A stretch of 63,889 bases of DNA, counting the filler, from Hyphochytrium catenoides (Eukaryota; Protista; Hyphochytriomycota): the NCBI GenBank assembly GCA_900088475.1. It is 7 parts of 7 records of this genome, joined end to end, with 100 filler letters (N's around TTAATTAATTAA, not from the genome) between each part and the next. Parts side by side here need not be neighbours in the genome. Positions count along the whole stretch, not along the records: positions 31,630 to 53,068 come from FLMG01001284.1; 6 more parts are not named here. The stretch is one strand, 5' to 3'. Below, one piece after another: positions 1-63,889 of this stretch. The first letter of the stretch is position 1, and every line of letters begins with the position of its first letter. The notes beneath the pieces are model-generated. The model did not search any database. It was given only the letters and a program-made list of their open reading frames with translations, and was not told the origin of the DNA. Made by a program: the position numbers and the translations under genes.

Positions 1-195
1 CTTTCCCTTCACAGGGATAGTTCCATTCTTGCAATCCAAGATGGGGTTTCCTCCTCCTCCCGTGCTGCTGGCGTCCTGGCTCTGACTGTCTCCCGCGGCA
101 TTGAGGCTGTTGTTTGAGAAAGGACCAGTGTCGAAGTATTGACCAGCCACAAACAGACCACCCACCGTGCCCCCGATAGCCAGGATTACTGACGG

Positions 196-244
<49 letters not shown>

Positions 245-648
245 GAAGAGGAAAGGTAAGGGGAGCACACAATTGAGTGAATGTAACAACAGGAGTGAGC
301 CTTCATAGCTTTCATCCTTACGAGGCAATCAACAGCAAGACAGAGAGAAAATAGAGCCGGCTATTCAGCCTACCCTGGACAAGAGAGAGAGAGAGAGCAA
401 AGAGGAGAGAGAGACAGGGCCCAGAAACAGATAAAAGAGAGAGAGAGAGAGATATGAAAGAAAAAAGAAGAGACTCTGTAGACGAAAGAGACGAGAGGAA
501 GAAAAGAGAGCAAAAGAGGGGGAAAGAGAGAGAAAGAGGGAGAGAAAGAGAGAGAAAGAGAGAGAAGACAGAAGCACTTACGGAAAGGGATTATCGGCCA
601 CCAATGGCAGCCACCAGAGCCAGCAGCAGGTTTGGCTGCAGCTCTCAT
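1..648 (-). CDS. Hypothetical protein with an N-terminal signal anchor/TM helix (first two exons; runs off the window edge)
   Basis: ATG at 648 gives MRAAAKPAAGSGGCHWWPIIPF, then donor C|GTAAGT (~581). Acceptor CAG| (~189) continues in frame as LILAIGGTVGGLFVAGQYFDTGPFSNNSLNAAGDSQSQDASSTGGGGNPILDCKNGTIPVKGK, open to base 1. No family recognised. Confidence 0.6.
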
Positions 649-2193
649 GGCTTTGGAAATAGAAGGAGAAAGAGACCAAATACAGAAGAAAAAGAGATGC
701 GAAGAAGCTTCTCTCTCGAGCTCTCCTGAGCTTCCAATGAGAAAGTTCGGCTGAGAGAGAGAAAGAAAGAGAGGAGAAGAGACAGACAAGAGGGAAGAAA
801 AAGAGATTATTGCGTCTCTTTCTTCAGACAATGAGGAGACGAAGGTTCTTCTTCGTGCAGCCGGCGGTCGGTCAGGCTCGGGTTGCGGCACAGCTAAGAA
901 GCGTAGCAGGAAGGGGAGGACACTGAATGAGGGAGTGCGAAAAGAGAGAGAAAGAGAGCTAGAGAGAGAGAGAACACGCGCGGGAGAGAGAGAGAGCCAG
1001 CGAGAGAGAGAAAGGGAGAGAGAGAGAGAAAGAGAACGAGAGAAGCAGACCCATGAAAAGCAGCGGAGAGGGTTATAAGCTAACGTGGAGAGCGCGTAGC
1101 AAGAGAAAGAGCCAGTAGAGAGGAAAAGAGGAGAGAGAGACACGAGAGAGAGAAAGAGAGGAGAGACAGAACAGAGAGTGTGAGAGAGAGACAGAAATAG
1201 AGGGAAGTGGAGGGAGAGAGGACCGAGAGCAAAGAGAGAGGTAAAAGAGATAGAAAGAGCGAGAGAGAGAAAGAGAGAAAGGGAGAGAGAGAAAGGGGAA
1301 GACAAAGAGAAAGAGAGAGAGAGAGGAGAAAGAGAAAGAGTGAGAAAGAGAGAAGAAAGAGAAAGAGAGAGAAAACCAACCCCACTTCCAGTGCGTTCCT
1401 TCTAGTGGCCAGGTCCTCAGAGAGCCAGAGGGCCAAAGGGGCCACAGACATGAGAGAGAGACAGAACATGAAAGATTCAGGAATATGAAAGCTTCCAAGG
1501 CTGATGTATAAGACCATAATACTCTTAGGTTTATTTCTTGAAGTGCTTAATGTTTCCTTTTCCACTGAGAAGTGAAGAAACGCCCCACTCCACACTTGAA
1601 GCTGCACCCACTGTGTTTAGATTCGTAAGCCGGTCCTTAACCCAAGTCTTTCTCCTCCCAATCTAATTATTCAGAATAGTATTGATAAAATCTAATATTA
1701 TTCCTAGAGCTACACCATTTTATCGTTAATTTTGTGATCACCTCCAAATTTACCCGAGTCATTATCCGAGCTACTGACTTGGGTGGGGTTTCTTTCTTGA
1801 CTTATGCCGGTGCATGATGCACCAACAGGAAAAAGGCTACACAAGGGTCACAACCATGATTGATAATCAATAGCTGAAGAACCTGTGATTTACTGGATGA
1901 TTACTAGATTATAAAACCAGACGGCGCCTCAATCGGCAAAATACAGAGATTTTGAATTTCAGAGATTTGGGACGAAGATTTGGCAGGATTATTATCGCCT
2001 CTTGCGTCCTCCGGCCCAACCTCCTTTTGCCTTCTTCTACCTCAAGGTGATCTCAGTTCCGTGATCTTCTCCAAGAACCCCTAAATGGGGTCTTTCTTCG
2101 TCAGAGGTCCTGGATGGTTCCACATGAGGCAGAATAGGTCGTGTCGCTATTTCTTCTCTCTTATCTGAAAAGGCTTCCAGGAAAGAGTTCGTC

Positions 2194-3621
2194 CTATGAG
2201 CCGAACATGTCTGTCTCCTCTATGCGCTTGAAACTATACGCTCCTCTGCCGTCGAAGCTTAGGACATATTCGTGGTACTTCCAGAGACTCTTGCGATGGC
2301 TCACAGTGAAGAGAGTGATGTTCTCTTTCCGGCAGTGAGAGTACATCAGGCTGGCCCAGCAGACGGGAGAGCGTCAATAACCGGAGGGTAGACAAACAGA
2401 GGAGAGAGCGACGGATGCTTATAGAGAGGAAAAGGGTGGGATAAAGGAACCAAAGAGCGAACGAGAAGAGAGACAGACAAAGACAGAGAGAACCTCACCC
2501 CTCAACATCCACTGAGACAGCCGAAGTACATTCATCAAGAATGGCAAATTGAGGCTTGTGATAGAAGAGACGAGCCATAGCGACGCGCTGCTTCTCTCCT
2601 GGAGAGAGAGAGAGCGAGAGAGAACGAAAGAGATACCGAGGGGCCATAAGCAAACAGAAAGAGCAGTCAGCGAAGTGCTGAGCTTTCGAGAGGACCAGAA
2701 AAAGAGTATGCACTGGTGATGCGCAGAAAGAGACAGAGAGAGAGAGGGTACTATGGAAAATAGAGCCCCGCCAAACACTCACAGCCAAGGAAGGACAGAG
2801 AGAGAGAGAGAGAGGGGGACGGAGACAGAGAGAAAGAACATGGGCTAAAGCTATAAAGGATACAACCAACGCATAGTCAAATAAGAGAGAAGTTTCCCTT
2901 CTTTCTCTTACTCACCGCCACTCAAGACGTCCGCCCAGTCAGAGATGGCGTCCCATCCTCCTTCTCTCTCCACCAGATAGCCCAGCTTCACCTGAGAAAA
3001 AGAGAGAGATCAGAGTCAGCCGGACAAAGAGAGAGAGAGAAAGAAAGAGAAGAGAGAGAGAGGTATCGGCGGCAAGGGGGTAACAAGTGGTACCAAAGGA
3101 TGACAAGTGGAACGAAATGTATGCGCTTGAGAAAACAAAATGCACTCCTTTATCGGTAGAAACTCTCTCTCTCTTCGCGCCCTCACTCTCTTTCTCAGTC
3201 TCTTTCATCTTCTCCCACACACTTCCCTACCTTCTCCAGAAGCTCCATAAGGTCGTCATCTGTCATCTTTGCGGCCATCATCTCTTCTTTGGAGTGCGGA
3301 TATAGAATTTGATCTCGCAAGGAACCTTTGAAAGGGAGAGAGGGAAGAGAGAGAGAGAGAGAGAGAAAGGGAGTCATTATCTTATCTCTCTTCTCCCTTG
3401 AACACCTCTGCCCTTGAAGCAGGTTAATTCTCAGTTCTCTGCTGCTCCTTTGCTTAGATCTCCGCTCCCTCACCGTTAATCTCTCTCTCTCTCCTCGTTG
3501 TCTTCAACGTCCCCTTTTAGCGCCCCCTTCCCTTTCTCTTTTCCTCCATGTCTCCCCTTTCTCTTTGTCTTCTTGTCTGCTTCCTCCTCCCTTCTTAACT
3601 CTCTCTTTCTTTCCATCTTTC

Positions 3622-3661
<40 letters not shown>

Positions 3662-4231
3662 GCTACTGACCTAGAGTGAGATACGGTCTCTGCGGGATAT
3701 AAAAGAGTTTGTCGGTGGGCGGCTTGGTCAGAATGCCGCCGAAGAGAGGCCAAAGACCTCCCAAAGTCCGGAAGAGAGAACTCTTTCCACATCCATTTGG
3801 ACCGCAAACCAGTACATTCATTCCCGACTCCACCTAGAGAGAGAGAGAGAGAAGAGAGAAAGAAAGAGTTAGACAAGCGATAGAACAGAAAGAGCGCAAA
3901 AACAGAGAAGAGAGGAGGTCACCGGATGGAGAGAGAGAGGAAGGGAGAGAGAAGAAAGACAAAAAGCGAGATAAGGAGAGAGAGGACAGTGTGCCAATTG
4001 GGGCTGAACCCTCGTGTATAGAGAGAAGAAAGAAAAAGGGAGAGGAAAAGGGGCAAAGAGAGAGAGAGAGAGAGAAGGGGGTTGGGGGGAGAGAGGGAAG
4101 GTATCGAGAGAGAGAGAGAGCTGAGCAGAACCTAATGAGAGAGAGAGTATCAAAACTGAAGAAGATAAAGTGGTGCCAAGGGACTTAGGAAGAGCAGAAC
4201 CACACAGGGCGAGGGAAGAACAAAGAGAGAC

Positions 4232-4266
<35 letters not shown>

Positions 4267-4895
4267 GTGGCTACGACCTTAAAGGATATGGAGGGGACGA
4301 GGACATCTCCATTGGGAGTGACGAGAGGCACCGCCTTGAACTGGATCAGGTTGTCTTTCTCCACCACTTTCCCAGCGTTGGGGCTGATCTTTGGCGGGGA
4401 AGAGGAGAGAGAAGAAGAGGAAGACTCTGGAGCTGGTAGCTCCTTTGGAGTCTCTGACACCATTGTGCGCTTGTACTCTCCCCTACAAGAAACAAAGAGA
4501 GACAGGAAAAGGGGGCCAAGAGAGAAAGGGAGAAAGTCGGTGGAGAGAGAGAGAGAGAGAGAGACAAATGGAACAGAGTTATCATCTCGCTCGAGGCCTC
4601 GTCTTCGTGCACCTTCAGTACTCAATAGTGAGTTCGAGTGGAGGAAGAGAGAGCGACAGAGAGAGACACACACATACACACATAACGAGAGAGAGGGAGA
4701 GAGAGAGAAAGAGTGAGAGAGAGAGAGAGAAAAAAGATTCTAAATGATTGGCGGCAATCGCACTTGTTTAGTTCGTCAATGACTGTCATCAGCTCGGTCA
4801 CCCGCGCTGTGAATCCTGCCAATCGCGTCAGCTCTCTTCCAGCCAACACCAGGCGACCCATGGCTTGTGCCAGATTCATCATCTAAGGAGAGAGA

Positions 4896-4947
<52 letters not shown>

Positions 4948-5761
4948 TAGCAGAAAGACAAAATAGAGACAAATAGAAACACGACCCTGAGTTGGCCAAA
5001 GAGGAGAAACGACAAAAAATAAAGGGACTGTCAGGCATACAGGCGAACAGAAGAGAAAAATGCGAGACAGAGAGAGAAGCCACGGTGGTCGTCTGCCACG
5101 CTATCCGCACATGTACACAAGCAATGCAGCAGATCTTCTTAGGAGTAATGAGAGAAAGACACGGCGACGGGAAAAGAAAGAGAGAGAGAGAGAGAGACAT
5201 ATAAAGAAAGAGACAGAGTCACTGGGCTCATCACTTACCATTCTCCCAGATCTAAAGTAATCTTCCATAATTTCCGCGGGAGAGCTGTTGAGGTGCCGCG
5301 GGTGGGAGAGATCCAGGAAAGGACGTGACACAACGAGATAGCCCACGACTGTCGCGAAGTACTGGAGAAACAAGGGAGGACGGGCGCAGAGAGAAAGAGA
5401 GAGAGAGACACAGGAAGAATGGGTAAGAGAGAAAGAAAAGTTGGTATAGAAAAAAGAGAAACAGAGACCTTTTTGTGAAGGGATTGAGAGGAGGTGGGTC
5501 GGAAAGAGGAAAGGAGAAGAAAAGGACAGAGAACCAGGAAAGTAGGATCCCTTAACAGGACAGAAGAGAAAAGAGAGAGAGAGAGAGAGAGAGAGAGTGG
5601 AGCAGAAAGCATGAGGTATAAGGGCATCTTGCGAGTGAAAGGGATGCGGAGTGCGAGAGACCCGGAATCGGAAGGGAAAGGAGAGGAAGCGAGAGATGTG
5701 AGAGAAAGGACTAGTGAGACCCAGGAAAGAATAAAAAGAGGCACGAGATAAACGAGAGGAG

Positions 5762-5805
<44 letters not shown>

Positions 5806-6320
5806 GAGAGACCTTGGCCACGATGTTGTCGATGATGGCCATTGAGTATCTAAATTGCTGGGACTGCCGCACGACACGGACCAAGCGTTGGAAAGAGTCT
5901 TTCAAGACAGAGCTTTCTTTGTGGTTCCCATGGTAGAACGCAACCTACACCCACAGAACACAGAACGAGAGAGAGAGAGAGACAGACAGAAAGAAAGAGG
6001 AGAAAATGAATAGAGAGAAATTGTGAAGACAGAGTCAGGGTCCTCTAGGGCGTATTCAAACGAGCGACTGCGGTTCTTCAGGAGAGAGAAAGCGCAATGG
6101 CAAGGAAGAGAGTAAAGCTATTTAACTTACCTCCTCGCTGTTGGTGATGAGCCTCGAGTTAACGTATCTAAAAAAAAAAGAGAGAGAGAGAGATACAGAG
6201 AGTGAGAGAGAGAGAGTTAAACTATAAGTCGAACAAACATTAAAATCACACGGTAGTTAAATAACGGGCTGAAGGACAAACCCTATCTCCACACACCGAC
6301 ACATGCACATACACCGCCTG

Positions 6321-6357
<37 letters not shown>

Positions 6358-6382
6358 TTTTTTCTTTCATCCTTTCCGCTTA

Positions 6383-6427
<45 letters not shown>

Positions 6428-6594
6428 CTCTAACCTAAAGTTGCCCTCAAGCTTCTGTTCATTGACAGTGAACTTTCCCGTGGGCTGGCGAAGGAGAGTG
6501 AGGAAGAATCCTATGCACAAGAGACAAAGTATATGTGTTATCCAAAGCGACAAGAGGAATAGCGAGAGGAGGAATGAGGAAGAGAGAGAACCAC

Positions 6595-6625
<31 letters not shown>

Positions 6626-7574
6626 CACAAAGCACTTACCGCTTCCGATCAAGTAGGATAACATTGTCACTGGACCTTGCGCACCTGTAAGGAAATAAAG
6701 ATGTGGCAAAAGCCAGAGGTGAAATCATCCGTTTACTTTGGNNNNNNNNNNNNNNNNNNNNNNNNNNNNNNNNNNNNNNNNNNNNNNNNNNNNNNNNNNN
6801 NNNNNNNNNNNNNNNNNNNNNNNNNNNNNNNNNNNNNNNNNNNNNNNNNNNNNNGCGTGAGTAGATCACAATGTCCAAGAGAGGCTTGGTCACGTTGGAA
6901 TAAAGATCGGACACCGATGTGCAGAACCGCTCCACATCTTGAGTCAACAACTAGACAAAGAGACAGTGGGGAAGAGAGAGAGAAAGAGGAGAGAGCGAGA
7001 GAGGAAAGAGTGAAAGAGAGGAGAACTTTAAGAATGGCTTACAATAAGGACGCAACGGAAAGAGAGGCGAGAGGAAGAGAGAACAGAGAAAGAGAGAAAG
7101 AGAGGACAGAGAAAGGAGAAAGAGAGAAAAGGAAAACACAGAGAGAAGAAGGGCAAGAGCAACGAGAGACAGTTGACAAAGGTGCCCATGTCACTGACTA
7201 GAGAACTTTGACGAGAGACTAGCGCAAGGACGTAAGAGAAAAGGAAAGGGAAGCCTCTCCCTTTCCGTATCAAGGACTAGAGAAGAGAGAAGAGAAAGGA
7301 ACAGAGAGAGAGAGATAAAAAAAGGAAAAAAGACGAGAGAGAGAGAGAGAGAGATCCCTCTAGAGATAGATGGATATTCACCTGGTCAGCGTTCGTGATT
7401 CTGTTGTCCAGATTGGAGATGCGATAGTAGGTGAAGCCCTAGGAGATGCAAAGGAAGAGAATCAGTGGACGGGAGAGAAGACATGAGATGGGGGAACAAA
7501 GAGAGAGAGACGACGTGCAAGAGGGAAGAGAGAGAGGACTCGCAAGAGAGAAGAGAGAGAAAGAGTGAGTGAGC

Positions 7575-7605
<31 letters not shown>

Positions 7606-8466
7606 AGCAAGGGGCAGAAGCGAGATCACAGGAAAGGCCGAAACTTCTAAACAGAGAGAATCATAGAAAGAGTTCTCCCAACAAAGAAAAGGAAGAGAGA
7701 GAGACAGCCAATCCCAGCAAGCAAAACCAAATTGGATCCAAGAAACATGGAAGAGGGAAACGAAGAACCAGACAAAGAGAGACATCAACCAACAGCTCAT
7801 GTATCACGCCCCAATCTACAGGGAAGAAGGGCGAGGAGGAAGAGAGAGAAGAGAGGGAGAGGGAAAGAGAGAGAGAGGAAACAAGAGATAGAGACCGACA
7901 GAGAGAGACCGTACAGAGAGAGAGAGAAAGACCGAAAAAGAGAGAGAGAGAGAGAGAGAAACAAAGAAGAAGGATCTACCTGCAGGTATCTGTCATAGAG
8001 ATACTTCGTCAGTCTCGTCCTGAACCTGAGGGCGAGCTCGAACTGTCCGTATTTCAGAAGAGAATTCACGCAAGAGACAGGAACCATCGCCAGCNNNNNN
8101 NNNNNNNNNNNNNNNNNNNNNNNNNNNNNNNNNNNNNNNNNNNNNNNNNNNNNNNNNNNNNNNNNNNNNNNNNNNNNNNNNNNNNNNNNNNNNNNNNNNN
8201 GATAGAGAGAGAGAGGGAACCATAGAAGCAGAAGAGAGAAGAGGAGCGACAAGGCCATATGAATGATTTGCGAGATCATAGACGTGAAAAGCAAGAGAAG
8301 GTTCTAAGAAGAGAGAGAGAGAGAGGGAATAATGTTCACGCGGGAGAGACAGAGACCACACGTGAACTGGATTCAAAGTTGGGACAGGAGCCAGTCGTCT
8401 GTCTGCTGTTCAGAAGAGGAGAGAAAAGAGAGATACAGGACGGACAGACACTAACGGGACGCAGAG

Positions 8467-8539
<73 letters not shown>

Positions 8540-9698
8540 ACATGACCCAGTCGTCTGTCTGCTTCTCAGAAGTGGAGAGACAGACGAGATACGGGACGGA
8601 CAGACACTAAGGGGACGCATAGAAGAGACAGCGGGACAAAAAGAGAGAGAAAGAGAGAGGAAGAGAGAAGAAAGAGAGAGAGATTGCAGAGTGACCGCCG
8701 CTTACATGGCTCTCTCAATAGAGGTGGTGACCTGTAGGATGAGGATGTCGAAATAGGTTCGAGAGACGAGCAGAAGAGCCACCAGCGCCGCGAAAGCTGC
8801 TTCAGGAGTGAAAGGCCCAGGGAGAATGATCCGAAGGAGACGGACCAGTTGTCCGTAGAAGTGCTAACGGCGAGAAGAGNNNNNNNNNNNNNNNNNNNNN
8901 NNNNNNNNNNNNNGAGAGAGAGAGAGAGAGAAAGAGAGAGAGTGAGTGGAGAGGAAGAGGAGGAGGGAGAGAAAGTTGGGAGAAAAAGTTGAAGCGTGAG
9001 ATGCGTGACGGGACAGGAAAAAAGAGAAGCCAGCCAACACGAGGAGGAAAGAACAGGCGAAGACAAAGAAGGAGAGAGAGAGAAAGAAAGAGAGAGATCA
9101 GCTAAACTTATTAGTGCTTCCCCTATATCGTGGATGATGATCTCACCCTGTCTACGGCCACTTTTTTGGAAGAGCTCTTTTTGGGTTTGATGTACGCGGA
9201 CACCTGGGAACTGCTCTCCGCTCGGTCCGTGCCCCACTTCCGGACATAGAGAGAGACAGCGACCTGGCCGCAAGAGAGAGATGGAAGAGAGAGAGAGGAG
9301 GAGGAGAGAGAGGAGAGAGAGAGAGGAGAGAAGAGAGAGAGGGAGAGAGGGAAAGAGAGAGGGAGAGAGAGAGAGAAAGAGGGAGAGAAAGAGGGAGAGA
9401 AGAGAGGAAAGGGAGAGAAAGAGAAAGAGGCAGATTGGGGAGTGGGACGGAAGGGTTAATATAAATCTGTCTCGAGGTAGAGAGCGCATTTAACGAGAAA
9501 GAGAGAGCAGAGGCCCTTCTAGGGGAACAAAGAGATACGACCCTACAAGATTACTAGGAGAAAAAGAGAGAGATAGAGTTAAGGAGAGAGTGAACGGAAG
9601 AGAGATGTGGGGAGAGGAAGGGGACAGACCAAACTGGTTGCAAATGTTGCCACGGCAACATTTCTGCGTCCTAGGAACTTGCTGAAAGCGCCAGGCAT
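2194..9698 (-). CDS. ABCD3: Peroxisomal ABC half-transporter, subfamily D (PMP70/ABCD3-like); at least 18 exons, two partly in N gaps
   Basis: Spliced translation: N-terminus MPGAFSKFL; [28 protein letters not shown]; EAA-like [18 protein letters not shown]; [20 protein letters not shown]; Walker [10 protein letters not shown]; LFYIPQRPY; signature [17 protein letters not shown]; Walker [11 protein letters not shown]; C-terminus MFGS* (TAG 2194-2196). All readable junctions are GT-AG. Confidence 0.95.
8391..8626. repeat. Two diverged ~80-bp direct repeats separated by a (GA)n tract, inside an ABCD3 intron
   Basis: Copies at 8391-8470 and 8547-8626 share ccagtcgtctgtctgc...gagatac(a/g)ggacggacagacactaa(c/g)gggacgca(g/t)agaagag. 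Confidence 0.9.
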
Positions 9699-10404
9699 GA
9701 TGTCTCTTCAATCGCCCGCTCAAGAGGGAGCTCACTAGGCAGGTGTTCGCGAGGGAGAGAGACACTTACAGGCAAGACAAAGAGAGAGAAGGAGAAGAGA
9801 GAGCTTGCACTAACAACCACTTCCTGGATGATGGTGCCAGCGCAGGGCCAAGATAGTAGGAGAGCTCACTGGTGTCGCCTCCACCTCTACGAGCAAGCGA
9901 AAGAGAGAGTGAAGGAAGGGGGAATCAGCCTTTTGGAGAAAAGGAAGATGTAACCAAGCAGACCGGTTGACAAAAAGGGAGAGGGAGAGAGAGACAGAGA
10001 GAGAGAGAGAGAGACAAAGAGAGAGAGAGAGAGAAAAAGAGAGAGAGAGAGGAGAGCCCATCGACTGTGTTCACGGCCTTTTCAGAACCAAGATCTGGAG
10101 AGGAAGTTGAAGCCCCTCTCTGTCCGCCGAAATTATTAGCCTCGGTTTCCCACAGCATTACATCGGCTTATCCTTCCCTCGCCTGCCCAAACGAGACTCG
10201 AAAATAACAGCGGGACGGAAAATCAGTTCTTTTATAAAGATCACTAAAGTGGTTCTCAAGGAAGTGATTATTGATTAGTTGATAACCACTCAACAATAGT
10301 ATCGTTTTAGTAATCGTTGTATGATTCTAGTGTTCAATGTAACGGTAGCGTGAAGAAACAGTAGTCAGGTTCCAGACGCAAGGGAGGAAGAGAGGAGGAG
10401 AGTT

Positions 10405-10483
<79 letters not shown>

Positions 10484-11038
10484 GAGAAGAGGGGGAGAGA
10501 GGAAGCGGACAAAGAGACGACGCACACAGCAGCAGAGGAGGAAAGAGTGATGATAGTAGGGTAAGAACAATAAAGCTGACAGAGAAAAAGAGGAAGAGAG
10601 AGAGAGGAGGCGGCAGTCTCTTTTTCTCTACTCCCTTGAACCATCTCTTCTCTCCTGTTGAGCATAACCCGTGCTTCTCTCTCCTGACTTCCTTTAATCA
10701 GCTGTTGTTGCTATGCCAGCTGTTTCACGCTTCTCCCTTCTCTCTTCCTCATGCTCTTTCCCTATTCGCCTCCCTCTGTCTCTGTCTTTTTACTCTCTCT
10801 GCTGAGTAACTCACTCGCGGGGGTCCTGCTATGGCGTTTGCTCTCTCTTTCCCATCCTCTTCTCTCTTCCAGTCTGCGTCTTTGTCAACAAACACGTCCT
10901 ATGTGCGCCTGCACATCAACGTTCTCTCCCGGTATCCTCTCTCTCTACCCCTCTCTCTCTTTTTCTCACTCTTTCTCTCTCTTTTTCTCACTCTTGTTCT
11001 CTCTTTTTATTCCTGTCTTTCTCTCTCTCTCTCGCTCT

Positions 11039-11119
<81 letters not shown>

Positions 11120-11818
11120 TTTGCCCTCTCTTTTCGTCGTCCTTCCCGTTTCCTCCGTTTGACCGCGGTTGCAGTACCCACGCTGCTCTAGCGACCATAA
11201 ACAGGGTGATTGACCTCTCTCGTTCTCTCGCTAGTGCTCTCTCTCTCTCTCTCTCCCCCCCTCTCTCCCCCTCTCTCTCCCTCTCTCTCTCTTTCAATCT
11301 CTTCTGTCTTCCTCTCTTGAACTTCTCCTCCTTTCCTATTTATCTCTTCTCCCCTCCCAGAGATCCCCATCCTCAGCACCTGCAGTCTTCGCTGTCGTGG
11401 CGTCATTTGCTCGTTCTCTCTCTGTCTTCAATCTCTCCACTCTCTCTTTCTCACTTCTCTCTTCCGAAATCCGTGCCGTCTCGTCCTCTACCTTGGGAGA
11501 CTGACCAGCAAATAGAGAAGAAAGAGAGATAGTACCGCGCGCGAGACAAGGCATGTAGAGAGAGAGAGTAAGAGAAAAAGAGAGACCACCTGTGCGTCTG
11601 CAGACGTGAAGCTCAGCAACAAGACAAGGGAGATCCAAAGGGAAGTACTGACCTGTTGAGCTCAAAGCTGTGGAATGCTCTCATACACTTCTTGAGAGTC
11701 TCCCTCTCTCTCTCTCTCTTCCTCTCTCTCCCTCTTTTTCTCTCTCTCTCTTCTCCCCTTCTCTCTCCCCTCTCTCTCTCTTTTCACTCTCCCCCCCTTC
11801 CCCAGACGTACAGCAACA

Positions 11819-12730
11819 ATGCCCAAGCGGTCAAGACCTTTGTCGCCCATTCCCGAGGAAGCTTGCGCTCCTTCTCTCCCTTACTCTGATCCTCTCTCTT
11901 CTCTCGAACGACCTCCCAGAACGAGGTCAAAAGAGAGGAAAACAGACAGTCTCTCTTCTTCCACTAGCCGAGAACGAGAGAGAGAGGAAGAGAGACGTCA
12001 TCGTGTCTCTCTCTCTTCCGTTAACCTTGGTAGTATAGAGGAGGGAGAGAGGAGGAACGGGGAAGAAAGCTATGAATTGACAGGAGCGAGAGGGAGAGAC
12101 TTTTCTCTCTCTGCTGCAATCCATCCCTCTCTCTCTCTTTCTGATCCTTCGCTCCCTGTCTCTGCTTCTGACTCTGGTATCCCTGGACTCCTCATGCTCA
12201 AAGTCCATCCTCCTGCAAGGAAAGGAGAAGAGAGAGAAGAAGAGAGAGACACACAATCGCTAGAAGAAGGCAGAGGTGGCGGAGGGAGAGAGAAACCATT
12301 CCCTCCTCCTCTTCCAAAAATTGTCTCTCTCTCCCCCGAGCTCTCTCTCTCCGATCCTCGTGTCGACCTGGTTCGTGGTTATCTGGAAAAGAGACTGAAG
12401 AGACAGAACGAGATGGGAGCAGGAGGGAAGAGAGTGAGCTATGACAAGAGAAGATTTGCTAGAGCAAGAGTCTCTCTCTCTTCCTCTGCTTTTGAGACCG
12501 AGCTTCGAAAGCAGCAGACAAGGCGCACTCTTCTCTGCCTCTCTCTTCTCTTCCTCTTTCTCATTGCTCTTATCACTCTTCTCTCTCTTGCTCTTCTCTC
12601 GGATTTCTTTCACCCTGGAAAGCCTTCAGAACAGCCTTCCCCCTCTTCTTCTTCCGCTCAGGTTCCATCTCTCTCTCCCACAACTTCTCCCCTTCTCTCT
12701 CCTGCCAGAAATCAGAGCCTCTCTCTGTAA
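11819..12730 (+). CDS. Hypothetical low-complexity protein with one hydrophobic helix near the C-terminus
   Basis: 303-aa ORF just after a pyrimidine tract and CCCAG acceptor (~11805). Not purely microsatellite-derived. Basic stretch RKQQTRR is followed by LLCLSLLFLFLIALITLLSLALL. No homology recognised. Confidence 0.45.
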   Translation: MPKRSRPLSPIPEEACAPSLPYSDPLSSLERPPRTRSKERKTDSLSSSTSREREREEERRHRVSLSSVNLGSIEEGERRNGEESYELTGARGRDFSLSAAIHPSLSLSDPSLPVSASDSGIPGLLMLKVHPPARKGEEREEERDTQSLEEGRGGGGREKPFPPPLPKIVSLSPELSLSDPRVDLVRGYLEKRLKRQNEMGAGGKRVSYDKRRFARARVSLSSSAFETELRKQQTRRTLLCLSLLFLFLIALITLLSLALLSDFFHPGKPSEQPSPSSSSAQVPSLSPTTSPLLSPARNQSLSL

Positions 12731-13314
12731 AAGGCTTAACCTTTCCTCCTTTTGCCCTTTCCCTACGAGGAAATATATAGATAAGTTTAGCCATGACTCT
12801 CTCTCTCTCTCTCTCTCTCTCTTTACGTTAGGCTGGGCGTAAAGGATGAAGGGAAAGAGCAATGAGAGAAAGAAGAGTTTTGAAATAGAGATGCGAGGCC
12901 AGAGAGAGAGAGAGCCACAGAGAGAGGGTGAGAGAGGGAGAAAGAGAGAAGATAGGTAGCCCTCATCGCAGCGAGAAAAGCAAAGAGACAAAGCAGTTAA
13001 AATGGGAGGAGGGAAAACTTTATCTCTGTCAGAATGAGGAAGCTAAGAGAGAGAGGCCGTGAGGTTAGGCGAGGAACCAATAAGAAAATAAAGAGTCCTC
13101 GCTTTTCTTAGGCTTATTATTTTCCTTCCTTCCCGCTTCGAGACGAAGAGACAGCAGAGAGAGAGAGAGAGAGAAAGGAGGAGAGGGAAAGAGAAATTGG
13201 GGCTAAAAAAGCAGACGCTAAAGGGCGAGAACTGCCCGTTCGACAATAACTTATTATGACAGAAGGATGAGAGGTCTTCCTTTGTGGCTCTCTCTCTCCT
13301 TTTCTTTCTCTCTT

Positions 13315-13904
13315 TTATCGACGATAGCGTGGTCTCTTGAAGTTGAAATAGAGAGAAAGCACTCCTCTTTCGAAGACACTCTTGAACCCTCTCTTATGCG
13401 AATGCTCCCACTCGCGATTGACAATCTTAAAAGCAATATCTTCGTACGGAGGCCCAGCATGAAATCTGCAAAAAGATCAAATGAAGCTCGGTTAATATTG
13501 TGATCTATGCAGATGGAGATCCAGATGTGGAGATTATTGGATTTTCAGAGGCTTTAACTCACCGCAAGATGCAGAAATCTGGAGAATCCGCGGGCTCAAG
13601 GAAGAAGGTGGGTGTCTTGAACTTGTCAATGAGATCTGGGTAGAAGACATTGAACTTATATCCCTGGACAACCTTAGGTGGCGGGTTGTCGTGGTCATAG
13701 TGAGTCTGTGGGGAAAATGAGAGTTTGGGAAAGCCCGTCAGCAGTAGTGGGAGGAGGGAAAGAGAAAGAGAGACACACAAGAAACAGAGACAGAAATGGG
13801 GCATATCGTGAGACAGGCATAGGTGACATAAAGCCCCGCAGGTCGGCTGCCACGACCAAAGTGGCATAAACAGAGACGGAGAGAGAGTGAGAGAGAGAGA
13901 ATAG

Positions 13905-13960
<56 letters not shown>

Positions 13961-14072
13961 CGCAGAGAAGGGAGAGAGGAAATGACGGTCGAATTGGAGA
14001 ACAGAGCGACGACAGGGATCCAGAACTTAAAAAAAGAGAGATCAAAAAAGAGACACATACACACACACAAAG

Positions 14073-14120
<48 letters not shown>

Positions 14121-14449
14121 AAAGAGAAAGGGAGGGGCTGACCTGGTTGTATTTGTTCCAGTCATAACCTGTCTTGACACGATTGAAGTACCGCGGCTTG
14201 CGCGGCCTGTACTTGTCCTGCCATTTGTACTGCTGCGTCAACAGAATCTCGTCTCGAGACGTCAGCTTCTCTTCTGACTCATCCATACCCTTGTCCTCCT
14301 CAGCCTGCAATCCAGAGGGAGGAGAGAAAGAGAGAGAGAAAGAGAGAGAGAAAGAGAAAGAAGAAGGAGGAAAGTTGGAGAAAAAAAAAAGTTTGTAAAC
14401 GGGTCAGGAGGTGCAAGGCAGCTTTCTTCACCGATAGTAACTACAAATT

Positions 14450-14489
<40 letters not shown>

Positions 14490-15543
14490 CGCGAGGGAGT
14501 CTTTGTGAGTGTTTCTCTCTTCCATGTCTCGGTCCTCTCCCTTTCCTTCTACTCCTTCACACATCTCCCTCCGTCTCTCCTTGTCATTGTACTCACCCTT
14601 TGCATGGCCACGGCCATGTCTGACCCGTCATAGTTCTCTCCTCCAGCGAGATCTGCGGCCGCGGTGACGGTTCTTCCAGAGCGGCGTGCAAGGGAGGAAG
14701 GAGAGGGAGGACCAGAGCCTCTCTCTCCACGGCCTTTGACTTCTCTCTCTCCATCTGTCCGTCTCTCCTCTCCCTGGTCCATTGGTCGGGATCGTGCCCT
14801 GCTTCTCTCTCTCTTCTCTTCCAGCTGCTGGAGTCTCCGACGCAGCATGTCCTGATGCAGCTCCCGCAGCACTGCCTTTGCCTTGTAGATCTGCAAAGAA
14901 GTAGTCGTGATGTAAGAGCACCTCTATGGCGGCGGAACCTTCTCTATCTCTTCCCTCTCTCTCTCTCTCTCTGTCTTTCTCCCTCTCTCTCTCTGTCTTT
15001 CTCCCTCTCTGTCTTTTTTGTTTATCACTCTCTCTCATTGTGCTAATGTCTTACGTCCCAAAAAGATTTCTTCGCCATTCTGAGTTCCCTCTCCTGACAT
15101 ATCTTCCTGACATATCTTTTTCTCTAATTCTCTCTCTCTCTCTGTCCCGCACCTGCAAATGCTTTAGGACTTGTTCCCAGTATTCCACGTCAATCGTTCC
15201 GTCTCCGGAGCTAAGTGTCCTCTGGATCTCTCTCTCCATCTCTCGCAGCTCCTCGGAAGATTTAGCAGAAAACATGGACGAAATATCCTCGCGAATAGAG
15301 GAGTGAACTGGAGCACAAGAAGGCGAGAGAGAGACCGAATGGAGTGGAAAGAGAGAGAGAGAGAGAAGATAGAGTGTTAAAGTTTATGGAAAGGTGCAGA
15401 ACATAGTTTGGCCAGGAGATGGGTAATAGACGGGAAGAGTAGGGAGAAGAGAGAGAGAGAGAGCCCTCCCCCAACCCAACCCACAGAAGAAGAGAGATGG
15501 AGATCCTGGGATCGGGAAAACATCAAAAGAGAGAGAAAAAGAG

Positions 15544-15581
<38 letters not shown>

Positions 15582-15675
15582 GAGAAAGCGATTTTGATAG
15601 GGCAGGAGAAAGCAGAATGAGCATGACCGAGAACGAGACGCAGCGAGAGAGAGAGGAGAGAGAGATAAGGACATT

Positions 15676-15713
<38 letters not shown>

Positions 15714-16363
15714 TAAGGACATTAGAAGGATATATATCCTACCAGGTCCATCACTCCTTCCCTTTGCTTCTTCAATCTCATCGAGACAAACAAGCAGAAG
15801 GCTGTTCCAGAAGAGAGAGTTTGTCCCATCCTTTCCCTCTAGCGCTAAATAATCCTGAATGTCTTCCTTCAGCTCTTCCAGTTCGGAGAGAGAGAGAGAG
15901 TCAAAAAGTTTGTATGGCTCTCTTAACTCTATTTCTAATCCGTCATCATCCTCTTCATCCTCTTCTTCGTCCATCATTTCTTCTCCCTCTTCCTCTCTCT
16001 TTCGTCTTCTGCTTCTCCGCCACTCATCTCTCCCTTCATCCGAACCAAAAATGAGAAGATTCTTGGCCATGATGTCGATGGGCTTCTCTCTTCCCTCTTT
16101 CAGTCGAATTATAGAGCGCTTCTTAGCCTTAAGAAAACGAAAGTTAGGAGACGATCAAGGGGAGAGAGAGGGAAAGAGAGAGGAGAAGTGAAGTGCAATA
16201 GAGTTAGTCAAATAAAAAAAGAGAGAGAGAGACAGAGAGAGAGAGAAAGGGGGAGAGCACAGAGATATCGTAGACAGAGAACAACAAAGAGAGAGAAACA
16301 GAGGTCGACCAAGTAATATGAGAAGGAGCCAGAAGAGCACAAAAGACTGACGAGGGCCGTGAA

Positions 16364-16400
<37 letters not shown>

Positions 16401-17651
16401 GTCCGCTTTTTTACCTGTTTGAGATGAAACTCCTCCTCCTTCTTCTGCCAGTCTCCGTACTCCGAGGCGTCTCTTAGTCTCTGCTCCTCCTGCCGTAGCC
16501 TCTCCATCTCCTCGCGCTCCTTCTCCCTCTCGTCCCTACAAACCGGTGAAAGCAGTCATTCATAGACTCAGACCATGGTGCTTTCTGTCTGTCTCTCTCC
16601 CCGTCTCTCCTCGCTTTCTAGCGTCTGGTCTCCCGTCTGGGTCCCCTCTCTTTCGGTTCAGTGTCTTTGTTTGTGGCTGCAATATCTTCTCTCTCTCCGT
16701 GTGTCTCTTTCTCTCTCCCCATTGACATTTACATGTGTATATCGGTAAGAGAAACCATGCTCTTGTCAATCCTTCCCTTTCTCTTTCTTCCACAAGCTTC
16801 CGCGCCACTCATAGACACACGCACACACACAAACCCACTCTCTCTCTCTCTCTCTCCTCCTTTCTTTCTCTTTCCCCACCAACAACTTCCGGGTTTTTGG
16901 AGCACTTCGCTACGGATTGTCCATACCTTCTCTTGCGGAGTTTAGCAATCTCTCCAATTGTCTCTTCTCTCTTCTTCACGAGACCCCTGTATGGGTCTCC
17001 TCCTCTTCCTCTTCCGCCCGCTCCTCCTCCCCTCTCTCCCCCTTGATCCTTCTCCATCTTCTTTTTCCAGACAAACTGATCGGCGAGGTTGGAGTCTCCG
17101 AAAGGATTGTCTTCGTTGGAATAGCCAAACATCGCCGCCATTTTTGCAGCTTTCTTGGTAGCTTTGCGCTGCATTCGTTCCTCGGGCGTCTCATAGGAGC
17201 CCAAGGCACTGCTGGCCTTGGCTCGTTTCGCCTCCTTCTTCTTCTTCTTCTTCCTCTTTTCTCGCTCGCTATCGTCAGAAGAGGACGAGGGAGAGCGGCG
17301 CGAGGGAGAGTTCCTGTCTCTTCTTGGTCTGTCTCTCTCTTCAGAGCTCGTTTTTTGCCTCTTGGACTTGTCTTCTTCTCTTCCCCTCTGTCTTTCTCTC
17401 GCTCTGTCTGGGCTCCGGCTGCGGCGTCTGTCATTGCTTCTAGATCTTGAGCGGCGTGTGGGGCGCCGTTCTCTAGTATTCTCTTCTATTCTATAGCTCT
17501 TGTCATCTCTTTCTTCGCTCCTGCCGCGCGGGTTGTTTCTTTCTCGATCCCTGCTTCTACTCCGTGACCTCCTTCTCTCCCTATCTCTTTCACGACTTCG
17601 TGTCCGACTCCTCGAACGACGTCGACTATCGCGGTCAAAACGACCCGCCAT
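13315..17651 (-). CDS. CACTIN: Cactin (spliceosome C*/P complex factor), 8 exons
   Basis: RS-rich N-terminus; FGYSNEDNPFGDSNLADQFVWKKK; mid domain IRLKEGREKPIDIMAKNL and DVEYWEQVL; C-terminal domain YKWQDKYRPRKPRYFNRVKTGYDWNKYNQTHYDHDNPPPKVVQGYKFNVFYPDLIDK...FHAGPPYEDIAFKIVNREWEHSHKRGF...RYRR* (TAA 13315-13317). Confidence 0.96.
15652..15727. repeat. Short tandem duplication in a cactin intron
   Basis: agaggagagagagataaggacattaga occurs twice, separated by (GA)n. Confidence 0.8.
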
Positions 17652-18243
17652 GGTCCAGCTCCACCAGTCTCTTCGCCTAAGCTACTTCTAAGCAAGCTCT
17701 ACGATGGGCTTGGCACCAAATCTCCACCAATCAAAAAAGTTATTGATCAGAGAACGCTTCCGGGATGCTTTCTACCACTGCACTGATCGAACCTCTGCCG
17801 ACAACAGTTGAACGATACGTGAGCTCTTCCTAGAAACAGCGCCCGATAGAAGATGCGCCGGGCACTGCCCTTGGTTGATAAGCAATTGAAGGCCCGAGCT
17901 GTAGCCGTAGACGAGCTGGAAAAGCTTCAGAAGTGAGATGAGAGACCAGATGAAGATCGAACTTGAGATCTGTGGATGAAAGAATCACTAGCAAGAAGAT
18001 CAAAAAAGTGTAGAGTTAGTGGTTACCATAAAACTGTCACCAATCGATCTAATCACAGTGAATGATTTCCTATATAGGGCGTCTTAATATTCCAAATATA
18101 TACCATAAAAATTGGTTGTATGCAGGATGTTTTAAGAGCGTGGCAATATGGCTACTAAGCCCTTAAAACCCATACTGAGGGACTAATAATAGGCCGAGCA
18201 TTGAGTGGTGGCCATCCAGCGCGCAGCGCCACTTATCGCCGCT

Positions 18244-18304
<61 letters not shown>

Positions 18305-18557
18305 AAGAGAAGAGAGAGAAAGAGAAAGAGAGAAGAGAGAGAGAGGAGAGAGAGGGAAAAGAGTGGTAAGAGAGAGCAAAACTAGGACAGAAAGAGAGGA
18401 GAGAGAGAGAGAGATCAGACAGAAACATCTTCGTGCATCTCTTTCTTTTATTGGTTGAGCTCGAGCGTTGGTCTCTGTTATCGCACTCCTTCCTGTCATT
18501 TATACTGGGGATCACTTGCAGAGAAGCTCTAGAGCTCCATCTGAAGACTAAGCAAAC
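17652..18557. promoter_or_regulatory. Putative bidirectional promoter region between head-to-head cactin and RPS21
   Basis: Divergent start codons ~0.9 kb apart. AT-rich core with TATATA (~18071) and a long (GA)n tract at ~18245-18415 before RPS21. Promoter function is inferred from gene orientation only. Confidence 0.45.
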
Positions 18558-19561
18558 ATGCAGAACGAGGAAGGCCAGAACGTTGACCTTTACATCCCAA
18601 GAAAGTGGTAAGATACACGCCGTTGCAAGCTCCATCTGTCTCTTATGAACAGCTGCGACCAACGGGCATTGCTGCATATGGCTCTCTTTCTATAACTCTC
18701 TCTCTCTCTCTCCGTGATCTTCCTCTTGGATGCTTGCCTTGTTCTTAGACACGTACTACCATCTCCACAGATGGTTGAACAAGGCTGGGTGGAGAGAGAG
18801 TTTGTTGAGAGACTTCTCTCTGAGACACTTGCTTTTCCCTCTCTCTCTCTCTCTTGTTTTCTCTTCTTTATCTCTTGAAGAGGAGCCCTTTCCCTTTCTC
18901 CTGATGATGTTTTACTAAGTGACGCCTCTCCCGTTGCGGGCCAATCTCCTGCTGTCTCTTTCTCTCTCGCTTTTTACAGCTCTTGGACCAACAAGCTCAT
19001 TGCTGCTAAGGACAATGCGTCTGTGCAGGTAAGCCAGGCACTCTCTCTTTGCTTCTCTTCTCCTTCTCAGTGGGAATAATTCCTCTTCTTCGTTGTCTTC
19101 TCTCTTTCTTTTGTCAGGCTCTCTTTTCCCCCCTGCCCTGGAGCTCTCTCTTGTCTCTCTCCCGACTTTGCCTATCCTCTCCGGGAGAAAATGGCTGTTT
19201 GACATATCTGTTACGGTTGAAAATGCAGTCTACCAACGTCAAGCACGCTCTCTCTCTCTCCTCTCTAACACTCGTTCATCTCTCTTTCTTTCTCTCTCTC
19301 TCTCTCTTCCCCTGATAGATCAATGTTGGCAAGGTAGACGCTAATGGCGTTTACACCGGCGAGTCCGATGTCTATGCCCTCACCGGCTACGTAAGACAGA
19401 AGGTATGCAGCGGAACTCTCTCTCTCTCTTTCGTCTCTTTCTGTGAAGGAAAGCTCAATACTCTGACGCCTTTCTCTCTTTCTGTTCTCTCTCTCTCTTC
19501 ACAGGGAGAGTCCGACATGGCCCTCACCGAGCTCGTCCGCCTCAAGGAGTCTAAGCAGTAA
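18558..19561 (+). CDS. RPS21: 40S ribosomal protein S21 (eS21), 4 exons
   Basis: Spliced: MQNEEGQNVDLYIPRKC/SWTNKLIAAKDNASVQ/INVGKVDANGVYTGESDVYALTGYVRQK/GESDMALTELVRLKESKQ*. Contains the eS21 motif DLYIPRKCS. Three GT-AG introns. Absent from the supplied ORF track because the exons are short. Confidence 0.97.
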
Positions 19562-19936
19562 AGCTCCTTTGGCACAACGTCCAGCTATCTCTCTCTCTCT
19601 CTTCGTCTCTACTCCTTCTCGGGGAGACAGAGGCTAGAGATGAGAGAAGGGAAAGACGGACTGGAGAGAGCCAGAGGTAGGGACTGTTGAAGTTCGCTAA
19701 AAACTTCAAGAGTCCTAAGAGGAAAGGAGAATGGAGATGGAAAGAATAAGAGAGAGAGAGAGACTTTCTTCTCTCTATCCCCAGGGAGAGAAAAAGTTCT
19801 GTCTGTTTGCCCGGAGAGGGATCAGTTACTGATTATCAGCAATAAAATCAGAAGTGTCCCTTTCCCAGCACGCACTCTTATGCTCTTCTCATTGTCAATC
19901 TTTCTCTTTCTCTCTCTCTCTCTCTCTCCTTTTTTC

Positions 19937-20656
19937 TCACATAGCTCTAGGAGTCTGCTCTCGTGCTTGTTGGACGGCGTTAGCCTCTTTCTCTCTCTCT
20001 TCTTGTTTCTGTACATGGACCTCTACCGATTTCTGGTCAGATGGGAAAGAGGAAGTCGAGGCAGCCAGTTGTCCGTTGCCCATCTCTCCTTCTTTCTCTC
20101 TCTCGCCTTGAGCTCTCTTTCCGTCATTAGAGGGAGAAAGGGCACGTTGACCATCTTGTTCTTTAGATATCGATGGAGTGACAAGAGCAGTGTGCTCTCC
20201 TTTAGTCTCTCCCGAGGTTGTCTTCCTTTCTTGGGTCTCTCTCTCCTTATCTGTGGGAAGCTCTGCAGGTCTTCTCTCTCCGTCTCCTCTCTCTTCTAAA
20301 TGCTCAGGCGATGGAGGGGAGAGAGAGTCTTTGTTCTCTCTCTTGGCGTGTGCAAGGCGAAGAATCTTTGGCGCCTCTTTCTTTGCCAGGTCGTTCATCT
20401 TCTCCAACTCCTCTTTGTATTGTCGCTGCTTCTCCTCTGTTACATGCGGAGTGTCAGCGACTGAACAGGAAACAGACGTCGTCCCCTTTTTTCTCCTCTC
20501 TCTCTTCTTTTCTCTACTCTTTTATTTCTCTCGTCTTGCTGCTCCTTCCCACTCTCCCCGCCACCTCTTTTCTCTCTCTCCGTAATTCTATCTCTATCTC
20601 TCTCGTTTCGGCTCTGTTGTGTCCCCTGTTTACCATGCGTCTTCTTTCTTTCTTTT

Positions 20657-20700
<44 letters not shown>

Positions 20701-21147
20701 CCTCTCTGTCTCTCTCTCTCTCTCTCTGTCTCTCTCTTTCTCTCTCCCTCTCTCTCTCTCTGTCTCTCTCTTGCTCTCGCTCTCTCTCTCTCTCTCTCTC
20801 TACCTGTTGGCTGTGCCTCTATGACTGTGGTTGGAATGACATCTTTGGCTTTCCCTTTCGTCACTGCAACGCCGCGATTTGTGCGCCGGAACTCAAAGAA
20901 ATCTTCCAGGAGAGAGACGAAACAGACATAGAGAGAAGAGAGAGAGACAAAACAAAGTGAGGGAGAGAGAGAAAAAGACAGAATACGAGAGAGAGACAAG
21001 ATATAGAGGAGGAGGAAGGAGAAGCGAAACAGAGAGACAGCGGGCCCTGATGAGAGTAAAGCGTAGAGAGCAGGAAGAGAGGAGAGCGGAGGGACGAGGA
21101 AAGAGAGAGCGAGGGCACGATGGACGAAGTGAGGGTGGAACGCCAAC

Positions 21148-21185
<38 letters not shown>

Positions 21186-23282
21186 AGCACCAGCGAAAGA
21201 AAAACACCGAGAGAGAGAGAGCCAAGAACAGAGAGAGAAAGTGTTTTAAAGAGCACTAAAGATGGCCATCTTCCTCTGTCTGTACCTCCCTCTCCTCTTC
21301 TCAGTAGTTCTCTATAGATTGAGTCACTGAAGGAGGCCGCGTACTTGACCATCTGCACCTGTGACGCTGTCTGCGGGCTAGAGATGGACTTGCCCTGGAG
21401 AGAGAGAGAGAGCGAGAGAGAGAGAGAGAGCGAGAGAGANNNNNNNNNNNNNNNNNNNNNNNNNNNNNNNNNNNNNNNNNNNNNNNNNNNNNAGAGAGAG
21501 GAAGAGAGAGAGAGAGAGAACAAGGGAGAGAGAGAGAGAGACAGAGACAGAGAGAGAGAGACAGAGAGAGAGGGGGGAGAAGAGAGAAGAGAAAAAGAGA
21601 GAGAAATAGGGAAACAGAGAAAAAGAGAGAAGGGGGGAGAGAAGGGAAAAAATGCAGAGGGCTGAGATATGAAGCACTTCGAGGAGAATGCCAGCGAGAG
21701 AATGAGAGAACAGAAAGGAGAGAGCAAATAACAGGAAGCAGGACAGGAAAGAAAGGATGGAGATGCGAGAATGAAGAGAGAGAGGGAGAGAGAAGGGAAG
21801 GCCGGCGGACCAGAGACAGCGAGAGAGACTGATATAAAGGACTATNNNNNNNNNGGGGGGGAGAGAAAGGAGAGAGCACCTTGCATGCCACTCTGGTGTC
21901 GTGGTAGACTTGCGTCCTTCTTAGAGCCTCCAGCGGCGGCACGCCATAGAGGCGACAGAGCAGAACAGCAGAGAGGAGTCCCACCCGCCCATGACCCTCA
22001 TCGGAGAAGATGTAAAGCAACTCTCCCGCTAAGGAAGAGAGAAAGAGAGAGAGAGCGCGAGAGAGAGAGAGCGAGAGAGAGAGCGAGAGAGGGAGAGAGA
22101 GAGAGAGACCGAGACAAGGGAGAGAGACACAGAGAGACATTAGACCGGCAAAGGGGAAATGGCAGTCAATGAAGAGCCTTAGTGGAGAGAGAGAGAGAGA
22201 GAAAGAAAGCAGGGTAGAAGAGAGAGAGAGAGAGAGAATTCGTTTCGTCCACCTCTCAGTCTCTTCTCAAGTTCCTGAGTGAGAAGGAACAACTCTTCCG
22301 CTGGCGGAGCGCCGTGCTTGGGCATCGGGGCGAAGATGAGCCGAATAGGAGGGAGAGACTTCAGGGCCGTTTTTGCCTGGTAGCGGGAAGAGGGTCTTTT
22401 AGGGGAGATTCCATAGGAGAGTATCTTTGGCCATNNNNNNNNNNNNNNNNNNNNNNNNNNNNNNNNNNNNNNNNNNNNNNNNNNNNNNNNNNNNNNNNNN
22501 NNNNNNNNNNNNNNNNNNNNNNNNNNNNNNNNNNNNNNNNNNNNNNNNNNNNNNNNNNNNCTGCCTGTCTCGCTTCTTCTCTCCTCTTACTATTAACTAA
22601 TCGTCTTCACCGATGCTCTCGTCTTTCTCCCTACTCCGCCCCACTGTCTTCTTCATCTCAATTTCTTTCTAATACTCTCTTTCTCATTCTCTTTCTCTTC
22701 CACACCTTTTGAATGGTATCTTCCGCAGCTCTTAACTTGAATTCTGCATGAGACCTGTCCTCCTTCGTCACCACAGCCTTGTCCATCTGTCACGTGAGAG
22801 AGAGAAGAGAGAGAGAAACAGAAGAAAGGATGGAAGGAGAGAGAGAGAGGAAGAGAGACGCCATGAGATACGTTCTCTAGCGTAACAAACGCTAAGGCTC
22901 AGCCTAAGTCAAATACATCAGTGCACTCTCTCTCTCTCTCTCTCTCTCCTTGTCCGTCCAGTCTCCTTATGGACTCCCTCTTGCACTTTCAGCGGGGAGA
23001 CAGAAATAACGCCCAGGCTGGGCTCTCCTCGATTATTTACCTTCTCTTTCTCTCTAAGATACTGCCAGACGCCTTCTGTTCATCTCTCTCCTTTTCTGTA
23101 TCTTCCTTTCACTCTCTCGTTTCCTCATCTCTTGCCTCTCTCCCTGTCTTTCCTCTAGCCACTCTCCCTTTCTCTCTCCTCTCTCGGTCCTCTCTCGTCT
23201 TGCTCTCTCTCTCTCGTCTCCCCTTCAAACCCGTTCCCTCTACCTCTTCCTCTCTCTCTCCCTCTCTCTCTGTCTCTGTCTC

Positions 23283-23315
<33 letters not shown>

Positions 23316-23429
23316 GTGTCTCTCTCTCTGTCTCTCTCTCTCTCTCTCCCTCGCCGATCTCATCCCGCCTCTCTTGTCCTTTCCCACCTTTTCTATCTTT
23401 TCCAAAGCATTCTTCGCGGAGGCAAGCGC
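19937..23429 (-). CDS. Protein with a PTP/dual-specificity-phosphatase-like domain lacking the catalytic Cys, plus charged/coiled-coil regions; 5' end truncated at contig edge
   Basis: Spliced exons: IRLIFAPMPKHGAPPAEELFLLTQELEKRLR/AGELLYIFSDEGHGRVGLLSAVLLCRLYGVPPLEALRRTQVYHDTRVACK/GKSISSPQTASQVQMVK. This follows the PTP-fold pattern (V)HCxxGxGRxG...EAL..Q...R...PQT..Q. Last exon ends QTPRAM* at 19937. Confidence 0.7.
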
Positions 23430-23529
23430 NNNNNNNNNNNNNNNNNNNNNNNNNNNNNNNNNNNNNNNNNNNNTTAATTAATTAANNNNNNNNNNNNNNN
23501 NNNNNNNNNNNNNNNNNNNNNNNNNNNNN
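23430..23529. other. Artificial contig-joining spacer
   Basis: N44-TTAATTAATTAA-N44, a six-frame stop linker, identical to five others in the window. Confidence 0.97.
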
Positions 23530-26500
23530 TAAGGGCCTGGGAGAGAAGAAGCAGGGAAGGTTTCCAAACTTTCAATATTATTCAATGTGCCACTTTGGGT
23601 AGGGATATCACTCAATCTGTTAGGGACACCTTTGTTGGGCCATTATTATTGATCACTACGACCGTACCTTGCCTTCGTTGCTACTACTACCACGGACTAA
23701 CTGCTGCCGTCGTCGTGTCAATCATCATTATTTCAGTCACTACTTTTTCTTCTTTGGTGGTGTTCTGCAGCTGCAGCATCCTTTTCATCCTTCAATAAGC
23801 TGTTGTTGTCGCAGCTTGACCCTCATACATCATGTTTTTTGAGTATGGTTTGCAGGTGGTGTATCCATCACCACCTCTCCCCATAATTGCTTTTTCCTCT
23901 AGATGAAGGACAGCAGAAGACCGATGATCCTCCTCCTCCTGTCGTCGCCTTCTCCGTTTTTACTACGCTTTTGAGCAAGATGCAGGATTCGATATTTATG
24001 ATGGTGTGCGTGGTGAAGACAACAAGGAGAATAAACAAGTGATCGGAGGACGGAAAATGGTCCGTTTTTAAGTTCAAAGCCCACAACAAGAGGGGGTGCG
24101 GTCACGTAGAATGGGGAAAAATCAGCATAAAGATCATCATCACCCGTGGTGCAACCAAAAAAGACCGCCCAAGAGCGACGACTCACTTTTTGATTCTCAG
24201 TACAACAATAGTATCACTGCTGGTGACGAACTATTTATAATGTAGTCCCACTTGCCTTTCCTTGTTGTCAAGATGATGTCGCCTTAGTTCAATAAGGCCA
24301 TCACGCAGGGAATGTTACTAGCGCTGCTACTTTGGGGCCATCATCAACGGCGGCGATGGTTGTCGTGCTCTTTCTTCACCATCTGATCGAGTGCTAAACC
24401 AGCAACAACACCCAATTTCTTACCCTCCATCAGGGCAGTAAGCAATAGGTATAATCTATACTTTGGTGCGCTTATAAAAAAGATGACCCATAATGATCAA
24501 GACGCGATCGGCTGCCATCTTCCCTCTTTTTGGTGAGCTTCACTCAAATTGGCCGTCTTTCCTCTGCATTTAGTGGCTAGGTTGGTTGACGATGCACCTA
24601 TTCAAATAAATGCAGAAAGAGCTTGTCATCCTCAGCCTCATGATGATGTAACATCGACTTAGACCCAATGATAGTATGGCTGTTCCATGGTGTTTCAGTG
24701 ACGACGCAGCGAATAACTGTTCCAAGGACCTTTCTAATCATATTTCAAAAGCCTCCCACCACAGCCCAGGCCGCGGTGACAACTAGGACCTTGTTGCTTT
24801 GTCAATTGGTCATCCGACTAGGCAATATCTAAGAATTGCAACCGGTTTAGAAGACATACTACTACATTATATGCAATTCAGGTGCGGGAATTGAAGACCA
24901 AGTTTATTGGCAGAATAGCCTTAGCGGAGTGCAAGCAATGCGCTGTTAGTAGGTCAAGCGAAGAGACAGACAAGGACTCTAATGAAAACTGTATGAAAGA
25001 GAGGTAGGGTAACCGTGGTAGCGTTGTTGTTATTATTGCTGCCGGTTCTTCATCTAGTCACTCTGGTGTTAGAAGTCGCTCTTTGCAATAAGTCACCTTG
25101 TTGACTTCACAGGGCTAATGGTACGAAAAAAGACGCACGAGATATTGTCAGAGTTCTGAATTATTTATGAAAATTCCTTTACAGAAAGCCGCCATATTCT
25201 CCTCTATTGGTAACTTTTTGTAGATCAACCCTTCAATCGAAGGACAGGGCCATGTCTCAACTAGTCGCAACTAATCTGTTATTACCTTCATTTGCTAAAG
25301 CGTGACTCTAACTAGTTTATGACAGTTCAACCAACCCATGCCACCATGCCGGCCAGAGAGGCAGGAGATAGGAAGGGTAGCGCTTTCGACTTAATACAAC
25401 AAAGCGATGTTTAGACTAAATACACGTTTAGGCTGCTCTTCTTCCTCCAGAGGGAAGGAAGAGGGAAAAGCGATGAGGGTGCTGCTGTAATATAAGACGA
25501 AGAAGAGCAAGTACTAGACTCCATCCTACTTGTCTATACCACCTCTCAGCTATATGATGATGACAAATTATTCGCCGCAGCACTACTCATCAACGGACGG
25601 TGTTAATGAAATATTACTGTCCATTACATTTGAAAGAGGCTATTGCCTTATCTCAAAAAGCGGTAGCCCGGTAAGGGCTTTTTGGGTCCTCTTAGCCATG
25701 GGTGTCGAATTATTTATAGGCTGTAATGTCATCCCTCTCTTTTGTTCCCTTGTCTTATTGCCCTTGTTGTTGGTAACATTATTTGCTCCTAATCGTCATC
25801 ATCTTCTCCTTTTGCCTCCTGCTGACTCAAGTAATCTCTTCGAGATATTATGTCACATTTTACCATCGTCAACATCAGCACTGCCATTAGGATTGCCCCC
25901 ACGCCCTACATAGAACAGCTTGCTATTGCGGATTGCTTGTCTTCTTTTCTCTATAAGGAAGGTGGTGGTGGCGCGTCTTCTTATTATGAGGTGGCATACT
26001 TCTGGGCCATACGTATTAGTTTTTCATAATAACTACTTCCTTCTGAGTCAGCTAGGTGTAAGCCCAAAACTGAGCTTCCCTCTGGCTGGGCTCCATTTTA
26101 TTGATGACTGCAAGCTAGAAGTGTTTTTGTCTTGAGCGAAAGAGTGATGCCGTAGAATTGGTACAAGTAGAACTACTGAGTATTCAGTGTAAAGATAGAA
26201 CTGAGAACTACTTTTATTTACTTCCTTAATTTTTATAAAGAATCACCTGGACGAATATAGAATAGTCCCAAACGTATGAGAACCAAATGCAGTGAATACA
26301 ACTACTCTCTTGAGTTATTAGGGGCTGGGTGAAAAAACAAACATTATAGTGAAATATACTGAAACTTTGCACTAGTTATATTTGCAGTGAAGGAGGGATG
26401 GATGGGGGCGGGGATTGACGGTTACACTCCTCTATCCCCCCTCGTTCATACTCCATTTCCCACTCTTTCTTCTCTTCTTGCCTCATGTTGTGCCATCTTT

Positions 26501-29500
26501 CTGACTTCAAATAGTACTAGAATCATCATCAGTCTTTTGATATATGCGTTCTGGACACCCCTTTGTTCATAGAGCAATAACGTCGATTGCCAACAGTTGG
26601 GTAGTTCCTCCGCCAGTAGGAACTTGGAGGAGGCGCCTACGGTATTTGTAAGAGCAGCCTTCAGGGCAGCTTCTAATCTCTCCATCGCAAGCCTTTCCAC
26701 GAAGATTATTGATATCTTTCATTAACTGGAGCACCGTCCGAAATCGCTGATGTTAGCTGCTATTGTATTCTCTTTGTTGCTTACCCTTCAAACTCTATAT
26801 ATTTTTCCTCCCTCTTCTTCTCTCAGTACCCTTTCAACTATGGGTTTTAGTAGTTTTGCGATCTACAGTCTTCTCTGAACCTCTCAACTAGTAGGTCAAT
26901 AGTTAGCCAGTTTGTCTATCTCTGGGTTGTCAACGGGAAGGGCATTAGCGATGGAACTCCTTATAATGCTTTTTGTCTAGGACAGGGATTGTAACAACCT
27001 CATATTTATACATACTTCTTCGCCAGAAAGAAGAATGATCTTCCATGATGAGAAGGAAAGTCTAAAGACATTGCAACTACTGTTTCTTTTGCTTATCCTC
27101 CTGTCTGCCTGTTACAAAATAACAATAGCAACAATCCATGAGAATGCTCTTCCGATTGATGAGGAGTGTCCCTCTTCAAACTGATGATCATTTTTCGGGC
27201 AGGTAGAGATCTAGCAGGTTTTGTTGTGCTCCTCCTGCTCCATCTTTTTAGCTCTCGATATACGAATACTCAAAAGACTTCGGTTATGCTAAATCTTCCT
27301 TTCTTGATTCAGAGAACATGTTATCAAGGGGCCTTCATGGGCTCTTAACCAAGCCCATCTATCTTCGTCTCCAACCTGGCTTCTTCTGTCTCTCTTTCCT
27401 TTGTTTGTCGGCCTCCTTTTATCCCTTGGAAGAGGTTTTTCCTGATTGTTAATTAGTTCTTATTAGTGATGATCTGTAACAATTGATAAGAAGGAAAGGA
27501 AGAAGAAAAAGAAGAGGAAGAAGAAATGGAAGAGGCAAGAGCTACGAAGAAGTCTTGGTCTCTTCAATTTTTCCTTCTCTAACACTCGTTATCAGAAAAA
27601 GAAGAATCGTAAGTGATTTGTTCTTCAGCAATACTTTTAGGAGGGTCGACGAGAGGGCGGGAGAAGAACAAAAGCACCAAGGCTATCGCCCCTCTCTATG
27701 AGACAGGTAATACTAACAGAAGGGCCTAAGCGGCTGACGACGAGGAAGAAGAATACGCTTCAGAAATCGAAAGCGCAATTCCTAGCGGATGACAAACCAA
27801 AACCGTGTATGAAGAACGTGAGGTTTACGTAGGCTGTGAGCCCCACAGTAATCTTGCCCCACAGCATCAAGTGAAGTGCATCACCTTGGAGTAAAGAAGA
27901 AAAAACATGGCATAGCACCTCCCCAAGACTCCCAAATTGGCGGAAATAATTGCAGCCCTAAAACCTGACAGCGAGCCTTCATCTTTCTTATCTTAATCTT
28001 TTAGGAATACCCGACTTATGATGGGCAGTTCGGACGGCTGCAGTAGAAAAGCTCAGATTTGCTGCAAGTTCCTGATGCTACCATTTTTTAATAACACAAA
28101 GTAATAAATGACTCCTTAGTAATTAACTACCAGAGAAGTAGGGGAAGGATACAAGAAAAGGAGAGAAGAAAATGACAAAAGAAGATAGAAGAATTAGGAA
28201 GTGTACCTAAGACTGATTCTCTCAGATCCTGGTCGCCCTCCTCTTAAGAGTGTATTCCTTAGTTACTGGTGTTTACGTGCATAGCTCAGGAATCATATTC
28301 GGGATCATACGGGGACTGTATTCGCATAAAATATGTACTGTAGGAAGATAAGGAAGTGCCCAACCTACTCAGTATCGATCCTCTTCTTCTACGTACTTCT
28401 AACCCAGTGGTAGTAGAGGGTGGATGGAGAAAATGATAACTGTTTCTCCTTTCTCACAGGAGCTAACATGATGGATACCTTCGACTCTACTGTGCCAGCC
28501 GTAAATAAATGCATGCAACAGCAGCTGCTAAAGCGAAGATGATTGATAGATATATTTATCGGAGAAGCTTGGAGGAACGAGAGAGGAGGATTACTAGCAG
28601 AAGCGCTACTAGTGCCGCATTATTTGTAACAGCAGGTCTAATGCTCTCGTTTTCGCCACTGTTGGGAATGTTGGAAGCAGGAGGAGGAAGATTGTGGTGT
28701 TTGAATGTAACTTTTTTGGTCCACCTAAAGACGACAAAAGATAAATGCAAAAACGCTTGATGGTAAACCGTGTGGTGCAATGTGCAGGATAAACCTTCTC
28801 CTCCTCTTGTTATCGCAGAGGAAGTTCAAGTAGCTCTTGTTGTCTCTATTTCTTCTTCACCTTTTTCTCCCTCTTCTTCTTCTATTTTTCCCCCTTATTA
28901 TTATTGTGAGCAGCAGTAGGCAAAACAACAAAAACAGAAAGACAAGAACATTCTTTTATGTGTAGTCGGAGACTCGCCCTAGCAAAGACCGACAGAAGAG
29001 GCACACGTCCGCTGAACTAGAAGCTTCAGCTTTGCAGCATGAGAAAGCTGATGGTAGTGAAGTGAAGGAAAGAAGTGCACTGGTAGAACTTTCCCCGAAG
29101 TATAGTGCATACGCTGCTACTAATCGACTTCGAGTAGGTTGACAATGGGTAGTAGGAATTCCTACTTCACAGAGCAATCCACCATGGCTCAAGTCAAGAT
29201 TTGTCATTCTGCGACGACTCCCTGCTCTTCAGCGTAGTAGATTTTTGGCGCAGCAAATATTTGCCGTCTACCTTGCTAGAAATGGGCTTTATTTCTTTCC
29301 ATCTCATCGCCTCTTGATCCATAGTTGCTAGAGATAGTAAATACATCAATTAGTCAAAAGAACCACCTCAAAATACAGAGCGCTATTTTTTGAAAAACGA
29401 TAATGAAAACTTGGTTCCGTTTTGTTCTTCTCTTCTTCTGGCCCTGCTAGCCTCTTCTCTTGTTTCTCTTCGAATTCCTATTTTTTTCATCTCGTCTTGT

Positions 29501-31529
29501 TTTCCAAACCGTAGTAACTCTATTAGTCACTCCTAATTACTTGCTCCCTAACAAAAGGCCACTGAAAAGAAAAACTTCGCCATTAAAAAGAAGATAATGA
29601 AGAAGACAAATGATGGAGGTAGTTGTAGGATGAAGGGATTCCATGATAGAAGCCCGGTTATACTGTCCACAACCACCTCTCTCATAGTTATTCCTTCTTT
29701 ACTCGTTTGACGTCGTCGTCACTTGAAGCAGCTCATCCTCCCTTCCTTTGTAATCAAGAAGGGTGAAGAGTAAAAATTCGAGTTCTTGAATATCTATATA
29801 TGATAAGAAAGCTAGTGGGTTGATGAAAATGCTCAGATCTGTTCCCTAACCACCCGACCAACCAGACCAAGGATAAGAAGAATGGGGAGGAGACAGACTG
29901 AGATCATATGAACAAAAGATTTAAACGGCAGCTGAACAGGTGAGAAGAACGAGAAGGCGTAGAGAAGAAGAGAAAGAGCAAAACGACGAGAAGACGGACA
30001 TGAAACGGAGGAGAGAATATAACCGAAGTATAATTCACTATTGATCATTCCGTGCTGATCATATCCTCTTATCCTCTACTGTCAATCACCCATTATGAAG
30101 AATTGAAAGCAGACAGATTGAAAGGAACATAGATAATCAAGAGCCGCTGATTAAGAAAAGAGGAACGAAGGGGTGAAAATGAGAAGAAAGAAGTAAACAA
30201 ACGAGTCAATGAACAACAAGGGCAAAAGAAGAAATAAGGCAAGGATATTCACCACCACTATCTTTTATAATCTTATTTGTAATAGTAGTCAGTTCTGACG
30301 TTTCACTGCTCTAAGCAAAGAGCAGATAAAAGGATGGACTCCGCTTTGCCAGAGGAAGATGAGGATTGTTCAGACCACTCGTCGAATAGAAGGTGGAGGG
30401 ATGATAGTACTGTACCTCCTGCAGATTACTCATAATGATCTTGATAAATGTATTACGCCAGCGGATCATGAAATCGAGGAATAGACCTGTGAACGAAGCA
30501 CAAGAGAGGACACAATAATACGAGACGAAAAGGCTCAACAAGGCTTTTTACGCTTGAACACACCACAGCTCTATTTGATTGATGTCCAGTTCCGTACAGT
30601 GCGGTGAGTACCCAGCGGGTCCTAATCCCCGAGGTGCCAACCAGCAAAAATGGGTGTAGAACCAAGGCGCTTACTACTTCCAACACAGCGTACAGTACTC
30701 CTAAAGTTTCCGTTGGCCAATCACAGTGGAGTCTTGACGTTTGTAAGGGGTCCTGTCAAGTGAAAGTGTAAAAAGGAAAGACGAAGCGTCCTACCTCCGT
30801 CGTCGTTGTGCGGTGGTACAGCTTAGTTGTACACAGCTTGGTCTATTGGCTTGAAGAAATGTACAAATGCGACATCAAGGCGGATGGGGCCACCTAAGAT
30901 GCACAGCGCTATACTTTATTCTGCACTTATTGTGGGGACGGGTGGGCCCATTGCGTTTTGGGGAGGGAAGGCCGATCTTCAACAGGTTTGTGAGGATGAG
31001 AACAGGGAACACTCACGTCTTATCCAGCATCTTAGGCGCGAGCAGTGGACCTGCCAAATCGCACTGTAGATGCTGCTCGCTAGAGCAACCTCGACAAGAC
31101 CTCATAGCTTAGCAGGGAAAGTGTCAACTGTTCTCCTTTCTCTCAGACTCGCTCGCACTACAGGAAGTTCTTACCCTTTGCTTTTACCAGGTACATCACC
31201 TCTAGGTGCGTAGAACAACAACGGCGAGAGGATGCACTAGAACCACCTTGTTGTTGAGCCCTTTGTTGGTCTCTGTCTTTCAGGCCCTTCGTTCTTTGAT
31301 CGATAGCATGCACTCTGGCTTTCTTTGGGAGAGGGAGGCGACTTTCAATGCTGATAGAATACCACCGAGCAATCAGGAAGGCCTCCTTGTGATGGTAGGA
31401 GAGGAGAGCCGATATTGGTCATCTGTCACCTTCGCTCGCTCCCTTCGTCTTGGCATTCTTGGATGGGAGCGATGAGGTGTCTTGTCTCGTCTCGTCTATC
31501 TCCTCTCACTCTTTCACCATCCCAAGGTT

Positions 31530-31629
31530 NNNNNNNNNNNNNNNNNNNNNNNNNNNNNNNNNNNNNNNNNNNNTTAATTAATTAANNNNNNNNNNNNNNN
31601 NNNNNNNNNNNNNNNNNNNNNNNNNNNNN
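31530..31629. other. Artificial contig-joining spacer
   Basis: N-TTAATTAATTAA-N, 100 nt. Confidence 0.97.
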
Positions 31630-32588
31630 TTTCTCCCTCATGTTGGCTGTGACCAACCGAACGTCACCCGACTCCCTCTGTGCATACTGCCGAAGAGAGA
31701 GAGAGATGAGAGAGAGAGATGGAGAGAGAGAGAAATGTGGGCAGCCTCCACCAGCAGTGCGGTTCATTAGGGAGCAGAGTCTTTTGTCTCCTCCGACTTA
31801 CCCTGGAAAATAAACGTACGGACTGACAACATTTTCCTCCTCTCTCTTTCCTCTTTCTCTCTCTCTCTCTCCCTCCTCCACTTTCTTTCTGCCATTCCAC
31901 CTTCCACAATAGAAGAGACACCCTTGCTTTTTTCCTCTCTCTCTCATCAGAGCAGTCCGTACCAGGGGGAAGGCCTCTCTCTTCCTGCTAATCTGTCTCT
32001 TTCCTCGTCTTTCTCTTTCCTCAGCTTCTCGGGTCTATCTCTCCTTTATCCTCCATGAGGGTTGGGCTTGCAAAGCAAAGACAGAACAGAAGACCGGCGA
32101 GAGGAAAACCCTTGCACCGCGACCTGTGTACCGACAGGTTCAGTTTCTCCTCTCTTTCTATCTTTGTCTCTTTCTCTTCTTTGCTCGCGTTCTCTCTTCC
32201 CCGCATTCTCTCTCTTCTTTCCCGCCTCCCATTGTCACACTTCCCCTTTCTCTCTTCTCAGTCAACCGTTCCTCTCTTTCCTTGCCCCGCCCGCCCCACC
32301 GTCGGGAGAGAAGAGAGAAGAGAACTGCTTCTTTGATCGCCAAAAGCTCCGTTCACTTTCCCTCTTCCCACAAGCAAAGAGCAAACGGGACAGTGTGGTC
32401 TCTGTTCGACGCTTCCGCGGGCAGTGCGCGATCAAAAAAAAGTTGACACAGAGCAGTCAGAGGAAGAAGAGAGACAAGAGAGGAAGTTTGAAGAGAAAGG
32501 GAAGACCATCAGAGCTTCTTCTTTCCGCACTTTCTCTCTCTCCTCCTCTTGCTCAGATCGTAATTTGTTAGCTTCTAGATAGAGAACA

Positions 32589-33497
32589 ATGGAATTCGTG
32601 GTGCGAGTCAACAGTCTGGATGGCTCTCTTCCTCCTTCTCCTCCTTCCTCTGCCTCTCCTCAGTCTTCAATAGTGATTAGCGCTCCTCCTGCCGCGCCAA
32701 CAGCGGCGACACCTTCTCTTGCCCAGTCCGAAGTATTGAGAAATATCATTGCTAGGATCCTGATGCTCCCAAGAGAGATGATCAACGGCCATTGTCAGAC
32801 CATGAGCAGCCCCACGTCTAGCCAGTTTATTCACAATCTCCGATGCGTTAGGCCGACAAAGGTTCTCAAGCAAAATGCCTGCGTTATATGTATGGACAGC
32901 CTGTGCTCTAAGATCACAAGGTTGCCTTGTAAGCATGCCTTCCACAAGGCTTGCCTTGTCGAGTGGCTAAAGAACCATAATACCTGCCCAAGCTGCCGGC
33001 ATGAGCTGCCTAAAGAGCCACGACCCGTGGTGCAGATGCCACCGCTCTCTCTCCCTCTTGCACCTCTACCTACTCTCCCTATCACCGGTGCGCCAACAGT
33101 CCCTAGCCAGCCAGTGCCTCTCAACCCAGCAGGCACACTTCTCCCTATCCTCCCTCTGACCACCACCTCACCAAGTGGAAGAAGAATCAGAGCCGTAGTC
33201 ACTGCTAGGATTAGACGCGTACAGCCTGGAGACGCAGGAAGGACGCCTATTATTAGGATCAGGAGATTCTTTGTCCAGAATCCCAATGGACAGGGCGCCA
33301 CAGTCTCTCCTAATGCTGCTGTGCCACCCAGTGCACACTTCGTAGATGTTCCCGCCAATGTGGGACATGTTAGTCAGGCTCAAGCTGGAGCGCATCCTGA
33401 GGTGCGGACGACCGGAAGGAGACAGAGGGCGGAGATGGAGGAGGAGATGGAGAGAGTGATCAAGAAGCCCCGTGTGGAGGATGTCTCTCTGGCTTAG
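32589..33497 (+). CDS. RING-H2 finger protein (putative E3 ubiquitin ligase), intronless
   Basis: 302-aa ORF with CVIC...[26 protein letters not shown] (C3H2C3 pattern), Pro-rich flanks and a possible C-terminal NLS (KKPR). Confidence 0.9.
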
Positions 33498-33916
33498 ACC
33501 AAGCCGATTGCCTGAGGCTTTCTCTCTGTGGCACGCCTCTCTATGTGTCTTCCTCTCTGTTTCGTCCTTCCTTGCGCTCAGTATTTAACGGTTACACTGT
33601 GTACACATATAATCTGCCATAAATATTTATTGCTCTACTACCAAGAAACGTGATAGATTGTTTACGCCATAGTCCCTATAAAGGCTCTCTCTCCCTCTCT
33701 CTTTGCCTCTTCGTAGACATGAAAGAGCGACTCTTTTTGCCTTGTGACGCTTTGATGGAGATCTCTTTGGAACAAAAGACCCTCTTTGACAGCTATCCCT
33801 TCGGTCTTCCTACCCCTATAAGCATCCTCTCCTTGTCCGTCTTGCTGCATCCCTCTGCTATTGGAACTCAGGCATGTGCTTGGTGGGCTGCATTTATTAG
33901 GAAGATCACTTTTGTT

Positions 33917-35710
33917 TCACATAAAGTCCTCTTCATAGTCAACAGCGGCACTCGCGTCAGCTGTGGCGCGATGTTCCTTATTACTCTTCATCTTCTCCTC
34001 TTGGAAGACAGAAGAATATGAGCGCATTTCCATCTCTTTCTTCCTCTCCTCTGCTAACCGCTTTGCCTATAAGAGAGGACGTGTTACTTTTGTAGCAGTA
34101 TCAAAAGAGATAAGCGTAGCCATCCTCCTACCTCGGCCTGCTGAGCTACTCTGTGAGCCTTCCTCTGTGCCTTGATCTTTTGTTCTCGTCGTCTTTTTTC
34201 CTCTAAACAGCATGACCAATAAGCAAACCGTTTGAGAAGCATAAGTCTGCGACCTCATGCAACTTCCAAGGCAGCTAGCAAGTCAAGAAAGAAGGCTTTC
34301 CAAGGGGGGATGGACGAGGGAGGAAGGTTCCGAATAGAGAGCCATAAATTGTGAAGGACAAAGAAGAGGAGTCGACGGGCGGTGATGCCTACCTTCTAAA
34401 TCGGGGTAGAGCTCCTGTTTGGTCTTGTTGAGCGCTTTCAGCATGTCCTTGTTCTTCTCCTGCACCACATATTTCCTCACCTGCAGACACCCATCGAGCA
34501 CGCCGGCCGCAGGGACGAGGCGGATAGCCAGCGGATAAGATAAGAGGAAGAGATAAAGAGGAAAAGGAAGGTTGAAAAAGAGAACAGTAAGGGCATTCAG
34601 AGAAAAACACACAGACGCTGAGTAGCGGAGGACATAGCTATGTTGCCGAGGTCCTGACTCGCGGACCTAAAGAAGAGGGCGAGATAAGACTGCAATAGTA
34701 CTGACCTTGGACTCATCATGGAAGCCCACTTGTCCCACTTCCATTGACTGAGTCTTCCTAAGGTTCTCATACGGAGTGTAGACCTAACAGGTCATCAGGA
34801 TGTAAGATCCCATGAACGGAAAATGCCCACTTGGACAGAAGGACAAGAGGAAGACGCGTGCATGCAGGAAGTGAGGACAATCCAGAGCGAGAGACTGAGA
34901 CAGAGAGACAGACGGACAGGCAGAGAGTACGAGAGAGAGAATGAGAGATGAACAGATGAAGAGAAAAGCCGACCACTGTGACAGTTTTCTTCTTGCATCC
35001 TTCTATTGAGTTCTCTTTGACAAGTTGTGAGCACTCTTCAAGCGCTTGGGGGGAAATATCATCGAGGGAGCACTTGTCCTGCAAAAGCATCGAACTGAGT
35101 CTGGCGGGCCACGACTGATTGAGACAAAATGGCTACGAGAGAGGGGAGAAAGTGGAGCATCAAGAGGGGAAAAGTGGACGCTAGTGCAGGAGTCAGAGGA
35201 GAGGAGGAAGACGAAGAGAGAGCGCAAACCATACCAGAAGAAGAGAGAGAACGAAAACAGCATAGTATGAGATAGGTAGAGTATTGACGGATGGAAAGAA
35301 TAGGTAGACCTATCAATAAGAGTGAAGAAATCAGGGGAGGTGGGAGATTATAGTCGACAAATCGTGCGACAGAGTAGAGTTATACCTGCGGCAGACGTAA
35401 GTAGACGTGCGCCGAGGAGAGATTATCCACATGGAACCTGAGAGAGGATAGCCATGGAGTTAGGCAACGGAAAGGAGATGATGAGGAAAGAGAACTACGG
35501 TCCTTCAGAAGCCAAAAGAGAAAGCGCTTACCATACGTCCTCTGTGAAGCCGTAACGCAATAAATCTTCGTTCTCAAACTTGTCTTTTCCCATATACATG
35601 ATTATGCCCTCTTTATCATAATAAAGGCGAGTGTGAGCAAGCTCAGTCAAGCCCCACCAGCCTGGATCAAAATGAGGAGAGATACCTGAAGACGTGAAGT
35701 AGAACACCAT
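33917..35710 (-). CDS. CCDC25: CCDC25/Jlp2-like protein (NFACT-R family), 8 exons
   Basis: Spliced: [52 protein letters not shown]/...[15 protein letters not shown].../[22 protein letters not shown].../...RSYSSVF...EEDFM* (TGA 33917-33919). Confidence 0.95.
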
Positions 35711-38150
35711 CGTTCTTCGTCTAGATAAAGAAAGAGACCGTAATCTTTAACCGGAAGGATGTGGAGCAAAGGCCCGACTTTCACTTAAGCAACTTTTGGT
35801 CCCGTTGGTTTCTAGAGAAGCATTAATAGCCAGCCAGCAGGAGCGCCTCAGATGGCAGTAGATGAAGATTCTGAAGCTGCAATAAACTCTTTCTTCTGAA
35901 GCTTCTACTCATCGCGATTTCTGATGAACCACAAGCCGCCATAGGAGCAACCTCCCTAAGCACCATAGCCTGGGTAGCCAGGGCTTTCCCTCAGGAGGCC
36001 AAGCTATTAGAGCTCTGTAGAAATCAGTAGGGGTGGCCCCTAGCTACGCAGGTAGGTACCTCTTGCTTATCTGGGTTTGCCTTTAGCAGGGTATATAACG
36101 TCGACCCATACTACCCATAATAGCTAATAGCTTCTTATTCACAATTCACTCAAACTATTGTGGGAATATTCTCATACATACCTTGATAACCTTGTAAGGC
36201 ATCCATTTAGATGACCTGGGTGGGTATATAGGGTCTTCTCTCCTCTTCATTAGTAGTGAGTAGTCTGCGTCCTCTTTATTTTCCTTCTTCATCATCCATC
36301 ATCATCATCATTATCAACAACCCGACCAGCATCAGAGGCTGTCAAGGACAAGCAAGCCATTATCTCTTCCTAATATTTATATAAGAAGAAGAAGAAGAAG
36401 AAGTAGTGGTGGTGATGGCTGATTATGCAGCAGCAGGTTGGGTTGCGTCAACAACCGCGTGCGTACTTATTATGGAGGAGGAGGAGGAGGTGGAGAACGA
36501 AGAGGAGGAAGAAGAGCTCTTTCTTGTAATAATATCAGTTCTTCATCGGTGGGTGCTGCTGCTGCAAGAGAATCGCTGTTGCCTACTGTCGTAGTAGATG
36601 GTAATGGCCTGCTCCGCCAGCTGTAACTAGCTGCTTATCGAGTTGTTGTTGATGGTCTGGGGCCGGTACCACTGCTGAAGGTGTTAGTGTTTCTTGCTTG
36701 GGCAGGAGATGAAGAAGTAGTAGTGGAAGACGGACGTCTCTTCTTCTTCTGCAGGTAGATCACCACCACCACCACCACTACGATGATAACATATAGCTCT
36801 TTCCCACTACTACGAAGTTCCCTCTTCCCCTTTCAAAAAAATATATAATAAATGATGGTGGCCGGCTTAGCACCAGCATAGCATAGAAGAATTTATCTAT
36901 GCAAAGAGCAGCCAGTGGGCATCATATCGTCACAAATACTTTAGCGGCAAAAAGAAGCGTCATGGAAGGTGAAGACAATCAGCCGGAGGAAGCAGCAGCT
37001 GAGAGTTGATCTCCTAGTAGTAAGACTACGCTCATTTAGAACAAATTTTGTTCTCAACTGTAGAACAGCAGGGTGGCGGATAGCTGGATGCCTTTTTCTT
37101 CTAAAAAAAGTAAAGAATGAGAAGAGCGTTGGCGTGGTAGAGGGTCGCTCTTTATTACTCCTTCAAGGAAAAAGACAGCGTTAAGAAAGGAACCAGCAGC
37201 AGCACCTACGATTGTCGCTGGCTGCTTACACTATCATCTATTCAGGTGGCATCCTTCGTCCTCCATCATTACTACTCGACTATAGATAATGCTTTTCCTC
37301 GAGCCCACAATGGTTGCTTTATCATCAGCACCTTGAAATAGTTGCTGTCTAGGTTGGCAACCACCTACAGGCTCGCCACAATCATCCTTCAACACGAGTT
37401 ATAAAGGTTGAAGACAAGCAACAAAGCAAACAAGCAAAGGATTCGCCACAAGCGCAAAAAAAGAAAGCAGCAAGCGAGCAAGGTCTCCCTATAAGTTCCA
37501 CCACTGCTCACTATTATTTTTTATAACATAAGGAGGCAAGTTCACCAATGACTGATGCACAGGAGGGAGGGTCGGGCAAACTGTGGGAAAGGCTAGAGAA
37601 GGCGACACAAGTGATCATCACTCCTCCTCCTCCGCCTCCTGCTCCGCCTCAGCTCCACAGATAAAAAGAGAGAGACGAGGACCATCAGTGAATAAAGAAA
37701 GATGTTGATGGAAAAGATACCACGACACAAAAAGGACAAAAAGGGTGTCATAGCCCACATTGCAATAAATGCGATAATAAAAAGCCGGCATGTATCTCTT
37801 TATCGATTTGCACTAGACTTGCTACAAATAATTATATCTTATCTGTTCAGCCAAAGCCAGGGAACCTAAATTAAAAAGAATATATAAGGACAAAGTAAAG
37901 TAACGAGAGGCATTGAATGTATGGCTAATTGGTACAACATGTAATGTATGGGCGGTTTTGTCCTAGAACGGGACTATTTTTGGCGCTTGCGTTCCCCCCC
38001 TTCGCCCAGCGGAATTGGTCACCTTACCACTAATAAAATGTTAGGGAACGGCACTGATCCCCCCTTAATGTCCCTTGTTGTCCCCCTTTCCTTTGTTGTT
38101 TGGCATTGTAAGGCCAGCAGAAGGTTTGATTTTAGGAAGTATCCAAAATA

Positions 38151-38218
<68 letters not shown>

Positions 38219-38654
38219 TCTCTCTCTCTTATCGCTCTCTCTCACTCACTCTCTCTCTCTCTCTATGTAAATCTCTCTCTCTCACTCTCTTTCTCTCTCT
38301 CTCTCTATGTAAATCTCTATCTATCTATCTATCTATATCTATCTATCTACACCTCTATCCCTATCTCTCTCTCTCTCTAGCTCTCCCTCTATCTCACGCA
38401 CACTCCATAGATCTACCTACACTCTTTTTGTCTCTTCTCTCCTATCGTTCTTCCTTTTCTCTCTCTCTCTTCTTTCTCCTCATCTGCCTCTTCTTTCCTC
38501 CTCCTCGGTCCTTAGTTCTCTGGATGTGAAGAGACAACAGAACGACCAAGAAAACGGTGGAGGGGAGGAAAGGTAGGAAAGGAAGGTATGAGGAGAGGAT
38601 GGCGCATCAGCAGAGTTCGGGGTGGAGAGACTTTCGTGGGCGGAGAGCACAGAG

Positions 38655-38699
<45 letters not shown>

Positions 38700-39189
38700 A
38701 GGATGATGATGCAGGAGACAGGTGCTTGCGAGTGATAAGAACAACGCCCTACTTCTGTCTCCCTTCTTCCTTCCCCCTCTTCTACCAAGACTTGCTTGCA
38801 AGCCGCCATTCCTTGTGAGAGCCTCGTCTATGGGAGAGAAGAGGAGGTAAATGACGAGAGGACCAAAGTGGCGCAGTCTCTCAATGTGAACACGAATTTT
38901 CTATGGAGTTTATAATCAACAGGAAAGAGTGTAAGTTGTTGAGCTCAAAGAGCAAGAGAAGAGACTCAAAAATGGGCTGATGAAGGAGATAGAGCCATGG
39001 GATGGCGGCTGCGTTGGCTTGAGCGAGGCGCCCGTTCAATCGTCCTTGGCGCAGCAGCAGCCACCAAGAGAGAGAGTCTTCATTATCTGTCTTTCCACCT
39101 TGAAGACAGCGTTCAACTCTCTCCTCTCTGGTTAATAAGGAAGAAGAAAGAAATATAGACCGCCACTGCTGAGGAGTGAAGACAAAACC

Positions 39190-40156
39190 ATGGCTCGTTC
39201 TTTCTTATCATCGTTGAGGGCAGCGACTGTCCTTCTCTCTTTCACTTCGCTTGCTCTCTTTCGCGAAAGTGAGGCGCAGTCATGCTCTAGCAGCTTGGAC
39301 TGCCCTAATCCTGAGCCTTGGAAGGACACCGTTGTCTCCTGTGGCTGTCCGGATGGTCTTCCTTCTACCACTTGCATCACGCCCACGGTGACTGGCGGCT
39401 TTATCACGTACGTTCTTCTATCTTCTCCAGCTCCTAGTACTTTCTTCTTCTCCGCCGCCCGTCCTCCATCCCCCATTCTCTCTACCTATCCTCTCCTTCA
39501 TCGCGTTACTTCTGTCATTATGGCTCCTCCCGCCCGCCAGCTTACCTTGGTTGTTGCCTCTCTTTTCTAGGGGTGGTGTCTGCTACATTATCACAGAGAC
39601 AGGCATCTCCTGTTCAGCCAAAGGAGGGAAGCGGGACAGCCCAACTGGACTGCAAGAAGACTGTCCGACGAAGGGACAAACCTGCATTGGACGTGGAGCG
39701 CTGGTTGGCGAGTGCGTAGAGAGCAAACTAGCAAATCCCTCTGCCACTCCTTCCCCTTCTCCTTCCTCTTCGTCGTCCTCGTCGCCGCGTCCCACAACCA
39801 GCAGGACCACCACCACTCTTAGGACTCCGACTACCTCTGGCTCCCCTTTCCTTACCACTACGGCAGTGCCAACCTCTGCTAATGATGAGACTGAAGCTCC
39901 CTCAGAAGACGACGACCCGCTGTTTCCTACCTCTCCGCAAAGACCGACCACAGATGTTCCTGTTACCATTGGAGACGACGGCATATCTACGGCTCCGGAC
40001 AGCGGCAAGGGAGACGCAAACGCGGATCCTACTACTGAGCCCAAAGCTACTTCTGCTCCTCCCGGCAGCGGGGCCTCCTCCACTTTTTCCTCTTCTCTTC
40101 TCATCTTTTCTTCGCTCATCGTCGGGACCCTTACCACGGTTCTGACTGCAGCTTGA
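39190..40156 (+). CDS. Secreted Cys-rich, Ser/Thr/Pro mucin-stalked, putatively GPI-anchored surface protein (2 exons)
   Basis: Signal-peptide-like MARSFLSSLRAATVLLSFTSLALFRESEA. Intron 39408-39570 (GTACGT...TTCTAG) joins the two ORFs in frame. A 10-Cys domain precedes an S/T/P-rich stalk and a hydrophobic end SGASSTFSSSLLIFSSLIVGTLTTVLTAA* with no cytosolic tail. Confidence 0.8.
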
Positions 40157-41024
40157 CCATGTTATGAAGAGGTCGGTCTCGACCTGGAAGAAGTAGCGAG
40201 AAGAATGGAGGGCGCTATGCGTCGTCTTCTCGATGGTCCAGGTTCATGATGGCAGACTTTCTGTTGACAAGTAGCCCCTTTTTCTAAAAACCTTCATTAT
40301 AAAGATGATTTAAAGCTCTATTCTCCTCTTCTTCTATCCTTGCACTTTCTCCACGTCAAACTTGTCTTCCTCCTCCGCCGTTCCCGCCTTTATGGATGTG
40401 GATCTCTGCTTTATATTACTGGCTGATGAGAGCTTCCTGAGGCGGTTCCCTATTCTTCTTCTCCATTGCAGGGACATCTGTAGCAGCTGCCGCCTCTCTG
40501 CCCTTTGCATGTCGTCGCGGCGGGGTCGTCGTCTTCTGACTGATAATGTGAAGTGCTATGAGTGCGCCGCAATCTTCGTTGCCGCTTGGGCTGCGGTTAG
40601 TCGAACTCGATACCTCCCACGAGCTAGGGGATAGCTTCATAAAGTGGAAGAGACGCGCGGAGAGAAGAAACGATAAACGAAATGATCTTCTTCTTCTTGT
40701 TGTTGTTAGATGACAGAGGGAAAGGACGATGATACATCTAGCAAGAAGAAGGAACCATGTGCACTGGCAACTAGCAGGCAGAGAGTCATAACAGTATTGC
40801 TGATAATAATAATGACGGAAGCGGAGGCAAGCAACATATCTCAAGAGCAGCAGGGACTGGCAGTATGAGAAGAAGCCATCTTGATTGACTGTACTAGTCA
40901 AGGGTTGCTGCTGCGGCTGCTGCGCGGCGGCCGCGGCACTAACTCTACCTCTCCACTAAAAGGTAAATAATCGAAAGGTGTCTATTGTGACTCAAAGAAG
41001 AGGTTTGAGAGTGAGCGTTAGCGT

Positions 41025-41366
41025 TTGTTGAACCCTTTCATAAGTTTAGCTGCGTTCGTTCATGATAAAGCATGTACTTGTATGAGGGATCATCTTGGAT
41101 ATCGTGGAACAAAGTCTGGAGGTAGTAAGAGGAGCCTTTGTGCTGTGTGCTACGCTACTTGGGGAATCAGCTCCAAAACCACCTTCCAGTGTAACATCGG
41201 CAAAGTCAAACTCTGCAAGAAGCAGAGATCAACAGACGGGAAAGACTGTTTTACCAGGTCTCACTTTAAACTCAGCGGTAGGAGGGCCTTCATGAAGCAT
41301 AAAATCAAAGAAGATGATCCCAACCTCACGATGCCGGAAGCCTCATGCATGCTTCAACAGAGCTAA
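41025..41366 (+). mobile_element. Relic of a piggyBac-like transposase C-terminal Cys-rich domain
   Basis: H...RSLCAVC...KTTFQCNIGKVKLC...KDCFTRSH matches the piggyBac C-terminal pattern CxxC..T.F.CxxC.V.LC..CF...H with one Cys lost. No DDD core or TTAA/TIR found. Confidence 0.6.
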
Positions 41367-42445
41367 GAAGCGCATTCGTAGATGGTGAAAATTTGGACGC
41401 CCATTACTGCGGGAGAGCCGCCTGCAAGCGAGCTTGTGGTGAGCGCAAGTCCTAGGCCAGCAGAAGACACACAGAAAGAACACTGGAAGCCGTCACCCAC
41501 GGAGATTGCAGATTTTTCCAGATGAGCAGCAAAAAGATTAGAGAAGGAGGACTGACGCAGCTTCCCATCGGGCCAAAATCTTTGTCTGTTGAAGAAAGAG
41601 AAAACGGCTACCTCAGATCTAACCGCTCAGTCTATTTTCGTGACAGGGATAGCAAGCCTTTTTGTATGCCGGTAGCTAACTAGGTTATTTCCGGGTTCAT
41701 GGTACCATGTCATGTATCCGTTGCTGCTACTGCTAGACAGAGATAGAGACAGAGAGGGAGAGAGAGAGAGAGAGAGTTTTAATAGAGAGACAGAGTAACA
41801 GACAGAGAAGAACAAGAGGGTAACAGAGACACACTACCAGAGACAGAGAGAGAAAAGAGAAAAGAGAGAGAGAGAGACAGAGAGAGAGACACAGAGAGAG
41901 ACAGAGAGAGAGAGACAGAGAGAGAAAGGAGANNNNNNNNNNNNNNNNNNNNNNNNNNNNNNNNNNNNNNNNNNNNNNNNNNNNNNNNAGAGAAAGAGAG
42001 AAAGAGAGAGAGAGAAAGAGAGACCGCGGGGAGTCAGACCGATGTTAGTGTACGGAGGAAAGAGATACGAGGAGAGGTTGGTTGGAGTCAGAGGGCAACG
42101 GGAAGACCCAGCAGCGGTGGAGAAGGACGAAGGGGCAAGGGATAACTCACAGCGCCGGACACACGCGATCAGAAGAGAGAAGGAGGTGAAGGCCGTGGCG
42201 CAGCAGGAAGTGAAGCAAGCAGAAGAGCCCCTGTATCCTGGGTCAGAGCTGGCGAGCTATCGCTGACGTCCCGTCCACACCTAACCTCGAGAAGCAGAAG
42301 AGCCGTTGAGCACCAGAATGCAGGGATACTCTCGCCACTGAAGACAGAGTGGCCGAGCAAAAGAGAGAAAGAGAGAAAGAGAGACAGAGACAGAGGGGAG
42401 AGAGAGAGAGAGAGAGTTTTCTAAAGTCACAGCCAAAAGACAGCG

Positions 42446-45307
42446 ATGACATCAAAAGACACCGCCAACGGGACACCAAGAGCGACGCTGCTGAAACGAG
42501 ACAGTGCGAAGAGAGTGAGTATCGTGCAGTCTATTCTCCTCTACTTCTTCTCTTCTTGGAACTCCATTCATGTTCCCTTACGCCTTCTCCACTGACCTCT
42601 CCGGGCGTACATCCTGCTCTGCTAGTTCCTCTCTTTCTTTAATCTGGTTGGCGTTTCTTTCTCTCCCTCTCTTCTTGCCTGAGGTGCTTCAATCGCTCTT
42701 TCATCTAGTCTTTCAAGTTGTCGTCAGTGATTGTTACACTACCTCTCTTTCTCTCTCTTTTCTCTTGCCTCTCTGTTTCTTCTCTCTTCCTTCTCTAACA
42801 TGGTTGGACCCCATCTCTTCACTTTCTACTTCATCACTTTCCTCTCTCTCTCCCTTCTTTCGCTCCTCTGTCTGTCTGTCTCTCTTCCTCCCTCCCCCTC
42901 CCCTTTCCTCCCTTTCCTTCTCTTTTATCTCTCTCCTGCGTGCGCTTGTCTCCCCTCTTCCTTCTCCCCCCAATCGCCCTGTCTGTCTCTCTCTCTCTCT
43001 TTCTTTCTCTCTCCCCGTTGTGTCTCTCTCTCTTTCAGGTGGATTCTCTTCTCCAGCACCAGTTTGAGATCATTGATCGGTCAGGACAGGGAGAGATTGA
43101 TGCGCTCGACCTGCAGGATGGACTCCGAAAGTTGGGACTTCGCTTGTCCCTCGCTGAGACCACGGCGCTGTTGAACCGCATAGATAAGGATAAGAACGGG
43201 AAGCTGTCAATGGAAGATTTCCGGAGTTTGCACGAGGAGTTCATCCACCAGGTTTTTGAGAGCTTTGACACTGATAAGTCAGGGTACATTGACTCTGACG
43301 AGCTGCAGGTAGGGAGTCATGGGTTCTACGGCGTCGTCTCTTCTCGCTTTCTCAAAAGTCCCTCTCTTTCTCACCGTGCTGCCAGTCTGTCTCTTCTTGC
43401 TCTCTCTTCTTCTCATAACTTATTCGAGGTGCTCACTTCTCTAGATAACATAGCACACCTTATCTCTCTCCTTGTAGCCTCTGCAATTAGCGTGACGCCG
43501 CATGCTCTTTGGCTTCTTTCTCTCTGTGGAGCATCTCTTTGTGTGAGGCCATGAACATCGCAACCCCACCTTTTCCTTCCTTCGTGGTCTCTGACTTGCC
43601 TTCAATGGCTTCATCTCGCTCCACTTTTCTATCCTCGTTCTTCTCTGTCCATTGCTTCCCATGTTAACTCTTCTCTCTTCCCTCCTGATGACATTCTTTA
43701 TACCAGGTCGCGCTAAAGAAGATGGGAATTGCCGTCTCCCGCTCTGAGGCCCAGCGGATGATTGATGTTATTGACACAAAGAATGATAGTCAGCTCGATA
43801 TTTATGAGTTCAGAGATCTGTACATCCTTCTCAGATCGAAGATGAGCCAGAATAGGATTCAGCAGTTTCTATGGGATCCGGACGTGAGAGAGCTCCTCTC
43901 AGAGTGGATCAACTCTTCAAAAACGGTAGATATAGGAGAAGCAGGTCTCGCGGCGCCACTCCCTCCCTCGTCTCGTGCGTCGAAGAGGACAGAAGACTCC
44001 GCATCTCTTCGTATGATTGCAGGCATGGTCTCAGGCGTCATAGAAGCTCTTCTCCTCACACCTCTCGATGTCACCAAGACCCGTCTTCAACTGGACAGGC
44101 AAGGAAGGTACAGAGGGATGATCCATTGCGGAAAGGAGCTCTTTCTCTCGGAAGGTGTCAAAGGTCTATACAAGGGCTTCACCCCGTGGACAACGCACGT
44201 AGTTCTGAAGAATGGGACGCGCTATAGCTTCAACGCTATGTTTAAACGCCTTTTGTCAGACTCCAACGGCCAAGTAAATGGGACGAGAGAGTTTATTGCG
44301 GGAGGTCTTGCGGGTGTAAGTGAGGCATTCCTCATTGTGACCCCGTTTGAGGTCATCAAGACGAGAATGCAGGCAGAAGATAAGAAGGTTGGAGGAGAGA
44401 GAAAGTACCGCTCTTCTTTCTCGACTGTTACAGCGATTATGAGGAATGAAGGAGTGGCTGGCTTCTGGAAAGGTAAGCTGTGGGAAGGCGTGGGCCCATG
44501 GAGTTTCCTTTCATTTTGCCTTCTCCTTTCCCGACGTCCAGGTCATGCCACTCTCCCTCTCTTTTCCATTGTCTCTCTCTCCACTCCTCTTTCTCTTCTT
44601 TACTCATGCAATTTCTCTTATCACTATCAAACAATTTTTCCATCCTTGCTCACCTCGCTTGCATGGGCTTCACAGGCGTGACTCCTACGATGGCTCGTCA
44701 AGGGCTGAACCAAGCTTGCAGCTTCTGGGCTAACAATTATATCAAGAAGAATGTGTGGTCGCTGAAAGAGGGAGAATCCTTGCCAGTGTGGAAGAGTGCG
44801 CTCACAGGGATGATTGGCGCTGTTCCTGGTCCACTGATCAATAACCCAGCCGATGTGATCAAGAGCAGGTTCGGCTCTGCTTCTCTCTCTCTAACTTACT
44901 CTCCCTCTGCCTCAAGTATCTCGTTCTTAGGACCGCTCATCTAGCGCGTCATTTCTCTCTGACTTTCGGTAGAAAGTTTGTCTCTTCGTTTCTCTCGCCG
45001 ACGTCCGCCCCTTTCCTTGCTTGCTCACCTATGTCATCCAACACCTCTTCTCTCTCTCCTTCTCTCTCCCTCTTCGCTGCCTTTGTTATCGCGAACTTCT
45101 CTACGTAGACTGATGGCGCAAGAGAAGGGAGGGGCGGAAGCCAAGTACCGTGGCTTTGGGCATGCGTTCTCGCTTATCGTCAAGGAGGAGGGAGTGGGCG
45201 CTCTTTATAAGGGAATTGTCCCCAGGCTGATGAGGCTCTGTCCCTCTTATGGCATCCAATGGATGGTGATAGATCAGTTCGTTGCAGTCTTTGGGAAGAA
45301 ACAGTGA
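42446..45307 (+). CDS. Mitochondrial carrier (SLC25/MCF) with four N-terminal EF-hands and an SFC1/citrate-carrier-type transport domain; 5 exons
   Basis: Exon 1 MTSKDTANGTPRATLLKRDSAKR|GTGAGT. EF loops DRSGQGEIDALD, DKDKNGKLSMED, DTDKSGYIDSDE, DTKNDSQLDIYE. Three Px[DE]xx[KR] signatures: PLDVTKTR, PFEVIKTR, PADVIKSR. Ends VFGKKQ*. Confidence 0.92.
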
Positions 45308-45811
45308 GAGCGGCAGAGAGAGAGAAAGAGAGAGACATTCTGACCGGGGACTGGGAGGGGGAAGGAGGAAAAACATAACGAAAAGTAGTAGTGTGTCATA
45401 TTGTTATTAAGCGACGGTGGATCATCTTGTGACCCCTTCCTGGAGCTGCCGCACTAGGGCAAGGAGAGACTACTCTTTGAAAAAGGAGGGTAGTTGCCGT
45501 GCTGACCGCTCTCCCAATGCCTAACATATCGGAGAGGGAGGACGTTCTATAGCTACTCAGTTTGGGGACTGAGACGTTATCGCATCTGCTGCCTCAAACA
45601 TAAAAGCGGCTGCTCAACTAGTGAGCCTCTTTTCCACGAAGGATTTGCCTTGAGTGGGGTCCAGAAGCTGCGTATGATGTCTCTTTCAAAGGGTTTGGGT
45701 GGCTAGAGTCTTACTCGCTCTCCTTCCATTGGCCTCACTCTTCTTCTCTATTCTGCTGTCTCGCTCTTTCTCTCTCTCTCTCCGCTCTAGCTCCCTTTCT
45801 CTCTCCCCTAT

Positions 45812-46343
45812 TGTAAGGGATTGTACGAGTACAAGTACAGTGGGAGTAGCCTAGACCTCCCCCTGGAGCCATGGAGTGACTCAGGTCATCGAGTAGTGGT
45901 GGCTTGGGGCAGCGCGCTACTGATAATAAAGATCAATATCATCATCGAGGCTGGCTACGTTGCTAGATTAACTTTACTTCGCGCTCAAATGTGCGCCCAC
46001 AAAGCTTACCCACGGTGCGTATGAATGTAGTGTTAATATATAGTTAATTCTTGACAATTCTTGAAAGCGCACTTGCCGGAGCGGATACGGAGTTACAAAC
46101 TCGCACCTCCATCCAGAACTACTATAGATGTGTGCTTATGTTGCCCATCCCATTATCAGCAATTTGTTATAGGATACAGTCTCCTTCTTCTCTCTCTCCT
46201 CTTTTCTGGCAAGAATTTGCAGTTCACCCATTACCCTAGGCAAGAATTGGTTGCCCATCAACAACAAACTCTGGCAGACAATCCCGGACAATCCCTCTCC
46301 CCCACTAGTCCCCCACTACTGGCATGGCTCCAGGAGGAGGTCT
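45812..46343. mobile_element. Possible LTR-retrotransposon end relics in opposite orientations
   Basis: TGTAAGGGATTGT starts at 45812 (+). On the minus strand a purine tract GGGGGAGAGGGA (46303-46292) lies just before the similar TGTCCGGGATTGT (from 46290). A 21-bp inverted repeat with 1 mismatch lies at 45853-45873 / 46323-46343. No TSD found. Confidence 0.3.
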
Positions 46344-46646
46344 GCACATGTGATCCGTTACCGAAGGCCGTTACCGCCTGGCCCAGCACTCGCCCAAGAT
46401 CGAGAGACCAAGCCATCAGCCCTTTTTCCCATTGTGGGCTGCGAAACATTCGTGAAGGAAGTATTTCAGACTCTCTGAATATAATAGGGGAAAAGCTATG
46501 TAAACATCCCTGAGCAATGAATCTTTCACGGGGTGGTTGACAGAAAGAGGGGCAATTTTTTATACAGAACGAGCTGTGAGGCTGCAGAGAGGGAGAGCAG
46601 GATAGACCAAGAGACCAGACAGAGAGAGAGAAAGAGAGAGGGAGAG

Positions 46647-46699
<53 letters not shown>

Positions 46700-47318
46700 A
46701 CAGAGACAGAGACAGAGACAGAGAGAGAGAGAGAGAGACAGAGAGAGAGAGAGAGGAAGAAAGAGACGAGAGACGAGATACGAGAGAAAGTACGCACTAG
46801 AAGATGATCGATATGGTACAAGTGTAGAAAGGAAGCAGAGGCGACTGGGTTGACACTGTCAGGCATGAAAGGAAAAGGAAAGCGAGAAAGCAGCCCTGTG
46901 GAGAAGAGAGAGACAAGAAGATAGAGACGGAGCGTGCAGGGAAACAGAGGGAGAGACAGAGACAGAGAGAGAGAGAGAAGAGATGATGATGATGTTAAAC
47001 AGTTCAGAGGCACACTGTCATCACGTCATCACCAAGTACAGCTCTGCCTTTCTTTGGTGAGGGGGTCGATGCGAATGAAACAACAGCGCCTTTTCTCTTC
47101 TCCAAAGATCTCTCTCTTTCTCTCTCTCTTGCCGTTTCCTGCCTTCATAATGCTGGACACACTGGCTATCGCCTTTCGTTACTAGAGATAGGAAGAGCTT
47201 CAGTCAAGGACTGTCATCGTCTCGCTGTCTCCACTCCTGAGAGGCGACGCGCCGGTATCTGCGGCCGTCGCCATCTCTAATAAAGAAAGAGAGAGAGGAC
47301 ATAGGAAAGGAGAGAGAC

Positions 47319-47354
<36 letters not shown>

Positions 47355-47565
47355 GAGAGAAGAGAAAGACAGACAGAGTTGAGCACTCCGTTATAAAAGG
47401 AGAGGTGTCCTTTTGCCCGAAGGAGAAGGAGTAGAGCCTACTCAGGGACAGTACATGGAAGAAGAAGAGGATTAGAAGACGGAGAGAGAGACCAGAGGGA
47501 TCAGTTCAAAGGAGAGACCAGAAAGAAGAGAGAGGCAACGCCAACGGGGAAAGAAAGAAGTAGCA

Positions 47566-52256
<4,691 letters not shown>

Positions 52257-53068
52257 CCGGACAATCAACTTATTTATCAGAAGAGACAGGCTAGCGACCT
52301 TGTATCCTCTAACGTATCGACGCTTCTCTTCTCTCTTCCTTCGTCGGCTCAATGCTATGGCTAAAAGGAACCTCCGCGTCGGCTAGGTTACTATGTACAA
52401 TATCGGCGGCTTGTCTGTTTCCCTCATTCTTTTTCAGACGGTACGACGGAGCATTGAGCCTAATGATAGATCTATGACTAATACGACATCTGTGCAAGAC
52501 CAGTGTCTCAAGCCTGTTCCGTCTTTGTCTCTCTCTTATGGCCTCCCCTTATATCTCTCTCGAATACGTACACACTCTCTGTCTCATACTCTCTCTCTCT
52601 CTCTCTCTTCTGGCCGTCTATCATTTCCATCCTTGCCATCGCATCTCATAGTACATCTCTGGGTAAATGTTGAGGTCTTTATTTAGTTTACTGTGCGCCC
52701 AGCCCTTCTACGTAGCACTTGAGATGAGATTCAAGCTTGGCCATTTCATGGACCTTCCTGCTCCTAATATCCTTGTCCTTCTCTTCGGCTTCGTCATTCT
52801 TCTCGTAAGACCTTTGCCCTCAAGCCATAAACTTGGTCTAGCTTCATGCGCAGACAGATGATAGAGAGAGATCCCGTCGAGATGCCCACATGATCGGGCC
52901 CCCGTCCCACAGGCGCAAAGGACAGCCCAGGTTGGATGGCTGCAGATGGTTGTACATACTTCTTCTTTTATGATGGTGTTGGGATCGTGGCTAGCAGATT
53001 GCTCAATTAGGAGAGGAGACGCACTGTAGGAATATGAGCTGCTTTATCCCCATGTGGGGGGCACAGGT

Positions 53069-53168
53069 NNNNNNNNNNNNNNNNNNNNNNNNNNNNNNNN
53101 NNNNNNNNNNNNTTAATTAATTAANNNNNNNNNNNNNNNNNNNNNNNNNNNNNNNNNNNNNNNNNNNN
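53069..53168. other. Artificial contig-joining spacer
   Basis: N-TTAATTAATTAA-N, 100 nt. Confidence 0.97.
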
Positions 53169-53552
53169 AGAGGAGTATATGGTACTACTACACGGAGTAT
53201 TCACATATAACAGACACCCTTACGAGATCTCTTGAGGAGTTTCTTAGAGGTGAGTAACTTTCTACTCTTTCTTCATAAAAATTTTGAGCTCCATTCGTAG
53301 TACTTCTTGAGCTCGGTTTTCATTGCCCGTCAGCACTTCTTGAAACCATTCTGCGCCTGAGAGGGGAGAGGTGCGCTTCGGTGTCTTCACCATAAACTTC
53401 TCATAGTGATTGCAAGCCGCAGCCAGCATGCAGAAGATCACAATGTCATCCAAGAGGTCATCTTTTGATTCTTCGTCTCGTTCCTTCCTCAACACTTTGA
53501 TAATAATCTGCATGGGGACATGAGGACATGGTAATGAGATCATCCTTCTCAA
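53169..53552 (-). mobile_element. PIF/Harbinger-type transposase N-terminal fragment (disrupted)
   Basis: KTPKRTSPLSGAEWFQEVLTGNENRAQEVLRMELKIF matches the K.P.RTS.L.G..W..E.L.G...R.....RM....F motif upstream of PIF/Harbinger DDE nucleases. In-frame stop at 53262; truncated by the contig end. Confidence 0.7.
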
Positions 53553-54481
53553 TCACTACCTAACTTATTATCTCATCATCAGTAGTGACTTGCAAACAAA
53601 TCTCTTCTTCTTCTTGCCCTGCTCCATACCATTATCATCATCTCTTCCTCGTGATAACGATGACGGCATCATGCTGCTGCTCGCTGCGTGCTGCTCTACT
53701 ACGAACAGGCAGATACTTCTTCGTTTCTCCCTAAATTTAATAGAAGGCTAGAAGGCAGACTCTACTTCCCATGAGGTCAGCCCCGCTCCTCCTCTTCTCG
53801 TCCTACCACCTCTTTCTCCTCGTGATTTGGCAATGATGATGATGGCGAAAAGAGATGGCGAAGGGAGAACGAAAAGCTATTTTATTGCTTGTTCTCATCA
53901 CTCATCACGGCGATGAGCTAGAGTGAGATGAAATTTTCAACCGATCACTTGCCGTTAGCGACATCGAGCTCCTCCTCCTTCTCACAGCTCTTGTGAATCC
54001 AAACACGATGAGAGTTTCCAAGGTATTCCCAATAAAGGGGTATTATAGAATATTCGCCCATTATTCCATAAAAATTGAAAATGGAATATTGCTCCAATAT
54101 AGGGAAAAGTCCCTTGCCGGAATCCAGACGCGCCCTAAAAAGAAGAAGAAAGAGAAAAAGAAGAAGAGGAAGAAGAAGAGAAGAAAAGCTAACTAAGAAG
54201 AAGCTTTAGGCTCTTCCATCATCTCAGCTCGAACCTGCTCCCTGATCATCATCAGTAAAAGAAGAATCATAGTGGATCTCCTCAGTAATGATGAGCGGAG
54301 AAGAAGGAGGAGGAGGAGGTGAACCATCAGCAAGCATGGCATCATCATCAACCAAGGCATCACCAGCAACCAACCTGTCAACACCGTCGAGCTCAGCCGT
54401 CGCGAGAAGACAAGCAAGAGAATGGTCCAGCTGTTCAGGAGGAACGCGCTTCAAAATTTGAAGTGCATTTTCTTCGTGAAT

Positions 54482-54581
54482 NNNNNNNNNNNNNNNNNNN
54501 NNNNNNNNNNNNNNNNNNNNNNNNNTTAATTAATTAANNNNNNNNNNNNNNNNNNNNNNNNNNNNNNNNNNNNNNNNNNNN
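54482..54581. other. Artificial contig-joining spacer
   Basis: N-TTAATTAATTAA-N, 100 nt. Confidence 0.97.
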
Positions 54582-55435
54582 CTCTCTCTTTCTCTCTCTC
54601 TTACTCCCTCTCTCTCTCTTTCTCTCTCTCTTACTCCCTCTCTCTCTCACTCTCACTCTCTCTTTATAACGCTGCCCCTTCACAAGCCTTATTGTTCTAT
54701 GCTTGGAACTATGTGTGGCTCTTGGATCTTTTCAAAGTCTTATCGTAGAAGAGAGGGAAGCCGGGGAGAGAACAAGTCAGAGAAGCGGAACATCCTGAAT
54801 ATCCTTTGCCGCGGAAGTTGAAGAGAGTCGAAGAATTACATCTCCGGACATCACACACACAGAGAGAGAGAGGAGAGAGGAGAGAGAGAGGGGAAAAAGA
54901 AAAGAGAGAGAGAGAGACACTGGGAGGCTGATATATCGAGAGGGAGAGTCTACCAACACGAGAGAATAGCAGCAGGAGAGTTCATCGGCGAAGGAGAGAA
55001 ACGAGCGGAGAAGGTGGGTGGCTGGCCTTTCCCTATCATCACTGGAGACCGGTTGTCACGTGGTGGTCGGTGTTTGGCCCCTAGAAAAGAGAAACACTGA
55101 AAGATGAAGTGAGAGAGAAAAAGAGGAGACAGAGACGAGGGCAAGGTGAAAGACAACCGGATTGCCTGTCTTACCGCTCTTGACTCTCTCCTGCACAGGA
55201 GCCGCTTTTACGCTCAGCGCCTGACCCTCGTTGCCCTCACAATCTCTGCCGGCGCTGAGGGCCACACGGGAGAGAAAAAAGGGGGGAGAGAAGCCGCAGT
55301 TGAGGAATTAGAGGAGTGAAGGAGAGAAACCGGAAGATCCAGTCTCTGCTGCTTCACTCACGAGCTCTCTCTACACCCGCGGCCACAGTTAGTGTCTGAG
55401 GGGCATTGTCCCCTCAATCTCCCTCACTCAGCACT

Positions 55436-56908
55436 ATGAATTGCCGCTCATCCCGGGCCTTTCCTGTTAGGGAGATAGAACTACGAGGTAAGGAGGACAG
55501 AGTCCCCGGCTTAGGGTTAGACAGCAGTGCCATTTCCTTGTCTGCCTCAGCTCCTGCTTCAACTACTTTTGACCTCTACCTTCCTTTTTTCTGTTGTTGT
55601 TAGGACGCTCTGCTTTCATCGTGCCCTATATCTTTCTCATCCAGACAAACTCTCTCTTTCCTGCAAACACTCTCTCCATCTTGGGCACATCTCTCTCGCT
55701 CCCTCTCTCTCTTCTCTGCATCCCCTTTGGTCATCTGCTGGACCCAATCCCTTCCCATGCCAGTCTATTTCTATAATCTGTTGTCTTCAAGCTAATGATG
55801 TGAACATCTTTTCCTACACCGTAGATCTGCCTGATCGCCTTTCAAGATCGCCTGAGGACGCAGAAACATGGACTCTTCTTGACGAAGAGGAAAGGTTACC
55901 GCCCAGTCTCTCCTGCGGCTGGTATCAAATCAAGGAAGCGCCACCAGTCTTAAGAGAACTGGTGATTTATTCACACAGCTCACGCAGCTCACGTCGCTCA
56001 CTTGCTTGTTTCGGTCTCCATATGGCACAAAGCTCAGCTCAATCTATTTCCAACCTCGGTCTATCTTTTCTCTCTTTCCCTCCTTCTTTCTATATACTCG
56101 TTCTTTAATTCTCAAACTCGTTCTCTGCCCATAGGCGTTCTTGGTGCTTCAGTGAGCCGCCACTCCTTACTCCTCCGAACACTAGGCAAACTTTCATCTT
56201 ATCCATCTTGTCTACTACTGCACACACCCGCTGCCTCCTTTACCGTTATTCACATCTTCACGTTTCGTTGTGATCTACGTCTCACGTTCTGCTCCGTCTT
56301 CCCTGCCCTAGCAACCTCAAGAGGACGATGTCGATTATTGGAAGAGGAGAGCTTTAGCGGCAGAGCAAAAGCTGAAAGAAAGAGAGGAGCTCAACAACAA
56401 CCAGTGTTGGAGACAGAGGAGTCGCGAGCAGGCTAACAACGAAAGAGATGACCCAATGAATCCATTTAACACAGAGAATGAAGCCCCCGTACGATTATCT
56501 CCTGCAGTATCCTATCTATAACGCGTCCTACTTGTGCTTCACTACTCGCTCTTCTCTCTTCCCCGTCAACAATATTCCCTTGCCAGTAACGCCAAAGTAG
56601 CTTAATTGCCTGGAGTTATCCTCACTGTTGTTGTTCAGCTTGCTAGTTGAGGTTTTGCCTTCTTCCTTCTGGTTCGTTCATAATGGTAGACCTCGCCTAA
56701 TCGCTCGTTGTACAGGGAAGAGTAAATCCCGAGGTGGACGATGGCAATGGAAGGGAATCATCTTCTGTTCCTCTTTCTCTCCAACTTTATCGCGATTTGG
56801 CAAACACCTTTCGCTCTATTTGCAATCGCTCCGAGCAGCTATCCCAGGAGTTGGAAGGCTCATCCAGGCACGAATCACATGCTTATCATAAGAGGTTCAC
56901 AAGCGAAG
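55436..56908 (+). CDS. Hypothetical spliced gene, possibly coiled-coil (exon chain and 3' end unresolved)
   Basis: Candidate exons with splice signals: MNCRSSRAFPVREIELR|GTAAGG; CCGTAG|DLPDRLSRSPEDAETWTLLDEEER; QPQEDDVDYWKRRALAAEQKLKERE; TACAG|GRVNPEVDDGNG...LYRDLANTFRSICNRSEQLSQELE...SE|GTCAGT. No family recognised. Confidence 0.35.
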
Positions 56909-57501
56909 GTCAGTACGGGCAAACATTCGGAATGAGGGAAGGTTTGGTGAGCATGATGGCAATGTCAAGAGCTCTCGCCAGCTGGGACACTGGAAGAGGG
57001 CACGGACCAATAGCATAGGCGGATAGAACGATGAGGCCAAGGTGCTATCCAATAACAAGGGAACGGTGATGCTGGAGACAGAGATCTGCTGGGAGGGTCC
57101 CAAGTGCAGAACTTTTAATTCTTTGTCTTTCCCTTCCGTTGCATAAAGAGCTTCGTCAGGTGGACCAAAGGCTTCTGAAAGAAGTCTCAGCTGCTGCTCT
57201 GGCTGCCACCTTAAGAGTCAATGCTCTTACAAGAAAGAAGCTGATGGGTTCAAGGGCAGCCGTCGGCTGCTAGTTTCTTAGTTTAGGCCGAAGCAAAAAC
57301 AGCGCACGTCTTCCCGTGCCTTCCTCCTTTGATTCTTGTTCGCCAGCCTCCTGTCGTCCTGTGCTATCAGCTGAAGGTCTCCTGTCTATATATGTGTCTT
57401 CACATCTAGTAGCTAATAGGTCAAGAAAAGCTTGTCTTAACCGCGTCCACTTCCTGGCGCTCGTCCCTTACTATCTGCACCCTGTCTGTATATGCAACTT
57501 C

Positions 57502-59050
57502 TCATCCTAAGAACTTGGTGTGTCTCCCAGTGGCAACAACTTTCCCATCCTTCTTAGTTCTAATCTCTACTTCTGTGAAGCCCAGCATTTTTCCTGTCTT
57601 GAGTACCCTATCAAAAATCAAGACAGCGGAGCTTAGCAAACGGGTACAGACAAGAGAGTTACGTACGAAGGATCTATCACGACAAAGTACATGATAATCT
57701 TTGGACACACAGAAGAAACAGCACGGGCAGAATTTTCCTCTGGCCGCTCTCGGGGTTCTCTCCAGGAGCCTGATCCTACCGGCCAGTAATTTCAAGCTCT
57801 TCTCCTGACTTGGCTGCTATGAGGTACGAGACATTTAGATCGACAGAAACGCCTGGACGGGTTGGATCCAAGGTCAGAAGGGCTAGTGTCCCAACAATGT
57901 CAACCAACGTCGCAGCAGCACCGCCATGGAGTGTGCTGTAGGGGTTCTGTGGGTATCATGACAACGTTAGACAAACGCATGCTTAGTTAACATTATCAGC
58001 AAGAGCGACATGCGGATCAGCTAAACGTCGACAAACCAGGAAGGCTAATGGCAGAAGGTACTCACGGGTAAACCCCCCAAAACAGTGACGCAAATGACAG
58101 GCATACCGAGATAGAGTTGAGAAAAGGAATCGTGAGATAAGACTTGCGTGCAGCCAAGCAAGCACCGTATAGTTAGCTAGGTAGTAATTCGAGGGGATAC
58201 TATGAGGAAAATCACGGGTAAGGAGAGAGAGCGCCAACCTGTAACTTCTCTTCCACGGTTAGGCTGCATGTGACGTTTCCGGAGCTGAACGATGTGACTT
58301 TCAGTCCAGAAATGGCCGAGTCAAAGCGTCCAGGCTTATGAATGAACTTTCCTGTGGACACAAGGAGGTTACGTGACAGCAAAAGAGTGAAAGCAAAGGC
58401 GCATTGAATTGGACAAAGGAGTCTACGAGAGCCGGAGACTAAAAGAGAATCAATAAAAAATAGAAAGAAGGGTTTGAGGTCTTACCTAGAAGGGCATTGA
58501 CTCCAGCTACTGATGCCTTCTCTATAAAAGACATACCCTGACGGTCGGAGTCCTTGGCAGAATCTGGGAGTTAGATGGTGGTGAGTTACGTCAGAAGGGG
58601 AATGTGTGAGACTTGGGACACATGCCAAAGACAAGGGGCAGATAGTTAGCGTCATCGGAGAGATATATATACTGAGGAGCGGGCCAAAACGGAGCACAGT
58701 GGGGTTAGGAAAGACGAGAGTGCAGCTTCTATTGTCAGACAGAGACAGAGTAAAGTAACAGGTAAGACACAGGAAATCTTGGAGCTTGGCACATGCAGAG
58801 CAGCCGTGAAGAGGTAACGGTGACCATCAGCAATCAGCGCAAAGGAGTGATGAGAGACAGAGGGAAAACCTTTACCTCCTACGACGGTAGATGAAGAAAA
58901 GTTCCTCCCTTGAGACCGTGCGATCATAGAGCTGGGTAAAGCCCGAATCTTCAATCCGGACGACCGGCAGCTGAAGGGCCTCGACCTTAAGCCAACAGCA
59001 GCTCTAAAAGCCCTCAGTCCCGCATGACAAGCGGTAGCGCTAGCCCTCAT
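57502..59050 (-). CDS. ACOT13: Hotdog-fold acyl-CoA thioesterase (ACOT13/THEM2/PaaI-like) with a probable mitochondrial presequence; 5 exons
   Basis: Arg/Ser/Ala-rich, acid-free N-terminus. Spliced core GRFDSAISGLKV...CSLTVEEKLQ/NPYSTLHGGAAATLVDIVGT...PGVSVDLNVSY...GR/VLKTGKMLGFTEVEI...VATGRHTKFLG*. Confidence 0.92.
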
Positions 59051-61240
59051 CTCGATGTGCTGGCCTTCCTCACGAGCTCAACAAGCAAACTGGACAAGGA
59101 TGGAGGTGTCGCTATCTCAGCAAGGCCCTTCTCCTCCTCGCTTAACGATCTGTATATTCTGTTTGCGTTGTAAAAGAAACTCTTATTCTTTACTAGACTT
59201 TCGAATCCTAGCAATCTCCTCGGAGGACGAAGCTCGTTGTCCGTCTTCTTCCTCTTCTCTTTCTCTGCACTTATCACTGTCGGTCGTCTGCTGCTGGACC
59301 CGCCACTTTCTCATCTTCTGCGTCATCTCTCATCATCGTCATCAAGGCCGCGACCTGTCCTCCGTCCCAGTGGCGGCAGATTAAGAAGAAGTCTCAACAG
59401 ACCATCCCCACGTCGGGTCTGACCCTCGCGGACTGTCGTGACAAATGTCCGTTAACGGCTATGATGAAAACTTGGCTTGTTGGATCGTTCTTCTTCTTCA
59501 TTGTTTTTTTGTGCTTTTCTTCTTGATGATGATTGATAGATTGTTACCGAGGAGTTGATTGGTCGGCACTCCTGATGATGCGTTGATAATAAGGAGGAGG
59601 AACGATAGTTGACGCGTCAGGTAGCATAAGGGTCGTCTCTTGGTGCTGTCACTTTCTTCGGCCCTGTGAGAGAGATGATGATGAGTGGCAGCAGTCAATA
59701 AATGCGTCAGTCCTTCCTCCTCCTCTGCTGTTAGTATTAGGAGTTCATCATCAACCACCAGTTTTGAATACGAGGTTCCCACCACTTCGACTGCTTAACT
59801 TCCCCGTCTGTGCAGGGTTGTTATTAGTTATCACTCAGCACCATAAAGAGAAAGGAAGGCACCTTCATGGTTGATCGGAAAGAAGGGAAGTTGCTCCTCC
59901 TACACCTCGTACTAGGAGGTGAAGCCACCCAAAACTACTACTGCTACCACGTGCACTGTGAGCTACTGCAACCATCCGACCATCTCTTCCCCTCCATCAT
60001 CCTCCTCCTCAATGGCGAATGATTCTTCAACATCATTATCCTCTATTATGTTGGTATTATTTCTCGATGACAGCAAGAAGACGTCCGCCAAATACTGGCT
60101 TGTCTAAACATTTTTGGCTTTCCTAGTTAACAACACCAAGAACCAATGGGCCAAACTTAAGATATTCCTCCTCCTAGACCACGGCAGAGGCTACAAGGCA
60201 GAAAAGAGTATACAATGCAGACAGCATGAAAAGATGAACATCACTTGGTTTTTATCGTCTGTCACACCTGCTACCTGCTCCATTCGTTGATGTGCAACAA
60301 ACTATAGTCTAGATCCTACTCGCTGTTGTTGTTGTTTTTTCTACTCGTTGTTTGAGAGAAGAATTGAAGCTTTAAGAACGAGGAGGAGGAAAACCCCGTT
60401 TCTTCACCACCAATAATAGGTGACAGTAAACAGAGGAGTAGACAACAACTACTAGAGAGCTTGGTCCATCTTCTGGCGTCGTTGTCCCCACTACTTGTTC
60501 CATGATGGCGACTGCCTGTTGTATCCTCCCTCACGCTCACTGCGTCTGCCATAGCAGAAGAGCTGGACTGATGATGGCAGGTCCAACAGTAGTTCTTAAC
60601 AAAAAAAAAGACAGACTGTTTGTCGGCTCCTCTTCTTTCCTTCCTTCCTTCGCGTTGCCTCGTCTCGTCGACCTCTTCTCTTTGCGAGCCAAGAAGGAGC
60701 AAGAAGCTATTCTGACATCAGAAGAATCGCGGCCTCTCTGGAAACCGTTTCATCATCATCCATCGATATTATCGTCGTAACATGTCCAAGTAAGGAGCAG
60801 ACCCTGCAGGCTTTATAAGGCTTGGCTTGCAGGGCGGTCGTTCTCTCGACGAAGCTCTATACTTTCTAAAGTGGCCCCTCCTCCTCCTAGTCGCACGAGT
60901 ACAGCTGTACAAGTTCGATTCCGCAGGCAGTACGGCTTAACAGTACCAAGAGGGATCTACACGAAACTATTGAGTTCTGTAACCCTCTTTTGACAGTAGT
61001 AAAACAGTAGTGCGCCCCTAACTACAGGAAGTCTCAAGGAAGTATGACTTGCTGCCCGAATTGCCTACTGCCGACCTCTCATTGGGCTATTACTACTGAC
61101 CATTAGCAGGATAATGCCCGTTAGATTGGTGGGCATATTATTATTAGCCGAATGTAGATGTTTTAATGCTGGACGTGCAGAATGCCAGCAGAGAGAAGAG
61201 AAACGGAGAGGAAGGCGAGAGGAGAGACTGCCATGAGATG

Positions 61241-61340
61241 NNNNNNNNNNNNNNNNNNNNNNNNNNNNNNNNNNNNNNNNNNNNTTAATTAATTAANNNN
61301 NNNNNNNNNNNNNNNNNNNNNNNNNNNNNNNNNNNNNNNN
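61241..61340. other. Artificial contig-joining spacer
   Basis: N-TTAATTAATTAA-N, 100 nt. Confidence 0.97.
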
Positions 61341-61680
61341 GCGATAGTGCAACTCTCGGGCTGCCCGCCTTTCAGAGTTTCTGAAGATAGAGAAAAGAAA
61401 ACGGAGTAAGAGAGAGAGAGAAAGAGGAAAAGACAGGATAATAGGAGAGAGAGAGAGAAAGGAAAGAAGAGAGAAGAGAAGAAGTGTTAGAGAGAGAGAG
61501 AGAGAGAGAGACGATGCAGGATGATGGAAGAGGCGATGACTGAAGGCGGTTCAGCACAAGGAGAAACAGAAAGAAAGATGGACAAAAAGGAAACCAAGAC
61601 AGAGAAAGCAAGCAGAAGTACGAGGCCTCCTTTTCATAGAAAGAGACATAGTAAACAGAAAGAGAAAGAGAGAGACGCAC

Positions 61681-62611
61681 TTCTTCCTCCTGGTCAGCAT
61701 CTTCTCCGTCTCATCGAAGAGCTTCCATATGACACTGAGCTTCTTGCTATAGGAGAGAGAGAGAGAAAAGGGAAGATAACCAGGTTGGTAGCTCTCTTCT
61801 CTGTTCATGAAAACAGCATGACCACGCCTTGGGCGACCGAGACAGAACGTGCCCTGGGATGAGAAAGGAAGAAAGAAGGAGGTCAAAAATGAGGTGCTCG
61901 CTGGACCGTCTCTCCTTTCCAGGACGCACCTTTGAAGGACAGAGCAAAGAGAGAGAGAAAGGAAAAAAAAAGGGAAAGAGGAGAAGGGGCGGGGAAGGGC
62001 GGACAAGCGAGAAGAGAGAGAAGAAGCGGGGCGGAGATTTGATGACCGACAAAAAAGAGAGGGAGAAGAGATAGCGATGCAAAAAAGACAAAGTCTCATT
62101 AAGCCGCAAGAAAGCTGTGCCCAGCCGTGGTAAACAATGATAGCGATAGGAGATGGTAGACCAGGCAACAGACGAAAGCTCTGTTCCATCCGAGGAAGAG
62201 ACAGATCCAGCTACGGAGAGCCAATGGGAGAGAAGAGAGAGGGAGAAAGAGAGGGAGAGGTGAGGAAGAGAGAGGGAGAGAGAGAGAGAGAAGCAGAGAA
62301 AGAAAGAGAGAGAGAGAAAGAGTCTCAGTTGGTGTCCAACCTCGTAAGTAAAGTCAGAGTCGGGAACATGAAACTTTGCCTCTTCTTCTAGAGAGGCATT
62401 CTCCTGCTCTCTCTGTCTCTCTTGTTGATGTGTTTCTCCTTCTTCCTCTACATCTTCTGTCTCTATTTCGTCCTCTCTCTTATCCTCCATCTCTTCTTTC
62501 TTTCGTGTCTCTCTTTGCTTTCTTTCTTGTCTTTTTGCGGTTCCACTCCGCTCAGAAGCCTTGACGTTTCCATAGTAGAAAACTCCTCGGCCATGGAACA
62601 AGTCATCAGAG
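61681..62611 (-). CDS. Internal fragment of a hypothetical multi-exon gene with an acidic/charged insert
   Basis: Exon SDDLFHGRGVFYYGN...(E/K/R-rich)...SDFTYE|GTTGG, then candidate exons near 62211-62163, 61854-61785 and 61748-61681 (KKLSVIWKLFDETEKMLTRRK), separated by CT-rich introns. Truncated by the contig ends. Confidence 0.45.
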
Positions 62612-62711
62612 NNNNNNNNNNNNNNNNNNNNNNNNNNNNNNNNNNNNNNNNNNNNTTAATTAATTAANNNNNNNNNNNNNNNNNNNNNNNNNNNNNNNNN
62701 NNNNNNNNNNN
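62612..62711. other. Artificial contig-joining spacer
   Basis: N-TTAATTAATTAA-N, 100 nt. Confidence 0.97.
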
Positions 62712-63796
62712 TCTCTCTCTCTCTCTCTTTGTGCGTCTCTATGTTAGAGATGACACAAGGAAGGACACGACAGCCCTGGTTGCCATCATTGAAACTCAAT
62801 CTCTGTCACTCTGTTTTTCATTGGTCTTGAGCTCTTAAACCCCTTTATCCCAAACACTCTCGCGGGTAGGACACACCTAGTGCCTGCTCTGTCTCACCGC
62901 ATTCTTGCTGTTGATGGTGAGCCTCGCATCAGATGACTACCCGGCCGTATTACTATGACTAGAGCGCCAACTGGAGGAGATTATATGGCAAGCATCCGTA
63001 TCTATTTCCCATCAGGTATTACCACTCCGCCACAGTTCTTACCAGGAAAAATGTAAGGCGCAAAGAGCTTTTCCGGGGGCAACCGGGAAAGTCAAAATTT
63101 TCTCAATGGCCCTTTCCGGTAATACGCCATTCGACTCCAGGCATTGAACATATGGGATTTGCGTTGTAGTAATATTCCTCTCAGTGTGTGGTGCTTGTAG
63201 TGGTGCCAAAGGACACCGCCGTCTCAGAAAAGGCAGCCTTCCTGAAGGTTTCCATAAGAAACATTTCGCACAAAGCTTCAGCTATACGTATTATGTAGCC
63301 CCGTGTCCATTGCTTTCGTTTCCTGAAAGCTTCACATCACTTTTAACGATGATCCTAAATTCGTAAAGCTCACGTTTCCTTCTTAGGAGTGAGGAAGATG
63401 AGGAAAGGGCCAAAAGACCCATTCTTAGTTTGCCCCCTGTTCTTGTCCCTCCTTGTGAAAATGGAGGGAGGGTTGTCAGTCAAGGAATACAACAAATATC
63501 CGATTTTAATTATTGAAGACCGGGACTATGTAGTTCTACGTTTGTTCTCGGAGCCTTTTTTCCCAATTATAATAAAGGGCTTGCATAATAAAGGGCTTGC
63601 AATAATCACTAATAAGGCTTACCTCCTACTCCACTTGTTCGTAGAGTTGTTGCACAAGTCGGAGATTCATGATGATGATGTGGGTGCTCTCATTTATTAT
63701 GATGATAGAAGAATAGATTCTGCATCCGGAAGCACGAGCTATCGATCTCGATGGCACTTCTAAATAATACGATCACAATGGGGCATAATTATCGAC

Positions 63797-63889
63797 ACCC
63801 GTACAGGTCCGACCCGTACGGAACTAGCCGCTCAACGGAAAGCTTACCCGGTAACGCACGTACGGGTGAGACCGGTAACCCTTTACCCG
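63797..63889. repeat. Cluster of short ACCCG(TAC) direct and inverted motifs, resembling DNA-transposon subterminal repeats
   Basis: ACCCGTAC at 63797 and 63812, inverted GTACGGGT at 63860, and TTACCCG twice. Cut by the window end. Confidence 0.5.

Follow-up and report, generated by a model that had tools for sequence, protein, structure and literature searches.

Gene structure and exon layout

The window analysed here is a stretch of 63,889 nucleotides of Hyphochytrium catenoides DNA, filler included, and the gene under study occupies positions 42446-45307 on its + strand. The gene consists of five exons with a CDS of 1497 nt, corresponding to 498 codons, and all of the exon borders are GT-AG with compatible phases. 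The original prediction implied six coding pieces, whereas the exon borders give five. The features observed are as follows:

42446..42514, + strand: exon 1, 23 codons, phase 0; start codon and N-terminal basic-Ser motif LLKRDSAKR
42515..43038, + strand: intron 1, 524 nt, CT-rich; GT..AG borders read directly, stops in all frames
43039..43308, + strand: exon 2, 90 codons; EF1, EF2, a short single EF2-EF3 helix and the EF3 loop
43075-43110, + strand: EF1 loop
43183-43218, + strand: EF2 loop
43267-43302, + strand: EF3 loop
43309-43706, + strand: intron with GT..AG borders
43707..44472, + strand: exon 3, 255 codons and 1 nt; EF3 exit helix, EF4, linker, carrier repeat 1 and most of repeat 2
43773-43808, + strand: degenerate EF4 loop
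43866-43958, + strand: linker
from about 43998, + strand: carrier repeat 1
44473-44675, + strand: intron with GT..AG borders
44676..44868, + strand: exon 4; helices 4 (containing ARQGLNQ) and 5, plus signature motif 3, NPADVIKS(R)
44869-45108, + strand: intron with GT..AG borders
45109..45307, + strand: exon 5; remainder of repeat 3, including helix 6 (PRLMRLCPSYG), then the stop codon TGA (45305-45307)

The start codon of exon 1 is the first one in frame downstream of a stop, and the exon, which ends at the donor GTGAGT, aligns with the LVRRxSRxTVD N-terminus that is conserved among the orthologues. At the other end, no C-terminal extension is present and the protein terminates about 10 residues past helix 6.

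The EF-hand domain and the linker

The Pfam search of exon 2 matched EF-hand families with E values from 6e-18 to 1e-10, those of EF-hand_6/7/1 lying between 6e-18 and 1e-14, and exon 3 gave a weak EF-hand match. Two of the four loops, EF2 (DKDKNGKLSMED) and EF3 (DTDKSGYIDSDE), fit the PROSITE pattern PS00018; these canonical loops are predicted to bind Ca2+. EF1 departs from the pattern at position 5 only, where Q is found, and EF4 is degenerate, departing at positions 3 and 6. Within the N-terminal part of the family, conservation is highest in the linker, FLWDPDVRELLSEW..VDIGE..P, which shares the pattern WDPD..W..S..GE.GL..P with the oomycete orthologues. The EF loops are much less conserved, with an entropy of 1.2-1.5 bits against 0.55-0.60 bits in the linker and the EF4 exit helix, and they constitute the least conserved portion of the N-domain. 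Only EF1 is canonical in the oomycete orthologues, whereas EF2 and EF3 are canonical here, and EF4 is degenerate in every lineage compared. Because EF4 is degenerate, EF1 is atypical here and the oomycetes keep only EF1 in canonical form, the protein may depend on Ca2+ only weakly, or to a degree that differs among lineages.

This pattern of loop decay, which differs by lineage, the low conservation of the loops and the occurrence of EF-less relatives inside the clade (see below) would agree with an EF-hand domain that is a largely Ca2+-insensitive structural module, serving dimerisation, targeting or partner binding, on a constitutive SFC-type exchanger; most EF-hands of citrin/aralar belong to a structural module of this kind. 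However, at least one canonical loop is retained in every member checked except P0295, the present protein has two canonical loops and a near-canonical third, and the whole four-EF scaffold together with the linker has been kept across deep divergence at 43-47% identity, so that we regard a Ca2+-insensitive module as unlikely. A Ca2+-responsive sensor is the reading followed below.

The carrier domain and its phylogenetic placement

The Mito_carr family of Pfam was detected in exon 3 (E 2e-35, two stretches), exon 4 (5e-5) and exon 5 (3e-13). The repeats of SLC25 proteins are about 100 aa each, and three such repeats of the SLC25 family (PF00153) were recognised, each with an intact PX[DE]XX[KR] signature (PLDVTKTR, TPFEVIKTR and NPADVIKS(R)). 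All the motifs quoted in the original prediction were recovered, namely KTVDIGE, VIEA..LTPLDVTKTRLQLD, TPWTTHVVLK, IVTPFEVIK, RQGLNQ, P.DVIKSRLMAQ and PRLMRLCP, and the SCaMC marks APLDRLK, KIAPE and GIIPY, which a dog SCaMC possesses, are missing from this carrier, as had been noted.

Evolutionary trees were constructed with FastTree (140 rows) and with IQ-TREE under LG+C20 (63 rows), in which the window protein was represented by 165 residues of exon 3 only, and the clades were named through Lachancea Sfc1p, a 'tricarboxylate transporter', and SLC25A23/24/25/41. The IQ-TREE tree placed the window carrier in a clade of EF-hand-fused carriers (support 100/99), which in turn belongs with SFC1 of plants, algae and protists in a clade supported at 100/100; the sister of this larger clade is fungal Sfc1p (95/85), and the CTP/CIC-like carriers are next outside (97/88). 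The FastTree tree agrees on the placement in the EF-fused clade inside the SFC1 clade. The ATP-Mg/Pi carriers, comprising dog SCaMC1, P0241 (labelled SLC25A23/24/25/41) and the protist sequence P0230 that groups with them, lie far off in the tree, and the identity of the carrier domain is 40-45% to plant SFC1 versus 23% to dog SCaMC1. These results uphold the claim that the carrier domain is of SFC1 type and not of SCaMC type; judged from its sequence, it belongs to the SFC1 clade, outside the citrate-carrier (CTP/CIC) group. EF-less members from raphidophytes and Albugo fall within the same clade as the EF-fused carriers in the IQ-TREE tree, suggesting that the sensor is dispensable for carrier function.

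An alignment to rows identified as Sfc1p, plant SFC1 or CTP-like revealed K-x3-R in helix 2 and R-x2-R in helix 6, and helix 4 carries R-Q-x2-N-Q but not the additional Arg that the CTP-like rows have; this is the SFC-type cavity, and we take these helix 2/4/6 positions to be substrate contacts. The SFC1 carriers (yeast Sfc1/Acr1 and Arabidopsis AtSFC1) have in common with the present protein K-x3-R in helix 2, R-[QN]-x2-N-Q in helix 4 and PR..R in helix 6. Known SFC1 proteins are about 310 aa long with no regulatory domain, whereas about 190 extra residues of EF-hands and linker are found here.

The substrate is not readable from sequence, and the clade forms a separate branch, sister to the characterised SFC1s, instead of falling among them. 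A Ca2+-regulated carrier for a different substrate, for example another oxo- or dicarboxylate, would accord with this sister position, with the clade-specific residues of helix 2 (TPWT.HVV.KNGTR) and helix 4 (RQGLNQACSFW), and with the difference in preferred substrate even between AtSFC1, which transports mainly citrate/isocitrate, and yeast Sfc1, which transports succinate/fumarate (PMC7408384). Nevertheless, the basic cavity residues common to SFC1 and CTP are all retained, and an identity of 40-45% to plant SFC1 is typical within a subfamily, which makes a different substrate improbable and argues for exchange of the di- and tricarboxylates handled by SFC1.

Distribution and integrity of the fusion

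About 33 full-length EF-hand and Mito_carr orthologues, 471-523 aa in length and all from oomycetes, are present in public databases, with representatives in Phytophthora, Peronospora, Bremia, Plasmopara, Aphanomyces, Saprolegnia and Lagenidium, and three metagenome fragments also match the EF-hand and SFC architecture. The orthologues, such as that of Pythium insidiosum (KAJ0401692.1, 501 aa), share this architecture along their whole length, from the RRxS motif near the N-terminus to the C-terminal end; identity to them amounts to 53% over exon 3, while exon 4 is 68% identical to the Pythium protein, and they fall with the window protein in the 100/99 clade. The EF-fused branch coexists with a plain SFC paralogue in the oomycetes, and no apicomplexan orthologue was found in the homologue searches. 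None of the ORFs of the window occurred in the protein collection searched, and Rfam gave no match. On the sequences compared, the EF-hand/SFC1 fusion is not unique to this gene and is conserved in oomycetes and other protists. The novelty of the architecture, on which the original prediction depended, thus stands in part: about 33 orthologues are already deposited, but no description of an EF-hand and SFC carrier was found in the open-access papers searched.

It is very improbable that adjacent EF-hand and carrier genes have been read as one, or that the locus is a pseudogene, even though a query for sequencing runs listed none of RNA and the gene model was drawn from genomic sequence in a draft assembly with N gaps nearby: exon 3 (43707-44472) is one open frame that by itself spans EF4, the linker and repeats 1-2, as originally predicted, so the fusion is not an artefact of the model; the splice junctions are in phase, and all four of them, together with exon 1, are collinear with the full-length oomycete orthologues, including the Pythium insidiosum protein, residue for residue with none missing or added; no internal stop or frameshift interrupts the 498 codons; and the same fusion occurs as one uninterrupted 361-codon ORF on contig L001 of another eukaryote. 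The EF-hand and carrier fusion gene is accordingly confirmed as genuine at the level of the DNA.

Comparison with known Ca2+-regulated carriers

To our knowledge, the characterised Ca2+-regulated mitochondrial carriers make up only two classes, ATP-Mg/Pi carriers and aspartate/glutamate carriers. The latter, aralar/citrin (SLC25A12/13), are likewise mitochondrial carriers that bear EF-hands and sense Ca2+ at the outer face; however, their N-domain dimerises and has eight EF-hands, and they end in a C-terminal helix, whereas the present protein has four EF-hands and lacks the C-terminal extension, which sets it apart from that class.

The likeness to the ATP-Mg/Pi carriers (SLC25A23-25, Sal1, AtAPC1-3) comprises four N-terminal EF-hands with a short single EF2-EF3 helix, then an amphipathic helix, predicted here, after EF4 that ends in DIG[DE], followed by the carrier, and EF4, linker and carrier are collinear with dog SCaMC1 in the alignment. 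The similarity of the linker to the SCaMC linker has a p of about 0.003 against shuffles, and the linker aligns with the APC helix, retaining V, L, L and W. Judged against the residues listed in PMC6283063, the protein keeps the R-D pair of the APC 'ERD clasp' and, in its EF2-EF3 helix, the H-E; in the oomycete orthologues the pair after EF4 reads K-Y in place of R-D. Unlike the ATP-Mg/Pi carriers, the protein carries 13 inserted residues after EF4 and has lost one hydrophobic contact of the helix out of five (F165 of the APC1 helix is E here), and the carrier domain is unrelated at the subfamily level, without the adenine-nucleotide-type features.

Profile and fold searches did not separate the sensor from other EF-hand proteins. 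The SCaMC1 N-domain was matched at 5.5e-19 in the PDB profile search, with ALG-2 level or above and calmodulin about three orders of magnitude weaker, and hhalign to two APC N-domains gave a probability of 97-98% over all four EF-hands, with similar scores for ALG-2, CDPK and calmodulin; the four-EF-hand N-domain found by Pfam and hhalign is therefore of the kind seen in the ATP-Mg/Pi carriers, though not specific to them. An initial model of the Pythium N-domain, built on 14 aligned rows, reached only pLDDT 63.8 and was poor; it gave generic calmodulin matches in Foldseek, with SCaMC1 at rank 47, and a second (P0002, 35 rows) was good over EF1-4 and not over the linker. With the P0002 model, VIA-align put the APC1 regulatory domain among the best matches but tied it with calmodulin (Z 10.4 vs 10.5), and the fold comparison is for this reason unable to decide the origin of the sensor. 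The prediction of a sensor specifically of ATP-Mg/Pi-carrier type is thus weakly supported, by the collinear layout and the linker, and the profile and fold searches do not distinguish it from calmodulin/ALG-2.

That the SFC-like look of the carrier domain is superficial and the whole protein a divergent ATP-Mg/Pi carrier (SCaMC/APC) is hardly credible, for although the architecture is the same, the N-domain matches the SCaMC1 regulatory domain and a language-model feature search returned SCaMC-type clusters only (a result that reflects architecture and is uninformative on the carrier subfamily), the reading is contradicted by the distance from dog SCaMC1, P0241 and P0230 in the tree, the low carrier identity, the helix 4 R-Q in place of the G-I of GIIPYAG, and the missing SCaMC marks.

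Proposed function and significance

An SFC1-type carrier under an EF-hand sensor, the reading that remains preferred, would most likely be a three-part carrier of the inner membrane, about 498 residues long, that operates as a Ca2+-switched counter-exchanger of succinate/fumarate and/or citrate/isocitrate. We infer that the protein resides in mitochondria, what it transports, that it binds Ca2+, and in which direction and how it is gated. Both termini of SLC25 carriers face the intermembrane space, and by this known family topology the N-terminal four-EF-hand domain would read cytosolic Ca2+. The conserved linker, with a predicted amphipathic helix that lines up V, L, L and W along one side, and ending in VDIGE, would be the switch element. 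As proposed for the ATP-Mg/Pi carriers, the linker helix would probably act as a 'locking pin' that is held by the Ca2+-loaded EF-hands and released by the Ca2+-free EF-hands, whereby the carrier would be blocked; the helix was predicted at low confidence in the P0002 model (pLDDT 50-59), too low to judge docking. The cavity of the SFC1-clade carrier, with basic residues typical of di-/tricarboxylate carriers, would then perform the carboxylate exchange.

We tentatively suggest that the protein may represent a third, independently assembled class of Ca2+-regulated carrier, distributed over oomycetes and further protists that are for the most part unsampled. Here an APC-like EF-hand/locking-pin module would have been joined to an SFC1-type exchanger, and cytosolic Ca2+ would directly gate succinate/fumarate/citrate flux between cytosol and matrix without entry of Ca2+ into the matrix. 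If such a class exists, the EF-hand 'front end' would be a portable regulatory module for SLC25, placed here on a di/tricarboxylate exchanger, and there would be a direct path from Ca2+ signalling to TCA/glyoxylate-cycle intermediates and citrate export. Zoospore release, encystment and germination are Ca2+-driven in oomycetes. The oomycete-wide family includes major crop and fish pathogens and is therefore testable in tractable organisms, and the lineage-specific retention of different EF-hands offers a natural experiment on which sites matter. The deposited orthologues are named only 'EF-hand domain-containing protein' or are auto-labelled SLC25A1.

Gene structure of the EF-hand-fused carrier

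The carrier gene comprises five exons at 42446-45307 (+), all with GT..AG borders and matching phases, which together form a CDS of 1497 nt (498 codons) and are separated by CT-rich introns of 203-524 nt.

Exons of the carrier gene
42446-42514 (+): E1, 23 codons
43039-43308 (+): E2, 90 codons; EF-hand Pfam families, E 6e-18 to 1e-10
43707-44472 (+): E3, 255 codons plus 1 nt; Pfam Mito_carr 2e-35, two stretches
44676-44868 (+): E4; Pfam Mito_carr 5e-5
45109-45307 (+): E5, TGA stop; Pfam Mito_carr 3e-13

The architecture of the original prediction, four EF-hands followed by a linker to KTVDIGE and three carrier repeats, was borne out by Pfam and the exon translations; every motif quoted there was found, and the limits of its key exon (43707-44472) were exact. 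Since this exon, E3, holds the exit helix of EF3, EF4, the linker to KTVDIGE, all of repeat 1 and the greater part of repeat 2 in a single open frame, the fusion cannot be an artefact of two joined genes and is genuine, as had been claimed. The splice junctions were checked by homology: P0121, the 501-aa Pythium insidiosum orthologue (KAJ0401692.1), and other full-length orthologues are collinear with the five exon translations, with no gap or insert at any junction, and E1 is alignable too (TLLKRDSAKR/VDSLL against the family LVRRxSRxTVDxLL). In L001, a contig of an unrelated eukaryote (Logan ERR4674102), EF1-4, the linker and repeats 1-2 occupy a single 361-codon ORF, and the remainder of the carrier follows one small intron. 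All searches, trees and folds were run on single exons or on orthologues.

Directly before EF1 (42485-42514), a conserved [RK]-R-x-S-R/A motif was observed, which is family-wide (P0121, P0288, P0295, P0002 and others) and in which R7, S10 and R11 are nearly invariant in the family alignment A5; speculatively, basophilic kinases might phosphorylate this R-R/K-x-S motif. A short way 5′ of the start codon are long (AG)n microsatellites (41735-41925 and 42362-42416), and the introns contain (CT)n tracts; the numerous 'SLSLSL' ORFs on either strand are spurious products of these tracts.

Subfamily of the carrier domain

In a word search with E3, the best named relatives were plant 'mitochondrial succinate-fumarate transporter 1' proteins (40-45% identity, E about 1e-49 to 1e-44), and stramenopile carriers were closer, with 48-63% identity; dog SCaMC1 shares 23% identity across the carrier. 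Trees were constructed with FastTree (140 rows) and IQ-TREE LG+C20+F+G4 (63 rows), and clades were named via exact look-ups (Lachancea Sfc1p, a Ramicandelaber 'tricarboxylate transporter' and the KEGG label SLC25A23/24/25/41) plus dog SLC25A24. The carrier lies within a 15-row clade (100/99) holding all EF-hand-fused proteins, nested in a larger one of 37 rows (100/100) that also takes in SFC1 from plants and algae and the plain SFC of oomycetes, Hondaea and Balamuthia. The sister of the larger clade is fungal SFC1 (95/85), followed outwards by CTP/CIC-like carriers (97/88), and SCaMC is far away; P0230, a protist EF-hand carrier, groups with SCaMC and not with the window's clade. Both a plain SFC and an EF-fused paralogue occur in oomycetes, and the duplication is therefore old. 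The dog 'SLC25A24' entry P0307 (746 aa, UniRef) is a head-to-tail gene-model fusion of a partial SCaMC copy and a full paralogue, and its parts were used separately in comparisons.

Alignment with named references revealed K-x3-R (helix 2), R-Q-x2-N-Q (helix 4) and R-x2-R (helix 6) at positions which we take to line the substrate site, whereas SCaMC has E..K, G-I and N..K at the corresponding places; the extra helix-4 Arg of CTP-like rows is absent, and all three PX[DE]XX[KR] signatures are intact. Taken together, the tree against other SLC25 groups, the low identity to SCaMC1 and the cavity residues strongly support, at the sequence level, the predicted SFC-type rather than SCaMC-type carrier domain.

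Type of the sensor

The prediction that the sensor is of APC type stood in part. By BLASTP, EF4, linker and carrier are collinear with SCaMC1, where DVRELLSEW..VDIGE pairs with DIEEIIRFW..IDIGD, and a 13-residue insert precedes the paired linker in the comparison of the two proteins. The linker alone scores 36 against that of SCaMC (shuffle mean 19.3 ± 4.0, p about 0.003), and linkers of orthologues gave p from 0.002 to 0.12. The helix of human APC1 makes five hydrophobic contacts, of which four (I159, I162, I163, W166) are conserved in kind, and the protein also has the R-D pair and the H-E that form the 'ERD clasp' (PMC6283063). However, with the family N-domain profile ALG-2 (4e-21 to 5e-19) matched at least as well as the SCaMC1 regulatory domain (5.5e-19), whose lead over calmodulin was only about three orders of magnitude, while in Foldseek and VIA-align comparisons of orthologue N-domain models calmodulin (Z 10.5) ties with the regulatory domain of APC1 (Z 10.4; rmsd 8.3 Å over 134 aligned residues), and the modelled linker helix has a pLDDT of just 50-59. 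With evidence in both directions, an APC-type origin is plausible, with weak to moderate support, rather than established. The EF4 exit helix and linker (WDPD..W..S..GE.GL..P) are far more conserved than the EF loops (entropy 0.55-0.60 against 1.2-1.5 bits), which fits a linker that may have its own role.

Among the loops, EF2 (DKDKNGKLSMED) and EF3 (DTDKSGYIDSDE) satisfy the PROSITE EF-hand pattern PS00018, EF1 (DRSGQGEIDALD) misfits at position 5 only, and EF4 (DTKNDSQLDIYE) misfits at positions 3 and 6. EF1 is the only fitting loop in the oomycete orthologues, so lineages retain different sites; in P0003, a metagenome or SRA fragment, EF1 and EF2 are canonical (family alignments A3/A5). The helix joining EF2 and EF3 has 16 residues and is one continuous helix in orthologue models, and a short, continuous helix is likewise described for APC regulatory domains (PMC6283063).

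Proposed mode of action

The protein is a putative Ca2+-switched di/tricarboxylate exchanger: its architecture and its place in the SFC1 clade are demonstrated, whereas its location and substrate, the binding of Ca2+ and the gating are predictions. Mitochondrial carriers have their N-terminus on the intermembrane-space side, so the N-terminal EF-hands would sense cytosolic Ca2+, which would act as the switch of di/tricarboxylate exchange by the SFC-type carrier. Yeast Sfc1 exchanges succinate and fumarate, and AtSFC1 prefers citrate/isocitrate (PMC7408384). By analogy with APC, the gate would probably be a linker-helix pin, a mechanism put forward for that carrier in PMC6283063.

Distribution and prior description

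An exhaustive representative search yielded one full-length representative spanning EF4 to the carrier, P0121. Word searches matched three metagenome or SRA fragments (P0002, P0003, P0010) and detected about 33 full-length EF-hand and Mito_carr proteins (471-523 aa), all from oomycetes: Pythium, Globisporangium, Phytophthora, Nothophytophthora, Peronospora, Hyaloperonospora, Bremia, Plasmopara, Peronosclerospora, Lagenidium, Aphanomyces, Saprolegnia and Thraustotheca. They are labelled 'EF-hand domain-containing protein', 'hypothetical protein' or, automatically, 'SLC25 citrate transporter 1'. Thus the fusion, which belongs with the Ca2+-binding mitochondrial carriers, is not unique to the H. 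catenoides genome; on the other hand, full-text searches of open-access papers found none describing an EF-hand and SFC carrier, and the available text of the 2018 APC review names no further EF-hand carrier class and has no match for succinate, dicarboxylate or 'other carrier'. EF-hand-free members of the window's clade, from the raphidophytes Heterosigma and Fibrocapsa and an Albugo gene model, suggest EF-hand loss; the Albugo model is possibly truncated instead.

EF-hand/carrier fusions seem to have more than two origins. P0186 (538 aa) has a reversed layout by Pfam, three carrier repeats and then C-terminal EF-hands, and forms a long, unplaced branch. P0123 (Spirogloea muscicola, 556 aa) carries an endonuclease/exonuclease/phosphatase domain ahead of an SFC-clade carrier and is either a real fusion or a merger of neighbouring genes.

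Neighbouring ORFs

Other coding features of the window
about 48100-52000 (+): multi-exon Ser/Thr protein kinase gene, downstream neighbour of the carrier gene; Pfam Pkinase
32589-33497 (+): RING-H2 ORF, 302 codons; zf-RING_2 E 4e-12
39551-40156 (+): Ser/Thr/Pro-rich ORF, 201 codons, hydrophobic C-terminus

Pkinase was matched in two exons of the kinase gene (E 4e-8 and 8e-13; e.g., 48630-48779 and 49156-49326), which looks SNF1/AMPK-like by eye and contains N runs (assembly gaps) near 48.2-48.3 kb and 50.8 kb. The RING-H2 ORF had no exact sequence match in the protein collection. The Ser/Thr/Pro-rich ORF, with no match in the Pfam search, looks like a mucin or GPI-anchored surface protein.
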